Shown piece by piece: positions 1 through 64,000 of a stretch of DNA of 64,000 nucleotides. Positions within the stretch are counted from its first letter, which is position 1. Every line of letters starts with the position of its first letter. The position numbers and the translations under genes are program-made. Source of the stretch: a candidate division WOR-3 bacterium (lineage in GTDB: Bacteria > Hydrothermota > Hydrothermia > WGAB01). Location of the stretch: positions 6,606-70,605 of the forward strand of contig WFXO01000070.1 of assembly GCA_015490555.1 (NCBI GenBank). Direction: 5' to 3'. The notes beneath the pieces are model-generated. The model was not told the origin of the DNA. It saw nothing but the letters and a program-made list of their open reading frames with translations, and ran no database searches.

Positions 1-40
1 AACACATGCCGATTACCGCCCAGTTGACCATGGCCGGAAA

Positions 41-805
41 GTGGTACTGAGGAGGTGGACCATGGAACCTGTCACCTCCCCAACCGTTGAAGAGCACCTG
101 AAGGCGCTCCAGGCCCAACTGGATACCCTCTCCAAACAACTTGCGAACATCACGGAGTATGTCGAAGAGCAGCGCCGGCGCCAGCAGGAGAGAGACGAAC
201 TCAAGGAAGACCTCATCCCCATCATCAACGACCTCTACCTGCTCATGGTAGAGCAACTTGACGAGATTCAACGGCACGTCCAACTGGAAGACATCCTCCA
301 CTTCGGGAAACGCGTCCTGAGAAACATCAAGAACTTCGAGCACCTGATCGATCAGATCGAGAGCCTCCAGGACTTCTTGCGCGATGCGAGTCCCCTGGCC
401 CGAGATGCCTTCTTAACCCTCATGAAGCAACTGGATGACTTAGAACGCAAGGGCTACTTCGCATTCCTGAAAGAGGCGGTCCGGATCGTAGACAATATCA
501 TCACCCACTTCTCTCCGGAAGATGTCCGGCTCCTGGCCGACAACATTGTGACCATCCTCGAAACCATAAAGGAACTGACCCAGCCCGATGTCATGTACAT
601 GCTGCAGGAGTTCACGGAGACCTTCCGGGAGGTCAGCGAACGTCCTGAAGAAATTGATGTGTCAACCCGGACCATTTTGCGTCTTTTACGAGACCCCCAT
701 GTCCGTCGGGGGTTGGTGATTACCATGCAGACCCTCCGCCTGATTTCCTTAGGGCGGGGGCAGATCCGTAAGAAAAACGGCAACTCCAAAAATTCAAGGA
801 GGTGA
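41..805 (+). CDS. Hypothetical alpha-helical/coiled-coil protein, possibly DUF1641-like (sulfur-metabolism-associated)
   Basis: 254-aa ORF that is helical and charged. It sits immediately upstream of TusE/DsrC-like and DsrE-like genes and is read into them. The DUF1641 call rests on memory of that family's gene context, not on a search. Confidence 0.45.
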   Translation: MVLRRWTMEPVTSPTVEEHLKALQAQLDTLSKQLANITEYVEEQRRRQQERDELKEDLIPIINDLYLLMVEQLDEIQRHVQLEDILHFGKRVLRNIKNFEHLIDQIESLQDFLRDASPLARDAFLTLMKQLDDLERKGYFAFLKEAVRIVDNIITHFSPEDVRLLADNIVTILETIKELTQPDVMYMLQEFTETFREVSERPEEIDVSTRTILRLLRDPHVRRGLVITMQTLRLISLGRGQIRKKNGNSKNSRR

Positions 806-809
806 AACG

Positions 810-1124
810 ATGGCAACCAAAGTCATTGCAAACAAGGAAGTTGAAGTAGATGCCGAGGGATACCTCGTGAATCCCGAGGATTGGACCCCGGAGATCGCAA
901 AGGCGATCGCCGAGGAGATGGGAATCGAACTGACAGACCGGCACTGGGAGATCATCGAATTTGTCCGGAACTACTACAAAGAGAAGGGCACATCCCCGAC
1001 CCTTCGGCAGATCAGCAAGGGGGCGGGTGTACCGACCAAGGAACTGTTTCAACTCTTCCCAAAGGGCCCTGGCAAAAAGGTCGCTCGGATCGCCGGGGTT
1101 CCCAAGCCGGAAGGGTGCATCTAA
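810..1124 (+). CDS. TusE/DsrC-family sulfur relay protein
   Basis: 104 aa. The C-terminus 'GVPKPEGCI' carries the penultimate conserved Cys typical of TusE/DsrC. An RBS AAGGAGGTG lies 5 nt upstream, and the start is 4 nt after the upstream stop. Confidence 0.7.
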   Translation: MATKVIANKEVEVDAEGYLVNPEDWTPEIAKAIAEEMGIELTDRHWEIIEFVRNYYKEKGTSPTLRQISKGAGVPTKELFQLFPKGPGKKVARIAGVPKPEGCI

Positions 1125-1212
1125 CCCATGGCTCGCGGCCAGCAAGGTGTGATGTCTTTTCTCGGCTTAACATGGGAAGTCGCTGGCAGTGGGCCAGAAC
1201 AAGGAGGTCGCC

Positions 1213-1713
1213 ATGGCTGAAGAAACCCGGAAAATGGCTTTCATCTGCTCCAAGGGCAACCTGGATATGGCGTACCCGGCCCTGATCATGGGGTGGGCCG
1301 CCCTGGGCGAAGGCGTCGATGTCATCCTCTTTTTTACCTTCTGGGGCTTAGATCTCATCAATAAAAAACGGGTGGACCACCTCAAACTCCCGCCGGTCGG
1401 GAACGCCAGCATGAAGACCGGGATGATGGGCTTCCCCATCGACTTCGGCATTCCTCAAATCATGGGGATCCTGCCCGGCATGACCGCCGTCGCGACGTCC
1501 CTCATGAAGAAAAAGATGAAAGAACTGGAAGTCCCACCGGTTCGGGAAATGCTCGAAATGCTCCACGACGCCGGCGCAAAACTCTACGCGTGCAAGATGA
1601 CCGTGGACATGATGGGTTTGACCAAAGACGACTTCCTGGACGTCGTCGACGACATCGTCACCGCAAGCGAATTCATCGAGATGACCGAGGGGGCCCAGAT
1701 CGTCTTCATCTAA
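1213..1713 (+). CDS. DsrE/DsrF-like (COG2210 peroxiredoxin-family) sulfur-trafficking protein
   Basis: Motif 'AFICSKGNLDMAYPALIMGWAALGEGVDVILFFTFWGL', with the Cys near the N-terminus as in DsrE-family proteins. The start is taken at the ATG at 1213 because AAGGAGG lies 5 nt upstream; the ORF track begins at 1189. Confidence 0.65.
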   Translation: MAEETRKMAFICSKGNLDMAYPALIMGWAALGEGVDVILFFTFWGLDLINKKRVDHLKLPPVGNASMKTGMMGFPIDFGIPQIMGILPGMTAVATSLMKKKMKELEVPPVREMLEMLHDAGAKLYACKMTVDMMGLTKDDFLDVVDDIVTASEFIEMTEGAQIVFI

Positions 1714-1763
1714 CGGCTTACGCCCTCAGGGTTTCCCAGGTCAGGAGGGGGTGGTGGCTTCTG

Positions 1764-4670
1764 TCATCCGTCTGAATTCCCCAATTTCAAAACCTTTGCC
1801 TTCAGGGGCTTCGAGGGTCCGACCTTCAGGTGAATCACATATACCCCGGCCTTGAGCGGCTGGAGATCCAGAAGCCATCGGCTCCCCCCATGGATTCCGG
1901 GATCCCAGATCCTCGTCATCACCCGTCGGCCTGTGACATCAAAGACCTGGAGGAGATAGGATCCGGGCCCGGGAGGGGTCCATTGGAGCCAGACCCATCG
2001 GGTGGTGACCGTCGGCCAGACCCGCCAGCGTGCCGGCGCCTTCCGGGGAGCCCCTTCCGATACGGCATAGCCTTCGCCATTGGAATAGGCGGCGATCATG
2101 CCATTCCGGGTCCCGGCCAGCACATCCATCGTGGCGTTTCCATCAATGGAGGAGATGCCATAGACCACCTCCACCGGTCCGGACATCGGGTTGCTCCAGA
2201 TTTCGGAACCATCAGCGCCGGAGACGACCATCAGCCGATTCGTGGTATAGCCTGTCCCCACCGCAATTTCCGGGACCCCATCCCCCGAAAGATCGGCCAG
2301 GGGCGCAACGGAGAAGACCATATCCGGCATGGTGGCGACCCAGTTAAAGGTCCCGGCCCGCGGATCGATGTTGTACAGCGCGGGCACTGTACCCGCCGGT
2401 AGGAGTTCCGGAGTCCCGTCTCCATTCATGTCTTCCATGGGCACGAGTTCCACCACGATGCTCCCGACGTTCAACGCGTGCAAAATTGCTCCGTTGGAGC
2501 CGCTGAGTACCACCACGTAGCCATACGTTCCGGCGGCCAGATCGGGGATGCCGTCGTCATTCACATCCCCCACCGGCACGACGGTCCACCCGGCGCCATA
2601 CGAGGCCAGCGATTGTTGCCAGATCTGGGTTCCGTTAGCGCCGTCTACCAGGATCACGTTGTACGACGATGGGGAGCCGTCAGCGGTCGCCATCGCCACC
2701 TCCGGGATGCCATCGCCATTCACGTCGCCGATGGCGCGGATCCCGAGCACCGCATAGCCGGCCGGGGCCTCCCAGATCTTTGCGCCCGTCGCACCATTGA
2801 AACAATAGCCCCGTTTGGGACCCGTGCCATAGGAATCGTCGCCCGCACCGGCCAGGATCTCCGGGATGCCATCGCCGGTCAAGTCCACAAACTCGGCCAC
2901 CTCATAGACCCAGCCGCCTTCGCCGTACTCATGCGTGTCGTACTGCCAGATCAGCGTACCCGTTTTGCCGGAGATGACCCGAACCTGACGCCCGCCCCAC
3001 ACCGTTGCCAAGGCGATGTCCTGAACGCCATCTCCGTCCACATCCGGGATCACAATCATCCCCCGTTCCACGTAGGGCGGGGAGGTCGGGAACTTCCAGA
3101 GCACATCACCCGTTAAATACGCATTGCCATTCAGACAATAGAGCGTGTCGTTCTCGGAGACCGCCAGGACTTCAGGGACACTGTCTCCATTGAGGTCCTG
3201 GAGGGTCTTTAGCGACCGAATGTGTTCCCAGATGTCTCCCTGGACCACATGGAGCCAGAAGAGGCCGCCTTCAGGCACCGGCGTCGGGTCTCCGCTCCCT
3301 TCCAGGTATACCCATCGGACCGGCTCGTCTGGATCGTTCGAAAAGATGCCCACCGCCGCCTCGGCGAGGCCACTATCCGGGGCCCAGAACCAGACCGGGA
3401 TCCGTGCGGTGTCCATCGGCCAGACGGTGATCGGAAATTCGTAGGGCTCAATGTAGAAGGTCCCTTGACAGTCGATGACGGGGATGTCCACGATCGCCGA
3501 GTCCAGGATCAGTGGATCGCTCCCGATGTTCACTACAGGGAGCCACCACCGGGTCAAAGCCCGAGCCCGCACGCTGCCATAGTCGTGGAGGGTATCCGGG
3601 AGTTCAATTTCAGGTCCCTGAAGAACGCCCGTGCCCTGAACACTGATGGGAATCACGGGCTGTACGGGATCATTCGAGTACACCGTCAGGGTCGCCTGAT
3701 CGGGGCCCGTAGCCAGGGGAACGAAGACGATGGGGATTTCCCCGGCACTGGCGGGGTCAATCGTGACCGGGAAAGAAGTGCCGGCATGGAATGCTGGATT
3801 CGTAGTGGAGAGACTGTCGATGGTCAAGGGGGCGGAGCCCTGGTTATAGACCGGGAGATTCCAGGTTGAGGAGTCGCCCACCGGGACATTCCCGAAGTCG
3901 TACTGGGTCAACGGCAAAAAGATTTCTGGATAGCCCGTGCCATAAGGGTCGATGCGATAGAGGGTCATGCCCGGCCCGTTCTCGGTCTCCGCAATAAGCC
4001 ACAGGGCTTCGCCATCCCAGGTGAGGTCCCGGGGACGGGTGGTAGGGACCGGGAACGAAAGCAGGGTATCCCCGGTTTGGGGATCGAGTTTCCAGACTCG
4101 TTCCGGGTCGCCATCGTTGTCATCCATGACATTCCAGAGCGCCTGGCCGTCCCACGCGAGGCCATGGGGCTGTGTGCCTTGCGCTGGCAATGTGTCCACC
4201 GCCTGGTGGGTCGTAACATCCACACGATAGAGATTGAGTGGGTCGTTGGGATAGTAGATCGAGACCCAGAGGTACTGGCCGTCCCAGGTCAGTCCACCGA
4301 TGTAGTCTCCGGCGGCGAAGTCCAGGGCATGGATAGAGTCGACTTTCTGACCGTCGAGGGTCAGTTTGTAGATATAGGGCGAGGTCCAGCGATATGAGGC
4401 GTACCAAAGGTACGTGCCATCAAAAGCAAGGCCGTGATTCGAATCGTTCGGGCCGGGGAAGGAATCCAGCACCGTGCCATCCGTGGTATCCACCACGTAA
4501 ACCCAGCCCAAAAGGTCGTCCGCCACATACAAATGGCCGTTCACGAAGGTCAAGCCCCACGCATAGTAGCCTTGATCCGGCCCTGGGCATGGCAAGGTCT
4601 TGAGAATGGTCTCCGCCGAGCCCAGGCCGACCCATCCCCACAGAACCCCGAGCCAAAGCCATCGTTTCAT
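1764..4670 (-). CDS. Large secreted beta-propeller/FG-GAP-like repeat protein with T9SS C-terminal sorting domain
   Basis: 968 aa with an N-terminal signal peptide (MKRWLWLGVLWGWVGLGSA). Repeats of 'DGIPE/DGVPE...GDxNGDG' resemble FG-GAP/VCBS. The C-terminus '...LLQVFDVTGRRVMT...GVYVIHLKV...' is Por/T9SS CTD-like. RBS GAGGAGG upstream. Confidence 0.6.
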   Translation of the reverse strand: MKRWLWLGVLWGWVGLGSAETILKTLPCPGPDQGYYAWGLTFVNGHLYVADDLLGWVYVVDTTDGTVLDSFPGPNDSNHGLAFDGTYLWYASYRWTSPYIYKLTLDGQKVDSIHALDFAAGDYIGGLTWDGQYLWVSIYYPNDPLNLYRVDVTTHQAVDTLPAQGTQPHGLAWDGQALWNVMDDNDGDPERVWKLDPQTGDTLLSFPVPTTRPRDLTWDGEALWLIAETENGPGMTLYRIDPYGTGYPEIFLPLTQYDFGNVPVGDSSTWNLPVYNQGSAPLTIDSLSTTNPAFHAGTSFPVTIDPASAGEIPIVFVPLATGPDQATLTVYSNDPVQPVIPISVQGTGVLQGPEIELPDTLHDYGSVRARALTRWWLPVVNIGSDPLILDSAIVDIPVIDCQGTFYIEPYEFPITVWPMDTARIPVWFWAPDSGLAEAAVGIFSNDPDEPVRWVYLEGSGDPTPVPEGGLFWLHVVQGDIWEHIRSLKTLQDLNGDSVPEVLAVSENDTLYCLNGNAYLTGDVLWKFPTSPPYVERGMIVIPDVDGDGVQDIALATVWGGRQVRVISGKTGTLIWQYDTHEYGEGGWVYEVAEFVDLTGDGIPEILAGAGDDSYGTGPKRGYCFNGATGAKIWEAPAGYAVLGIRAIGDVNGDGIPEVAMATADGSPSSYNVILVDGANGTQIWQQSLASYGAGWTVVPVGDVNDDGIPDLAAGTYGYVVVLSGSNGAILHALNVGSIVVELVPMEDMNGDGTPELLPAGTVPALYNIDPRAGTFNWVATMPDMVFSVAPLADLSGDGVPEIAVGTGYTTNRLMVVSGADGSEIWSNPMSGPVEVVYGISSIDGNATMDVLAGTRNGMIAAYSNGEGYAVSEGAPRKAPARWRVWPTVTTRWVWLQWTPPGPGSYLLQVFDVTGRRVMTRIWDPGIHGGSRWLLDLQPLKAGVYVIHLKVGPSKPLKAKVLKLGNSDG

Positions 4671-5764
4671 GATGAAACCTCCTCATCCGAGAACAACTGT
4701 CCCAACTTCCTCAACGCTTGAAGTTTTTCGCGGTGTCCCAACTTGGCGAGCCGGATCGCCCGCTCGACCACATCAATGGATCGTTCATAGACCCTGCGGT
4801 TGACAGGGTAAGGATAGCCGTCTTTGCCTCCATGCGCAAAGGCATAGACCGCAGGGTCCTGATAGGAAGGCGTGGCGCCGTAAATGATGTCCGAGACGAG
4901 GGCCAGAGCCCGGATGGTTTTGGGCCCCACACCTTGAAGGCCCAACAACTCCTCAAAGGAAGCCGGAGCCCGCTCATAGGTCCGCAGCAGGATCTTTTTC
5001 AAAGACTCTGGCCGAAGGTCCTGGACCCAGAGTTCGTGCCGGCGCGGCAGTCGGAGGTGACGAAGTCGCTCCATGTCACGGATCGTCTGCTCCGGTCGCT
5101 CACGGACAAGGTCCACCATGACCTCCTGGGTCGCTACGCTCTCTTTGGCCGTCAGATCCAGGACCCTGGACTCTCGCCGCTGCGCTGCGATCCCGGTATG
5201 GGGCTCCACAACAAAGGATTGGAGATGCTCGCTGGACCAGTGATAGCGACGGGCATACCGGCGGACCGGGTTCATGCCCTGCTGGATCACCACCCATTGG
5301 CCATCCTGTGTGAAAATCAAGACATGGTGGTAGATCTGGTAGCCATCCTGGAGGGCGGCGGAATCGACCTTGGCGGTCATCCGACTTGCATAGATCAGTG
5401 GATCGGGATGGATGCCGGTCCGGTCTGCGATCCTGCGGATCTGGTCTGGGGTCTTCCGGGAGGTCCGGCCTTTGCCGCCAGCCACATAGAGGCCAAGATC
5501 TCGGTCTTTGAGGGCCTCTTTGATGGCGCCGGTGGTGGTCGTGGTCAGGCCTGAGGAGTGCCAATCAAAGCCCAGAAGCGCCCCGAAGGCCTGGAACCAA
5601 AAGGGGTCCTGGAGCCTTCGAAGGACTTCCTGGGGGCCGAGTTCGACCACGATGGCCTCCAGGATGGCGCCGGCCAGACGAACCATCCGGTCAAAGAGCC
5701 ACCGCGGGGCGCGCCCGCCATGGAGCGGCAAATCTGCGGTGCCCGTCCGTTGCATGACACGCAA
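4667..5764 (-). CDS. DUF763-family protein (archaeal-type conserved hypothetical)
   Basis: 365-aa ORF. I recall 'DWHSSGLTTTTTGAIKEA' and the overall pattern as DUF763. Its stop overlaps the start of the downstream T9SS cargo gene by 4 nt. Confidence 0.45.
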   Translation of the reverse strand: MRVMQRTGTADLPLHGGRAPRWLFDRMVRLAGAILEAIVVELGPQEVLRRLQDPFWFQAFGALLGFDWHSSGLTTTTTGAIKEALKDRDLGLYVAGGKGRTSRKTPDQIRRIADRTGIHPDPLIYASRMTAKVDSAALQDGYQIYHHVLIFTQDGQWVVIQQGMNPVRRYARRYHWSSEHLQSFVVEPHTGIAAQRRESRVLDLTAKESVATQEVMVDLVRERPEQTIRDMERLRHLRLPRRHELWVQDLRPESLKKILLRTYERAPASFEELLGLQGVGPKTIRALALVSDIIYGATPSYQDPAVYAFAHGGKDGYPYPVNRRVYERSIDVVERAIRLAKLGHREKLQALRKLGQLFSDEEVSS

Positions 5765-5857
5765 AATATACGCCGCCCCTCTCCCAAAGACAACGGAGGC
5801 TCATGCTTCGCATGGACCCGCATTGTAGGACATGGACCGGCTTGATCCCATCCCCTG

Positions 5858-7075
5858 CTATGGTCGAATGACCTCATAAAAAATCTCTGCATTGTGATCA
5901 AAATCTCCCCCAACACTCTGAGACCATACAATGTGGATATTCCCATGGGGATCCACTGCTGCATCATAGGTATACGGTGGCCATCCACCATACCCCTCCG
6001 CGCTGATCTCGTCAATTAAAATCCATCCTCCAGAATCCTTCTGATAAATCTTGATTTTCCCATCGAGTACCGCATCGATAAAAAACCCGAAGAGGACGCC
6101 TTGATTCCATAAAAACCTCAAATGCGACACCTCCCCTCGATAAGGAAGGGAATCCAGTGGGGAAATGTTGGTATCCGAGATGAAAACATAATATCCAATG
6201 GCTCTGCCTATGGTGAAATCTCCGTTGACCTCTACCCAACTAACCAACACAGAATCGTGTCCATAGGGAGTGACCCCGGCATAAACAGACGGAATCCATC
6301 GACTCTCCGATACATTCACCGGCTCTGACCACTCACCTGTGGGAGAACGATGTACATATGCTATATCGTCGCCTCCTCCTTGCTCGAACACCACATGAAC
6401 ACCACCCCCAAAGTCCACAGCAATTGATGGGTTAAGGATATAAGTAGGCAACTCCTCCGTTATGCTCCATGTTCCATCTGACATTTTTTGCTTATATTTA
6501 CCCTTAAGTCCATCATTCCATATCACATGCACTGTCCCAGTTGGATCAACGGCAATACGGGGTTGCTCCGCAGTCCCTGTATTCGTTAGTACCTTCACAT
6601 CTGACCACTCTCCTGATGGTGTCCTCATCCGATAGTGTATCTCTGAATGCCAGATATTGGGATCAGGAAGAATCGGTTCCCAGACAAGGTGAACATTGCC
6701 AAAGGGGTCCGCTGCGATTTGCGGTGCCCACGCATCTTCTGTGGTATCGGTTAATATCTCAATCTCACTCCACTCCCCTCCCGGCGGCTTGTAACGGAAA
6801 TACAGCCGGGAAAATTCAAACTCATTCTGCCCTCCGTCCATCCAGACCACATACACCGTTCCATCGGGCCCCAAAGCAATGCTCGGTCCCACCGAATAGG
6901 TATCATTCCTCGAGATATTCCTTGGATCGTACTCCTGGGGTGGGGGATTGTGGTCCGAGGAACTCGGGTTCTTCCTACAGGCCGAGGGAAGAAGCAAAAG
7001 AAATAGGAACAGCAGGATCTGGAGGATGTGCCGATGATGGAGATATGGGCCTTTCCAGGTACTTACCCTATGCAT
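5858..7075 (-). CDS. Beta-propeller lipoprotein (BNR/sialidase-like repeats), hypothetical
   Basis: Repeated blades of the form 'G(T)VHVVW...GEWS'. The start is taken at internal ATG 7075, which gives a signal/lipobox 'LLFLFLLLLPSAC'; the ORF track extends to 7207. Confidence 0.5.
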   Translation of the reverse strand: MHRVSTWKGPYLHHRHILQILLFLFLLLLPSACRKNPSSSDHNPPPQEYDPRNISRNDTYSVGPSIALGPDGTVYVVWMDGGQNEFEFSRLYFRYKPPGGEWSEIEILTDTTEDAWAPQIAADPFGNVHLVWEPILPDPNIWHSEIHYRMRTPSGEWSDVKVLTNTGTAEQPRIAVDPTGTVHVIWNDGLKGKYKQKMSDGTWSITEELPTYILNPSIAVDFGGGVHVVFEQGGGDDIAYVHRSPTGEWSEPVNVSESRWIPSVYAGVTPYGHDSVLVSWVEVNGDFTIGRAIGYYVFISDTNISPLDSLPYRGEVSHLRFLWNQGVLFGFFIDAVLDGKIKIYQKDSGGWILIDEISAEGYGGWPPYTYDAAVDPHGNIHIVWSQSVGGDFDHNAEIFYEVIRP

Positions 7076-7458
7076 CGATCTTCCCTCCGATGACTCTGTA
7101 ATGCAAGGGTTTTGAACTTCCAATCTCTGTCTCGCTTCCCGGGCCTTTCTCGCTCCACGAGAGAGTGGGGAAGGTCTGGGGAAACGGCGGCACGGGAATG
7201 GCTGCATAAGGACGACCAGGACTTTGGCAAAAGGTCCCTCGAGGGCATGTGTGTGCGCAAAGTTTGTCTATTGTTCAAGACAACCCCCTTAGCCACACAA
7301 AGATTATATGCCCACCTCGATCCAGTGACGGGGTGTAAAGATCCGCGCCGGGTTTCCAAAACAGCCAAGGAAACACTTCATGGAAACGAAAAGCCATAGG
7401 GTTTCTTTGTGCCACACATTCGTTTCTATCCGTCGCGTAAGAAATCGGATAGGGGTCG

Positions 7459-7464
7459 TATAAT
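7459..7464 (+). promoter_or_regulatory. Candidate -10 element (TATAAT) for apgM
   Basis: A perfect TATAAT lies 26 nt upstream of the GTG start at 7491, with a purine-rich RBS (AAAAGGGGAGG) between them. No good -35 was seen. Confidence 0.3.
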
Positions 7465-7490
7465 TTAGGCCTGAAAAGGGGAGGCTTGCC

Positions 7491-8696
7491 GTGAATCTCA
7501 TCCGGGGATTGTTGAAGGAAGAGCGGACCAAAATTGTGTTATGGGTCTTGGATGGCCTGGGCGGGGTCCCCCATCCTGAGCACGGGAATCGGACGGAACT
7601 GGAAGCCGCACATACACCAAACTTCGACCGCCTTGCCGCCGAAAGTGCCGTGGGCCTGAGTATCCCGGTCCGGCCGGGCATCACCCCGGGCTCCGGACCC
7701 GCCCACCTGGCCCTCTTCGGCTACGATCCGGAACGGGTCCAGATCGGGCGTGGGGTCCTGGAGGCCTACGGGATCGGCTTGACCCTGGAGAACGGCGATG
7801 TGGCGGCCCGGGGCAACTTCGCAACCTTGGATCCGGAAGGCCGGGTCGCCGATCGCCGCGCGGGTCGGATCTCCTCAGAGGAATGCGTCCGGCTGGTTCA
7901 AAAACTTCAGGAGGCGATCCCGTCGGTCGAAGGGGTCCAGGTGATCCTGAAGCCGGGGAAGGAGCACCGGTTCGTCGTCATCTTCCGGGGCGAAGGGCTG
8001 GGCGACAAACTGCCAGATACAGACCCTCAAAAAGAAGGACTGTTTCCCGTCGAGCCGCGGGGAGGCGATTTCCCTTCCCGGTTTACCGCACGGGTTGTAA
8101 AGGCGTTCCTGCAGCGCGCCCGAGAGGTCCTGCGGGATGAGCCCCGCGCCAATGGGATCCTGCTTCGGGGCTTCTCGTCGATTCCCAATGTTCAGCCTTT
8201 TCCGGGGCGGTACCGGCTGCACCCCCTGGCCCTGGCCTCCTACCCGATGTATCGGGGCATCACCCGGATCCTCGGCATGGATACCCCGATGGATCTCCAG
8301 ACCTTTGACGATGAACTCCGGCTCCTCAAGCAGGAATACGAGCGCTACGACTTCTTCTACATCCACTTCAAAGACCCAGACAAGGCCGGGGAAGATGGAG
8401 ACTTTGAGAAGAAGGTCGAACGCTTGGAAGAGGCCGACCGCCGACTCCCGGAAATCCTGGATCTGGAGCCGGATGTCTTGGTGATCACGGGGGACCATGC
8501 GACACCGACCTTGCTCAAAAGCCATTCCTGGCATCCTGTGCCCCTCCTGATCCACTCCAGGGTCTCCGGACGGGATCGAGTGTCGGGATTTAACGAGGCG
8601 GAGTGCCGCAGGGGCTCCTTGGGCATCTTACGTGCGGTCGAGATCATGCCCCTGATTCTTGCCAACGCCAAACGCCTCAAAAAGTTTGGGGCATAG
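7491..8696 (+). CDS. apgM: 2,3-bisphosphoglycerate-independent phosphoglycerate mutase, archaeal type (ApgM)
   Basis: 401 aa, 'VLWVLDGLGG...' N-terminus and the overall pattern of the COG3635 family. GTG start. Confidence 0.75.
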   Translation: MNLIRGLLKEERTKIVLWVLDGLGGVPHPEHGNRTELEAAHTPNFDRLAAESAVGLSIPVRPGITPGSGPAHLALFGYDPERVQIGRGVLEAYGIGLTLENGDVAARGNFATLDPEGRVADRRAGRISSEECVRLVQKLQEAIPSVEGVQVILKPGKEHRFVVIFRGEGLGDKLPDTDPQKEGLFPVEPRGGDFPSRFTARVVKAFLQRAREVLRDEPRANGILLRGFSSIPNVQPFPGRYRLHPLALASYPMYRGITRILGMDTPMDLQTFDDELRLLKQEYERYDFFYIHFKDPDKAGEDGDFEKKVERLEEADRRLPEILDLEPDVLVITGDHATPTLLKSHSWHPVPLLIHSRVSGRDRVSGFNEAECRRGSLGILRAVEIMPLILANAKRLKKFGA

Positions 8697-8714
8697 CAAG
8701 TACAGGAAGGAGCA

Positions 8715-9719
8715 ATGACTATGGTTCGAATGTGGATCGCTGCCCTCCGCGTCATCCCCCAGGTAAAGCCCGAGGAGTGGCAGACTTTTGATCTCTTGAC
8801 CCGTTGGCTCATCAGCACCCGGGCCGCCGTCTTTGTGATGACCTTTGTGTCGGCCACCATCGGCGGCCTGTTCGCTGCCTACCACGGCCAATTCCATCTC
8901 GGGCTCTATCTTTTGACCACCCTCGGACTCATCCTTGCGCATGGAGCCAGTAACCTGTTCAACGACCTCTTTGACTACAAACTCGGCTTAGACGAAGCCA
9001 ACTATTTCCGGGCGCAATACGGCCCTCAGCCTTTGGTCGCGGGATTGCTCTCGGAACGGGCGTTGCTCCGCTATGCGGCGGTCACGCTGGCGCTGGCCGC
9101 GGCGATCGGCGCCTATCTCACATGGGTGCGCGGTCCCCTGGTGTTCGTCCTCGCCGCCTCGGGGCTTGCCGCCATCCTGGGCTATTCCTTTTCCAAGCGG
9201 ATCGCCCTCGGGGAGCCCCTGGTGATCGTGGTGTGGGGCCCCTTGATGGTCGCCGGCTCCTACTTCGTCATCACCGGACATTGGCGGTGGGAGGTCTTCT
9301 GGGCAGGCCTCGTGTACGCGCTCGGCCCCACGAGCGTCCTCTTCGGCAAACACATTGACAAGTTTGACGATGACCGTCAGCGGGGCATCCGGACCCTGCC
9401 GATTCTCCTGGGCAAGGACCGTGCACGGCGGTGGGCCAAGGGCCTGATGCTGTCCATGTACCTCGGGGTCGGCCTGTTGGTCGCCCTCAGGATCCTGCCG
9501 TGGCCGACCTTGCTGGTCGTGCTGGCGTGGCGAGAGTTCCGAGCGGCCTGGAAGATCTTCAGTCAGGAAAAACCGAAGGCGCCTCCTGCAGACTATCCCC
9601 CGGAATCCTGGCCACTGTGGTATGTCGCCTATGCCTTTGTCCACAACCGCCGGTTCGGGTTCCTGTTTGTTGGAGGGCTGTTGCTTGGAGTGATCCTGCG
9701 GTTCTGGGGCCTGGCCTAA
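8715..9719 (+). CDS. UbiA-family aromatic prenyltransferase (MenA-like)
   Basis: Polytopic membrane protein with an 'NDLFDYKLGLD' Asp-rich motif (NDxxDxxxD type) and a second 'DKFDDDRQRGIRTLP' motif. RBS AGGAAGGAG upstream. Confidence 0.7.
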   Translation: MTMVRMWIAALRVIPQVKPEEWQTFDLLTRWLISTRAAVFVMTFVSATIGGLFAAYHGQFHLGLYLLTTLGLILAHGASNLFNDLFDYKLGLDEANYFRAQYGPQPLVAGLLSERALLRYAAVTLALAAAIGAYLTWVRGPLVFVLAASGLAAILGYSFSKRIALGEPLVIVVWGPLMVAGSYFVITGHWRWEVFWAGLVYALGPTSVLFGKHIDKFDDDRQRGIRTLPILLGKDRARRWAKGLMLSMYLGVGLLVALRILPWPTLLVVLAWREFRAAWKIFSQEKPKAPPADYPPESWPLWYVAYAFVHNRRFGFLFVGGLLLGVILRFWGLA

Positions 9720-10393
9720 AACGGCTCTTCCGGGAACCCGTACGCCCCTTTCAAGGGAACAAAGGCGCACGGGAACAAGACCTGATGCTCCGCTTCGGTC
9801 TCAGAAACTTTGGTCACTTTCACCAGGTCCTGTCCCCATCGGTCGCCGACCGGCAACACCATGATGCCTCCGACCTTTAATTGCTCTACCAGGGGCGGTG
9901 GGATCGACGGGGACGCCGCAGCAACCAGAATCTTGTCATAGGGCGCCCCTTCGGGCCAGCCTTTGGAGCCATCTCCCACGCGATATCGAATATTGGTGTA
10001 CCCGAGTTCCTCGAGCACTTCCCGGGCCCGTTCCTGGAGTTCCGGGATGACTTCGATGGTCCAGACCTCCTGGACCAGTTCTGCCAGAATGGCCGTTTGA
10101 TACCCCGATCCGGTCCCGATTTCCAAAACCCGATCGGTCTCTTGAGGGTCCAGGTTCGCCGTCATGGCCGCGACCATAAACGGCTGGGAGATGGTTTGGC
10201 CGTAGCCGATCGGCAGGGGCATGTCCGCGTAAGCCTGGACGCGATAGGGCTCCGGCACAAAGAGATGGCGGGGGACCTTTCGCATGGCTTCAATCACCCG
10301 GGGATGGGTGATCCCGCGAGTGATGATCTGCTGTTCGACCATGCGTTCGCGCTCAGCCCGATAGGGATCGTCGGAGGTCCTCCAGCCTTTCAT
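9716..10393 (-). CDS. pcm: Protein-L-isoaspartate O-methyltransferase
   Basis: 'GYGQTISQPFMVAAMT...VLEIGTGSGYQTAILAEL' PIMT signature motifs. It follows surE, as in the conserved surE-pcm pair. Confidence 0.85.
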   Translation of the reverse strand: MKGWRTSDDPYRAERERMVEQQIITRGITHPRVIEAMRKVPRHLFVPEPYRVQAYADMPLPIGYGQTISQPFMVAAMTANLDPQETDRVLEIGTGSGYQTAILAELVQEVWTIEVIPELQERAREVLEELGYTNIRYRVGDGSKGWPEGAPYDKILVAAASPSIPPPLVEQLKVGGIMVLPVGDRWGQDLVKVTKVSETEAEHQVLFPCAFVPLKGAYGFPEEPF

Positions 10394-11090
10394 CGTCCGT
10401 TAAGTCAATGTCTAAGGGGGTGACCGAGGCGTAGCCCTGGGAGAGGGCTTCCAGGTCGGTCCCCTCGGTCCGGGTCCACCGGACCTCTCCGGCAATCACA
10501 TAGGTCTCTGGCCCTAACCTTTCGACGGGATTGTCATAACATCGGTTGCCCAGTCGTGTGACTCGGAGCCCTCGGATGGCAGAAGCCGGTCCGGGCGGCA
10601 AGTTCAAATTCAGCAGGATCGGGGCCTCTGCCTCCAACAGGATCGGCAACAGTTGCCGGATATACGGCAACGCCTTCTCATAGGTCTCCGGGGTTTCTTC
10701 AGAGGCGGCGTTTCCTACGGAGACGGCCAGGGCAGGGATGCCCAGGAGCGCGGCCTCGCGGGCCCCAGCCACGGTCCCCGAGTAAAACACATCTTCTCCT
10801 ACGTTATAGCCGGCATTGATGCCTGAAATCACGACGTCGGGCGGCTTGGGCAGGAGGGCATGGACCGCCAGCATGACACAGTCCACAGGGGTCCCGGAGA
10901 CCGAAAAGAAGCGGGGCCGCTGTTCAATCACCCGCAACGGCTGGTGCAGGGTAATGGAGTGACTGGCGCCCGACCGCTCTTTGTGGGGGGCGACTACCCA
11001 CACTTCTCCAAGGTCCTGAAGGCCTTCTTCCAGAACCTTCAGGCCTAAGGCCTGATAGCCGTCATCGTTCGTCAACAAGATCAGCGCCAT
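10353..11090 (-). CDS. surE: 5'/3'-nucleotidase SurE
   Basis: N-terminus 'MALILLTNDDGYQALGLKVL' is the SurE signature. Confidence 0.85.
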   Translation of the reverse strand: MALILLTNDDGYQALGLKVLEEGLQDLGEVWVVAPHKERSGASHSITLHQPLRVIEQRPRFFSVSGTPVDCVMLAVHALLPKPPDVVISGINAGYNVGEDVFYSGTVAGAREAALLGIPALAVSVGNAASEETPETYEKALPYIRQLLPILLEAEAPILLNLNLPPGPASAIRGLRVTRLGNRCYDNPVERLGPETYVIAGEVRWTRTEGTDLEALSQGYASVTPLDIDLTDDERLEDLRRSLSG

Positions 11091-11779
11091 AGCAATCGGA
11101 TCGCCAGAAGGATAAACCGGACCGTGTCCCAGACCTTATGGATGGAACTCTCTTCCTGCCCGTACACCGTGGCCATGGGAACGTAGCCGATTTTAAAGCC
11201 CTTCAGGGCGGCCTGATAGAGGACCTCCGACTCAAAGTCAAACCGACGGGTGGTGGGCCTGAAGACCCTCAGAAAGCGCGCGGAAAGATACCGGTAACCA
11301 CTCTGGGTATCCTGGAGGCGCGTATGGGTCAAGAGGGAAAGGACCAGCGTGGTGGATCGATTGCTGAAATACCGATCCCACGGCATTTCCCCAAAATCGT
11401 GGAACCTGGACCCAACCACCACGTCGTAGCCCATCCGGGCCTTTTCCAGGAACCGGGGGATCAGTTCCGGGGGGTGCTGGAGGTCTGCGTCCATGGTAAT
11501 GACGCCGTCATAGCCGTGTTGTAGCGCCCACTGGAATCCGCGATACAGGGAGGCCCCTTTGCCGAGATTCTGGGGGTTTCGCAGGACCCGGACCCCGGCC
11601 TGCTCCGCCAGGGATGCCGTCTCATCCGTGGAGCCATCGTCCACAATAAGGACATCTTCCAGGGGGTGGACCTTGCGGATACGGTCCAAGAGTTCCGGCA
11701 CATGGGAGGCCTCGTTAAAGGCGGGAATGACGACCAGAACGCGGTTACGGCCGTCTTCGACGTGCGGTGTGGACGGCAT
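11081..11779 (-). CDS. Family 2 glycosyltransferase (dolichyl-phosphate mannosyltransferase-like)
   Basis: 'VLVVIPAFNEASHVPELLDRI...LIVDDGSTDET' GT2 motifs and 'ITMDADLQHPPE'. Confidence 0.75.
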   Translation of the reverse strand: MPSTPHVEDGRNRVLVVIPAFNEASHVPELLDRIRKVHPLEDVLIVDDGSTDETASLAEQAGVRVLRNPQNLGKGASLYRGFQWALQHGYDGVITMDADLQHPPELIPRFLEKARMGYDVVVGSRFHDFGEMPWDRYFSNRSTTLVLSLLTHTRLQDTQSGYRYLSARFLRVFRPTTRRFDFESEVLYQAALKGFKIGYVPMATVYGQEESSIHKVWDTVRFILLAIRLLWR

Positions 11780-14700
11780 GCTCCAGGACGGTTTGGATAT
11801 CTTGGATGGAGAGGGGCTTGATCAGGTATTGGACCTGCTCATCTTCCAAAAATTTGCGGACCTCCTCCCGGCCCACATCCCCGGTAATAAAGACCACCCG
11901 ATGGGCATTCTCCGGCGCTTCCCGCTTGAGCCGCTCATAGATCTCGATCCCGGAAAGGGTCGGCATCTTGACATCCAGCAGAATCAAGTCAAAGTGCTCG
12001 GAGACCGCAAGGTGGAGGCCATGGACCGGATCACTGGTCACCACCGGATCTTGCCCTAAGGTCTCTAAGATATTTCGGAGCAGATCCACAATATCGGGCT
12101 CGTCATCAATAACCAAGACTCGATGGGAGGGCTGACGGGGGACCCCTGCGGCGGGTGTCGGGGCCTGGACTGGCTTCGCGGCCTCCACCCGAACGGAGGG
12201 GAGCAAGATTCGGAAACAAGTCCCTTGCCCCACTTCACTTTCCACCTGGATCGTCCCGTTCATCTTCTCCACCAGCCGTTGGACGATGGCCAGGCCTAAC
12301 CCTGTCCCTTTACCCGGAGGCTTGGTGGTGAAGAAGGGATCAAAGATCTCTTCTAACAGGTGTTCTGGAATCCCGGGCCCGGTGTCCTCAACCTCCAGGA
12401 CCAACTGGTCCCGCTGTGGATAGGTCCGAATGGTGATGGTGCCCTTTTTCCCGGATTCCACAATGGCATCCCGGGCATTTGTCAGGAGGTTCATGATGAT
12501 CTGGTTGATTTCGCCTTTGTTGGCATGGGTATACGGGAGTTTGGGGTCTAAATCGAGGGCCAGGTCCACGTTTTCCTTGCTGAACGCCTTGCGGACAATG
12601 TCTACGGTCTTCCGGATCTGGTGATTCAGATCCACAATTTCGACGGTTTGTTCTTGTGTGCTTCGGGCGTACTCCAGGAGGGAGCGGATGATGTTGGAAG
12701 CCCGTTCTGTCGCCTCCTTCACACGACGGAGATCTCGCCGTAATGGCTCCGGCAACTCGGTGTCATTGAGGTGGAATTCTGTATAGCCCTGGATGATCAT
12801 CAGCGGGTTGCTGATCTCGTGGGCGACACCGGCTGCCAGGCTGCCGATCGCCGCCAGTTTCGAGGATTCCATCAGTTTGTTCCGGGTGGTTTGGAGTTTC
12901 TTGAGGGTCTCGACGGTCTCCTGGAAGAGCCGTGCGTTTTCCAAAAAGGCACCCAAGAAGAGCGCCAGTGGGCCCAGGGTCTGGAGCATCTCTTCGTTGA
13001 ATTGGCCCGGCTGGTCGCTCTCCAGGTTCAAAACGCCCACGGTCTCCCCTCTCGCCTGGAGCGGCACACAGAGTTTCGATCGCGTGGTATGGAGAAGGGG
13101 CAGATCCTGCGATTCGTGCTCGACATCTGAGACGACAGCCGGTTGGCCAGTGCGTGCGACGGAGCCGATCATCCCGGTCCCCACGGGAATCCCGCGCCGG
13201 ATCTCCGGGTTCTCGATGGACCGGCCTGCGATGCCCATGGGGACGAGTCGCCGACTCTCGGGGTCCAGCCAGAAGAGACTGACGTGGTCGGCCCCAAACC
13301 GTTTCCGGATCCGCTGCAAGATCTCTGGCAGGGTTTCATGGAGGTTCAAAGAAGCCGTGGCCTGCAATGAGAGGTCATAGAGGAACTGGAGTTCTTCCCT
13401 ACGGTGTTTCTCCCGCTCCGCATGGATGACCTGCAGAAGGCCCAATGCGGTTTGCCAAGCAATGGCATCGCACACCTCCCGACGGAGATCGGGCTGGGCC
13501 GGCCCCGGGATGCCCTCGATCCAGAGATACCATGTCTCGGGCCCCTGTGCCAGGATCTTCTTAAAGTAGGCTCCCCCCTTCATCTCGCCGGTGGAAAGGG
13601 TTCCGAACTCTTCCTCGTCGACCTCCAGCCAGGCCAGGAATTGCGTGCGTGTGAATTCGAAGTTCTGGAATTCCAGGGTCTTTCGGTTATAAAGGTAGGC
13701 TCGGTAGCGTTTTCCGGCATCCTCTTCCTGGATCAGGGAAACCCTTTGGGCATAGAGGGCGTCTGCGATCATCGGGACGACATTTTCAACAAAGGAAGCA
13801 AAGTCGTGGACCTGAAGGAGGGTTGCCGTCAACTGGAAAACCGACTCGCGAGCAAAAACTTGGGCGCGCTGGCGTTTGAGTTCCGCGAGGTGCTCCAGGA
13901 GGATGGAGCCCAGGTCGACCCACATCATCACGGCCTGCTTGCTGGCCCCAGAAAAGGCCTTGGGTTCCCTCTTCGAGGCAATGCCAAGGAGACCAATGGG
14001 TTGCCCCTCCACTTTCACGATCCCAGCGAAGAGGCTCCGAAGATCCTCTTGTTGGAGAAGTCTCGGGCTCCCCAGGGCTTCTGCCTGGACATCTTCGATA
14101 TAAAAGAACCGGCCCAGTACCGATTGTTCAATCTTCTGGACTTCGGCCATCGGGATCTTATAAAGTCTCCGGAACTTTTCCGAGACGCCCGCGGCGGCCT
14201 CGACCTCATAGAGGCGACCGGTTTCATTCAGGCGTAGGAAAAAGGAGGCGTCGGCTTCTGTTGCTTCCCGGACGGCGTCTACCAACCGTTGTCCCAAAAG
14301 CCCCTCGTCCATGGATTGGAACAACGTCCGGGTATACATCAAGATGTTGTCCATCGCTTGCTTGCGGGAACCCGAGACGTGTTCGGCCCACGCTTTCTGG
14401 AACGCGAGGGCCAAAATTCGGAGGGCATGCTCGATCTCTTTTTCCAGCCCCGCTCGGTTTTGTGATGTTTCTTCAGGCAAGGCAAGGATGATGAGCCATC
14501 GAAGGTGGTCTTCTGCGGCAATAGGAAGGACCCCTAACGCAGGGATGCCAAGGATCTGAGCCAGTTTCTCGGCGAGTGGATCCGTCCGATTCGGGGGGTC
14601 GAAAAAGGACATGTGTGAAGGGAGGGGCTCCACGGGGGCGAGATCCTCCAGGGAGAACCTCCGGGGCACAAAGAGATGGACAGAGGAAGGGTTCCCGGCG

Positions 14701-14864
14701 CGTCGAAGCCACTGACCCTGATCCTCGTCCATCTCATAAAGGACAACCATTGGAACCTTGAGAACTTCCCGGACGTGCGTCACCAGCGCCTTGGCCAAAT
14801 GCCCCGGCTCCCGAACCTGTTCCAGGGCTGTAATCGCCTCCAGCAACTGTGGAGTTACGGTCAT
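11745..14864 (-). CDS. Hybrid sensor histidine kinase (multi-GAF sensor, HisKA, HATPase_c, C-terminal receiver)
   Basis: 1039 aa. H-box 'VAHEISNPLMIIQGYTEF', an ATPase G-box 'DTGPGIP', and a C-terminal REC 'RVLVIDDEPDIVDLL...DLILLDVKMP'. The N-terminal region is GAF-like. Confidence 0.8.
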   Translation of the reverse strand: MTVTPQLLEAITALEQVREPGHLAKALVTHVREVLKVPMVVLYEMDEDQGQWLRRAGNPSSVHLFVPRRFSLEDLAPVEPLPSHMSFFDPPNRTDPLAEKLAQILGIPALGVLPIAAEDHLRWLIILALPEETSQNRAGLEKEIEHALRILALAFQKAWAEHVSGSRKQAMDNILMYTRTLFQSMDEGLLGQRLVDAVREATEADASFFLRLNETGRLYEVEAAAGVSEKFRRLYKIPMAEVQKIEQSVLGRFFYIEDVQAEALGSPRLLQQEDLRSLFAGIVKVEGQPIGLLGIASKREPKAFSGASKQAVMMWVDLGSILLEHLAELKRQRAQVFARESVFQLTATLLQVHDFASFVENVVPMIADALYAQRVSLIQEEDAGKRYRAYLYNRKTLEFQNFEFTRTQFLAWLEVDEEEFGTLSTGEMKGGAYFKKILAQGPETWYLWIEGIPGPAQPDLRREVCDAIAWQTALGLLQVIHAEREKHRREELQFLYDLSLQATASLNLHETLPEILQRIRKRFGADHVSLFWLDPESRRLVPMGIAGRSIENPEIRRGIPVGTGMIGSVARTGQPAVVSDVEHESQDLPLLHTTRSKLCVPLQARGETVGVLNLESDQPGQFNEEMLQTLGPLALFLGAFLENARLFQETVETLKKLQTTRNKLMESSKLAAIGSLAAGVAHEISNPLMIIQGYTEFHLNDTELPEPLRRDLRRVKEATERASNIIRSLLEYARSTQEQTVEIVDLNHQIRKTVDIVRKAFSKENVDLALDLDPKLPYTHANKGEINQIIMNLLTNARDAIVESGKKGTITIRTYPQRDQLVLEVEDTGPGIPEHLLEEIFDPFFTTKPPGKGTGLGLAIVQRLVEKMNGTIQVESEVGQGTCFRILLPSVRVEAAKPVQAPTPAAGVPRQPSHRVLVIDDEPDIVDLLRNILETLGQDPVVTSDPVHGLHLAVSEHFDLILLDVKMPTLSGIEIYERLKREAPENAHRVVFITGDVGREEVRKFLEDEQVQYLIKPLSIQDIQTVLEHAVHTARRRRP

Positions 14865-15231
14865 CCCTGACTCCTAGGTATTTGAGGGGACCCGATGAAC
14901 CGCCAGGGGAAAGGACAATAGAAACGCCGGCCAGGGAAGGTCAGGACACCCCAGTGGGGACATCGAGATTTATGTTCGGCCGATTGTCGCATGATTCATA
15001 ACCTTTTGAAATCCATAGTCATTCAAAAACCGCTATGATTTTAAGGACCTTGCAACCGGAACTCAACAAAGAGGGGGCGAAATTTAGCCGTGTACGGAAC
15101 TTTTCCTGTCCCGATCCCATGAAATCCTTTGAGATCTTCTTTGGGTTTTTTCTCCTTTTTTCGTTTCTTCAAATTGCGAGGGGCCTCAGGAAAGCGTACC
15201 ATTAGGGCCAAGATCAAGGAGGTTTATTACG

Positions 15232-15729
15232 ATGAATGTCCTTCTCAGCGTGTTGGTGGGTGTCATCCAGTGGAATGCGGGGGCGTTGACCTTCCACAGC
15301 CGGATGCATCGCCCGACCGCCTTCCAGACGTTGGAAGACAGTACGGTCCAGGTCACGGCTCAACCCCAGAAGCCTGCCGAGGCATTGGTCTGGACAACGA
15401 TTGACTCTGTGCCCATCCTCGACACCACCCAAACCCTCCAATTCGAATTCCAGGGACTGACACCGGGGATCCACCTCCGAATCGGCATCTTTTTTCAGGT
15501 CCAAGGAAGCCAGGATTATTACACCATCGATCGGACGGTGTTACTCGACACCGCGTGGTCCACGATCGAGATCCCCTTACGCGGGGCAAAGAAGGTCTTC
15601 GGCTCCAACTTCCCGCATGCACTCTCGATGTTTGGCAACGCCGATCTGATCCTCATTTTCTCCAACCCCATGGCCGAGCCCTTTGTGTGGAAGATTCGGA
15701 CCATTTCTCTTGTCCCTTCAAAGTCATGA
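15232..15729 (+). CDS. Hypothetical protein
   Basis: 165-aa ORF with AAGGAGG 9 nt upstream. The stop overlaps the next gene's start (ATGA). No recognisable domain. Confidence 0.4.
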   Translation: MNVLLSVLVGVIQWNAGALTFHSRMHRPTAFQTLEDSTVQVTAQPQKPAEALVWTTIDSVPILDTTQTLQFEFQGLTPGIHLRIGIFFQVQGSQDYYTIDRTVLLDTAWSTIEIPLRGAKKVFGSNFPHALSMFGNADLILIFSNPMAEPFVWKIRTISLVPSKS

Positions 15730-17237
15730 AACGAGCGCTTGTCCTTCTCCTTTTGGGGGTTCCTCTGCTGGCGGATCCACCTTTTACGCCCAATGTCCGG
15801 GTCAGCCAGGATCCGCCGAATCTCACCGTCAACCAGGGAGAATCCTCCTTTGCGGTCTGGCACGACTCCATCTATGTGGTATGCAACATTGCCGAACGGT
15901 CCGTCTATCCGATGATTCCCTTTGCTCGGTCGATCAGCAACGGTGATTCCTTTGAACTCCATTATGAATTCATTGACCAGAGTACGGGGATCACCTGGCA
16001 TACGGACCCGGTCATTGCCGTGGACGATTCCGGCCACGTCCATATGCTCGTGCAATTCAGCGTGGACTTGATTCGGCATTATTTGTCCCGGGACGGCGGG
16101 ATCACCTGGGCCGAGACCACAAACGTTTCCGACCCCGCAACCGGCGGCTGGGTGGATAAGCCCTGGATGGTCGTGGACGGTAACCATGTCTATGTGGCCT
16201 GGCAGGAGTTCTATAGTGCCGAACAGGGAATCCGCTTTGCACGGTCCGATGACTACGGCCGGACTTTCACAGTCCAGACCGTGGATCCAAACCATACCGG
16301 CTTGGTCGCTTTGAACATTAACCGGAATACCGGCACCTTGTACATGGTGTATGTCGCCTGGGGCTCTGGGCTCTACTTCACCCGATCCGATAACGGCGGA
16401 TTCTCCTGGTGGTCCCCGACGTGGATCGGCAATGTACAGTACGACGGCGGCATCGGGGATCGGGCCCCCATTGTTTCCCTGGCAGTCTACGGGGATACCC
16501 TTTTTGTCTCCTGGGTGGATGATCGCAACGGCTCCTGGGATATCCTCGGGATGCGAAGCCTCAACGGAGGACTGTCCTGGGAAGGTCCGTGGATCTTGAA
16601 CCACACCCTGGCTGGCGGCCAGTGTAAGTCCTGGGTGACCTTTGACCCCTATAGCGGCCTACACCTGTTCTATTACAGCACCCCAGATTGGCCCACCCAA
16701 TTGGGTAGCCAGTGGTCGGTGTGGTACCGGTATTCCTCGGATTTTGGCCAGACCTGGGACCTCACAGCGCGGATCACCGATACCACCTTTCTGGGCCATT
16801 ACTTTCAGGATAACACCAACTTTATGGGCGACTACCACATGATCGTCGCCGATAGCCACTATGTTTATGCCGTCTGGACCGATGGCCGGGATGGCAATAT
16901 GAATCTCTATTTTGCGAAAGCCCCGCTGTCTGAGGTCTCGGTTGCGGAGCGCCAAGGGCTCAGGATCCCGGAACTCCGTGTCCACTGGTTCTACCGGGAT
17001 GGTTTGCCCTGGCTTCACTTCAACGTCTCCCGTTCGATAGAGTCCCTGGACCTGACGCTTTACAACATCACCGGCCGGCGGCTCTGGAGCCGGACTCTCC
17101 AGTTGATTTCACCGGGCGCACATCGCCTACCCTTGGGGCTCTCCAATCCTCCCACGGGCCTTTACCTGCTCCGTCTACGGACACCCAGCGGACAACAGGT
17201 TACAAAAACCCTATGGTTCCCCACCTTCTCTCACTGA
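15726..17237 (+). CDS. BNR-repeat (sialidase-like) secreted protein with T9SS C-terminal sorting domain
   Basis: Multiple BNR motifs (SRDGGITW, SDDYGRTF, SDNGGFSW, SLNGGLSW, SSDFGQTW). Signal peptide 'MKRALVLLLLGVPLLA' and a CTD-like tail '...LYLLRLRTPSGQQVTKTLWF'. Start taken at ATG 15726; the ORF track starts at 15555. Confidence 0.65.
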   Translation: MKRALVLLLLGVPLLADPPFTPNVRVSQDPPNLTVNQGESSFAVWHDSIYVVCNIAERSVYPMIPFARSISNGDSFELHYEFIDQSTGITWHTDPVIAVDDSGHVHMLVQFSVDLIRHYLSRDGGITWAETTNVSDPATGGWVDKPWMVVDGNHVYVAWQEFYSAEQGIRFARSDDYGRTFTVQTVDPNHTGLVALNINRNTGTLYMVYVAWGSGLYFTRSDNGGFSWWSPTWIGNVQYDGGIGDRAPIVSLAVYGDTLFVSWVDDRNGSWDILGMRSLNGGLSWEGPWILNHTLAGGQCKSWVTFDPYSGLHLFYYSTPDWPTQLGSQWSVWYRYSSDFGQTWDLTARITDTTFLGHYFQDNTNFMGDYHMIVADSHYVYAVWTDGRDGNMNLYFAKAPLSEVSVAERQGLRIPELRVHWFYRDGLPWLHFNVSRSIESLDLTLYNITGRRLWSRTLQLISPGAHRLPLGLSNPPTGLYLLRLRTPSGQQVTKTLWFPTFSH

Positions 17238-17296
17238 GCAAACAAACCGCCCTCGGTTATAATTAACGTGTGAGGTCTAAAAAAAGGAGGTAGAGG

Positions 17297-18235
17297 ATGA
17301 GAGGTTTTCTGGTTAGCGTTCTCCTCGTGGGGGCCCTACACGCCCAGGTCCTTTACGAGGAACACTTCACCAACGGGACGCCGCAGTTGACCTGGCAGGG
17401 ATACTTTTCGAACTACGGTCTCTTGGACACTCTGGTGGTCGTGAACGACAACACCACTCCGGAAGGCGATGGCTGGGTTGGTAAAGTTACCGGAGACGCC
17501 TTTGCCATGCAAGTGGCAGGCGATCCCGCCCTAACGAATTACTCCATCGAGGCCTGGATTTATACCATCGTTACGCCCAGTGGTAGCGGCCCATATAACG
17601 GCTTAGCATTCCGGGTAAACCCGGTGGACAGTGGCTTTTATATTTTTGCTGCCGACTTCGACAGTGACCGCCGTCTCCGCCTGAGTTACCACGCCCCACC
17701 GGACTTCATGCCTACCATCCTGCAGGTCTGGTACGATGCCGATGTCCCGGGGGGATTGCCCGTGACCAGCGGCTGGCACCACTTTGCCGTGAACGCCTTC
17801 GGCGACTCCATCTCCCTGTACTTTGACAACATTCTACTCCCCGGCTCTCCCATCATTGACAACCACTCTACCTTTGGGATGTTCGGGGTCTATGCGGCCT
17901 CCTTTGCCACGACTCCTGAGACCAAATTCGACGCCCTGATTGTGCGAGATGTCCCCTACGGAGTTAACGAATCCTCGACCCCGCAACCGCTCCCACGGGT
18001 CCGGGTCACTCCAATCCCCTTTGAACGGGTTTTGACGATCCGGAATCTCCCAGACCACCCCACCCAGATCCGCGTCTTTAACACTGCGGGCCAGTTGATC
18101 TGGCAAAAACAGACCCGGGGCACGGAATCTGTGATTCGCTGGCTCGGGGTAGATCAATCCCAGCGCCCGGTCCGTCCAGGGGTTTACTTCCTGCAAATCG
18201 GAAATCAGCGGATCCGTATTGTCAAGGCGCAGTAA
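17297..18235 (+). CDS. Secreted hypothetical protein with T9SS C-terminal sorting domain
   Basis: Signal peptide 'MRGFLVSVLLVGALHA'. C-terminus 'IRVFNTAGQLIWQKQ...GVYFLQIGNQRIRIV' is Por_Secre_tail-like. RBS AAGGAGG upstream. Confidence 0.55.
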   Translation: MRGFLVSVLLVGALHAQVLYEEHFTNGTPQLTWQGYFSNYGLLDTLVVVNDNTTPEGDGWVGKVTGDAFAMQVAGDPALTNYSIEAWIYTIVTPSGSGPYNGLAFRVNPVDSGFYIFAADFDSDRRLRLSYHAPPDFMPTILQVWYDADVPGGLPVTSGWHHFAVNAFGDSISLYFDNILLPGSPIIDNHSTFGMFGVYAASFATTPETKFDALIVRDVPYGVNESSTPQPLPRVRVTPIPFERVLTIRNLPDHPTQIRVFNTAGQLIWQKQTRGTESVIRWLGVDQSQRPVRPGVYFLQIGNQRIRIVKAQ

Positions 18236-18258
18236 TCCAAGGCGCCAATAAAGAACCA

Positions 18259-18275
18259 CCCCCTCCTGCTGGGGG
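18259..18275. terminator. Possible hairpin between convergent genes (CCCCC-N7-GGGGG), no U-tract
   Basis: Seen directly in the sequence between the stops of the 17297-18235 (+) and 18303-19706 (-) genes. Weak terminator candidate. Confidence 0.2.
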
Positions 18276-18302
18276 ACGGCGAGCCCTCGAACCCCATTCT
18301 CC

Positions 18303-19706
18303 TTAAGGCCGCAGGGTGAGGAAGCGCTTTCTTTCGTAGCGGCGAATCACAATCAATACGGGCCGCTTGCTGTCTTGATATTGCTCGATTGCCTTCCGGA
18401 CATCCCCGAGACTGTGGACCCGGATCGTACCAATCTTCAGGATCTCATCCCCTGCCTCAATCCCCGCCTCATCCGCTGGGCTGTCCGACGCCACGTCTTC
18501 GACATAGACCTTTCCATCCTCTTCCCTCAAGGTCATGCCCCAGTTCCGGGCGTGACGGGCAGAGGCCAAGACCCCCTCTTCGCCTGGTCGTTCTCCAAGC
18601 GTCACGTTGAGAGACCTCTTCTTCCCATCCCGGAAAATGGTGATCTTAATCGTTTTCCCTGGCGGGAATTGTGCGATTCGGAGCCGTAGATCCCCGGTGT
18701 TCCGCACCGGTTTTCCCTCCACTTCCAGGATCACGTCGCCGTCCTCAATCCCCGCTTCATCCGCCGGCGTCCCGGCAATCACCTCTGTCACCAGGACCCC
18801 TCGAACCTCTTTCAGCCCCAATCCCTCCGCCAGGTCTGGGGTTAAATCCTGAATGTATACACCCAGGTAGCCTCGAACGACTTTGCCTTCCTGGATCAAG
18901 GATTTGGCCACCCAGCGAACGGTGTTCACCGGAATGGCAAAGCCAACCCCGGAAGAACTCCCGGACCGGGAACTCATCGCCGTTACCATGCCGATGACTT
19001 CACCCTTGAGATTCACCAAGGGACCGCCGGAGTTGCCCGGATTGACCGCCGCATCGGTCTGAATGAAATCCTGATACTCGGGCCCACCCGGGATCTGAAC
19101 CCCAGATCGGTGTAGTGCACTGATGATGCCCAGAGAGATCGATTGCCCATAGCCAAAGGGGGTGCCCACCGCCAGGACCCACTGCCCAACCCGGAGATCC
19201 TCCGAGTCCCCCAGTGGCAAAACCGCGAGGTCTGCATCCGTCTGAATCTTTAAGACCGCGACATCCGTCGGCCGATCGATCCCGACCACATCCACCTGTT
19301 CCTCATCCAAAACCGTGCCATCCGGCAGGGTAACCTGAATCTCCTTGGCGTCAGAGACCACATGGGCGGCCGTAACGATGTAATAACCGTCTTCGGCCTT
19401 CTGGAAAACGAACCCTGTGCCATACATCGGGCCACGGAACTCCGGAATCTCGATTCGGAACTTCTTCTGGAACTCACGGAACCATTCTCCCCAGGGGAAT
19501 TCTTCATATTCTTTACCTTCCCAGGGCCCCTTCTTCGGTGAGATCCGGATCTCTGGCTTCCAGGCCTTCTTGGGCTTTACCTCCAGCGTCACCACGCCCT
19601 TCTGGACCTTTTCAGCGACTCGGATGGTCTGTTCTTCAGCGGCCAGACCCCACAAGGCGGTCGCCAATCCCAACATCAAAACAATAGAAAACGCCTTGTG
19701 TCTCAT
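18303..19706 (-). CDS. HtrA/DegP-family periplasmic serine protease with two PDZ domains
   Basis: 'TAAHVV' His box, 'GNSGGPLVNLKGEVIGM' Ser box, and two PDZ-like regions. Signal peptide present. Confidence 0.85.
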   Translation of the reverse strand: MRHKAFSIVLMLGLATALWGLAAEEQTIRVAEKVQKGVVTLEVKPKKAWKPEIRISPKKGPWEGKEYEEFPWGEWFREFQKKFRIEIPEFRGPMYGTGFVFQKAEDGYYIVTAAHVVSDAKEIQVTLPDGTVLDEEQVDVVGIDRPTDVAVLKIQTDADLAVLPLGDSEDLRVGQWVLAVGTPFGYGQSISLGIISALHRSGVQIPGGPEYQDFIQTDAAVNPGNSGGPLVNLKGEVIGMVTAMSSRSGSSSGVGFAIPVNTVRWVAKSLIQEGKVVRGYLGVYIQDLTPDLAEGLGLKEVRGVLVTEVIAGTPADEAGIEDGDVILEVEGKPVRNTGDLRLRIAQFPPGKTIKITIFRDGKKRSLNVTLGERPGEEGVLASARHARNWGMTLREEDGKVYVEDVASDSPADEAGIEAGDEILKIGTIRVHSLGDVRKAIEQYQDSKRPVLIVIRRYERKRFLTLRP

Positions 19707-19712
19707 GGTCCT

Positions 19713-20447
19713 TCACCTCCCTTCCTTGACATAGATCACATGGACGCCATGGACATCTTGGGGGACCACAATCGTCTTTCGACTGCCTCGAACCACACCC
19801 TGGCCTCGAATGTTGTAGAGTTTGAGGGATCCGGAACGCGCGGTAGCACGAAGAACGCCCTCTAGGTCTTCCAAAATCGCATGAAGATAATCACTGGCCA
19901 ACTCAAAGGACCCCTGGTAATGTCGGACCTGAAGCCAGCCATTCAACGTGACTTTCATGGGGCCCTCAAAGGATTCGATCTGGAAGGAAGAAAGCCGCCC
20001 GGTGAGATCCACGATGCCAGACGACTCTTGGATGGTAAGGTCCCCCAGTTCGTCGGTCCCCTCGATCACCCCTTGGCCACGGATGATCGCAACCTGGTTG
20101 CCACGACCCCCAAGGGTCAGTGTCCCCCGAAAATCCAGGATCCGGATCTGGGAAAAGTCTGTCTGAACCGTCACCTGACCGGTCAGGTTCTGGAGGGAGA
20201 TTCCATTCCCGGTCCCCTCGAGTCGAATCTCGAGGGATTCCGGGACTTCCAGGGTCCCTTGCTGGTTTTGGGCCGTGAGCAAATAGACGCCGGGCTTGCG
20301 GACTTCCAGTTGCACGTTCCCTGCAATCACCTTCGGCTCCGACCGTTCCGTTTGACCATGGACCTCCAGGATCAACCCTTGCCCGTTCACCACCAGTTGA
20401 GGAGGTGTCATGACGAGGAACGAAAGCCAAAGACTCCACATGCTCAT
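19713..20447 (-). CDS. Secreted beta-strand repeat protein (DUF4097-like putative adhesin) in an ECF sigma module
   Basis: Repetitive 'G..(I/V)(T/E)..T..G.I.I' strands. Start set at ATG 20447 (GGAGGTG RBS, signal peptide MSMWSLWLSFLV); the ORF track extends to 20519. Confidence 0.45.
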   Translation of the reverse strand: MSMWSLWLSFLVMTPPQLVVNGQGLILEVHGQTERSEPKVIAGNVQLEVRKPGVYLLTAQNQQGTLEVPESLEIRLEGTGNGISLQNLTGQVTVQTDFSQIRILDFRGTLTLGGRGNQVAIIRGQGVIEGTDELGDLTIQESSGIVDLTGRLSSFQIESFEGPMKVTLNGWLQVRHYQGSFELASDYLHAILEDLEGVLRATARSGSLKLYNIRGQGVVRGSRKTIVVPQDVHGVHVIYVKEGR

Positions 20448-20452
20448 CCCGT

Positions 20453-20869
20453 TCACCTCCACACCCCGGCAGATGTCAGCCGGGTCCATGCCTGAGCCTT
20501 CTGTTGGATGGAGGCCCACCGCGATCGGATCACCGTGTTCTGAGGAAATTGCTTCTGCATGAGTTCCAGTTCGTGTAGGGCGGTCTCGACGACCTGTCGG
20601 TCACGCTGAAGACTCGGGGGAGAAGGTCGGGATTCGACTTCTGCCCATTCAGCGGTCTGCGGGTTCGGCGTTTCCACACGGCTTGACCATGGTCCAAAAC
20701 TTATGATTCCGTAGATCAACACCGCGATCACGATCCCCCCCAAGCCACCCTGTCGGATCCGGCGCCACCGTTCATGTCGCCGAATCCGGCGGACGACGCC
20801 GTCCCATGCCTCCGGAGGGGGTACCTCCAGAAAGTCCTCCCGATTTTTGAAGGGTTCCACGGTTCTCAC
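20453..20869 (-). CDS. Putative anti-sigma factor (single TM helix)
   Basis: 138-aa ORF directly downstream of the ECF sigma gene, overlapping it by 4 nt. It has a central hydrophobic helix 'GGIVIAVLIYGIISF'. The call rests on position. Confidence 0.45.
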   Translation of the reverse strand: MRTVEPFKNREDFLEVPPPEAWDGVVRRIRRHERWRRIRQGGLGGIVIAVLIYGIISFGPWSSRVETPNPQTAEWAEVESRPSPPSLQRDRQVVETALHELELMQKQFPQNTVIRSRWASIQQKAQAWTRLTSAGVWR

Positions 20870-21381
20870 CTCCGTGATTCAGAATTCGAGTTTTTCATCA
20901 ATTTCCTGAGCCGGGCCAAGGCCCGGTGATACTGGGACTTTGAGGTGCCGACCGAAATTTGCAACGTCTGGGCAATCTCTGCATGGCTCATCCCTTCAAC
21001 GATGCGAAGCCAGAGGATCGCCCGTTGGCCGGCGGGCAACTGGTCCAGGAGCCGTTGCCATCGCCCATCCAGGACGCCGGGCTCTCCCTCAATGTGGGGG
21101 TCTTCGTACGCCCATGTCTCACCCGGCAGGTCCTCCATAAAGACCTGCCCTCGCCTCTTCCGAAACAGGCTGACGGCCAGGTTGGACGCCACGCGGTAGA
21201 GCCACGCCCGGAGATGGGCGGTGTGCGTCAACCGCTTCCCATATTTCCAGAGCCGAAAGAAGGTCTCTTGCGTCAATTCCATGGCATCCTCTTGGTTCCC
21301 CATGGTCCGCAAGAGGTACGTGTAAATCGCCGCCGCATGCTTTCGGTAGACTTCTTCAAACTCCTCGAGTGTCATGACCAA
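20866..21381 (-). CDS. ECF-subfamily RNA polymerase sigma-70 factor
   Basis: Sigma-70 region 2 'ELTQETFFRLWKY' and region 4 'HAEIAQTLQISVGTSKSQYHRALARLR'. Confidence 0.8.
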   Translation of the reverse strand: MVMTLEEFEEVYRKHAAAIYTYLLRTMGNQEDAMELTQETFFRLWKYGKRLTHTAHLRAWLYRVASNLAVSLFRKRRGQVFMEDLPGETWAYEDPHIEGEPGVLDGRWQRLLDQLPAGQRAILWLRIVEGMSHAEIAQTLQISVGTSKSQYHRALARLRKLMKNSNSESRR

Positions 21382-21618
21382 TTCCCATGGGATTGAAGCC
21401 CGTCCATCGTGCCGGCCGGCGTCCGCCGTCCTTCATAAAGTTATAACGCATGACCCCTCCAAAGGGTTGCAGGCAGGTCCGACTCCCTCGGAAATATTTC
21501 CTCACAGTGTCGCCATCTTTATGATTCGGGACACACTTTCAATGGAGCATGGAAGTTGACATTGGTGACCCCCTGGAATTAAACTTTTTGAACAATTTGG
21601 TCGAAAGGTCGAATCGTC

Positions 21619-22209
21619 ATGGGAAGAGCAGATGAAATCATCGGTGTGGCCAAAGGGCTCATCGCCCGGTTCGGGTTCCGGAAGACAACCATGGAAGATA
21701 TCGCCCGAGCCGCTCGAATCGCCAAGGCCACCCTCTATCACTACTTTGCGTCGAAGGAGGAGATCCTGCGGGAGATCATTCACCGGGAGGGCAACGCCCT
21801 GCGGGAGAAACTCCAGCAGGCCCTGAGCCAAGGGCGCACCCCGGAAGAAAAACTCACCCTCTATGCCCGGACCCGGTTCCGGACCCTGCACGACCTCGCC
21901 CTCTACTACAAGGCCATGTCTGAGGAGTTTTATAGCCACATGCCCTTCGTGGAGCGAGAAAGAAAAGAATTTGATCAGTTCGAACTGGACACTCTGGAAC
22001 AGTTGCTCCGCGAGGGCGTGGAACGCGGCGAATTCGACATCCCGGATCCCCGCCTTTATGCCTTCCTACTGCTGCAGGCGATGAAAGGGCTGGAATACCC
22101 CTTGGCTACCGGGACCGCTCTCCACATGGACGACCAAGAACTGGATCTGGACGAAGCCCTGAATTTGCTCCTCAATATCCTCCTCAACGGCATCCGCAAA
22201 CGGCCATGA
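21619..22209 (+). CDS. TetR/AcrR-family transcriptional regulator
   Basis: N-terminal HTH 'GFRKTTMEDIARAARIAKATLYHYFASKEEIL'. Confidence 0.8.
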   Translation: MGRADEIIGVAKGLIARFGFRKTTMEDIARAARIAKATLYHYFASKEEILREIIHREGNALREKLQQALSQGRTPEEKLTLYARTRFRTLHDLALYYKAMSEEFYSHMPFVERERKEFDQFELDTLEQLLREGVERGEFDIPDPRLYAFLLLQAMKGLEYPLATGTALHMDDQELDLDEALNLLLNILLNGIRKRP

Positions 22210-22284
22210 ACCCAAAATTTTTTGAGCAGGACCGACTAAAAAACGATTTTGGTCGGTTAGTATGAACCGATCGGAGGAGGCACC

Positions 22285-25155
22285 ATGCAACGCCTGGCAT
22301 CGTGGATCCTGAAACGGGCACGGGGGATGCTGGTTGCGGTGGGCGTGCTGACTGTGATCCTCGCCTTGGGCATCCCCCGACTCCGGGTGGAATCCGATGT
22401 CATCAAGTGGCTGGATCCCAAGGATCCGGTGGTCCAGGTGTTTGACTACATCGGCCGGCACTACGGCGGCACCCAGATGGCCCTCGTGGCCGTGGAGAGC
22501 GACAGCCTGTTCACGCCCCAGGGGCTCCGGTTCCTGCGCGACCTCACCGAAACCTACCGCACCCCGCCCGGGGTTTCCAGCGTCACCAGCCTGACCCACA
22601 TCTTGGACATCCGCAAAACCGACGAGGGCCTGGAGGTGACCCAACTGCTGGATCCCCACCACCTCCCCACGGACCGCCACCAGATCGCCCGGCTCAAGGC
22701 CTATGTGCTGAGCCGCGACCTGTACCGGGGCAAACTCGTGTCCGCGGACGGCCGCATCGCCCTGGTATTGGCCCGGCTCCAGGAGGACGCCGACAAGCAG
22801 GCCCTGGCCCGCACCCTCCGCGACACCACCGAGGCCCTCGCCCGCCGGGCCGCCCTTCCCCTGCGGCTCTACTACGGCGGTATCCCCCTGCAGATGCTGG
22901 AAGTTTCGGACATGGTGCTCTCGGACCTCCGCAAACTCCTGCCCATCGTGGCCCTGGTGGTTATAGGGATCCTGTTTCTGGGGTTCCACACCCTCCGGGG
23001 CGTGATCCTACCCCTGGTGGTGGTTCTGGTAGCCACCCTGTGGACCCTGGGCCTGATGGGCTGGCTGGGGGTGCCCCTTTCCCTGATCTCTAATGTCACG
23101 CCCGTGGTGCTGATCGCTGTGGGCACGGCCTACGGCATCCACTTCATCGCCCGGTACCGCGAAGAGGTGAACAAGGGCCATCCCAGAGAAACGGCTCTCC
23201 AGGAGGCATTCCACGAGGTGGGCGTGCCCATCCTGCTGGCCGGCCTCACCACCCTGGCCGGGTTCCTCTCCTTTCTGGGGTCTTACCTGGTGCCCATCAA
23301 CCACTTCGGCCTGTTCACGGCGTTGGGCGTGGCCTTTGCCATGCTCCTCTCCCTCAGCCTGATCCCGGGCCTTCTGGCCCTGTTGCCCAAACCCTCGGCC
23401 CGGTTCCGCTCGCTGGAGGCCGGGGCCCGGTGGTTCCGCCGAACCTTAGAACCGGCGGAACACTGGATCCTGCGCCATCCCCGCGGCGTGCTCCTTTCGG
23501 CCGCGCTGGTGGTGGCCTTCGCCCTCTATGGCCTCACCCGCATCACCACCTCGGTGAACATGACCGAGTACTTCCCCGAAAACAGCGACATCCGGAAGTC
23601 CTCCGCGGTGCTGCGCCGCCACTTCGGGGGCGACCTGCCGGTGCAGTTCCTGGTGACCGCCGACCTGAAGAACCCCTTCGTGCTCCGGGAGATTTACCGG
23701 TTTGAAAAGTTCCTGCGCACTGTGCCCGGCGTGCACAATCCCCAGTCGCTGGCCGACCTCATCGCCGAGATGAACGAAACCATGAATGGCCGCCGCACAG
23801 TGCCGGAAACGCCCGAGGGCGTGGCGAACCTCCTCTTCATGCTGGAAGGCCAGGACCTTTTGCCGCAACTGGTCCGTACCAACGACTACGCCGAGGGCGT
23901 GATCCAGGCCCGGTTCTCCGAGGTGTCCACCGACCGGATCCTGCAGGCCTACGACACCGTGGAACACTACCTGCAGCAAACTCTGGCCGATTCCTTGGTG
24001 GTGCTCTCCCTTCGCCCCGATCTGCTCCCGGCGATCCGGCGACGCATCGCCCGGCGCGTGGCCCAAGAAATTCTCTGGGACCTCCATTACTACGGGACCT
24101 CCGATACCCTGCCGGGCCTGGCCGACTCGCTGACGGCCTGGCAGTTCCGGCCGGTGTCCCTCTCCCCGAGCGAACGTCGGGCCCTGGAGCACCGCCTGGA
24201 AACCTACTTCGTGGAGGAAGCGGATGTGGTGCTGCCCCTTCCTACCGCCCGCCGCCTGGCCCGGGGCATCGCCAAAACCGTGGCTGCAGGCGCCCTGGAC
24301 ACCCTGGCGATCCGGCGCCTTTTAAAGCGGTTCCTGCCGCCCGCCGAACTCCGGGCCGACCCGGAACTGTTGCCCTACACCCTGGAAACGGTGGTCAGCA
24401 TGACGGCGGAGGCGCTCCGCAATGCCCGGGTGAACACCTGGCTGCAGCGGATCCTGGCCGCCCTGCCCGACTCCTTGCAGGCCAACGCCAGCCTCCAGAA
24501 GGACCTCAAGGGCGACCTCTGGACCCTGGTGCAGCAGCAGGTGGCGCTGCCGGCGCGGGAGGTTTCCTCCTACGCCGGCGCCCCGCTCCCACTCCGGATC
24601 CAGCACGCCGGGCTCCTGCCCGTTTACACCAAAATCCACCGCAACCTGATCCGCAGCCAGATCCGCAGTTTCATCCTGGCCTTTGTGATCGTGGCCGTGC
24701 TGGTGGCCCTGCAGCTGCGGTCGCCGGGCGCCGGCATCCTGGGCACCCTGCCCATTCTGCTCGTGGTGGCCTTCAACTTCGGCCTCATGGGCGTTCTGGG
24801 GATCCCGCTGGACAACGCCACCGTGCTCATTGCCTCCATCGCCATCGGGATCGGTATTGACTACACGATCCACATGATCTCCCGGTTCCGGTTTGAACGG
24901 GAAGACCACGCCGACACCCGGGAGGCCCTGGCCACCGCCGTACGCACCACGGGCCGGGCCATCCTGCTGAACGCGGCCACCGTGGGCCTGGGGTTCCTGG
25001 TGCTGGTGTTCGCCGCGCTGGAGCCCCTGCGGCGGTTCGGCTGGATGGTGGCGCTCACTATGGCCACCAGCGCCCTGGCCGCCCTGCTTTTCCTGCCCGC
25101 CGTCATCTTGACCTTTGAAGGCGTTTTCAAACCCAAGGAGGTGCAAAAGCCATGA
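22285..25155 (+). CDS. RND-superfamily MMPL-type exporter (COG1033, HpnN-like)
   Basis: 956 aa with two 6-TM bundles, each followed by a large loop: the typical MMPL/RND topology. It sits downstream of the TetR gene and upstream of the LolA-like gene. Confidence 0.8.
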   Translation: MQRLASWILKRARGMLVAVGVLTVILALGIPRLRVESDVIKWLDPKDPVVQVFDYIGRHYGGTQMALVAVESDSLFTPQGLRFLRDLTETYRTPPGVSSVTSLTHILDIRKTDEGLEVTQLLDPHHLPTDRHQIARLKAYVLSRDLYRGKLVSADGRIALVLARLQEDADKQALARTLRDTTEALARRAALPLRLYYGGIPLQMLEVSDMVLSDLRKLLPIVALVVIGILFLGFHTLRGVILPLVVVLVATLWTLGLMGWLGVPLSLISNVTPVVLIAVGTAYGIHFIARYREEVNKGHPRETALQEAFHEVGVPILLAGLTTLAGFLSFLGSYLVPINHFGLFTALGVAFAMLLSLSLIPGLLALLPKPSARFRSLEAGARWFRRTLEPAEHWILRHPRGVLLSAALVVAFALYGLTRITTSVNMTEYFPENSDIRKSSAVLRRHFGGDLPVQFLVTADLKNPFVLREIYRFEKFLRTVPGVHNPQSLADLIAEMNETMNGRRTVPETPEGVANLLFMLEGQDLLPQLVRTNDYAEGVIQARFSEVSTDRILQAYDTVEHYLQQTLADSLVVLSLRPDLLPAIRRRIARRVAQEILWDLHYYGTSDTLPGLADSLTAWQFRPVSLSPSERRALEHRLETYFVEEADVVLPLPTARRLARGIAKTVAAGALDTLAIRRLLKRFLPPAELRADPELLPYTLETVVSMTAEALRNARVNTWLQRILAALPDSLQANASLQKDLKGDLWTLVQQQVALPAREVSSYAGAPLPLRIQHAGLLPVYTKIHRNLIRSQIRSFILAFVIVAVLVALQLRSPGAGILGTLPILLVVAFNFGLMGVLGIPLDNATVLIASIAIGIGIDYTIHMISRFRFEREDHADTREALATAVRTTGRAILLNAATVGLGFLVLVFAALEPLRRFGWMVALTMATSALAALLFLPAVILTFEGVFKPKEVQKP

Positions 25156-25892
25156 AACGGTGGTTCCTGGGCTATGCCCTGATGATGGCGATCTCGGTGC
25201 CGGTCCATGCCGGGCTCACCGCCCAGGAGATCCTGGCAAAGGTGGACAGCGTGATGAACGCACCCCGCGACCGCCGGGTGCGGATGAAGATGGTCCTCAT
25301 TGACGATGCCGGCCACGAGAAGGTGCGGGTTGCCGAATCGTACCAGAAGGGCGACGACCACCGGCTCATCCGGTTTCTGGAGCCCGCCGACCAGCGCGGG
25401 ATCGCCTTCCTCAGCCTGCCCAACGATGTGATGTATGTCTACTTCCCGGCCTTCAAAAAGGTGCGGCGGATCGCCGCCCATGTGAAGAACCAGACCTTCG
25501 CCGGCACCGACTTCACCTACGACGACCTCAGCACCTTCAAGTACTCCGAGGAATACAATCCCCAACTTTTGGCGGAAACCGACACAGCCTATGTGCTCAA
25601 ACTCACGCCCAAGCCCGGCTCCGACAAGGACTACGCCTACCTGAAGATGTGGGTGGACAAGAAAACCTTTCATCCCCTGCGCACCGAGTTCTACGACCCC
25701 TCGGGCAACCTGTGGAAGGTAATGACCTTCCGGAACATCACCCAAATCCAGGGCTACTGGGTGGCAAAGGAAATGGAAATGCAGGACCTCAAGCGACAGC
25801 ACACCACCCACATGATCCTGGAGGACATTCAGGTGGACACCGGCATTCCTGACAAGGTGTTCACCAAACGGTACCTCCGACGGGGCGTGTAG
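25152..25892 (+). CDS. Outer-membrane lipoprotein-sorting (LolA-like) protein
   Basis: 246 aa with a signal peptide. I recall 'FLEPADQRGIAFLS...MYVYFPAFKKVRRIAAH' as the LolA-like family that accompanies MMPL exporters. 4-nt overlap with the MMPL gene. Confidence 0.65.
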   Translation: MKRWFLGYALMMAISVPVHAGLTAQEILAKVDSVMNAPRDRRVRMKMVLIDDAGHEKVRVAESYQKGDDHRLIRFLEPADQRGIAFLSLPNDVMYVYFPAFKKVRRIAAHVKNQTFAGTDFTYDDLSTFKYSEEYNPQLLAETDTAYVLKLTPKPGSDKDYAYLKMWVDKKTFHPLRTEFYDPSGNLWKVMTFRNITQIQGYWVAKEMEMQDLKRQHTTHMILEDIQVDTGIPDKVFTKRYLRRGV

Positions 25893-25914
25893 GCTTGAAA
25901 AGGGAGGTTCAGCC

Positions 25915-27255
25915 ATGAGATCGTTGAAAACCCTGCTCTATGTGGCCCTGCTGTCCATGCCGTTGGCCGCCCAGGTGCATCTGGGCGGCGACCTGGAAAC
26001 CTACAACCGCTACTGGGTGCACGCCGATTCCGGCCGCTGGACCTGGAACGAGAACCGGCTCCAGCTGCAGCTGGAGGCAAATCCGGCTGAAAACCTGCAT
26101 CTTTACGGCGAGTTTCGGCTGCGGGCCCTGGGATTCCCTCGGGTCACCGGCCCTTCGGACCTGCAGCGGCAGCAAAAGGACCGGGTGTATCCGTGGGCTC
26201 TGGAGATCCGCGAGGCCTATGCCGACCTCTACGACTTCCTGGTGCCCGGCCTGGACCTTCGCCTGGGCCGGCAGGTGATCGCCTGGGGCACGGCCGACAA
26301 GATCAACCCCACCTCCAACCTGTCGCCCTACGACTACGAGGACTTCTTTGACTTCGGGGCGAAACTGGGCGTGAACGCCCTCCGGGCGATTTACACGCGC
26401 GATCCGTGGTCTTTGGAGGTGGATGTGGTGCCCGTGTTCACCCCGGCCACGCTGCCGCCCGCCGAATGGTCGGGCGCGATGATGCCCCTGGCCCCCTCGC
26501 AGTTGCCGCCGCTCACGGTGCTCCGCAGCACCCACTTTGCCGTGGCCACGCCTGAGCCCAACGCGGAAAACACCCAGGTGGGCGTGAAACTCGGCACCAC
26601 ACTTGCCGATTGGGACCTCTCGGTGTCCTACTATCGGGGCTTTGACGGATTGCCCCTGGCGGATACGATCCGGTTTGTCCCGGTGGATACCACCCTGCTC
26701 AGCGATCTGGAAGCCCACCTGGTGTATCCCCGGATCCAGGTCTTTGGCGCCGACCTCGCCGGCTCGTTCCGGTCCGTCGGGCTCTGGGCCGAGGGTGCCC
26801 TCGTGGTGCCGGAGACCTTTGTCCAGGTGATCTATCCCGCCTGGCAGCCTCTCTTAGTGAAGGACACGCTCCTGGAGACCCCCTACCTCAAGTTCGTGCT
26901 CGGCGGCGATTACACCTTCAAGAACGGCCTCTATGTGAACGCCCAGTACATCCACGGGTTCCTGCACGAGCGCGGGCCCGACAGCCTGCGGGACTACTTC
27001 GTGGTGCGCCTGGAAAAGCGTTTCCACAACGACGAGGTGACGCTCGCGCCCCTGACCTTTGCGGCGGAGGTTGCGGACTGGGATGCGCCCGGCGATCACT
27101 ACGGCTATGCGTGGATCCCGGAACTCAAGTACGCGCCCACCGACAACCTGGAGATTCGGCTCGGCGCCTTTGTGCTGGACGGCAAGCCGGGCACCCTCTT
27201 CGGCCGCATGAAAACCCACGACGAGGTCTTCCTTCGCATCAAAGTGAGTTTCTGA
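25915..27255 (+). CDS. Putative outer-membrane beta-barrel protein of the MMPL/LolA-like module
   Basis: Signal peptide 'MRSLKTLLYVALLSMPLAAQ'. Alternating amphipathic beta pattern and a terminal aromatic 'KVSF'. RBS AGGGAGG. Confidence 0.5.
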   Translation: MRSLKTLLYVALLSMPLAAQVHLGGDLETYNRYWVHADSGRWTWNENRLQLQLEANPAENLHLYGEFRLRALGFPRVTGPSDLQRQQKDRVYPWALEIREAYADLYDFLVPGLDLRLGRQVIAWGTADKINPTSNLSPYDYEDFFDFGAKLGVNALRAIYTRDPWSLEVDVVPVFTPATLPPAEWSGAMMPLAPSQLPPLTVLRSTHFAVATPEPNAENTQVGVKLGTTLADWDLSVSYYRGFDGLPLADTIRFVPVDTTLLSDLEAHLVYPRIQVFGADLAGSFRSVGLWAEGALVVPETFVQVIYPAWQPLLVKDTLLETPYLKFVLGGDYTFKNGLYVNAQYIHGFLHERGPDSLRDYFVVRLEKRFHNDEVTLAPLTFAAEVADWDAPGDHYGYAWIPELKYAPTDNLEIRLGAFVLDGKPGTLFGRMKTHDEVFLRIKVSF

Positions 27256-27387
27256 AGAGACTCATAGGGGGAACGTATGGGCTCCAATTGCACCCTGCGT
27301 TCCCCCTCCATCAGAAGCCTTTTTGTTGATCCCTGCCCCGAAGGGGCCTCGCGGGGCTCTCAAACAAAACAGACGGACGTGCTGTCT

Positions 27388-29769
27388 TCAGTAAACGGAG
27401 AGTTTAGAGAGAACTCGGGCATGCCCAATCTGGAGAATCAGGAAGTACACTCCTTTCGGCATGTGCCGCGGCATCTCTCGGACAATCTCATAGCGCCCTG
27501 GGTCCATGGTGCGATTCAGCATCGTAGCAACTTTGCGGCCTGTGACATCATAGATCTGGGCCAGGACCCGCGTTTTCTGGTTTACCTGGAACTGCAGCCG
27601 AATTTCTCCGGGGATGATCTGAATGTATGGCGTTTGCGGAAGGGACCGTCCCTGCTCCGTGGCCCCGGTGGCACTCGGGGGGCCTAAGGTCCACTCGGAG
27701 AGGTCTGTCAACTGCGACTGGTAGGCCCAGTTGTAGAGTGTATCGAGGGACTCGACATTTATGAGGCTCCAGGGGACGCTGGAGGACGGGCGTCTCCAGA
27801 GTTGCAGATCCGCCTCATCGAGGCCAGGTGGAACATCGGCGTTTTGATAAAAGAAAGTCAACGCGACGCTGTCAAAGGTGCCCGAAAACCCCAGCCGCCA
27901 CCATCGCTCAATCGTTCCCAGGATCCCGTTGGGTGGTGATGCGTGTACCACTGCCATCATCTGTGGCGGGTTCCCCTGACCTGACGGATTTTTGAATCGA
28001 GCCACCACACTCCGTTGTCCATTCGCATCATATTGGATAACTGAGGCGATCCCGTTTCCCAACTCGGCCCATCCGCTATCTCCCTGGATGACCGCCAGGG
28101 AGTCGTATTCAACGATCAGCGAATCCAGGGTCGGGGTCTGCAGGGAATCGTTGGAAACAAAGAAGGCCCGGACCTGAAACCATCGGTCCCCGTCGTGAAA
28201 AGGAGAAAAGGGCTGTCCTGAGGTGGTGAAATAGGTGCCTGGCCCCTGGGGGCCACACCAAGGGGCGTTCTGCAGGGCGACCTGCGTGCTTCCACTCCGA
28301 AATTGCATCCGAAGGGAGGTCCCGGTGGGGACCGAACCGGCCCATCTTAGACGCAGGAAATCCACCGGATATCCCAGGTCCTGAGGGGCCGTGACATATG
28401 TGCCCGTGTCCTGGATCACATACCGCCGGCTCCAGCCACCCTGACTGAGATCAAAGAACATGAAGTCGTCCATCTGGCAGTCGATCGAATCTGTGGGGTC
28501 ATTGTCCGCATCTAACACCGCCACATAAGGGTAGTAGTCCGTCATGGAGAAGTTTTCCACCCGCCCCACCATCTTTCCATCAATCCAGGCCTCGAACCTC
28601 TGTGCGGGGGCGTCATAAAGGAGGCGCCATGTATAGAAGCGGTTCATTGACAAGAAGTTGTATGTGCCGATCTGGGTGGAATACCAGGCGGTGCCGTCAT
28701 AGTATTCAACATTGTAATAGCCACTGTTGTTCGCGGTCCGGTGTGTCTCCAAAACCAGATATTTGCCGGAGTTTGGACTGTAAAAGCCGAAGACCAACTT
28801 TTGTCCGTCCTCATTTTCCATGTACAGATGTCGCATCCGGGCAGCCGCTTCGCACGAGGCCGTGTGGACCGTATCCCCCTCTCGATCAATCGAAGAGTAC
28901 AGCGTATTGCTGGCGTCATAACCCCAAAATCGGATCTGTTGGCCTTGCTCGGCGACTTGGTAGATATTTTCATAGACGCGCCACTTGGAGAGATCCACCG
29001 AATTGTCGTTGAAGTTATCGTCGATGAACGGTGCTGCCCAGATCGCATCAAAGTACGCCCCACAGGTTGCGTTGAGTGCTGTCGCCTCAACAGACAAGAG
29101 GATTTTCACTTTCGCGACATCGGACCAGGTATAGCCCGGCAGGAGTTCTTCCTCGATGTCGGACTTAAGGTCAAAGCGGTAGATGTTCCAACGATCTCGA
29201 ACCGTTTGGGCCCGCCAGTCGTGGGGGGTAGACACATATTCGCCATCCAGCAAATAGGTGATCCAATTGCCCTGAATCAAGGAGTTGTCGTTCTGATCAT
29301 AGGCGAAGACATGAACCACGATGTAGATGCTCCCGGAGATCTCGGAACTCAGGGGATAGACTTCGACATTGAATCGGCGCAAAAAATCCAAGCCTTGAGT
29401 GATGGTTTGGGAGAGTCGCGTCCGGGTCGTTTGTGTGCCGTAAGCAGTATAGAGGTGAAGGACGTGGGATCGCCCGCCACCACTAACCACTTCCACGGTA
29501 TGGGACCCATCTCCATCGCTCTCTATGGTCCAACCTCCCAGGGCATTGTCTTGCTCATCAAAGGAACCGTTGTAGATGGGAAGGGGAAGGCTCACATAGC
29601 CATCGTCTTCCCCGCTGGGCCAGGTTACCTGGAGGTGGTTCAATGTCCCGGTCTGGAACTGTGCCTTGGTATGCTGGACCCAGGCTCGTGCAAATCCCCC
29701 TGTGAGGAGAATGAACAAGAAAGCCCCTCCGGAGCCTATCCAGGCCCCGTATCGCTTCAACCACACCAT
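27388..29769 (-). CDS. Large secreted protein with T9SS C-terminal sorting domain
   Basis: Start set at ATG 29769 (signal peptide 'MVWLKRYGAWIGSGGAFLFILLTGGFARA', GGAGG RBS); the track begins at 29805. C-terminus '...AQIYDVTGRKVATML...GVYFLILQIGHARVLSKLSVY' is a T9SS CTD. Confidence 0.55.
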   Translation of the reverse strand: MVWLKRYGAWIGSGGAFLFILLTGGFARAWVQHTKAQFQTGTLNHLQVTWPSGEDDGYVSLPLPIYNGSFDEQDNALGGWTIESDGDGSHTVEVVSGGGRSHVLHLYTAYGTQTTRTRLSQTITQGLDFLRRFNVEVYPLSSEISGSIYIVVHVFAYDQNDNSLIQGNWITYLLDGEYVSTPHDWRAQTVRDRWNIYRFDLKSDIEEELLPGYTWSDVAKVKILLSVEATALNATCGAYFDAIWAAPFIDDNFNDNSVDLSKWRVYENIYQVAEQGQQIRFWGYDASNTLYSSIDREGDTVHTASCEAAARMRHLYMENEDGQKLVFGFYSPNSGKYLVLETHRTANNSGYYNVEYYDGTAWYSTQIGTYNFLSMNRFYTWRLLYDAPAQRFEAWIDGKMVGRVENFSMTDYYPYVAVLDADNDPTDSIDCQMDDFMFFDLSQGGWSRRYVIQDTGTYVTAPQDLGYPVDFLRLRWAGSVPTGTSLRMQFRSGSTQVALQNAPWCGPQGPGTYFTTSGQPFSPFHDGDRWFQVRAFFVSNDSLQTPTLDSLIVEYDSLAVIQGDSGWAELGNGIASVIQYDANGQRSVVARFKNPSGQGNPPQMMAVVHASPPNGILGTIERWWRLGFSGTFDSVALTFFYQNADVPPGLDEADLQLWRRPSSSVPWSLINVESLDTLYNWAYQSQLTDLSEWTLGPPSATGATEQGRSLPQTPYIQIIPGEIRLQFQVNQKTRVLAQIYDVTGRKVATMLNRTMDPGRYEIVREMPRHMPKGVYFLILQIGHARVLSKLSVY

Positions 29770-30072
29770 CACGAATGCCTCCTCTCTGGATTGCCACAGG
29801 GTCATCCTTCATGGGAAAACTCTCCCGCAAACTTTTGAAGACTCGATGACCCCTTCTTTTAATCATAGTTCATTTGGCCTAACATTACAAGTTTTGGGGC
29901 TTTTCTTTCGAAGCATGGCTTCCGGAGACCCGATTTTTTAAGACAAGGGAATTCAGTCACAATGGATCCGTGTTACCATCCTGTTTGTGCGGGTCCTATT
30001 CGTGTTCTTGACTTTGATCAACTTTCCCCTGTATAGATTAAAACTCAAAATTTGAAGACTTTGGAGGCAACG

Positions 30073-30657
30073 ATGGTGTGGCGGAAGTTTGTGTGGGTGG
30101 CGCTTTTTGTGGCCGGAGCGGGAGCCCTCTTCTCCGGGTGTGCCTACAACGAGATGGTCAATGCTGAGGAAAAGATCCAGGAAGCGCTCTCCAATGTAGA
30201 GGTCCAGTATCAACGGCGTGCGGATTTGATTCCCAACCTGGTCAATGTGGTGAAGGGCTATGCGCAGCATGAACGCGAGGTGCTGATTCAGGTCACAAAA
30301 GCCCGGGCCAGTGTCTCAAAGATCCAATTGGGCGGGGAGATCACCCCAGCGCAAATTCAGCAATTCATGGAGGCCCAAGACGCACTGACACAGGCCCTGA
30401 GTCGCTTGATGGTCGTGGTCGAACGGTATCCAGAACTCAAGGCCAATCAGCAATTTTTGGAACTTCAGGCCCAGTTAGAAGGGACCGAGAACCGGATCGC
30501 CTTTGCTCGGAATCAATACAATGACCGTGTTCGGAGCTTCAATACCATGATCCGCCGATTCCCCAAGAACCTTGTCGCGTCTCTCTTCGGATTCCATCCC
30601 TATCCGTATTTCCAGGCGGCCTCTGGCGCAGAGGAAGCGCCCAAAGTAGGCTTCTAA
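30073..30657 (+). CDS. LemA-family protein
   Basis: 'ALSNVEVQYQRRADLIPNLVNVVKGYAQHEREVL' LemA signature and an N-terminal TM. Start at ATG 30073 (GGAGG 5 nt upstream). Confidence 0.8.
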   Translation: MVWRKFVWVALFVAGAGALFSGCAYNEMVNAEEKIQEALSNVEVQYQRRADLIPNLVNVVKGYAQHEREVLIQVTKARASVSKIQLGGEITPAQIQQFMEAQDALTQALSRLMVVVERYPELKANQQFLELQAQLEGTENRIAFARNQYNDRVRSFNTMIRRFPKNLVASLFGFHPYPYFQAASGAEEAPKVGF

Positions 30658-30665
30658 TCTAAGAG

Positions 30666-31121
30666 GTGGCGATTTTTAAGCGTCGCAAGAAGCGCCTCCT
30701 TTCTGAAAAGCACCGTCGCCAGATCCGGGAGGCCATTCAACAGGCGGAGCGACAAACATCCGGAGAAATCCGGGTGGTCCTGGAGGCACTGTGTCAAGGA
30801 GATCCCTATGAACGGGCCTTGGAACACTTTGCAAAACTGGGGATGATTCACACCCGCCAACGGAACGGCGTTCTGGTTTACGTCGCCTTAAAGGATCGGA
30901 AGTTTGCGCTGGTAGGCGATGAAGGCATCCATCGTCATGTGGGAGATCAATTCTGGCAAGAGGTGGCAGAAACCATGTGTTCGTACTTCCAGAAAGGCCA
31001 AGTGATTGAGGGGATCCGCATGGGAGTCCTCCGGATTGGAGAAGTCCTTTCTCGCTATTTTCCCTCCCTCGGGGAGGCGGATCTCAATGAACTTCCCGAT
31101 GAAGTGGTTGAAGGCCCATAG
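30666..31121 (+). CDS. TPM-domain (TLP18.3/Psb32/MOLO-1-type) protein, small
   Basis: 151 aa with 'SGEIRVVLEAL...GVLVYVALKDRKFALVGDEGI', which resembles a TPM domain. Located between LemA and a YgcG-like gene. Confidence 0.5.
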   Translation: MAIFKRRKKRLLSEKHRRQIREAIQQAERQTSGEIRVVLEALCQGDPYERALEHFAKLGMIHTRQRNGVLVYVALKDRKFALVGDEGIHRHVGDQFWQEVAETMCSYFQKGQVIEGIRMGVLRIGEVLSRYFPSLGEADLNELPDEVVEGP

Positions 31122-31878
31122 GTTCTGGCTCCTACTGTTCCTCGTGGTTGTGCCCTCGTGGGTCTCCGCCGACTGCTGGCCACGCAAGCACCCGAATCGG
31201 CTCCTTTACGACGAGGCCCACTGGCTTTTGCCCGCTGAGCGAGCAGCCCTGGAAGAGACGCTTCGCGCCCAGTACTTTCGCCATCATCTCCAGATGGTGG
31301 TTGTGATCACAGATACCCTCTGCGGGATGGACATCGCCCAGTATGCCAACCTCCTTGGGGAACGGTGGGGAGTAGGGTCGAAGGAACGAGACAACGGGAT
31401 CGTCCTGGTGATCGTGCCCAAGAAGGCGAACCGTAAAGGCCAGGTCTTCCTGGCACCTGGCCGGGGAATTCAGGGCGACCTCACGGACGCCCTCGCGAAA
31501 CGGATCGTCGAAACCGTCATGATCCCAAGATTCCGCCAAAATGAACGGGCTGCCGGGATTCTGGCGGGTATCCAGGCGGTGACCCAGGTTCTCAACGGCC
31601 AGGCTGTCCCTCAGAAGGAGGGTGCTTCAAAACGAATAAAGACCCTGCTCAATATTGGGATCCGTGTCTTCATCTTCGTCTTCATTTTACTTGTGATTTT
31701 CCTGATTTCGCTCCTGGCGGTATGGTTAGGTGGGACGGTAGAGGAGGATGGAGATGAAGAAGATGAGGGCACCGTGGTGATCGGAACCACCGATCGGGAC
31801 CGGTCCTCAAAAGAGGAGCCTACCATTTCTTTTGGGGGCGGCCATTTCAACGGGGGTGGTGCAGGTGGAAGTTGGTAA
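31087..31878 (+). CDS. TPM-domain membrane protein (YgcG-like) with Gly-rich C-terminal tail
   Basis: Signal peptide 'MKWLKAHRFWLLLFLVVVPSWVSA', a TPM region, a TM helix and a terminal 'GGGHFNGGGAGGSW'. Start taken at ATG 31087; the track starts at 31006. Confidence 0.55.
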   Translation: MNFPMKWLKAHRFWLLLFLVVVPSWVSADCWPRKHPNRLLYDEAHWLLPAERAALEETLRAQYFRHHLQMVVVITDTLCGMDIAQYANLLGERWGVGSKERDNGIVLVIVPKKANRKGQVFLAPGRGIQGDLTDALAKRIVETVMIPRFRQNERAAGILAGIQAVTQVLNGQAVPQKEGASKRIKTLLNIGIRVFIFVFILLVIFLISLLAVWLGGTVEEDGDEEDEGTVVIGTTDRDRSSKEEPTISFGGGHFNGGGAGGSW

Positions 31879-31980
31879 GCGGAGCCTTTGCCCACTTTCT
31901 GTACCAGATGTTCTGTGGGGACCTCTTTTCCGCAACCAAACGCGGAGTCCCCGGAACGGCCTGCGGAATTCCTGAATCCG

Positions 31981-33438
31981 CTACTCGTTATGAGGAATCT
32001 GGAGGGTGCTCCCGCCGATGAACTCCCGGACCAGGTGATCGCCCGGGATCAGTCGGTGGTCTTGGGTCTGTTCTCGGGTCAACCCCTCCACTGACTCGAA
32101 GAGTTTACTGACCCTCTGATACCGTATCCGGGCATCTAAGAAGGCCTCATACGGGGCCAGGTCCTCCGGCCTTGGCCAGATTCCATCGGGCACAAAATAG
32201 GGCTTGAGCACCGGTAAGTCGAAGGGCATCCCCCCATTGATCTGGTGGTCGGCCAGCCCCATCAACGGGATGATGGAGAAGAGTTCGCCGGCCCGCACAT
32301 AGTGCCAGTGGAGGAGTGTCTGGAGGGGCGGGTGGTTTCGATACATGGAATCCCGCAACATGCGCCGCAGGAGCCGAATGTCCGAGAACTGAACCAGGCG
32401 CCCCGTAGATCCGTCGCCTTCGTACATCATGTTGCTGGCCTCGATGTAGATCCGGAACATCAACGACCGGTCGATGCCCTCGGTTAAGGGGGGATAGAAG
32501 CCATGCAGACAGTCCAGGAGCAGGATCTGGTCCTTCTCCAGTTTTACGCGTTTCGTGCCCGTGTGCTCGCCCTTCTTGAAGTCGTAGATGGGCTTCTCGA
32601 TCTCCTGGCCATCCAGGAGCATTTTCAGGTGCCGGTTGATCAACTGGATATCCAGCGCCTCCGGAGTCTCAAAGTTCCGGTCATTGATCCAATCCGTGGG
32701 GTGCTCAATGAGCGGCCAGAAGTAATCGTCCAGGTTGAGCATGAGGAATCGGAGGCCCTCTCGTTCCAACCGTTGGGTGAGTTTGACCGTGGTCGTCGTC
32801 TTTCCGGAAGAGGAGGGACCGGAGATCCAGATCATCCGGATCTCATCGCCCTGATTCATGCGATCCAAGACCTTCTGAGCCGCCTCATCCAGGGACCGTT
32901 CATAGACCTCCGTCGCGGCCTCGATGAGGTCCTTGATCTTCCCCGATCGAACAATCTCATTGAGTCCTTCCACAGTATCGCACCCGTGGGCCCGGTTCCA
33001 GGCCAGGATTTCCTCGTGGAACGGGGTCGGATACCCGTTCTTGACGAACTGATCCAGGGTGATCGCACCGGCCCGGACCCAGTGTTTGCCCCAACGCCAG
33101 CATTCGTAGGCGTCAGCGACGGTCACGAAGCCGTAACTCCGAAGGACATGGATCACGGTATCCTGGATCTCTTCGATCGTGGGAGGGAAGTTCGCGATCC
33201 AGTGGCGCGGGTCACGGTTCAGAACGACGACCACAATGTCTGAGAGGAACTGCGCGATCGCTTCATCACTTCCGTAGGCGTCAAAGAGGTGGTCGTTGAC
33301 CCCCGGAAGGTAGTCCAGCCCGAACCCGCCAACCGATCGGGCCGCCCGCAAAATGGCGGAATAGATCCGCCCTTGATCGAAGGGGACCAACGAACGATCC
33401 CTCTTTTGAACCTTCCGGATCCGATTCTGAACCGCCAT
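31981..33438 (-). CDS. ATP-cone domain fused to a uridine-kinase/phosphoribulokinase-family P-loop kinase
   Basis: N-terminal 'KRDRSLVPFDQGRIYSAILRA' is ATP-cone-like. The central P-loop 'IWISGPSSSGKTTTTVKL' lies in a PRK/uridine-kinase-like context. Confidence 0.55.
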   Translation of the reverse strand: MAVQNRIRKVQKRDRSLVPFDQGRIYSAILRAARSVGGFGLDYLPGVNDHLFDAYGSDEAIAQFLSDIVVVVLNRDPRHWIANFPPTIEEIQDTVIHVLRSYGFVTVADAYECWRWGKHWVRAGAITLDQFVKNGYPTPFHEEILAWNRAHGCDTVEGLNEIVRSGKIKDLIEAATEVYERSLDEAAQKVLDRMNQGDEIRMIWISGPSSSGKTTTTVKLTQRLEREGLRFLMLNLDDYFWPLIEHPTDWINDRNFETPEALDIQLINRHLKMLLDGQEIEKPIYDFKKGEHTGTKRVKLEKDQILLLDCLHGFYPPLTEGIDRSLMFRIYIEASNMMYEGDGSTGRLVQFSDIRLLRRMLRDSMYRNHPPLQTLLHWHYVRAGELFSIIPLMGLADHQINGGMPFDLPVLKPYFVPDGIWPRPEDLAPYEAFLDARIRYQRVSKLFESVEGLTREQTQDHRLIPGDHLVREFIGGSTLQIPHNE

Positions 33439-33991
33439 CGTAAGATATTATATCCCGAATCCCCTCTTTTGGCCGGTTGTCGTACTTCTAAAGCAACAGT
33501 TTCAGCTGATTGTATAAACTACCCAGCAAACTTTCCTACAAATATGCTTTCTTACTTTCGTTGTCGTTACACGTTGTCAAGGGTGTTTGAGATCTATCGG
33601 GATCTGTGTCTCAGTCTGAACCTTTACCTTTGCGGGCAGGAAGGGGCAACATCGGAGACAAAACGTATCCCCCGAGTTAAAAATAATTCTCCTGAAGGAT
33701 GCGCAACAGGGGACAGAGTTTAAGCAAGCCTTTCTGTCCATCTATCGGTTAGACTTTTAATATACTCTCTCTAAGTAGGTGTGTACCATGAACATCATCA
33801 ACTTTTGTCTGGCTGAGTCCCCTCTCTTTATCTCTTTACCAGAAAAACGACAACAATATTGTTTAATCTAATACAATACTTTGATTCTATATCGTATTCT
33901 CTGTATAATATAGGTTGTATACAATTAACAGTTTCCTTCAATTCTATTAATTTATGATATCTTGTAGAATTTTCAAAAGGAGGTAAAATAA

Positions 33992-36196
33992 ATGAGGTTA
34001 AGTACAATAAAATATATACAAGTTTTGTTGTATGTAGCTTTTATTTATGCCTCTGGTTTTGACTCTCTAAGCGTGCGTTTTGTTGGAAATCTGCCGTATG
34101 GATATTCGTGGGATTGTGCTGCGAATATTATGATGGGGAATGTTTATAGTGGTAGCGGTGGCGCTGTATTTATTCTCAACACCTCAACCCTCCAGAAAGT
34201 CTCGGAAATTCGGACGCGTGGTAGAGTAGTTGACATTATCTCCGACCCCTGGAATTTCAGACTGTTTATAGCTTCAGAAGTGGGTGGGATCGAGATTTGG
34301 GATGTCACCAACCCCAGTGATCCAGTAAAACTCTCACGCTATTGGACAGATGGAACACCTATGGGGCTATATTTAAACCTAAATAATCCCTATTATCTGT
34401 ATGTTGCGGACGGGGCCAACCAGTTGGTAATTTTAGATGTTTCAGATCCTACCAACCCCATACAAGTGGGGCATTTCGCTCAAAACGGGTTTTATGCCAA
34501 GGCCGTGTGGGTAGATCCCACAGAGACCTATGCATATCTTGTAGGATGGCCAACAACGGGGGCTGCTTTAAAAGTGATCGACGTTTCAAATCCTGCTCAA
34601 CCCACCTTAGTGGACACGTTTTTCTTAGGTGCTCGTTTTAATGACATTTTTGTCCTGAATCAGTACGCCTATTTGTCGGCAACTCCTCTATTGCAAGACG
34701 GAGGAATTCGCATTCTTGATCTCTCAGACCTTACCCAGCCGCAGGAGGTTGCGGTGGTTGATGGATCCTCAGATTACAGGAGTATTTGGGTGGTTCCAAA
34801 TGGGGGACAATTATATGCCTATGCTGCCAACGAGTCTGGTCTTGTGACCATGGACCTGACCGATCCACAAAACCCGGTGATCTTGAATGACAGTACCGGA
34901 ATCCCTGCGTACAAGATATACGCTATGGGCTTACTCTATGCCGCGGGCATGGATCAGGGTCTTCAAATCGTTAATCCCGTAGATCCTGCCAACCCAATGG
35001 TCGTGGGCACATATGATTTCCATGACGCTACAGGAGAACTACGCGCAGGGGTTTGTGTTAAAGGCCCATATGCATACTTAAGTTATCAAGGTCTTACAAT
35101 CGTTGACATCTCTGATTTGTCGTATCCCGTTGTAGTTTCTACTTATACGGATACTTTTGCAAACCCGCCCTATGTGTTCGATATCGATGTAGAAGATACA
35201 CTCGCCTACCTTGCGTGGTATGACGCGGGCTTCCAAATTGTGGATGTCTCCGACCCCACGAACCCCGTGAAAATAGGAGCCGTGTCTCCAAATCCACTGG
35301 AGTTTATCGTCTCTATTGATGTTCAGGGGGATTATGCATATCTGGGAACATGGAATTATGGATTAAAAGTTATCGATATCAGTGATCCATCAAATCCAGT
35401 GGAGACGGGGTCTTGGGCACCCGTCTCGCCTCCAATTATGTTCTCGGACATTAAAGCACGGGGGCAGTATGTGTATATTGTGGATCAAGCAGCACAATTC
35501 CTGAGGGTTATTGACGTTTCAGACCCATACAATCCCGTAGAGGTGAGTAATTTAGGCTTCCAAAGTAGTGTATACGCTCTCTATCTCCAAGACCAATATG
35601 CCTTTGTAAGTGGTGGGAATAACGGACTCTATGTGGTAGATATCTCAGATGCAACCAACCCATCCCTTGTTGCGCATTCAACACTTGTCGATGCATATGC
35701 CTCTGACGGAGCAGAGAATTATTTATATCTTTCCGCAGGATATGAGGGGCTTTATGTGTTAGATATTTCTAACCCTCTCAATCCAGAATTGGCCGGCTAT
35801 TACACCACCCCAGGATTTGTCAATGGCATAGCTGCCTCCGGCGAGTTTATCTTTGTTACGAATGGCTTTGGACAATCGGCTCTGCAAATTTATGAAAATC
35901 TATCCTACCTGTCTACCGAAGAGCCTGTCGGAGGCTCTCCAAATGCGCCTACCGTTAAAATCTACGGAGTGGCATCGGGATATCTAAGATTTTACCTACC
36001 GAATTCCAGTACGGTTGTACTCGATGTCTTCGATGTGATTGGGAGAAGAGTGTATTCTCAAATGCGTTTCTTCCCCCAAGGCCTCCATGAACTCCTTCTT
36101 CCACTGAAGGAGGGCGTCTACGTCGCAAGGATGGATGTAAAAGGACGGTTCGGCGTAAGTACGGTTTTAAGTAAATTTGTCTTTCTAAGAAGATAA
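33992..36196 (+). CDS. LVIVD-repeat beta-propeller protein with T9SS C-terminal sorting domain
   Basis: At least 10 LVIVD-type repeats (LVILDVSDPTNP, LKVIDVSNPAQP, LTIVDISDLSYP, FQIVDVSDPTNP, LKVIDISDPSNP, LRVIDVSDPYNP, LYVVDISDATNP, LYVLDISNPLNP ...). CTD '...LDVFDVIGRRVYSQ...GVYVARMDV'. The gene is AT-rich compared with the rest of the window. Confidence 0.7.
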   Translation: MRLSTIKYIQVLLYVAFIYASGFDSLSVRFVGNLPYGYSWDCAANIMMGNVYSGSGGAVFILNTSTLQKVSEIRTRGRVVDIISDPWNFRLFIASEVGGIEIWDVTNPSDPVKLSRYWTDGTPMGLYLNLNNPYYLYVADGANQLVILDVSDPTNPIQVGHFAQNGFYAKAVWVDPTETYAYLVGWPTTGAALKVIDVSNPAQPTLVDTFFLGARFNDIFVLNQYAYLSATPLLQDGGIRILDLSDLTQPQEVAVVDGSSDYRSIWVVPNGGQLYAYAANESGLVTMDLTDPQNPVILNDSTGIPAYKIYAMGLLYAAGMDQGLQIVNPVDPANPMVVGTYDFHDATGELRAGVCVKGPYAYLSYQGLTIVDISDLSYPVVVSTYTDTFANPPYVFDIDVEDTLAYLAWYDAGFQIVDVSDPTNPVKIGAVSPNPLEFIVSIDVQGDYAYLGTWNYGLKVIDISDPSNPVETGSWAPVSPPIMFSDIKARGQYVYIVDQAAQFLRVIDVSDPYNPVEVSNLGFQSSVYALYLQDQYAFVSGGNNGLYVVDISDATNPSLVAHSTLVDAYASDGAENYLYLSAGYEGLYVLDISNPLNPELAGYYTTPGFVNGIAASGEFIFVTNGFGQSALQIYENLSYLSTEEPVGGSPNAPTVKIYGVASGYLRFYLPNSSTVVLDVFDVIGRRVYSQMRFFPQGLHELLLPLKEGVYVARMDVKGRFGVSTVLSKFVFLRR

Positions 36197-36609
36197 GTTC
36201 ATTTTATATTACAATTTTTTCTGATCAGCTTCCTCCTCTCAAGGTTCCTTTCAAGTGACTTCGCATATTATCACTGAAAATGTTATGTCAGAACACTACC
36301 GTTATCGTGCATACTTCTGTTTATTTCTGTTTTGGTTTTCATTATATAACAAACTTATACCTTTGATTCGTTGTACCATCTACCTTCGGAAACTCGTTTC
36401 CTTTTGGCTTACAGAGATTATCGGAATGCAATTTTTCCCTGGGGATCGCCTGTCTGTCGGCAGCGACACAATATATTCCTCAAGCTCAAGGTTCCAGAAA
36501 ATTCATTCTCTGATCCCTATATCGCCCTGTCCTTCTTCTGGTTTTCTCGTAAACTATAAATATTTCGCAGAAAGGGTTTTCGAAAACAGTGAAAGGAGTG
36601 TGAAGAACA

Positions 36610-39060
36610 ATGCAATCTGTGCGATGGATCGGTCTTTTTTTATTGCTGACGACCGGCATAGGGCTTTCCCAGAATCCCGGCCGGCTGCATGGCAAGAGCA
36701 AAGGGAAAGGGGTCCTCACGGGAACTGTCGTTGATGCCGAGACGCAAGTGCCCCTGGAATATGCGAGTGTCCTCGTCTATCGCCTGACGGACAGCACCAA
36801 GGTCACCGGCGCAGTGACGGACCAAGACGGTCAATTCGTGATCCCCGGTCTCCATCCGGGTCGCTACTATGTGACCGTGGACTTCATCGGCTACAGGCAG
36901 GAGGTCCTGTCTCCCGTGCTCATGAAACCCTCTTTGCCCCGGCTGGACTTAGGAACGATCGCCCTAAAGCCCGCAGTTTTGCAAACGAGTCCCGTAGAAG
37001 TCAAGGCCGAAGCCCCACCGATCGCCTACAAGATTGACAAGAAGGTTGTCTATGTCAGCCAGCAGGCCACCGCGGCCTCCGGGACCGCCGTCGATGTCCT
37101 TGAGAATGTCCCCTCGGTGGAGGTGGACATCGAAGGGAACGTGAAACTGCGGGGAAGTGGAAACTTTACCTTGTTGATCAACGGGCGCCCGACGGTTCTG
37201 GACCCAAGCGAGGTGTTGCAACAGATCCCGGCCAGCATGATCGACCGAATCGAGATTATTACGAACCCCTCGGCAAAATATGACCCCGAAGGCATCGCGG
37301 GCATTCTCAATGTCATCCTCAAGAAGAAAGGGCCTCGGGGCATCGCTGGCACCCTGAGCCTCAACGCCGGGTTAGACCAAAAGTACGGCGGCAGCATCCT
37401 ATTAAGCCGCAGAACACGCAACGCCAATGTTTACCTCAGCCTTCATTACAACCACCGGTATTACCCGGGCTCCTATTCCGGCTCGTACCTTTACGAGGTC
37501 CCGATGCTTTTCTCTATCCAACGGGAGATGGAGGGCTCCTTCGCCCATCAGATGCTCCCCGCCGGTCTCCGTGCCGGCTTAGACTTCCGCCTCTCCCCCA
37601 AAGACTTCCTCAGTGTGGGAGGGTCTTACGGACGTTGGCAAATGGAACGGAACAGCACGGTCCATTATGTGGAAGTCGGGATCCCGCCTGACCCCCCGTT
37701 CCCCGAAACCACGCGATACATCACCGAGAACACCTGGAAACGCTCAGGGCCGTACACTTCTGGTTTCCTCTCCTATGAGCATGACTTTGCAGGGCAGGAA
37801 CACAAAGCAACACTGGACTTCTCGTACAGCAAGCGATCTGGCAACGAGGAATCGCAAAGTTTCCAATTCGATGACACCACAGGCGGGATTCTTTCCGGCA
37901 ACCTGGCCACCGAGGAAGGGCCGAGCGAACGCGGCGATCTGAAACTCCATTATCAGCGTCCAATCCTGACTTCCTCCAAACTTGAACTGGGGTATCAGGG
38001 GAGTCTTCGCCGATCCCAGACCCTCAAATCATATGCCATCTGGGACACAGCCTCGGGAGAATTTGTCTTCCAGCCAGAGTTCCAGCATGATGTCCAAACA
38101 AGCCACCTGCATCACGCCATTTATGGTCTGCTCTCCAACGAAACCGGGCGGCTGGGATGGCAGGTAGGGCTCCGGATTGAAAGGATCCACCGCACAATCC
38201 AACTCAAGGAGGTTGGAGAAACGTTCAAATTGGACCAAATGGACTACTTCCCATCGTTCCATATCTCTTACAAACTCGCGGAGCGAACCCAGGTCATGGC
38301 GGGCTATACCCGGCGGATCCGGCGTCCGAGGTCCTGGTGGCTCGAGCCTTATTTGACCTGGATCGATGCGAACACCGTCTATCAGGGCAATCCGGACCTC
38401 CAGCCCTCGTTTTCGGATGCCGTGGACCTCGGATTCCAAACTCCGATGGGGCCCCTGGACGTGACGATCGATGCCTATGCCCGCTTTACTCACCAACGAA
38501 TCGAACGGATCCAACGCATCTATGAAGGGGATGTCGTCCTCTTTACTTATGACAACGTGGGCTCTTCGGAATCCTACGGTTCGGAGATCAACATAGACTG
38601 GAAGCCCCTGCCGTTTTGGTCTTTAAACGGCGTCCTGGATCTCTCGGAATTTCGCCTCTACGGCACCTCGTATCGGGGAAGTTTCCAGTGGAATCTCCGG
38701 CTTCGCAGTGATTTCCGGCTTGGCCGTGCGACCCAGATCCAGGTCACCGCTCGGTATACCAGTCCCTCGGTGACCTCTCAGGGCACGCGGGAAGGCTATT
38801 ACACATTGGATCTGGCGTGGCGACAGAACTTCAGCCGATCCTTGAGCCTGATCCTTCAGGTCCGGGATGTCTTCCGAACGGGCAAATGGTCCTTTACCTC
38901 TTCCTTTGAGAATCGGACCATCGAGCGAACCTATCAGCGGAAGGCGCCGGTGATCACGATCAGCCTGCGATACCTGTTCAACAACTACCGACCGGAAAAA
39001 CGACCCCAGATCCCCAGCAGAGAGGAAGAGCAACCCCCAGACATCTTCGAGGGGTTTTAA
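36610..39060 (+). CDS. Outer-membrane beta-barrel receptor (TonB-dependent-receptor-like) with N-terminal carboxypeptidase-regulatory-like domain
   Basis: Signal peptide; 'GTVVDAETQVPLEYASVLVY...TDQDGQFVIPGLHPGRYYVTVDFIGY' is a CarbopepD_reg-like fold. A plug-like region follows, then a long beta-barrel ending in 'DIFEGF'. Confidence 0.6.
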   Translation: MQSVRWIGLFLLLTTGIGLSQNPGRLHGKSKGKGVLTGTVVDAETQVPLEYASVLVYRLTDSTKVTGAVTDQDGQFVIPGLHPGRYYVTVDFIGYRQEVLSPVLMKPSLPRLDLGTIALKPAVLQTSPVEVKAEAPPIAYKIDKKVVYVSQQATAASGTAVDVLENVPSVEVDIEGNVKLRGSGNFTLLINGRPTVLDPSEVLQQIPASMIDRIEIITNPSAKYDPEGIAGILNVILKKKGPRGIAGTLSLNAGLDQKYGGSILLSRRTRNANVYLSLHYNHRYYPGSYSGSYLYEVPMLFSIQREMEGSFAHQMLPAGLRAGLDFRLSPKDFLSVGGSYGRWQMERNSTVHYVEVGIPPDPPFPETTRYITENTWKRSGPYTSGFLSYEHDFAGQEHKATLDFSYSKRSGNEESQSFQFDDTTGGILSGNLATEEGPSERGDLKLHYQRPILTSSKLELGYQGSLRRSQTLKSYAIWDTASGEFVFQPEFQHDVQTSHLHHAIYGLLSNETGRLGWQVGLRIERIHRTIQLKEVGETFKLDQMDYFPSFHISYKLAERTQVMAGYTRRIRRPRSWWLEPYLTWIDANTVYQGNPDLQPSFSDAVDLGFQTPMGPLDVTIDAYARFTHQRIERIQRIYEGDVVLFTYDNVGSSESYGSEINIDWKPLPFWSLNGVLDLSEFRLYGTSYRGSFQWNLRLRSDFRLGRATQIQVTARYTSPSVTSQGTREGYYTLDLAWRQNFSRSLSLILQVRDVFRTGKWSFTSSFENRTIERTYQRKAPVITISLRYLFNNYRPEKRPQIPSREEEQPPDIFEGF

Positions 39061-39074
39061 CGGCAGCAGGGACG

Positions 39075-41282
39075 TCAGTCCTTGTCGTTCGGGGAGTCCT
39101 TCTCTTCTTGCTTGAGACGGATCCAGGTCTGTTGACCCTGCTTGGCCTTGAAGGGTTTGGGCGCTTCGTATTCCCGCGGATTCTCTAACTCCCAGGCATA
39201 GAGAGATTGCCCCTTGGCGTACTTCTTCAGGAAGCGTGGGTCGGCGAGGTGCTTCGCATAGTGTTCGTCTCCCAGGAGTTCCTCAACGGTAAATGGGCCG
39301 TGAACATCTCGGATTTCCACCGTGCCGAGGACCTCATTCCCCCGGATGACCGCAACCCGGCCACGAACCCGGGTCGGATGCTTGCGGATTTCCCACCGCT
39401 TTTTCCCCTGCACGATGTACGTGGCATACGGGTCCTGGACCCGGAACCCCCGATCCGGCAACCGGTCGGCCTGGAAGAAAGTCCCATAGCCCACGATATA
39501 GACCGCGTCCGGATCCAGGGCTTTCAAGATCTCCTGTCGATGGAGGACCAGGACCAGGGCGATCCCTTGCTCACGGGCAAGGTGGGAGAGCCGCCGGGCC
39601 ACACGCAAGGCGGTGGGAGTGTCCAACGGCGCGGCAAATTCGTCAATCAGCAGGACATTCGGCCGTTTGGCCAGGAGATAGGCGAGTTGGGCCCTCGCCT
39701 TTTGGCCGGTGGAGAGTTCCCGATAAGGTGCCCGATAGAGGACCGCATCGGAGATGCCCACGATACTCAAGAGTTCGACGACCAGGGCCTCATCCCCTGT
39801 GAGCCGATACAGGACCTCGGCCAGCGGCTCGTCGCCGAAGTCCGGCTCGATCTCCCCGGGCAATAGGGCCTCGACCCGGGCGTTTTCTGGGACTTCGATC
39901 GTCCCCTCATCCGGCCGATAAAGGGGATTGTCCCATCCCTGGATGGCACCGTAAATTAACCGGAGCAGAGTTGTCTTCCCACTCCCAGATGCCCCCAGCA
40001 CCACCTGGACTGAGCCTGGAGAGATCTCCATCTGGACCCGACGAAGCACCGTCTTCTGGATCACCCGGTGGCGGACCCCAAAGGCCTCCAGAAGCCGGCC
40101 TACCGGTTCTGACAACTTCGACAGATCCAGATGACTGGTATAGGCCTTGGTGACGTTGATTAGGCGGATGGGAGATTGGAGCGGCTCGCCCGCCCGATAG
40201 CGAGGCCGGTAGAGTTTGCCTTTGTGTTCCCGGGCCACCGCGTCGGTCTCCAAGAAGGCCTGGATCGCCTGGGCGGCGGCCTCGCTGAGCGCATAGTAGA
40301 GCACCGGCCGGCCACTGGCCGTGTCCCAGAGGTAGCGGAACCCCACTTTTTCCATGAAGGGGTTGTATCGGGTCATCATGGCGACCGTCTCGACTGCCTC
40401 TTTGGGAGCACGCATGTCCGGGACCCAGCGTTCCTGGAGCCATTGGAACATGGCTTTGAGGGCCAGTTGCCCCAAGCCGTCTGCGCGGTAATCCGGATGG
40501 ATCACAACCCGTGCCAGTCGGGCAACCGGTGAGCGGGCTTCTCTAAGGGCCGCTCCCTGGACTTCCCACCAGTCCTCTTCTTTCTCTCCAGGCTTCGGAT
40601 GAAAGGGATGGGCAAACCACTCCGGCGGAAAGACCTTTTGGCGGATATCCCGCTCTATATTGCCATCGGGAAGACGCCGGTGCATCAAGGGCAACGGCGG
40701 ATCGATCCGTACATAGCCAATGTATCTCGGCTCGTAGGGCTGGCGGCTCCGAAGCTCCAAGACCAGAAAGCGAGAAGCACGGGTAGCACTTTTGAGGTCA
40801 TGGAATCGCATGGGCTTGTGGCATTTCGGGCAGACAGGGCGGGCGTTGGATTCCCGATAGAGGTGGCAGGTCTCACAGTACCAGCGTGCCAAGAGTTCCT
40901 CGTCTGACGCGTAATGGTACTGCTCAAGGTCCACGATCGCTGCATAGTCGTGCTCAAATTGGGCTTCCCTGGCCAGGACCGTGTAGGTATAGAGGATCTC
41001 CTCGGAGACGGGACTCCGACGGTGTGATTCAAACGTGGCCTCAAAGGGCGGCCAGATAGGGATGGCCCCCTCCAGACGATAGTTGGTGAACGTGATGGCC
41101 TCAGGATCTTCCAGGGTGAGGGTCAGGGGCTCCCCGGGACGAAGCCACTGGGCCACGGTGCCGGTCATGGGGAGCCGATAGCGGGCACCATGCTCGTCCT
41201 CGACCCACAAGAAGCCAGCATATCGATACGTGCCTCGCCGATACACAGCACGCCAGACTCGAACCTCCATTGCCTCTTTCAT
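39075..41282 (-). CDS. Multidomain protein: CxxC...CxxC Zn-ribbon, GNAT-like acetyltransferase motif, single ABC-type ATPase domain, C-terminal ASCH domain
   Basis: Zn-ribbon 'CETCHLYRESNARPVCPKCHKP' (~aa 136-154). GNAT motif-A-like 'VVIHPDYRADGLGQLALKAMFQWL' (~aa 259-282). ABC Walker A 'VLGASGSGKTTLL', signature 'LSTGQ', Walker B 'VLLIDEF' (aa ~428-548). ASCH signature GxKxxExR as 'GKKRWEIR' (~aa 626-633). Confidence 0.6.
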   Translation of the reverse strand: MKEAMEVRVWRAVYRRGTYRYAGFLWVEDEHGARYRLPMTGTVAQWLRPGEPLTLTLEDPEAITFTNYRLEGAIPIWPPFEATFESHRRSPVSEEILYTYTVLAREAQFEHDYAAIVDLEQYHYASDEELLARWYCETCHLYRESNARPVCPKCHKPMRFHDLKSATRASRFLVLELRSRQPYEPRYIGYVRIDPPLPLMHRRLPDGNIERDIRQKVFPPEWFAHPFHPKPGEKEEDWWEVQGAALREARSPVARLARVVIHPDYRADGLGQLALKAMFQWLQERWVPDMRAPKEAVETVAMMTRYNPFMEKVGFRYLWDTASGRPVLYYALSEAAAQAIQAFLETDAVAREHKGKLYRPRYRAGEPLQSPIRLINVTKAYTSHLDLSKLSEPVGRLLEAFGVRHRVIQKTVLRRVQMEISPGSVQVVLGASGSGKTTLLRLIYGAIQGWDNPLYRPDEGTIEVPENARVEALLPGEIEPDFGDEPLAEVLYRLTGDEALVVELLSIVGISDAVLYRAPYRELSTGQKARAQLAYLLAKRPNVLLIDEFAAPLDTPTALRVARRLSHLAREQGIALVLVLHRQEILKALDPDAVYIVGYGTFFQADRLPDRGFRVQDPYATYIVQGKKRWEIRKHPTRVRGRVAVIRGNEVLGTVEIRDVHGPFTVEELLGDEHYAKHLADPRFLKKYAKGQSLYAWELENPREYEAPKPFKAKQGQQTWIRLKQEEKDSPNDKD

Positions 41283-41375
41283 GGCTCCTTCTCCGTGGAA
41301 AGTTTGTTATCGGATCGGGGCTCCTCCGTGGACCTGTAGGGCGAGATTGCTCAAATCTCCTTGCGCCACAAAAGT

Positions 41376-41942
41376 TTATAGAGGGGATTGGAGCCAATCA
41401 ATCGTTCCCCCTCTTCTTTCCAGGATTCGCTCAAGCCGGCGTCGGTTGAGTCTCTGAACAGCCACGGGATAGGCGTTAAAGAGGAGGTTGAACAAAAACA
41501 GCCAGCCCGCAAACGCCCAATTGCGGGTGATCGCAGCGAAAAGAACGATCAACATTTCCAGAATCCATAGGAGCATGTGGGCGGTTTCGGCCTCCACCAT
41601 GGTTTGGTAGAGTCGGACCAGCCGTTGCCGTCGGTCAGGGGTAGCCAGGGCGTTCCGGTATGGGCCGTTCAGGATCTTGCGGAGGATCCTGCGAGCAAGC
41701 GTCACCCCGAAGAAACGGTACCCAGGTGGATGCTGTTTTTCGAAACGACGGTGACGGTAATAGGAACGGGGGAAACGGTAGGGAGATGTCCGCATCAAGA
41801 GATGTGCCCAAAGCATCAGAAAGCCCTGCAGCCATAGGGCACGAGACCACGGGGCGGTGTTCGCTGTCCGCATGAACAACGTGACGATTGCGGCCATCCC
41901 GAGGGTCAGGAAGATTGCGCCCAGTTTCCTCAAGGACACCAC
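41376..41942 (-). CDS. Small polytopic membrane protein (possibly CrtO-like acyltransferase family), hypothetical
   Basis: 188 aa with 3-4 hydrophobic helices. I weakly recall 'NAYPVAVQRLNRRRLE' as resembling glycosyl-diaponeurosporenoate acyltransferase-like proteins. Low confidence. Confidence 0.35.
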   Translation of the reverse strand: MVSLRKLGAIFLTLGMAAIVTLFMRTANTAPWSRALWLQGFLMLWAHLLMRTSPYRFPRSYYRHRRFEKQHPPGYRFFGVTLARRILRKILNGPYRNALATPDRRQRLVRLYQTMVEAETAHMLLWILEMLIVLFAAITRNWAFAGWLFLFNLLFNAYPVAVQRLNRRRLERILERRGGTIDWLQSPL

Positions 41943-42011
41943 AATGGGGAATTTTAAAGGGGTCCCACACTTCCTCGCGGGCCGATTTCTTCAAAGTTTA
42001 TGGTGTGCCGA

Positions 42012-42407
42012 TCAAAGCGATCCGGCTGGCCCAACGTCTCCTCTCTTGAGTTGTTGGTACGCGAGTTTGGCGAGGCCGCCCGCGATGTGATCTTTTAAGG
42101 TGGTGCCTTCCACGGCCAGTTCGCCCTCTACCTTTTGTCTGACCTTCTCGGGGTCGGCCCGCTTGATCATCCGAACCGCATTCCGGCTGATCCCAAGAAA
42201 CTGTGCAATTTCATCTTCCGTCTTGTTCATTTCCTCGCTTAAGACCACGGTATAGGCGGCCGTCATGAGACTGGGGAGCCAGGTCAGGTTTCGAAACTCG
42301 ATGAGCTTCCGGGGTCCTCCAATCATTTCCAGGACTTTCAAGAAGACCTGCATCGCCTTTTGATCCACATCCACGGCTTGGATTTCCTCAGGTCGAAGCA
42401 CCGGCAT
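42012..42407 (-). CDS. Small putative HTH regulator, hypothetical
   Basis: 131 aa with an HTH-like segment 'EDEIAQFLGISRNAVRMIKR'. It sits 4 nt downstream of the KaiC-like ATPase gene. Confidence 0.4.
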   Translation of the reverse strand: MPVLRPEEIQAVDVDQKAMQVFLKVLEMIGGPRKLIEFRNLTWLPSLMTAAYTVVLSEEMNKTEDEIAQFLGISRNAVRMIKRADPEKVRQKVEGELAVEGTTLKDHIAGGLAKLAYQQLKRGDVGPAGSL

Positions 42408-42411
42408 GGTC

Positions 42412-43395
42412 TCACCTCCCGGTTTTGGCTTTCGTCAAAGAAGACAGGGGCTCTTTCACGACGACCAGGCCAGTTTCTGTGATTTCCATGTGATGCGTGG
42501 AGGGATCGTGCCCACACATCCGACACCCATCGATGCGAATCAGGTGGACCCGTTCGCCGATTGGAAGTCCATAGAGTTTTGCGTCGTAAGCCGATTGGAT
42601 ATTCTTCTTGGCCAGGACGATGGAGCAGTCCACGATGTGGGACACCGCATAGCCCCCGGCGGCTTCTGCGGACATCTCCTCATGGCCACTCCGTTTCTGG
42701 GACACAAAGATCGCGGTTTGATGCCATTTTTTCATGAAGTTATAGAGCCGACGGACGATGCTACGCGCCATCATCTCCTTGGCCTCATAGAGGCCCGTGA
42801 CGGAGTCGATCACCGTGTTTTTGACATGGTATGTCGAGATGGCATACGCCAGGGTGTTGAAGAGCGTGGAGAGGTCGTCCCGCAGGACTGCATGGCTGGC
42901 GGCATCGATGATCACAATTCGATCCTCGATGTCCTCATAGGCCACCCCCATAGCGCGGGCCCGGACCTTCAAAGCGGCCGCAAGGAAGGAGGCCGGGGTC
43001 TCGACCGTGACAAAAATCGTGTTGTGGCCCTGTCGTGCCTGCTCCACCGCAAATTGCTCGGCCATGAGCGACTTGCCGGTGTCCGAGACCCCGGTAAGGT
43101 GGATCACGGCATACCGCGGATAGCCGCCGAGAGGCTGCTTCTTCGGCCTGCCCCGTTTTGTCAGGGTAGTCACAAAGAAAAGGTCATCCAGGCCGGGCAC
43201 ACCGGTGGCGACACCCTCCAACTCCGGCGCCCGTTGACCCACCTGTTGAAGCGTTTCGACGGCCTCCACGAACGGGCCGTGTTCCGTAGGCTCGGCTCCC
43301 TGCCCCCGGGGTGTTCGAGCGGCGGTCTCTCTCGGATCGTGCTTCATCAACCTTCCCTCCTGTCTGTGGCAACCCCTGGATTCGGGCTCACACAC
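42412..43395 (-). CDS. KaiC/RadA-like RecA-superfamily ATPase (single domain)
   Basis: Walker A 'HLTGVSDTGKSLMAEQF', Walker B-like 'IVIIDAAS', and the overall KaiC-like pattern 'GVPGLDDLF...GGYPRYAVI'. Confidence 0.65.
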   Translation of the reverse strand: MCEPESRGCHRQEGRLMKHDPRETAARTPRGQGAEPTEHGPFVEAVETLQQVGQRAPELEGVATGVPGLDDLFFVTTLTKRGRPKKQPLGGYPRYAVIHLTGVSDTGKSLMAEQFAVEQARQGHNTIFVTVETPASFLAAALKVRARAMGVAYEDIEDRIVIIDAASHAVLRDDLSTLFNTLAYAISTYHVKNTVIDSVTGLYEAKEMMARSIVRRLYNFMKKWHQTAIFVSQKRSGHEEMSAEAAGGYAVSHIVDCSIVLAKKNIQSAYDAKLYGLPIGERVHLIRIDGCRMCGHDPSTHHMEITETGLVVVKEPLSSLTKAKTGR

Positions 43396-43455
43396 GGAAT
43401 CCTATAAAAATATCGTTGGCATGGAAAAAGTTGTCAAGTCTTTGGTTTCCAGGTG

Positions 43456-43486
43456 CTTGACAATCCTGCCCACAAGGGGTATCATG
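43456..43486 (+). promoter_or_regulatory. Sigma-70-like promoter candidate (TTGACA-17 nt-TATCAT) for the gene at 43509
   Basis: 'cTTGACAatcctgcccacaaggggTATCATgg' as seen directly. The -35 lies inside the right arm of an 8-bp inverted repeat TTGTCAAG/CTTGACAA (43431-43463). Confidence 0.4.
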
Positions 43487-43508
43487 GGGCAAGGTGAGGT
43501 GATGCAAA

Positions 43509-44489
43509 ATGCTTTGGGCCCTGTTCTTGTGGTTGTCTCTGGTCGGTTCGCCCCAGGAGCCCACCTACCAATACATCATCATAGACATCGATCCCACCCC
43601 TTTGACCGGCCCCCTCCTTGCATCCATTTTCCATTCCTGGCACCTCTATGGTCAGTATTTTACCACCCTTGAGAGTCTCCCCCTGGCGATGGAAAGCCAA
43701 TCGCTGTGGGTCATCGCCGGCATGTTTCCCAATAGTGAGCAAATTCCGGAGTCTACAGGCCAGATGATCGAGGAGTATTTACAGACCGTACCGAACGCCC
43801 GATTTTACCTGGAGGGCGGAGATGTCTTCGCCTGGGATCCGCAAACCGGTTTCTGGGACCCGAAGCCCTGGATGGGGATCCTCCAGGCAGAAGATTCCGG
43901 CTTTGGCGATGAGATCCTTATCGGCGTCGAAAATTCCCTGATCCCCGACTGGGTCGGAGATACCGGGATCTACACAGGGGAATACAGTTGGGTGGACCAA
44001 TTCAGTCCGGACCCGAACCCACCCCATGGGGGAACTGCGGAAGTGGTTCTTCTGGAACCCGATATGATGGGTCAAGGTGTGATTTTCCGGGGGATTGCCT
44101 ATGATCAGGGCTCCTGGAAAACCATGGCCTTTACCATGGAGGCTGGAGGTCTGACCGGTACCTTAAACACGGCGGCCTTCGCCTATGCGATCCTCTCATT
44201 CTTTGATATTCCGGTGGAAGTTGTCGAGGATTCCCTCCCTTCTCCGGCCCCCAGAGCGGGTACAATCATTTGTACCGACGGCCTCCTTCGGCTCCCGGAC
44301 CTCGGGCCTGGACCCGCGCGTATCTCCCTCATCAACGCCTCGGGCCGGATGATTTGGACCCATCGTTTTCCTGTGATCCTTCCAAAAGAGATCCGTCTTT
44401 CCCATCCCCCTTCCGGCCTCTTTTTCCTTTCCGTTCAGACAAAGGCGGCTTCTCGCGTTCTCCCCGTCCTTTTTCTCCGTACCCCCTAA
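43509..44489 (+). CDS. Secreted hypothetical protein with T9SS C-terminal sorting domain
   Basis: Signal peptide 'MLWALFLWLSLVGSPQEP'. CTD '...ISLINASGRMIWTHRFP...GLFFLSVQTKAASRVLPVLF'. RBS AAGGTGAGGTG. Confidence 0.55.
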   Translation: MLWALFLWLSLVGSPQEPTYQYIIIDIDPTPLTGPLLASIFHSWHLYGQYFTTLESLPLAMESQSLWVIAGMFPNSEQIPESTGQMIEEYLQTVPNARFYLEGGDVFAWDPQTGFWDPKPWMGILQAEDSGFGDEILIGVENSLIPDWVGDTGIYTGEYSWVDQFSPDPNPPHGGTAEVVLLEPDMMGQGVIFRGIAYDQGSWKTMAFTMEAGGLTGTLNTAAFAYAILSFFDIPVEVVEDSLPSPAPRAGTIICTDGLLRLPDLGPGPARISLINASGRMIWTHRFPVILPKEIRLSHPPSGLFFLSVQTKAASRVLPVLFLRTP

Positions 44490-44612
44490 ATTTCCATTTG
44501 TTCTTTTGTGTATTTGTTCGGTTGTTGTTTTGTGGCCTTCTGGGGGACGGGGGGCAGGTCGATTTCGTGAGGTCGGGCCCCGTGTATGCAGAGAGCCGGA
44601 ACGCAGGATTGT

Positions 44613-46115
44613 TCAAACCTTGTAGAGGAGATCTAAGTAACGGCGGAGTAATTCGTCAATGACGCCACGGAACGGCAACGTGGCGGCCATTCCATAGACC
44701 GGGGCCAGGCGGCCGCGCTCCTCTGGGTGTGCCTTGACGTGCTCCACCGCGGCCCGAAGGTCCTCGAGGAACCGCTCGGCGACCCCGGGCCGGGTATGCC
44801 GAAGGGTCACGGCGATGTGGACGGCCGGTGGGTTCTGAAGTGGGTTCAGGTTCCAACCCCGGGTGGCCATGAACTCCATGACCCGATAGATGTCCAGGGT
44901 GTCGGAGCCGAACGCGAGGATCCAGAGTCCATCCCCCAGCAAATGCATCTCCGGGATCGCTCGGATGCCCTCCTTGATCTCGGCGGCGGTCTCCAGAATC
45001 TGGCGCGTCGCCTCGAGGTAGCCCTCTTCTCCCATGGCGACAAGCGCTGCCCAACAGACGGCACTTAGGGCACCGGGCCGGCTCCCCGCCAGGGTCGGCG
45101 AAAGGTAGAGGCCACCGGGCCAGTCTGTAGCCGTGAAGTACTGATACCGACGGAGTTCCGGGGTTCGATAGAGGACCACAGAGGTCCCCTTGGCGGCATA
45201 GCCGTATTTGTGGGTGTCCGCGGAAATGGACGTCACACCGGGGAGCCGGAAGTCGAAGGGTGGGATGTCGTAGCCGAGTTTTTCTGCCCAAGGCAAGATA
45301 AAGCCCCCCAGACAGGCGTCGGTGTGGAACCCAATCCCATGTTGTCGCGCCAGTTCCGACATCTCTTCAATCGGATCAATCACGCCGTGAGGGAAGGACG
45401 GAGCCGAGCCGATGATCACGATCGTATTCCGTGTAATGGCCTTTCGGATCGCCTTTACATCCGCTCGAAACTGGTCATCCACCGGCGTGCGGATCATCCG
45501 AATCCCGAAGTAGTGCGCTGCCTTGTCGAAGGACACATGGGCCGTCACGGGCGCAATCATCTCCGGGCGTCGGATCCCCTTCTTGTCTCGTGCCCATTCT
45601 CGGTAGGCGAGCATGGCCAGAAGGATGCTCTCCGTGCCTCCGGAAGTCACCGTGCCACAGATCTCATCCCCGGGTTGGGCGCCCAACATCGCAGCGGTCA
45701 TCGAGACCACCTCGGCCTCGTATTTCGCCGCACTGGGCCACAGGTCTGCATGCAGGGGGTTGACCTGTGAGTGGAGGGCATACACACGGTTCAGAAAGTC
45801 GATCCAGGCCGCATCTCCATGATAGACCGCGCCGGAGACATAGCCTTCCTGCCATCGTTGAGACTCCTGGCGCTGGAGGTCTTCCATCATCTGGAGGATG
45901 GCCTCCTTGGCAACGCCTTTCTGAGGCAGGGTTGCGTACGTGGGCACCTTGCCGCGATAGGGCTTGACGGTCCCTTCCAAGGACGAGAGGATTTCCGAGT
46001 ATTCTTTTTCCATCTCGGCCCGGACCGCGGGGATCCGATGGAGAAAGCGTTCCAGCCGACGGATCCAGGAGGAAGGCATCCACCGAACATAGGGAAGCCA
46101 CCGCTCGATGTTCAT
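44613..46115 (-). CDS. PLP-dependent group II decarboxylase-fold enzyme, sphingosine-1-phosphate-lyase-like
   Basis: '[11 protein letters not shown]', '[20 protein letters not shown]' (Lys is the PLP-binding residue in context) and the overall SPL-like pattern. Start taken at ATG 46115 (MNIERW...), directly after the FGGY stop; the track extends to 46382. Confidence 0.65.
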
Positions 46116-47698
46116 GACCCACCCCCATTCAGTCTTGCACAAATAGGGCGAAATGCACGATAGAGATTGCGGAACTCGCGGTAGAGACGATCGTAGAGTT
46201 CGCGATGGGCGGGGTTGGGCGGAAAGGTGTTCTGGATGGGCACCCGGTTCGGGATCTCTTCCCAAGTGGTCTGTTTCAAGGCCACAGCGGCGAGGAAGGC
46301 GGCCCCGCGGACTCCGGCCCAGATCGGGTCTTCGATCTGGAGGATCGTTCGTTGCAGGACATCGGCATGGATCTGACACCACAGATCGGACTGTGCCCCA
46401 CCACCGACCATGCGAAGGGTCTGAAGGGTCCGCCCCAGGAAGTGTTCTATGCCTTCTAGGAGCCAGCGGGCGTTCAGGGCAACCCCTTCAAAGACCGCGC
46501 GTACCAGGGCGGGTCGGGGGGTGCCCAGGGAGACGTTAAAGAAGCCGCCTCGGATCCAGGGGTCTTCAACCGGGGTCCGTTCTCCGACAAGCCACGGAGC
46601 AAAGAGGACCCCATCGCTTCCCGGTGGTGCCTGGGCGGCGAGTTCGTCCATGCGGCGGTAGGCGTCAGGGGGTGGCGGGCCGGTATCTAGTGCATCGTCG
46701 CCGTAAAACAGGTGGTCTCGCAGGAAGTTCAGGCAGGCCCCGGCACACTCCTGTTCGTTCGCCAGATAGTATTTGCCGGGGATGGCGGACGGCAGCGAGG
46801 CCATGTTCCGAAAGAGGTCGGTTTTCTTATAGGGCAGGTGGCAGGAGATCCAGGAGGAGGTGCCCAGGTACAGATGGGCGTCATAGTCCTGGACCGCGCC
46901 CGCACCAATAGCAGCGGCGTGGGTGTCGTTGGTCCCGGCCAGGACCGGGATGCCCGCCGGTAAACCCAGTTCTTCGGCCGCGTCCGCCTGGAGAGGGCCG
47001 AGTACGTCCAGGGTCCGGTATAGGGGCGGGAACTTCTCTCGATCGACCCCGGCATACCGGAGGAGCCTCGGGTGGTAGTCCACATGATGGATGTCTCGAT
47101 GGTCGGTCAACCAGTAAAGGAGCATGGTCTCCGGGGTGGCCCCGAAGGTGCCCGTCATTCGGAGATTCAGGTAGTCTTTCGGTTCCAGGAATTGGTGGGT
47201 TTCGCGGTAGATCTCGGGTCGTTCGTGTTTCAGGTAGAGGACATGGGCAATGGAGTCTTTGCCAGAATGGGTGGGGATGCCGCCGGTGAGATAGATCCAG
47301 ACCAATGCTCGTCGGAGGCCATAGCCCTGGATCTTCACGAATCCACGGGTGATGTCTTCGATATAGGGTGCGCCGCGGGTGTCCATCCACAAGATGGCGT
47401 TCATGAGGGGGCGACCCTGGGCGTCCACAGGGACCACCGTGGAATACATGCTGGCACAAGAAATGGCCATGACCCGGTCTCGGAGGTCTGGATGTGCATC
47501 CAGGAGTTCTCGGGAGGCTTCACATACCGCGGTCCACCAATCGTCCGGGTTCTGTTCGATCCCGCCGTCCGGGAGGAAGTGGGTGGAGACCGATTTGCGG
47601 GTCCGTGTGAGGATGGTCCCCTCCGGGGTCACCAGGGCAACTTTGGGCCCGGATGTCCCCAGGTCCACCGCCAGAATACACCGAGATGGATGCGCCAT
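46112..47698 (-). CDS. FGGY-family carbohydrate kinase (xylulokinase/glycerol-kinase-like)
   Basis: N-terminal '[15 protein letters not shown]' actin-fold ATPase motif and the FGGY C-terminal pattern. Start at ATG 47698; the track extends to 47782. Confidence 0.75.
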
Positions 47699-47864
47699 AG
47701 AACCACTCCTTTTTGCCACACTCCAGGGAGCACCATCCCGATCCAGTAAGCCCGCCTCCGCCTTTTTCTGAATGACGATCAACTACTTACGGTTGAATTG
47801 TAAAAGTGTTCAATTGTTTTCTTGTGTGAGTGTTGATTTGTTCGGAGTGGTTCCAGTGTCGGGG

Positions 47865-48824
47865 TCAGGGAGTGGAAGAAGGGGTGTGCAGTGCTTCTTC
47901 TAAGACGGTTCGGACGAGGGGATGGTCTTCGGTCTCGTAGAGGTCCTGGAGCCGGCGTCGGACACTCTCCCCGCCGATCGCTGCCAAGGCCTGTACGGTA
48001 TACGCTCGAACAACGGGTTCCGACGCCTCCAGGTATGGGAACAGGGCCTTTCGGCATTGGGGTTTCCAGGGTTCTAAAGAGTCACCCGATTGGCGGCGGA
48101 ACATTTCAGCCAGAGCGCGGATCCAAAGCCGGGCGGACTGGAACCCGGTCTCCCTTTCCAGGTGAGCCAAAATCTCCGGGATGACGTCGCCCGGTAACCT
48201 CGAAATGGCCTGTACGGCCTGCATCCGGATCTGCATATTCGGGGCGCGGAGCATCTCCCCATAGGTCTCCAGGAGTCTCGGCAACGGCATATTTCGGAGG
48301 GCCGAGGCGGCCCGCACGCGGACCTTTTCGTCCTCATGATGGAGGTAGGGCAGGATCCGGGACACCGCGACCGTATCCCGGATCTCACCCAGGGTATAGA
48401 GGATCCGGGCGATCATGCGGGGCCGTTTTTCCTGGGCCAGAAGGTCAAGGAGGGTCGGAACGGCTGCACTGTCCTTCACCTTGGCGCAGAGCCAGAGCGC
48501 GGCCCGCCGGATCGTGTCGTTCTCGTTCTCTAAGGCATCCAGGAGGTACGGTGTGGCCTCCTCCCGGTTGGCCTTGACCACAGCCAAAATGGCGCGAAGG
48601 TCCAGAGTCTTTAAGGTCTTGATCTTCTCAGAAAACAGAAAGTCCAGGGCGACTTTCCCATAGGACGCGAGTTCTTTCCGGGCTTCTGGGACCTTTTCTT
48701 TGTTCTCTCCGACCCCCCATTGGGTGGCCACCTGGTAGATCTCCTCCAGTTTCGCCTTCAGGCTATCGTTGAGGGTATCGGGGGCTAAAAACAGGAGGGC
48801 GGTGGCCAAAGCCCACATGGGCAT
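47865..48824 (-). CDS. HEAT/PBS-lyase-like repeat protein
   Basis: Repeated ~30-aa units with 'VR..A..AL..IG' periodicity. Signal-peptide-like N-terminus. Confidence 0.5.
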   Translation of the reverse strand: MPMWALATALLFLAPDTLNDSLKAKLEEIYQVATQWGVGENKEKVPEARKELASYGKVALDFLFSEKIKTLKTLDLRAILAVVKANREEATPYLLDALENENDTIRRAALWLCAKVKDSAAVPTLLDLLAQEKRPRMIARILYTLGEIRDTVAVSRILPYLHHEDEKVRVRAASALRNMPLPRLLETYGEMLRAPNMQIRMQAVQAISRLPGDVIPEILAHLERETGFQSARLWIRALAEMFRRQSGDSLEPWKPQCRKALFPYLEASEPVVRAYTVQALAAIGGESVRRRLQDLYETEDHPLVRTVLEEALHTPSSTP

Positions 48825-48825
48825 C

Positions 48826-49953
48826 TCAGCGGGTCCAGCGGATCCCCCACGAGACCTGGGTCAGGCGTTCGTAAATTCGGTTCCAGGTCCCGTTTATCCA
48901 TTGGCCGTGGGAAATCGGGGTGACCGCGATCCCAACGTCTATGGTCAGGCCCGGTACGACGGTATGGGAGAGCCCACCGGTGTACGTGGCCAGCCAGAGG
49001 TCTTTCACATAGGACTGGCGGAGCATACCCCCGATCATGAAGGACATCCGCGGGAAGAGTCCATGGCGGATCCCAAAATGGAACCGCCAGATATCCCGAT
49101 AGGCAGAAGAGACCTGGCTCCACGTCTCTCGGCCGATGCGGAGAAAGATCCGGGACGGCCGGCGGGTCCTTGGGGTAAGTTCTGCTGCCAGGTCCCACTG
49201 GCTGGGTACGGCGAGCACGGGATCCGAAAATCCCGACCGATAGGAGACCCCAAGTTTCATCCGGTAGCCCCACCGATAGCCGAGGGCCATCGCGTACCCC
49301 GAGCCACGGAGGTTCAGGGTCTCGGCAGCGATGGAATCCCCGGTCTCTGGGGTCCAGAGATCATAGAAGTGGCGAACCTCGGCGCGGTGCGCTTGATAGG
49401 CCGCTCCCAGGAGCCAGCCCTGGATCTTCAGGCCGAACGCCACAGTGAGCCGGCCCAGGGCCCCAGTCCACTCCTCAATTTCTCTCCGGATCGGCGTGTA
49501 GACATCGAGACGGTCTTCTTTGTCAAAACGATACGTTTTGCTTACCGGACGATCCCAGGAGACCCCGATCCCCGCCTTTCCCGTCGCATAGACGACGGTC
49601 CAACTCTGGAGGAAGAGGTCTGGTTGGTATCGCGAATAGACGGTCGCATAGCCGACCGTATTGTTGAAGGGGTCATAAACCGGTTCACTTCGTTGTTCCT
49701 GGTAAAGGGCCCACTGGCCCGAGGCCTGGGTCTCCCAGCCCTGGTGGAGGGCGACCGATGCCGGATTTTTCATGATCAACCCGGGCGAGAAAAAGACGGC
49801 ACCTGCGAGCGCCAGATCCTGGGTCGTGGGATAGGCCATGGGGTCTCCGGACGCCTGGCCGGCCTCCAAAAGGGTCCAGGTCATGAGTTGTGAAACCAGT
49901 AAGAGAGAGCCGATCATGAGGGTTCCTTTTCTTTTTCTTTTTTGGGCTTCCAA
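48826..49953 (-). CDS. Putative outer-membrane beta-barrel protein, hypothetical
   Basis: Signal peptide, alternating Y/W-rich beta pattern, and a C-terminal 'IRWTR' aromatic/positive end. Confidence 0.4.
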   Translation of the reverse strand: MEAQKRKRKGTLMIGSLLLVSQLMTWTLLEAGQASGDPMAYPTTQDLALAGAVFFSPGLIMKNPASVALHQGWETQASGQWALYQEQRSEPVYDPFNNTVGYATVYSRYQPDLFLQSWTVVYATGKAGIGVSWDRPVSKTYRFDKEDRLDVYTPIRREIEEWTGALGRLTVAFGLKIQGWLLGAAYQAHRAEVRHFYDLWTPETGDSIAAETLNLRGSGYAMALGYRWGYRMKLGVSYRSGFSDPVLAVPSQWDLAAELTPRTRRPSRIFLRIGRETWSQVSSAYRDIWRFHFGIRHGLFPRMSFMIGGMLRQSYVKDLWLATYTGGLSHTVVPGLTIDVGIAVTPISHGQWINGTWNRIYERLTQVSWGIRWTR

Positions 49954-50474
49954 ATTACGTACAGGGCATAGATCACAAGTCCAATGGTAATGGCTGCGTC
50001 GGCCAGATTAAACACCGGCCATCGATACCGGCCGATCCCCACATCGACGAAGTCCACGACGGAGCCAAACCGGATGCGGTCCAAGAGATTCCCGAGTGCT
50101 CCCCCCAGAAAGAGACCAAAGATCCGGATCGGCACTGGATCCTTTTCCACAACCAGGGCCACCACGATAATCAGGGTCGCGATCAATCCGGCGAGGGGAT
50201 AAGGAAAATTGTTCCCCAGGGAAATGCCGAAGAGTGCGTTTGGGTTTCGGATGTAGGTCAGGCGGACGAAGGAACCGAGGACCGGGATAGAGTGGCCATA
50301 GGGAATCAAAGAGGCAACGGCCGTTTTGGTCAGGAGATCCAGAAGTAAGACAAAAGCCGCAATGAGAAGGCTTTGGAGTTTAGGTGACCAGGTCCTGCGC
50401 GCAGCGGGCGCAGAGTCGGGTGGCGGGGAGTAGGTCAAGCCGTTCCTCCTCGATCGGGTTGCCACATTGTTCAC
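49914..50474 (-). CDS. lspA: Lipoprotein signal peptidase (signal peptidase II)
   Basis: 'NPNALFGISLGNNF...NLLDRIRFGSVVDFVDVG...WPVFNLADAAITIG' LspA motifs. The start is uncertain: the frame overlaps dksA by ~95 nt, so GTG 50474 or TTG 50438 are both possible. Confidence 0.7.
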   Translation of the reverse strand: MNNVATRSRRNGLTYSPPPDSAPAARRTWSPKLQSLLIAAFVLLLDLLTKTAVASLIPYGHSIPVLGSFVRLTYIRNPNALFGISLGNNFPYPLAGLIATLIIVVALVVEKDPVPIRIFGLFLGGALGNLLDRIRFGSVVDFVDVGIGRYRWPVFNLADAAITIGLVIYALYVIWKPKKEKEKEPS

Positions 50475-50724
50475 AGATGCCGTAGGTTCCTTGGGCGATC
50501 CGACGGAGGGCTTCTTCGATCTCCTGGATCTGGGTCATGAGGCGTTCTGTATGGGCGGCATGGAGGGTCCGCTCCTGATCCCGGAGCGCCATGTCGGCTA
50601 AATGGTCGCTGTATCGCTTTTCGTCATAGACCATCTGCTGGATGGTCTGATCGTACCGCTCGAGTTCCTGTTTGCGAAGCAGGAGTTCTTGCTCTAAGCG
50701 GGTTTTGTACCGTTGCAGGTTCAT
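50380..50724 (-). CDS. DksA/TraR-family C4-type zinc-finger protein
   Basis: Coiled-coil N-terminus and 'CEQCGNPIEEERLDLLPATRLCARCA' C4 finger. Confidence 0.7.
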   Translation of the reverse strand: MNLQRYKTRLEQELLLRKQELERYDQTIQQMVYDEKRYSDHLADMALRDQERTLHAAHTERLMTQIQEIEEALRRIAQGTYGICEQCGNPIEEERLDLLPATRLCARCAQDLVT

Positions 50725-51824
50725 TCCAAGCGCACGGGCATCATTAAGAACAGGAGAGACTCATCATCTAAGGACGTCGCCGGGTCGATCCGGAGGGCGG
50801 TATTCGGGGTATAGACCCGGATCAAGACCTCTTCATCGTCAATGTGGCGGATGATGTCCAGGAGATACTGGGCATTGATCCCCACCTGCAGTTCATCGCC
50901 GACATAGTTCCCGGACAGGTGTTCCTCGGCATCGCCGATCTCTGGGGAAGAAGCCAGCAAGCGGACCCCTTCCGTGGAGAGGTCCATCCGGATGGTATGG
51001 CTCGGGGATTCCGTAAAGGGCAAAATGCGCTTGATGCTGTCCTCTAATTCTGCTTTTGCGATGCGGAACACATTGCCATCCGGGCGAGGGATGACGTCTT
51101 CGTAATTGGCATACGGGCCTTCAATAAGGCGGCTGACCACCCGGGTCCGGCCCTTCTCGAAGCCGATTTGGCTCTCGGAAAAGAGGACCTTTACGCCTTC
51201 TTCGGTGTGATCCCGTTTGCGGAAGAACTCCAGCGCATCACGGGGAATGATGACATCGGCGCTCCCACGGAAGTCTCCGCTGATCACACGGTAATAGCCG
51301 AGCCGGTGGGCGTCCGAGGCTACAAACCGGAGTTCTCCGTCCCGGAGTTGCCACAGGATGCCGTTGAGGTAGGCCCGTGCATCGTCCTTGGCCGCACAGA
51401 ATCCCACATATTCGATTCCCTTTCGAATCACAGCCCAGGGGATTTCCACAACCTCCGGCGCAGAGACCTCACGCATCGGAGGGAAATCTTCTGGCGGGGT
51501 CCCGATGAGGTTATAGACCCCGGTCCGCCCCATAATCTTGGCTGTACGCGGCTGTGCTTCGATCTGGATGGGACCGGAAGGGATGTTGCTGACGATGGTT
51601 AAAAGGGGTTTGCCCGGCAGGGTAATCACCCCGTCCTCTTCTCCCTGGACCTCAATAGTGTCCTGGATCGAGAAGTCCAGGTTGGTCGCATAGACCGTGA
51701 GGTCATTCCCTTCCAAACGGAGCAGGATGTTGTTCATGATGGGAATAGGCGAAGAACGGGGGAGCGCCAGGGCGACCTCCTGCAGGACATCCTGGAAAAC
51801 CTCTTTCTCCACAGAAAACTTCAT
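50721..51824 (-). CDS. dnaN: DNA polymerase III beta subunit (sliding clamp)
   Basis: 367 aa, 'MKFSVEKEVFQDVLQEV' N-terminus and a three-domain pattern. It lies immediately downstream of dnaA. Confidence 0.9.
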   Translation of the reverse strand: MKFSVEKEVFQDVLQEVALALPRSSPIPIMNNILLRLEGNDLTVYATNLDFSIQDTIEVQGEEDGVITLPGKPLLTIVSNIPSGPIQIEAQPRTAKIMGRTGVYNLIGTPPEDFPPMREVSAPEVVEIPWAVIRKGIEYVGFCAAKDDARAYLNGILWQLRDGELRFVASDAHRLGYYRVISGDFRGSADVIIPRDALEFFRKRDHTEEGVKVLFSESQIGFEKGRTRVVSRLIEGPYANYEDVIPRPDGNVFRIAKAELEDSIKRILPFTESPSHTIRMDLSTEGVRLLASSPEIGDAEEHLSGNYVGDELQVGINAQYLLDIIRHIDDEEVLIRVYTPNTALRIDPATSLDDESLLFLMMPVRLE

Positions 51825-51941
51825 CGCTTCACAACCTCCTCTTTGTCAATTTTAAAGCAATCAGAAGAAGTAGTAGGGTGGAAAAGTGACGGAACTCCTT
51901 GGTACACAGCCACTCACCCCATGGGAAAACTTTTTCATAAC

Positions 51942-53288
51942 TCAGCGAAGACCCAAGAGGTCTTGGATTTTCCCCACCTGTTCCCGGAAGGTTTCCTGCC
52001 TTTGGAGTAAGGCCTGGGCCTTTCGTACACTGTTCAGGATGGTGGAGTGATCCCGTTTCCCCAGGTGGCGGCCGACTTCCTCCAGGCTATAGCCCAGGAT
52101 GGAATGCAAGATATATGCAACCGCATGGCGTGCACGAACAATCGGGGCGTGCCGCCGTTTTCCCACAAGATCCCGGACACGCACCCGGAAGACACGAGAA
52201 GCCATCCGGATCACATCGTCAGGCGAGGGCGGTGGACTCTCGCGCACAAACTCCTCCAGGATCTCCCGAACGGTTTCAAAGGTGAGTTCCTTCCGGAGCA
52301 GGGTCTGGGCCGCCTTGAGACGATTGATACACCCCTCTAATTCCCGGATGTTGTCCCGAACCCGTTCGGCAATGTAGAGCAACACTTTCCGGGAGAGACG
52401 GAGGCCGACCTCTTCGGCCTTCACCCTGAGAATCTCAATGCGCGCTTCCAGGTCTGGTGGCCCGATCTCGATGATCAACCCGCCCTGGAGTCGCGAGACC
52501 AACGAGGGCGAAAGCGTGGGAATGTCCCGGGGATGGCGATCGGACGTCAAAACGATCCGCTTGTTCATGGATTGGAGGAAGTTGAGCGTGTACACCAATT
52601 CTTCTTGCAACATATTCTTGTTCCGAAGGAACTGGATGTCGTCAATCAAGAGCACGTCCAGGGAACGGAACTTACGTCGAAAGTCCGCCATCTGGTCGTT
52701 CCGGAGTGCGGAGATCAGTTCGTTCATAAGGTTCTCTGCCGGGGTGTAGAAAATGCGTAGGTGGGGGAAGTTCTCCAGGATGTAGTTGCCGATGGCATGG
52801 AGGAGATGGGATTTGCCCAGCCCGGACCGTCCAAAGAAGAGGAGGGGATTGTAGAGAGGGGTCAGGGGGTCCCGGGCCACGGCAATGGCCGCCGAATAGG
52901 CCAGTTGGTTATGGTTCCCGACCACAAAGTTCGAAAAGATGAACCGGCGCTGGATCCGGGAAGCGGGATGGAAGGTCAAAACCCGGGGGCTCCGTTTGGC
53001 CGTCGGAGACCCATTGACCACGTATTCGACTTCCAACGGGGTCTGTAGGTCCGCGAGGACGTCCCGGATGAGATCTGAAAAGTGTTCCCCCAGCCATTCC
53101 CGAAAGAACTCATTGGGGACAGAGACCAGGAGGCGATGGCCTTGGATTTCGAGGCCCCGGGTGTTTTGAAACCAGGTCCGGAACGTGCGATCTGAAACGC
53201 GGGTTTGGACGCCTTTCAGGATCTTTTGCCAGAGGGTGTTTGCATCCGAACGTTCCGCAGAGTCTGATCCACCAACGCTACGCCTCAT
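51942..53288 (-). CDS. dnaA: Chromosomal replication initiator DnaA
   Basis: AAA+ 'LFFGRSGLGKSHLLHAIGN', 'VLLIDDIQFL', and a C-terminal DNA-binding domain 'HSTILNSVRK'. Confidence 0.9.
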   Translation of the reverse strand: MRRSVGGSDSAERSDANTLWQKILKGVQTRVSDRTFRTWFQNTRGLEIQGHRLLVSVPNEFFREWLGEHFSDLIRDVLADLQTPLEVEYVVNGSPTAKRSPRVLTFHPASRIQRRFIFSNFVVGNHNQLAYSAAIAVARDPLTPLYNPLLFFGRSGLGKSHLLHAIGNYILENFPHLRIFYTPAENLMNELISALRNDQMADFRRKFRSLDVLLIDDIQFLRNKNMLQEELVYTLNFLQSMNKRIVLTSDRHPRDIPTLSPSLVSRLQGGLIIEIGPPDLEARIEILRVKAEEVGLRLSRKVLLYIAERVRDNIRELEGCINRLKAAQTLLRKELTFETVREILEEFVRESPPPSPDDVIRMASRVFRVRVRDLVGKRRHAPIVRARHAVAYILHSILGYSLEEVGRHLGKRDHSTILNSVRKAQALLQRQETFREQVGKIQDLLGLR

Positions 53289-53629
53289 CTATCCCCCCTT
53301 TCTCGTTTAGGAAAATCCGCTGGGGTCCGGGACCAAACGCAAGGCCAATTATTAGGACAAAGCCGCCTGAGTGTCAATCCACAGGGTAACCTCCTGAGCC
53401 CCAAGGGGTAGAGAATGCCCCCGGATCCAAAGGGATTGTGGAAAACTCTGCGGAAAACCGATGGATCCCCTTGGGGGCCAACGTGTTCGGGACGGGACGA
53501 CGCAAAACACTGAAAATAGGCCTATTTTGAAGACAAAAGTCAAAAATTTCGGTCCATGCTCTGGCTTGATGAAGGCTACCGGTTCGCCTTACTCTATGAG
53601 CCACAACGATCAACGGAGGGCCGAGGACC
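53289..53629. promoter_or_regulatory. Candidate oriC / dnaA promoter region with DnaA-box-like 9-mers and an AT-richer stretch
   Basis: 'TCAATCCACA' at ~53374-53383 and 'TGTGGAAAA' at ~53437-53445 (7/9 and 8/9 matches to TTATCCACA / TGTGGATAA). A relatively AT-rich segment lies at ~53520-53550. Gene strand switches here: minus to the left, plus to the right. Confidence 0.45.
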
Positions 53630-54820
53630 ATGGCAAAACAGGTAATCCTTTCTGGCATGCGACCCAGTGGCAAACTGCATCTGGGGCACCTGGTCGGCGT
53701 CCTGGAAAACTGGAAACGGCTTCAGGAGACCTATATCTGCTACTTTGAGGTGGCCGACCTCCACGCCCTGACCACGGAATACAAGAACACCCAGGAGATC
53801 CGAACCAACACCCTTGAGATGGTCAAAGACTGGATCGCCGTCGGCATTGATCCAAAAAAGGCGACCCTCTTTGTTCAATCGGAAGTCAAGGAACACACGG
53901 AACTCCACCTCTATTTCTCCATGCTGGTCAGCCTGAGCCGACTCCTCCGCAATCCTACCTTCAAGGAGTACATCGCCGACCTTCAAGCAAAAGAACTTCG
54001 AACCTCTCGAAAACGACTCCTGGAGGATGTGGCTACCCGAACCATCGAAAAGTTCCTGGCCTTTGTGCAGTCCAAGGAGTTTAAGCCCGAAAAGGTGGGC
54101 GAGAAGCAGTATCAGGGTGTGCTCAAGGCGAAACTCAAGGATCAGTTCGTCGAAGCCTTTTCCGAGGGCTTTGTGGCGAGCGACCAGGAGGAACTCTCCT
54201 ATGGACACCTGGTCAACTATGGCTTTCTGGGTTACCCGGTCCTCCAGGCCGCGGACATCCTGCTGTACAAAGGGGAACTTGTTCCGGTTGGGGAGGACCA
54301 GGTTCCCCATATCGAATTGACCCGTGAGATCGCGCGCCGGTTCAACCAACTTTACAAAAAGGTCTTTCCCGAACCCAAGCCCCTCTTGACCGAATTCCCC
54401 CGGGTCCCGGGCACCGACGGCAAACGGATGTCCAAAAGCCGGGGCAATACCATTCTGATCTCCGAGACCCCAGAAAGCCTCCGCAAGAAGATCCGGAGCA
54501 TGTTTACGGACCCGGAAAAGATCCGGAAAGGCGATCCAGGCCATCCAGAACGTTGCCCGGTCTTTGCGTTGCACCGGATCTTCAACCGGGAGGAGACCCC
54601 GCAGATCGAAAAAGATTGTCGGTCCGGCGCCCTGGGATGCGTGGAGTGTAAACTGAACCTGACCGGCAAAGTTGAAGCCTATCTGACCCCGATCTGGGAA
54701 CGCCGAGCCGCGCTTTCCGACGATCAGGTGGTCGAGATTCTCCAGGAAGGGACCCGCCGGGCCCGCGAAAAGGCCCAGGAAACCATGCAGGAGGTTAGGG
54801 ACGCCTTAGGACTCTTTTAG
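53630..54820 (+). CDS. trpS: Tryptophanyl-tRNA synthetase
   Basis: HIGH-type 'PSGKLHLGHLVG' and KMSKS 'KRMSKSRGN'. It is 396 aa with a ~60-aa mid-protein insertion relative to typical ~330-aa TrpRS. Confidence 0.9.
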   Translation: MAKQVILSGMRPSGKLHLGHLVGVLENWKRLQETYICYFEVADLHALTTEYKNTQEIRTNTLEMVKDWIAVGIDPKKATLFVQSEVKEHTELHLYFSMLVSLSRLLRNPTFKEYIADLQAKELRTSRKRLLEDVATRTIEKFLAFVQSKEFKPEKVGEKQYQGVLKAKLKDQFVEAFSEGFVASDQEELSYGHLVNYGFLGYPVLQAADILLYKGELVPVGEDQVPHIELTREIARRFNQLYKKVFPEPKPLLTEFPRVPGTDGKRMSKSRGNTILISETPESLRKKIRSMFTDPEKIRKGDPGHPERCPVFALHRIFNREETPQIEKDCRSGALGCVECKLNLTGKVEAYLTPIWERRAALSDDQVVEILQEGTRRAREKAQETMQEVRDALGLF

Positions 54821-54867
54821 GGGCCCAACAGAAGGGTCCGGAGTGATCGGGGACAGGAGCAAGACTG

Positions 54868-55674
54868 ATGACCGGTGAGGCCGAGCCATACGGCGAACCG
54901 CATAAGGTCCCGCGAGCCTATCAGTTTGTAGACTTCAGTGACTATGCGCGTCCCCTTGCCGATTGGGCCGTCCACCGATTGGTCCATACCCCGGTTTCCC
55001 CTCATCTCATCACCCTCTTTTATGGCATCCTGGGGCTCTGGGCGGCGATTCTCTATGCCCGAGGGACCTGGCCGGCGGGCGCCCTGGCCGGCCTCCTTCT
55101 GATCCTGAAGTCCCTTCTGGACGCGATGGACGGTGCACTCGCACGCGCCCGAAACCGGCCCACCAAGGCCGGCCGGTTCCTGGATTCGAATCTCGATTTT
55201 CTGATCAACGCGGCCGTGGTGGCTGGCATCGCACAGGGTTACCCCATTTCCTGGATATGTGCCGTGCTGGCTTTCCTCTCCATGGAGATCCAGGGCTCCT
55301 TCTATCATCACCTCTATGTCCTCTATCGCCACCGGGTCGGCGGCGACACCACCGCAACCCCCCGGGAAACACCGACCCCTTATCCCTATGAGTCTCCGAC
55401 GCTGGTCCGGGTGCTTTTCACGGTCTACCGCATTTTCTATGGATGGCAGGATGCCTTTGTTCGCTGGGTCGTCCAGAGGCTGAAGATCCACCCGACCGGC
55501 CGGCGTTTCCGGTCGTTCCTGACCCAGATTTCCGTTTTCGGCTTAGGCTTTCATCTTCTGATCCTTGCGATCTTCTCCTGGTTTCACGCGCCACACCTGG
55601 CTTTGATCCTCTTCTTTACGGTCTTCAATGTCTACCTTGGCGCGCTCCTGTGGAGTGCGGCCGGGAGGCGATAA
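54868..55674 (+). CDS. CDP-alcohol phosphatidyltransferase family protein
   Basis: 'DAMDGALARARNRPTKAGRFLDSNLDFL' matches the D-G-x2-A-R...G...D-x3-D signature. Polytopic membrane protein. Confidence 0.75.
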   Translation: MTGEAEPYGEPHKVPRAYQFVDFSDYARPLADWAVHRLVHTPVSPHLITLFYGILGLWAAILYARGTWPAGALAGLLLILKSLLDAMDGALARARNRPTKAGRFLDSNLDFLINAAVVAGIAQGYPISWICAVLAFLSMEIQGSFYHHLYVLYRHRVGGDTTATPRETPTPYPYESPTLVRVLFTVYRIFYGWQDAFVRWVVQRLKIHPTGRRFRSFLTQISVFGLGFHLLILAIFSWFHAPHLALILFFTVFNVYLGALLWSAAGRR

Positions 55675-56685
55675 ATGGCGGGCCACCCCCGACTTCCGGA
55701 AGGCAAACTGGATCATGAATTCCTGAAACGTCTCTTAGGGAAACTTCCCTCTCAGCATGAGGCGGTCCTCTTGGGGCCGATGCCGGGCTCCGACGCTGCC
55801 CTCCTCCGCCTGGGAAACGTCCTCTATGCGGTGACCTCGGACCCGATCACCTTTGTCACGGCCCGACTCGCAGAGTACCTCATCCAAGTCAATGCGAACG
55901 ATTTGGCCGTCTGTGGGGCCCGACCGGAATTCCTTGTCCTGGACCTTTTGTTGCCACCGGAGACCTCAGAGGACGAACTCGAAACCCTATTTGAAGATCT
56001 CCGCAAAAAGGTTGAGGCGCTTGGCATCACCGTTGTCGGCGGCCATACCGAAGTGACGGATGCGGTCCAACGGATGGTCGCCATCGGGACCCTGTGGGGA
56101 CGGGTGGTCGCGCCCCACCTGCATCCTCACGCGGTCCGGCCTGGAGATCGGCTCCTGCAGGTGCGTCCGGTCCCGATGGAGGGGATGGCCATCCTGGCCC
56201 AGGAGATCCCGGATCGGCTTCGGGCAATCCTATCTGAGCGAGAAATTGAGCGATGCCGGAGGTTCCTGGATGATCCAGGGATCGGCGTCTTACCTTTGGC
56301 GGAGAGGATTTGGGCCTTGCCAGAGGTCCACTGGATGCATGACCCGACGGAAGGGGGAATCGCGACGGCGATCCACGAGATGGCGATGGCGACGGGCCTG
56401 GGCATTGAGGTTGAGCAAAGCCGGATCCTGGTGATCCCGGAGGCCCAAAAAGTTGCCGCTGCATTTGGGTTTGATCCGCTAGGCCTGATTGCGTCCGGGA
56501 GCCTGCTGGTGGCCGTGGCGCCGGAAGGCGTGGAAAAGGTTCTCCAGGTGTTCAAGAAGGCGGGCGTGCCAGTTCAGGAGATCGGGGTCTTTCAGGAGGA
56601 ACCCGTCGTATCCGTTCAGACCCCTACGGGGTCAAAACAGCCCCTTCCCCTCTTCCCTCAGGACGAACTGACCCGCCTTCTGTGA
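55675..56685 (+). CDS. AIR-synthase-related (PurM/HypE/SelD-like) protein
   Basis: 'VNANDLAVCGARPEFLVLDLLLP...VVGGHTEVT' PurM-like N- and C-domains. The start codon directly abuts the previous stop (TAAATG). Confidence 0.6.
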   Translation: MAGHPRLPEGKLDHEFLKRLLGKLPSQHEAVLLGPMPGSDAALLRLGNVLYAVTSDPITFVTARLAEYLIQVNANDLAVCGARPEFLVLDLLLPPETSEDELETLFEDLRKKVEALGITVVGGHTEVTDAVQRMVAIGTLWGRVVAPHLHPHAVRPGDRLLQVRPVPMEGMAILAQEIPDRLRAILSEREIERCRRFLDDPGIGVLPLAERIWALPEVHWMHDPTEGGIATAIHEMAMATGLGIEVEQSRILVIPEAQKVAAAFGFDPLGLIASGSLLVAVAPEGVEKVLQVFKKAGVPVQEIGVFQEEPVVSVQTPTGSKQPLPLFPQDELTRLL

Positions 56686-56695
56686 TCAGGGGTGT

Positions 56696-57289
56696 TCAGC
56701 GAAAGGTGAGCCCGTCACTCGTGGTGATCAATCCCCGGTAGAGGAATGAGATCTGGCGGAGCGCGGCCTGGAGGTCAAACTCCGTCAATGCAGAGATCCC
56801 GTCTTTGGGGACCACGACCTTATAGAATCGCAGGGCGGCACTTCCGGCGGTGTGCAGGACGCAGATGTTTGCCACCGTACCGACGATTACGACGGTCTCG
56901 ATACCCAGGAGCCGCAGATATTCGTCCAGAGGGGTGCCGTAGAAGGCATCGTACCGGGTTTTGCGAATGATGTAATCCCCGGGCTCCGGTTTCAGTTCGT
57001 CTACGATCTCCCAGCCCTGGGTGCCTTCCACAACGTGTTCCCCCCAGATCTTGAATTCCGGATCGTCCGGGCGGTGGGTATCCTGGGTGTAAAAGATCGG
57101 GACCTTGGCTGCGCGGGCCTTGGCGAGGACCTTTTGGATCGCCGGGATCGTGTCTTTGGCGGTGGGTACGGCGAGTTTCCCGTCCGGATACACAAAGTCC
57201 TTTTGCATGTCCACCACGATGACGGCGGACCCTTTGGCGTCTAACTCAACCCGATCTTGAATCGGAATCTCCGGAACTTCCACCATCAT
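56696..57289 (-). CDS. Isochorismatase-family cysteine hydrolase (nicotinamidase-like)
   Basis: 'AVIVVDMQKDF...YTQDTH...KTRYDAFYGT...VIVGTVANICV' with the catalytic Asp/Lys/Cys triad pattern. Confidence 0.75.
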   Translation of the reverse strand: MMVEVPEIPIQDRVELDAKGSAVIVVDMQKDFVYPDGKLAVPTAKDTIPAIQKVLAKARAAKVPIFYTQDTHRPDDPEFKIWGEHVVEGTQGWEIVDELKPEPGDYIIRKTRYDAFYGTPLDEYLRLLGIETVVIVGTVANICVLHTAGSAALRFYKVVVPKDGISALTEFDLQAALRQISFLYRGLITTSDGLTFR

Positions 57290-57435
57290 TTCACCTCCCC
57301 AGATTTGAACGTTGTCCCTAAATTATGAGGCCAGAGCAGACGTAGTCTTGCGAAAAAACCGTTGACTTTATCTGGAGTGTGGTCAAAGAGGGGAACAGAA
57401 TAACCGTGTACGTACGCACAAGATTTGCCCCACTC

Positions 57436-60400
57436 TTAAAATGCGGCGAATCCAGTGGTGTAAAGGAGCCACAGTAGGCGCAATACCTTGTTCGCTGTGT
57501 GGGGAAGGCGGAGGAGCAGGTTTTCTCGCACGGCATCCAGGGCCCGACGGAGATCAGAGTGGTCACTAAGGGCTTGCTGGATGGCATCTTCTACTTGTGC
57601 CAAGGCCGGGTTTGCCGGATCCACACACCAAGCCAGCACCTGCTTCAGCGGGGCCTCGAGCCGCCCCCGCGAGCCGTGGAACTTGGGGAGCACCTTCATC
57701 AACACTGCTGCGTCGAAAGCGGTCTCCAGTCCGCCCAAAGATTCGAATAAGCCATTTTCATCGGCAGAGATCAGGAAGTCTACGATTTCATCGAAAGCAC
57801 GGTAACCGAAATGCAGTTCGTAGGGCCGCAGCGCGTGATTTAATCTCTCCAGCCAAGTCCGTATCCAGGGATGGCGCTTCACAAAGGCTTGTATTGCCTT
57901 CTTATCCCGACGCAGGAAGCGTCCCTGCCTGGAGAAGTTATTCAGTAGCGCCCAACGGATGTCGTCTCCAATTTTAGGAGATCCTTCGCTCTCGTTGGAC
58001 AGGTAAGCGGTGAAATCAGCCTCTGTAAGTTCTAATGTGAAGGCCCTGTCGAGGACTTTAGGGCTGATGGCGTGGGTGGTTTCATCTACATTGATCGTAC
58101 CCACGATATACAGGTTTGGGGGCAGGAAAATTTCCTTGGGCGGCAGATCTCCTTCAGCATCCCCGGGGTATGCACACCGCAAGGGTTCCAGGGTCCAGCC
58201 ATCGGCGTCCCGGCCGGATTCCAACACGCTCAGCAGGTCTCCGAAGTAGTACTCAACCCGTGCCAGGTTCATCTCGTCTAAGATGACGAACCACACGAGG
58301 CGATGATTCTCTCGGTAACTATGGACTGCCTGGAGCAGAAAGCGTAGGAAAGGCGTCCACTGATAAGTGCCGGTGAGCGGGTTGAAGTAGCCCAGGAGGG
58401 CTTTACTGTCCCGCCAGTCGGGACGCACGGAGATAAAAAGCCAGTTACGCCCCGCGATTCCGGATTGTTCGGTAGCCTCTTCGGCGGTCAGGAGTCGGAA
58501 TCCATTGAGGTTGCCCTCGGCGTCAGTCTGTGGCTCTATGTAAAGCAGGTCGCCCTCTCGAAAGTGCTCAGTAAACCAGAGACCTGCGCGACCACGAAGC
58601 AGTAGAGAAAAGTAATTGGTGTTGCTGTAAGCCGCATGAACAAAACGACAGGTTTCCTGCTCGTCGCCAAAGGTTACAGACACCTTGATGGTTTCACCGG
58701 GTGCAGGGGGTGTGAAAAAGTGCGAGGCCCGTTTAGGCACAATTACGCGTCGGTACCTGAGCATGTAAGGCTGTACCGTGAGGACCAGTCGGTCATCTCC
58801 GCCTCCCTCAGCGAGCATCCTGGGTTGAGGGAACAAAGCAGCAAAGTGCTGAGCCAATTTGGTCTTCCCTGTACCACTGATGCCGCTGAGGATGACAAAG
58901 CCTTTGGTCTGCAGGGCCGTGTAAAAGGTAGCGATCTGGTGAGGGGTGAAATACAGCCCACGACCTTGGAAGGCCAGCTGGAGCAGGTTCGCCAACTGTG
59001 AACCACGCAAGGAGATTTCTTTGGCTTCGGCCTGGGCACGTCCGGCCCGAGCGTCCCTTGCATCTGGATCTGGGGGGATGACTTCCCCAATCATAGTCTT
59101 CAATACCTCCCACTCATCGTCTTTGACCCGAAAGTTCGTCCCTCGACTGATGCGAAGAATATCCAATTTACGTAGCACAGGATCCTGTTTCAAGGTCTCG
59201 GCTAAAATTGGTCGTTTGAGTCTTCCCACGGTCTCAACATCCACAACCGCATCCCCTTTAATATTGCGATAGATCTTAGAAACGACCTTGCCCAGACCAT
59301 AAATTCCACGCTGTTCGCCCGCCTTCCAAAACAACACCAGATCACCCGGTTGAATTTCCTTTTTATAGCGTCTTACTTCCCAGTCGTTGATCCGATGCTT
59401 GCGCAGGCCCGCGAGTAAGTCATATCGTTTCGGGTTCGCCTGAAAGATCCAAACCCGTGGTTCAACGGTCTTGTATTCTGGCCGTGGGAGGGGATCTCCC
59501 AGGAAGGACGCCATGTAATCCAGTACTCCGGTGGAATGAGCACGGCGGCTATCTCTGCGTAGACTGGGGACGCGGGATAGAACACTGTCAATGAAGCGCT
59601 CGTGGGCTGTGGCTAAGCGTTCGCACCAGTTCGCGACGTCTTCCGCAGGGAGATTCACCGCCAGACCATTCGGATGATTGGCATATCGCCACTCGTCCAC
59701 CAACGGGCGTAACTCCGTCTCCAGTACTTCGGGTAGGTGGGTTTGGTCCACCACCAGCCACACGTAACCCGGTTCCAGAGAGGCGACCACCACATCTCCA
59801 ACCACCAGCCACACTCGGTTGGGATAAAGGGAGACGCCCCAGCCAGCGGGATTCAACTGATGGGCACGCAAAATAGAATGGCGGAAGCAATGGAGTGCCT
59901 TGCGACGAGTTTGTTCGTCGGGATAGAGTTTTTCCAGTACTTTTCGGGCTTCTTCGGCTTCGCCCTTGGAATCTTCAGTGCCCATAGCGCGACGCAGTGC
60001 CGGTCCCATTGGAGCGAAACGCTGATAGTAAGCACCCAGGTCCGCAGCAATGCGCTCTACCAGGGGAGCGAGATCCTCCATTCGCTCGACTTCCTCGGCG
60101 GTGAGTTCGTGACCCAGGGCAAAATGAACCCCTCCACCCCACACATCCTTCGGGTAGCCAAGGGCTCCTGGGGACACTTCGGGTGTCTCTCCTTCCTCAA
60201 GCAACCCCAGTGTTCGGAAGGCTCTCTCGATCTGATTTGCTTGTTCTTTTCCCGTCCAGACATAAACTCCCCACCAAATCTTCCCACGTAGAAGATGGAC
60301 CTCAAGATTCAAATCCCGCCGATCATTCGGGTTGTTTTTCCCGGGGATCAGGTCAGGCACGAGAGGGATCACTAAGTGGGCCAGGTTATAACGCTCCCTG

Positions 60401-61182
60401 TTGTGCGGGGGTTGCTTTGGTCCGATGTGCGTTTTGAGCCCTCGAAGGCTCGTTTGTAAACGAGATGAAACTGCTTGTAGGAACTGAACAGCCAGATCTT
60501 GATCTTGGGGTGTCCAAGGGACACGACGAAGGAGGGAGCCGAGAGACTTTGGTGTCAGGCCGGGTTTCCGCTCTGCATGACGGAGTTCCCAAAGGAAGAT
60601 GTCCACCATTGCAAAATTAGCGTTCTTCAGCCCGGCGTCACGGAGTGCCTGCCGGATTTGCTCCATAGGCGTGCGTGCCGCGAAATACAAATATGCAGGT
60701 GAGGACCTTTTCCCTCCGGGAACACGTTGCTTAAGATCCTCCCCCAATGCTTTTAGAACATCCAGGGTTTTATCATGGTAGACCCAATAGCGGTCTGGGA
60801 AACGATAGCATAGCAACTCGGTAACCAGTAAAGGGCCCAATCCAGAGACCTTCAGCACTTTTTCGAGCGTTTCTGGGGTCAATCCCCTTTCTGCTGCTTC
60901 GATGAGATCGAGGAAAGCCATTTGAAAGCCCTTCAGTCCGACCTGGGCCAGGCGCTTTTGAAACTCTCGCTCTTTCGCGTGCCAGAAAGCAAAGGCATCG
61001 GTGTCAAAGAACAAGGTTCGTAGGTCATCCTCTGTCCAGTTTGGTATGCGGTCCGGATGCAGCAATTCCCGGGCGCGGGCAATGCGACGCTCATGGTCAG
61101 CCACATGTTTCCTGGTCTCCGCTGATTCCTTCACCCGTCGAACGAAGGCTTTGGCATCGCGACGAAGTAAGTCTAAATTCAT
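57436..61182 (-). CDS. McrB-like AAA+ GTPase with EVE/PUA-like modified-base reader domain, long N-terminal extension and an insertion in the ATPase domain
   Basis: Walker A 'VILSGISGTGKTKLAQ' (~aa 763-776) and Walker B 'WFVILDEMNLARVEYYFGDLLSVLE' (McrB/AAA_5-type, ~aa 964-988). An EVE/PUA-like segment 'RVWIFQANPKRYDLL...PGDLVLFWKAGEQRGIYGLGKVVSKIY' lies at ~aa 575-700. Confidence 0.65.
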   Translation of the reverse strand: MNLDLLRRDAKAFVRRVKESAETRKHVADHERRIARARELLHPDRIPNWTEDDLRTLFFDTDAFAFWHAKEREFQKRLAQVGLKGFQMAFLDLIEAAERGLTPETLEKVLKVSGLGPLLVTELLCYRFPDRYWVYHDKTLDVLKALGEDLKQRVPGGKRSSPAYLYFAARTPMEQIRQALRDAGLKNANFAMVDIFLWELRHAERKPGLTPKSLGSLLRRVPWTPQDQDLAVQFLQAVSSRLQTSLRGLKTHIGPKQPPHNRERYNLAHLVIPLVPDLIPGKNNPNDRRDLNLEVHLLRGKIWWGVYVWTGKEQANQIERAFRTLGLLEEGETPEVSPGALGYPKDVWGGGVHFALGHELTAEEVERMEDLAPLVERIAADLGAYYQRFAPMGPALRRAMGTEDSKGEAEEARKVLEKLYPDEQTRRKALHCFRHSILRAHQLNPAGWGVSLYPNRVWLVVGDVVVASLEPGYVWLVVDQTHLPEVLETELRPLVDEWRYANHPNGLAVNLPAEDVANWCERLATAHERFIDSVLSRVPSLRRDSRRAHSTGVLDYMASFLGDPLPRPEYKTVEPRVWIFQANPKRYDLLAGLRKHRINDWEVRRYKKEIQPGDLVLFWKAGEQRGIYGLGKVVSKIYRNIKGDAVVDVETVGRLKRPILAETLKQDPVLRKLDILRISRGTNFRVKDDEWEVLKTMIGEVIPPDPDARDARAGRAQAEAKEISLRGSQLANLLQLAFQGRGLYFTPHQIATFYTALQTKGFVILSGISGTGKTKLAQHFAALFPQPRMLAEGGGDDRLVLTVQPYMLRYRRVIVPKRASHFFTPPAPGETIKVSVTFGDEQETCRFVHAAYSNTNYFSLLLRGRAGLWFTEHFREGDLLYIEPQTDAEGNLNGFRLLTAEEATEQSGIAGRNWLFISVRPDWRDSKALLGYFNPLTGTYQWTPFLRFLLQAVHSYRENHRLVWFVILDEMNLARVEYYFGDLLSVLESGRDADGWTLEPLRCAYPGDAEGDLPPKEIFLPPNLYIVGTINVDETTHAISPKVLDRAFTLELTEADFTAYLSNESEGSPKIGDDIRWALLNNFSRQGRFLRRDKKAIQAFVKRHPWIRTWLERLNHALRPYELHFGYRAFDEIVDFLISADENGLFESLGGLETAFDAAVLMKVLPKFHGSRGRLEAPLKQVLAWCVDPANPALAQVEDAIQQALSDHSDLRRALDAVRENLLLRLPHTANKVLRLLWLLYTTGFAAF

Positions 61183-62816
61183 GGTCCTTCCTCTCCCTGG
61201 TTGTGAGTAAGGATAGTGAGGGGAGTATCGGGCCGCAAGGGGATGGCACCGACCCCCTGCCAGTCCCCTAATAGCAAGTCGCGTATCGAAACATGGCGGC
61301 GAGTCTCCGGTGGAGCCGGGTAAAAGACCGTTGTCTCACCGGGATACAAGGCTACCGCTGCTCGCACACCCAAGGCGTCCCGGTAGGTATGCATTTTGTC
61401 CAGGTCACTCCGCCGGGCCGTGCTGGCTCCCACCTCACCTGCCGTGGGGAACTCCAAACGGAACTTAGCGTCCAGGGCCACTTCGGCTTTCCCGTTTCGT
61501 ATCCACAAGTAATCAGGCCGTAGCGTACCGGAGTAGCCCCGTGTTGACTTGTTGTACACCAATTTTCCCTGCCCAGTGAAAACCGCCTCGGCTGTCCAGC
61601 CCAGCTGCTCCATGGTACCAAAGTGCAAATCCAGACGCGGCGCTATGTCTAAGTGTACCTGGATTTCCTCTACCAAGGCAAAAAACACCCAGTACTCGTA
61701 AAGTGTAGCCACATCCCGAATCTCAATGGTTCGCTCCACCGCCTCAAAAAGCGGCTGACGTGCTTGATGAAACAACCGCCAAGCCTGGAGCAGTTCCCGG
61801 TAACCCTCGCGACGTAGTAGCACTTGGGAGTGCAGTGGCAACTGGTTCAGGGGACCGGCCGTGGCGAATACGGGGTGACGTAGGGCGATGCGCAGAGATT
61901 CCGCCAGCCCTCGTAGACGATCTTGGCGTTCTGTAGGGACCTTTGGCCACCAGGGCTGCCTAAAGAGGTGATCCAATGCCTGGACGAGTTGGCGAAGGAA
62001 GTAGGCCACAAAACGGTTCGGAGCGGTATCCGCGGTTTCCTCGGGGAGCCACTGACGTACCTCCGCTGGTACATGTCCCCGAAGTGCATTGGCGAGGGGG
62101 AACCCCTTCGCCGGGACCCAATTCTCCGGATGAAGCAGCACGGCAAGTAGGGTCTCGTCGTCCGACTGAGAAACCTCCCTTAACGGTACCAGGACCTCAC
62201 GGGTGTACAACTCCCGATGAGGGTGTGCAATCACCACGGACAGCGCCTGGCGCAATACAGTCGCGTGCTGGAGCAGGAAGTGGTACACAAACAGCGGTGC
62301 AGGTGGACGGTGTGCTTCCCGCACGCCGATTCCGGTAGGCGCGTAGTAGTGAAATGGCATCTGGAGGGCCCGGTGGTACAGGTCGGTGACTAAGGCCTGG
62401 AAGAAAAGCCAATAGGTTTCAGGATTGTCCAGTTTATTGGAGAGAACCATTAATGGAAGGGGCGGCGCTAAGGGCCGCTGAGCAGCGAAGGGCTGGATGG
62501 TGGTCAGACCCAAAGCATTCTCGAAGCGCACGCGAAACCAAGCACCGTGATCAGGTTCAACTCGCTGACCACCTACCATGAGATGTGTGGCTTCGGGAAC
62601 TTCAAGTAAATAATCCTTCCACTCCACTAAAAAATGACGTGCCGGAGCATATGCTTTCCAGAGCACTTCGGGAATTTCTTCTGGCGGAGGCGCGAAGCGT
62701 TCAACCAGATCGGATACCCACAACCTGTGATGATATCGTCCCTCTGCGAATTGTGGCTTCATGACTCCTTTTAAGACGATGAGTGCACGTTTTTGATCAT
62801 TATAGAGTAAAAACAA
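61179..62816 (-). CDS. McrC-like PD-(D/E)xK nuclease subunit (DUF2357-like)
   Basis: C-terminal 'YEYWVFFALVEEI' and 'LRPDYLWIRNGKAEVALDAKFRLE' (D...D-x-K motif). It overlaps the McrB-like gene by 4 nt and precedes it in the operon. Confidence 0.55.
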   Translation of the reverse strand: MFLLYNDQKRALIVLKGVMKPQFAEGRYHHRLWVSDLVERFAPPPEEIPEVLWKAYAPARHFLVEWKDYLLEVPEATHLMVGGQRVEPDHGAWFRVRFENALGLTTIQPFAAQRPLAPPLPLMVLSNKLDNPETYWLFFQALVTDLYHRALQMPFHYYAPTGIGVREAHRPPAPLFVYHFLLQHATVLRQALSVVIAHPHRELYTREVLVPLREVSQSDDETLLAVLLHPENWVPAKGFPLANALRGHVPAEVRQWLPEETADTAPNRFVAYFLRQLVQALDHLFRQPWWPKVPTERQDRLRGLAESLRIALRHPVFATAGPLNQLPLHSQVLLRREGYRELLQAWRLFHQARQPLFEAVERTIEIRDVATLYEYWVFFALVEEIQVHLDIAPRLDLHFGTMEQLGWTAEAVFTGQGKLVYNKSTRGYSGTLRPDYLWIRNGKAEVALDAKFRLEFPTAGEVGASTARRSDLDKMHTYRDALGVRAAVALYPGETTVFYPAPPETRRHVSIRDLLLGDWQGVGAIPLRPDTPLTILTHNQGEEGP

Positions 62817-63016
62817 TCTCGAAGAACTCGCATTGAATCACCGAAGTCTGCACAAAAGGATGGGGGAATGCCGGCAGGGATCTGTAAATGCCGGATTTAC
62901 GGATAGAGGTGTTGGACACAAGGCGCATATAATTGAGAGTTCAGGGTTGCCAAGAAGCATAGGCTCTTTTAGGAACTCAAAATGGGATTTCTGGAGAGCC
63001 AAGAGCAAAGAGAGAA

Positions 63017-64000
63017 AGGGAAAGAAATGAGCAAGCGAGGAATCCCTAAATTCCTACAAGACGAGCGGCTCCTTGTCCTCTTGCTTGTTGGAACCCTGGC
63101 CACCTCCGTTGTCCTACGCCGCATCCCGAAGTACTCCCTCTCCGACGCGAAAACACTTTTCACACTCTTCGTACTGCTTGTGCTTACTAAAGGGTTACAA
63201 AAGCATAGGGTACTTAAAAATCTCGCCTTTAGGATCGAGCGGAGAAGGATGCTTCCGGTCTGGTTCGTGCTGGCCACCTTTTTCTTTTCTGCCTTGGTGA
63301 CGAATGATGCGGCCCTTCTGACCGTGATTCCACTGACCCTCTCCTTGCAAATTGAGGGGAAAGAGTGGCTGATCATTCTGGAGACACTTGCGGCAAACGC
63401 AGGGGCCTCCCTGTCGCCCATAGGGAGTCCCCAGAACATCTTTCTTTATTGGCACTACAACATCCCCTTTTGGCAATTTGTCCAAGAGATCGCCCCCTTT
63501 TCCGTCTTTTTCTTGTTGGCCGTCGTCACGGGGGCACTCTGGCTTTCTGCAAGCGCATCCCGTGTAAATGTCATCATGCAAACAGAAAAGCAATCATTGA
63601 CACCAACCGCGCATGTTTACCTCGCAGCCTTAGGGGTGTTTCTCCTCGTCATTTTGCGCGTATTCCCGATGTGGATCGGGGGAGTCCTCGTGCTGGGAGT
63701 TCTCTGGATCGAAAAGGGGAGTATTCGCATCGACTACGGACTCCTGGCGCTGTTCGTTGTGTTTTTCGGGCTCACAGACAACTTACAAGCCCTCCTATCC
63801 ACGATGTTGGCCCATCCACACCACGTCTTTTTCCTGTCGTCCATTCTGAGCCAGGGGATCAGTAATGTCCCTGCAGCGTTGCTGCTTGCGGACTTTACCC
63901 CACAGTGGAAGGCGCTGCTATGGGGAGTGAGCGTGGGAGGATTTGGAAGCCTGATTGCATCCATGGCAAACCTTATTGCTTACAGACTGTATCAACAGGA
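63017..64000 (+). CDS. ArsB/NhaD-superfamily ion transporter (partial, runs off the window end)
   Basis: An ATG at 63017 opens a frame through the window end that encodes a polytopic membrane protein ('SPIGSPQNIFLYWHY', many TM helices). It is not in the ORF track because there is no stop inside the window. Confidence 0.5.

Follow-up and report, generated by a model that had tools for sequence, protein, structure and literature searches.

A gene on the minus strand of the window (the whole stretch of 64,000 nucleotides analyzed here) encodes a protein that combines four folds with complete and invariant catalytic motifs, has relatives whose named hosts are all thermophiles, and shows a conserved linkage to ASCH domains. 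The gene product probably adds and removes cytosine acetyl marks in RNA or DNA. Tentatively, we read it more specifically as a writer of cytosine-N4 acetyl marks that is driven by ATP, is coupled to an eraser and would work like TmcA and NAT10 without being a member of that family.

Domain architecture of the protein

The gene matches exactly an ATG-started open reading frame of 735 amino acids in the ORF list of the window (39075..41282, minus strand), and public data contain an identical protein (P0001). The full-length AlphaFold model has a pLDDT of 89.4 and a pTM of 0.74. Structure prediction and profile searches validated the Zn-ribbon, GNAT, ABC and ASCH domains called in the preliminary description of this DNA, and every motif that it listed is present in the translation: C136-E-T-C139 and C151-P-K-C154, separated by 11 residues; IHPDYRADGLGQLAL at residues 261–275; GASGSGKTT (430–438), LSTGQ (523–527) and LLIDEF (544–549); and the octapeptide GKKRWEIR (residues 626–633, nucleotides 39384–39407). 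The Pfam scores for ABC_tran and ASCH and the structure match to TTHA0113, given below, indicate that these motifs are not chance occurrences. The domains are arranged as follows:

39075..41282, minus strand: whole gene, 735 aa; order N-terminal beta domain, GNAT with inserted Zn-ribbon, linker, ABC ATPase, ASCH
40998..41282, minus strand: N-terminal beta-rich domain, aa 1–95, seven strands (secondary structure from models, pLDDT ~95)
40890..40997, minus strand: predicted beta1 and alpha1 of the GNAT fold, aa 96–131; invariant Y100, R105, E106 and D112; motif EQxHYA
40794..40889, minus strand: Zn-ribbon, aa 132–163, C136-x2-C139-x11-C151-x2-C154, inserted in the GNAT fold (sequence reading)
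40218..40793, minus strand: GNAT core, aa 164–355, including an insert of ~55 residues (195–250) and acetyl-CoA motif A
40470..40520, minus strand: GNAT motif A, aa 255–271, R-L-A-R-V-V-I-H-P-D-Y-R-A-D-G-L-G (52-sequence alignment)
40098..40217, minus strand: GNAT-ABC linker, aa 356–395, of lower confidence (pLDDT 65–79 in the N-terminal model)
39471..40097, minus strand: single ABC-type nucleotide-binding domain, aa 396–604
39105..39470, minus strand: ASCH domain, aa 605–726, putative N4-acetylcytidine amidohydrolase of the TthASCH type (PDB and Pfam matches)

The seven-stranded domain ahead of the GNAT fold had been overlooked in the preliminary description. G41, Q45, W46, W77 and P78 are invariant in the 52-sequence family alignment, and the domain had no match in Pfam or in a profile search against PDB sequences. 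Profile-profile comparison with the ASCH domain revealed no relation between the two (probability 0.9 %).

Structure prediction assigns a GNAT fold to residues 96–355. The order of secondary-structure elements suggests that residues 96–131 supply beta1 and alpha1 of this fold, ahead of the Zn-ribbon. Of the ribbon cysteines, C136 and C151 show no variation, whereas position 154 is a cysteine in 49 of the 52 sequences and position 139 a cysteine in 32 and an aspartate in 14; the match to Pfam Zn_ribbon_6 is weak (E 0.084). In motif A, all 52 sequences retain R255, R258, V260, H262, D264, Y265, R266, G269 and G271 and contain the R/Q-x-x-G-x-G/A pattern that binds the pyrophosphate of acetyl-CoA (R266-A-D-G269-L-G271 in the window protein). 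The Pfam Acetyltransf_1 match is marginal and barely passed its cut-off (E 2.7e-4, 21.6 bits vs 20.7). Among 826 structural matches that Foldseek returned for the GNAT module, the best nine were NAT10, Kre33 and TmcA, a weak preference given E values of 1e-5 to 1e-4 and a query-normalized TM-score of ~0.25. NAT10 appeared at E 0.7 amid generic GNATs in the profile search against PDB sequences, and Pfam GNAT_acetyltr_2 (PF13718) scored below its cut-off (E 0.25, 11.2 bits vs 24.6). We rejected a specific sequence kinship to the NAT10/TmcA acetyltransferases, as the shared 'HPDY..G.G' string is generic motif A, found also in RimI and others.

The ATPase module (Pfam ABC_tran, E 2.3e-15) is a complete ABC domain with Walker A, Walker B, signature, D-loop and H-loop. 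The invariant positions in the 52-sequence alignment include G430, S432, G433, G435 and K436 of Walker A, the LSTGQ signature, D547-E548 and H581. At what appears to be the Q-loop position, the glutamine is replaced by an invariant E477-x-E479. Pfam searches with E values up to 1 detected no DUF1726 or helicase-type P-loop domain ahead of the GNAT fold.

The C-terminal part has a clear match to Pfam ASCH (PF04266; E 5.2e-8, 34 bits vs a cut-off of 21.2). Its closest solved relative is TthASCH from T. thermophilus (TTHA0113, PDB 2DP9/1WK2), with E 6e-26 over 116 residues. TthASCH hydrolyzes N4-acetylcytidine (ac4C) experimentally, both as the nucleoside and in tRNA (bioRxiv 10.64898/2026.02.27.708502, preprint). 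Mutagenesis showed that Y14, K23, E26, R28 and Y81 are needed and that K23 and E26 are essential (bioRxiv 10.64898/2026.02.27.708502). The five mutated residues correspond to Y619, K628, E631, R633 and Y688 in the window protein, three of them within the octapeptide GxKxxExR (G626-K-K628-R-W-E631-I-R633). Furthermore, all 27 fused family members carry K628, E631, R633 and Y688, and Y619 is retained in 26/27 and replaced by Trp in the remaining one. Base binding alone would be an equally possible role for the conserved ASCH pocket. Both the GNAT core (pI 9.5) and the ASCH domain (pI 9.7) are basic, which fits the expectation for nucleic-acid binders.

A thermophile family with a conserved ASCH partner

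The preliminary description recognized no known architecture in this protein. Its GNAT-ABC core nevertheless belongs to an annotated database family, 'ABC-type ATPase with predicted acetyltransferase domain' (JGI), within which ASCH fusions are common. Our homology search returned 597 matches, the best of them 50–77 % identical over 77–100 % of the query and several carrying the JGI family name, and a reciprocal search from a Thermococcus member retrieved the same family. Members fall into hundreds of database clusters. In the 52-sequence alignment they share the N-terminal beta domain, the Zn-ribbon, a GNAT module with RVV[VI]HPDYRx[DE]GLG and then one ABC domain; even a branch at 32 % identity retains all the family-defining invariant columns. 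We found no paper on the family in the searched literature. Its label we take to be COG2401.

The ASCH fusion is the common bacterial form of the family and occurs at the C-terminus in ~40 % of the sampled lineages, the window protein included. Archaeal and some bacterial members (~620–650 aa) lack it. Archaeal and bacterial proteins share ~50 % identity, a level of conservation that makes the gene resemble a housekeeping gene. All the named hosts recovered in the homologue searches are (hyper)thermophilic bacteria or archaea. ac4C increases with temperature in hyperthermophilic archaea, and the all-thermophile host range fits cytidine acetylation as a heat adaptation. Pyrococcus and Thermococcus also possess a NAT10 homologue. 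T. kodakarensis, whose NAT10 homologue reportedly accounts for all detectable RNA ac4C, is absent from the named hosts of the GNAT-ABC family.

We compared the neighborhood of the gene with 94 homologous loci besides the window and counted ASCH linkage over 43 de-replicated lineages (80 % identity clusters). ASCH is fused in 17 of the 43 lineages, with two more fused or split (17–19). In a further 9–10 lineages it is a separate gene, which is convergent and abuts the 3' end of the GNAT-ABC gene in seven and lies nearby in two to three; one lineage has the ASCH gene immediately upstream of GNAT-ABC. The remaining category, 14/43 lineages without a nearby ASCH gene, includes Pyrococcus and Thermococcus. 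A convergent downstream gene of P. furiosus, considered as a hidden ASCH, codes for a 152-aa membrane protein. In the divergent member (32 % identity), an ASCH gene lies two genes upstream within a virus- or mobile-element-like locus that also contains PolB, a Cas4-like nuclease and ParB_N. In the analysis of neighbor clusters, no partner other than ASCH was conserved over diverse lineages. An HDAC neighbor was rejected as a conserved partner because it is restricted to one close lineage of Rhodothermus-type genomes.

The window itself holds four co-directional minus-strand genes with gaps of 4, 69 and 93 bp, including a KaiC/near-KaiC pair (TIGR03878 with TIGR03879). The four-gene operon proposed earlier stands as a co-directional arrangement in the window, but one that is conserved nowhere else. 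Close homologues of the KaiC, near-KaiC and CrtO-like neighbors occur in 0/94 loci, where we found just four weak KaiC-superfamily matches (E ~1e-5), and for this reason the suggested functional link to KaiC was discarded. A role in a defense system, also raised earlier, does not hold for the cellular family: no defense or restriction genes recur near GNAT-ABC in the 94 loci, and the PADLOC matches reflect generic ABC or ASCH similarity (mad3, mad8 and AriA confined to the ABC region; PDC-M11B to the ASCH region, E 0.0015). The link to N4-acetylcytidine, by contrast, emerged stronger than first proposed, given ac4C hydrolysis by TthASCH and the retention of its catalytic residues. The status of ASCH as sole conserved partner and the first rank of NAT10, Kre33 and TmcA in Foldseek also favor the earlier interpretation.

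Proposed reaction and alternative explanations

We propose that the protein is a soluble thermophile enzyme in which an ABC-type ATPase would drive an acetyl-CoA-dependent GNAT acyltransferase. The N-terminal beta domain and the Zn-ribbon are likely to hold the substrate. The ABC ATPase is expected to dimerize head-to-tail upon ATP binding and thereby provide a clamp or a power stroke. Using ATP, the GNAT module would acetylate a nucleic-acid cytosine at its exocyclic N4, and the ASCH domain, physically coupled to this module, could remove or proofread the acetyl group. The cellular substrate is most probably a structured RNA, for example tRNA or rRNA. Against such a writer/eraser reading, a protein that both writes and erases the mark would seem to run a futile cycle. 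The 14/43 lineages without an ASCH gene nearby and the NAT10 homologue of Pyrococcus and Thermococcus also count against it.

Phage relatives of the family bear directly on the choice of substrate. The PHROG profile of phrog_11143 matches the window protein (E 5e-20), with homologous ABC (28 % identity over 245 aa, E 1e-14) and GNAT (36 % over 66 aa, E 1e-9) modules and the shared motifs RxARxxxHP..G.G and YNPF.EK.GF. The phage proteins differ in their reversed order (ABC then GNAT), their shorter length (~357–370 aa) and their lack of the N-terminal domain and Zn-ribbon. They also differ in belonging to mesophilic phages and in their linkage to ParB_N and terminase genes, whereas the window protein has no ParB neighbor. 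The phrog_11143 gene directly follows ParB_N in 24/31 viral loci and lies ahead of the terminase large subunit in 13. In L128, ParB_N, ABC and GNAT form a single polypeptide, and in cultured phages the ABC-GNAT pair adjoins ParB or DNA-methylase genes. Some of the loci also have ASCH or ASCH-like neighbors. An iterated ASCH HMM identified canonical ASCH in only two viral or element loci, and 8 further small proteins with GxKxxE[YF]R match ASCH only below the Pfam cut-off; the ASCH link of the phage and element loci is, on these matches, suggestive rather than established. The N-terminal domain and GNAT module of the thermophile family had no match in cultured phage genomes.

The ParB and terminase neighbors of these relatives argue for DNA over RNA, and the domain-swapped phage proteins keep DNA open as a substrate. 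The enzyme could then acylate a DNA base, yielding either N4-acetyl-deoxycytidine or a Mom-like adduct, with an ABC dimer that clamps or scans the duplex and an ASCH domain that reads or reverses the mark; phages would protect packaged DNA in this way and thermophiles would stabilize or mark their chromosome. The virus-like locus of the divergent member, with its polymerase, nuclease, ASCH and ParB_N genes, is consistent with such a role. We nonetheless consider it unlikely for the cellular family, which lacks ParB and recurring restriction or defense genes and is conserved like a housekeeping gene. Furthermore, the searched literature reports N4-acetyl-deoxycytidine only from plants and other eukaryotes, and the demonstrated substrates of the homologous TthASCH are only the ribonucleoside and tRNA. 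The more specific idea that GNAT-ABC/ASCH and its ParB-linked phage relatives form one system for the N4-acetylation of DNA cytosines, eraser included, used by thermophiles to stabilize or mark DNA and by phages to protect packaged genomes, is quite unlikely. If true, it would provide the first N4-acetyl-deoxycytidine writer identified in any organism.

It is also unlikely that the GNAT module acetylates a protein or small molecule (for example, ribosomal or chromatin proteins, or polyamines), with the ABC domain regulating the reaction or delivering the substrate and the ASCH domain merely tethering the enzyme to RNA or DNA or cleaving another amide. The HDAC neighbor that could have pointed in this direction is limited to one close lineage. 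Moreover, the sole broadly conserved partner is ASCH, and its role as a mere tether is hard to explain because the catalytic dyad is strictly retained.

Salvage or detoxification of free nucleosides or nucleotides in ac4C-rich organisms would assign ASCH the deacetylation of ac4C released by RNA turnover and GNAT-ABC the processing or sensing of the product. TthASCH completely hydrolyzes free ac4C within 4 h (bioRxiv 10.64898/2026.02.27.708502), salvage roles have been proposed for EOLA1 and YqfB, and P. furiosus has xanthine/uracil permease and uracil phosphoribosyltransferase genes just downstream. Yet such pyrimidine-salvage neighbors occur in a single genome, ASCH alone being conserved across diverse lineages, and salvage leaves the invariant acetyl-CoA motif and the complete ATPase unexplained. 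We regard it as improbable. An ordinary ATP-binding subunit of an ABC transporter, as suggested by the labels 'ABC transporter ATP-binding protein' or 'MetN' in some database records and by the transporter nucleotide-binding domains that come nearest to the ATPase part in sequence and structure, is highly improbable for a protein whose ~400 N-terminal residues are predicted to be a GNAT enzyme, whose presumed Q-loop has E477-x-E479 instead of the permease-coupling Gln, and beside which no permease or binding-protein gene recurs in 94 loci.

For the writer/eraser reading, the genetic and often physical tie between a candidate writer and an eraser-type domain makes regulated acetyl turnover directly testable. 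The family also connects to a widespread pair of phage genes, ParB and then ABC-GNAT, with a possible role in DNA modification. Confirmation of the activity would allow a function to be assigned to the whole GNAT-ABC gene family and to one PHROG (phrog_11143).

Comparison with known systems

ABC domains drive soluble enzymes in PhnK/PhnL (C-P lyase), MCR activation component A2, ABCF and ABCE1, none of which is fused to an acyltransferase or ASCH domain. Phage Mu Mom (PDB 8BV8), a DNA adenine modifier with a GNAT fold, has neither an ATPase nor an ASCH domain, has no detectable sequence relationship to the window protein and differs in both chemistry and target base. Amidohydrolases of the TthASCH/YqfB type are stand-alone proteins of ~120 aa, whereas the window ASCH is the C-terminal domain of a predicted enzyme of 735 aa; it shares with TthASCH the GxKxxExR octapeptide and all five mutated residues. 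To our knowledge, ac4C erasers were first proposed in 2026, and TmcA and NAT10, both helicase-GNAT enzymes, are the only characterized ac4C writers that depend on acetyl-CoA and ATP.

The proposed functional parallel is with TmcA, NAT10 and Kre33. Their ATPase is of the helicase type, whereas that of the window protein is of the ABC type and C-terminal to the GNAT fold; the window protein also lacks DUF1726 and tRNA_bind_2 and has no specific sequence relationship to them. Like the window protein, they carry a P-loop ATPase and a GNAT domain in a single chain, and their GNAT domains are its top Foldseek matches. Their chemistry also concerns ac4C, which ASCH domains of the type linked to the GNAT-ABC core take as substrate. 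In this family an ATPase and a GNAT domain are paired for a second time, by an independent route, and the window protein would follow the logic of TmcA and NAT10 with unrelated parts and its own eraser aboard.

Domain anatomy of the GNAT-ABC-ASCH protein

The reading frame and all motifs quoted in the preliminary description were located in the translation of a single gene:

39075..41282, minus strand: 735-aa open reading frame with an ATG start (ORF listing)

The translation carries the cysteines of a Zn-ribbon (C136-x2-C139-x11-C151-x2-C154), the GNAT motif stretch IHPDYRADGLGQLAL (aa 261-275), the ABC motifs GASGSGKTT (430-438), LSTGQ (523-527) and LLIDEF (544-549), and the ASCH octapeptide GKKRWEIR (626-633). 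Pfam profiles matched the ABC ATPase (ABC_tran, E 2.3e-15) and the ASCH domain (E 5.2e-8, exceeding the curated cut-off), and the Acetyltransf_1 profile barely passed (21.6 versus a cut-off of 20.7 bits). NCBIfam returned sub-threshold matches alone, all to transporter ATP-binding subunits. Two AlphaFold2 models built from an alignment of 52 family sequences were confident, one for aa 1-395 (pLDDT 91.5, pTM 0.87) and one for the full length (pLDDT 89.4, pTM 0.74). The models place a seven-strand beta domain (aa 1-95) ahead of the GNAT, a feature absent from the preliminary description. Profile searches of this domain gave no match in Pfam or in PDB sequences, and profile-profile comparison indicated that it is unrelated to ASCH.

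Several functional residues are invariant in the family alignment. They include C136 and C151 of the Zn-ribbon, R255, R258, H262, D264, Y265, R266, G269 and G271 of GNAT motif A, and the Walker A, LSTGQ, Walker B aspartate, catalytic glutamate, D-loop and H-loop of the ATPase. The glutamine of the Q-loop, which couples transporter ABC domains to permeases, is missing, and the invariant residues E477 and E479 occupy the inferred Q-loop position instead. The GNAT core and the ASCH domain are both basic (pI 9.5 and 9.7, respectively).

Family distribution and the ASCH linkage

The preliminary description recognised no known architecture in the protein. However, a word-indexed search recovered 597 relatives, already labelled in databases as 'GNAT family N-acetyltransferase', 'ATP-binding cassette domain-containing protein' or, at JGI, 'ABC-type ATPase with predicted acetyltransferase domain', a label that we take to be COG2401. 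The 735-aa protein belongs to this GNAT-ABC family, to the GNAT superfamily and to the ASCH family. Forms with ASCH (~730-770 aa) occur in Chloroflexota, Rhodothermus, Ardenticatena and Caldiserica. Those without it (~620-650 aa) are archaeal (Thermococcus, Korarchaeota and Asgard/Njordarchaeia) or bacterial (Thermomicrobium, Thermoflexus and Bipolaricaulota). Searching with a Thermococcus member added Pyrococcus furiosus, P. horikoshii, P. yayanosii, Palaeococcus, Pyrodictium, Pyrolobus, Archaeoglobus veneficus, Desulfurococcaceae and ANME-1. The named hosts are all generally known as thermophiles or hyperthermophiles. Identity between archaeal and bacterial members is ~50 %. Furthermore, when 1.84 billion representatives were scanned exhaustively by HMMER with aa 1-395 as the query, 11 proteins and no more reached E < 1e-30, so the family is compact and strongly conserved. 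The same scan recovered a divergent branch of unchanged architecture (31-32 % identity) and a tail of 300-890 aa proteins matching the motif-A region alone. Six of the seven tail proteins scanned are GNAT and ABC fusions, one of them also matching Pfam DruA. We found no publication on the family in the literature searched.

All-against-all clustering of neighbouring ORFs identified an ASCH gene as the sole neighbour conserved across diverse lineages, in the arrangements listed below.

Location of ASCH relative to the GNAT-ABC gene (43 lineages, de-replicated at 80 % identity)
C-terminal fusion: 17
Fusion or split gene (frameshift possible): 2
Separate convergent gene that adjoins or overlaps the 3' end (-157 to +111 bp): 7
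Separate, nearby: 3 (2 convergent, <=1.5 kb downstream; 1 directly upstream, co-directional)
None in the flank: 14
Contig too short for an ASCH neighbour: 1

The convergent class, whose overlapping layout is odd for a partner gene, includes Thermomicrobium and Bipolaricaulaceae. Where ASCH is separate, its protein is clearly orthologous to the fused domain and retains the same motifs. A fusion together with a conserved neighbourhood, found in three different layouts, argues strongly for a functional link between GNAT-ABC and ASCH. Selection in thermophiles has kept together a GNAT whose acetyl-CoA motif is intact, a complete ATPase of the ABC type and an ASCH domain of the N4-acetylcytidine-amidohydrolase type. 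The archaeal Thermococcales, which also carry a NAT10 homologue, have the GNAT-ABC core without an adjacent ASCH.

The ASCH assignment of the preliminary description is also borne out by a match to T. thermophilus TTHA0113 (TthASCH; PDB 2DP9/1WK2) at E 6e-26 over 116 residues, with 2DP9 the best match to the domain. A February 2026 preprint assayed 19 ASCH proteins, among which TthASCH completely hydrolysed the N4-acetylcytidine (ac4C) nucleoside in 4 h, deacetylated tRNA in vitro and, in E. coli, significantly lowered tRNA ac4C to one of the lowest levels of the panel (bioRxiv 10.64898/2026.02.27.708502). Mutagenesis in the same study found Y14, K23, E26, R28 and Y81 to be important and K23 and E26 to be essential on tRNA. 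These residues align with Y619, K628, E631, R633 and Y688 of the 735-aa protein; the last four do not vary among the 27 fused members examined, and position 619 is tyrosine in 26 and tryptophan in one. Because TthASCH is active and the mutated residues are conserved, the domain very probably acts as an amidohydrolase on N4-acyl-cytosine or, at minimum, has kept the pocket for it intact.

Gene neighbourhoods and viral relatives

The gene is the last of four co-directional genes on the minus strand, separated by gaps of 4, 69 and 93 bp, with a promoter-like site upstream of the KaiC gene:

42012-43395, minus strand: KaiC-domain gene (single-domain; TIGR03878 'thermo_KaiC_2', E 6.5e-127) and 'near-KaiC' regulatory-domain gene (TIGR03879, E 9.7e-32), both upstream and co-directional, 4-bp gap
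41376-41942, minus strand: 188-aa membrane protein (Pfam CrtO, glycosyl-4,4'-diaponeurosporenoate acyltransferase, E 7.7e-18), between the KaiC pair and the GNAT-ABC-ASCH gene

The near-KaiC protein (131 aa) is a probable regulatory domain with a sigma-70 region-4-like HTH. The preliminary description's arrangement with a KaiC-like ATPase stands as co-directional in the window but is conserved in none of 94 other loci with the family, drawn from genomes and metagenomes. These loci, some of them from relatives that share 66-78 % identity and offer as much as ~8 kb of flank upstream, have no close homologues of the KaiC, near-KaiC or CrtO-like neighbours. The four-gene operon is limited to the window's organism, and a partnership of the GNAT-ABC-ASCH protein with KaiC was rejected. 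The KaiC/near-KaiC pair is itself known, uncharacterised and unrelated to the GNAT-ABC-ASCH finding.

In three Chloroflexota lineages with the fused form (L011, 10210-11136; also L019, L020 and L021), a class-I SAM methyltransferase whose C-terminal CxxC...CxxC tail resembles a Zn-ribbon lies directly downstream on the same strand, overlapping the gene end, and may be a second, lineage-specific modification enzyme. Rhodothermus-type loci (L005, 3045-4076; L012, 6866-7897) have divergent histone-deacetylase-family and beta-eliminating lyase genes upstream and a convergent HD-domain gene overlapping the 3' end. In Njordarchaeales (L015, 9976-10729; the same region in L071), a HEPN/nucleotidyltransferase (MNT) toxin-antitoxin pair separates GNAT-ABC from the convergent ASCH. 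In the window, an 816-aa TonB-dependent receptor with CarboxypepD_reg, preceded by a 734-aa LVIVD-repeat beta-propeller protein (33992-39060, plus strand), is convergent with the GNAT-ABC-ASCH gene. These two proteins hint at a host resembling Bacteroidota/Rhodothermota (FCB group) more than Chloroflexota. A 485-aa protein (31981-33438, minus strand) fuses an ATP-cone (E 5.7e-13) to a domain of the phosphoribulokinase/uridine-kinase family (E 6.9e-13), which would make it similar to a nucleoside kinase under allosteric control.

The family also has relatives in viruses. Its divergent member P0148 (32 % identity over 522 residues, E 7e-72) ends a single-strand cluster (L098, 3-7063) of family-B DNA polymerase, Cas4-like nuclease, ASCH (Pfam E 7.7e-6) and ParB_N genes; the locus resembles that of an archaeal virus or mobile element. 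When IMG/VR was scanned with the alignment of the family, 31 loci were recovered that encode a ~370-aa protein of reversed order (ABC then GNAT), which belongs to phrog_11143, 'unknown function'. A ParB_N gene lies immediately upstream in 24 of the 31 and a terminase large subunit downstream in 13. One locus (L128) encodes a single ParB_N-ABC-GNAT polypeptide, whose ABC (28 % identity over 245 aa, E 1e-14) and GNAT (36 % over 66 aa, E 1e-9) modules match the window protein; the two GNATs share RLAR..IHP...G.G and YNPF.EK.GF. One viral locus has a canonical ASCH gene, convergent and overlapping the 3' end (Pfam E 9e-8), and eight more encode ~100-aa proteins with a GxKxxE[YF]R motif; the four of these that were scanned matched ASCH only under the Pfam cut-off (E 7e-4 to 0.03). 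The ParB_N and ABC-GNAT pair (L099-L130 in IMG/VR) is widespread; it adjoins the terminase genes, and in some cases a small ASCH-like protein is encoded there too. The pair is also present in cultured mesophilic phages, for example Pasteurella Pmp13, Streptococcus 315.4, Gordonia Ligma and Mariokart, and an Oenococcus phage; their annotations read hypothetical or 'ABC transporter', and a DNA methylase is a frequent neighbour. Porphyromonas, Aeromonas and other phages have it as well. The N-terminal part of the thermophile family had no match among cultured phages. Neither the conserved ASCH linkage nor the phrog_11143 kinship was found in the literature searched.

Proposed activity and comparison with known systems

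We tentatively propose a cytosine-N4 acetyl writer plus eraser that acts on nucleic acid, RNA being the favoured substrate in cells. ATP binding would dimerise the ABC domains head-to-tail, as is common to all ABC proteins, and shift the GNAT and N-terminal modules joined to them. The GNAT core and ASCH, both basic, could hold the nucleic acid together with the Zn-ribbon and the N-terminal beta domain while the GNAT acetylates cytosine N4 and ASCH reverses or proofreads the mark. A writer fused to its eraser looks like a futile cycle.

DNA is an unlikely but credible substrate, given the ParB and terminase genes around the viral relatives and the precedent of Mom. Some ASCH proteins bind DNA, and N4-acetyl-dC in DNA has been raised as a possible substrate (bioRxiv 10.64898/2026.02.27.708502). 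That the acceptor is a protein or small molecule seems similarly doubtful, and a role in nucleoside-level metabolism is quite improbable. A transporter subunit, very improbable for an ATPase with no conserved permease partner in its neighbourhoods, was rejected in every functional sense tested. The preliminary description offered a defence role as an alternative; the protein does not fall within the PADLOC defence systems.

To our knowledge, no acetyltransferase with an ABC ATPase has been characterised, and we found none driven by one in the literature searched. Foldseek matched 826 structures to the GNAT module, and the nine best were those of NAT10, Kre33 and TmcA; this signal is weak, and sequence profiles did not support it. 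Membership in the TmcA/NAT10 family was rejected because its defining domains were looked for and were absent. The writer-eraser proposal follows the logic of TmcA/NAT10, in which an ATPase presents cytidine to the GNAT. Unlike these enzymes, the window protein has an ABC engine rather than a helicase and carries an eraser. It would be a GNAT that modifies nucleic acid in an ATP-dependent manner, assembled from other parts than the known ones.
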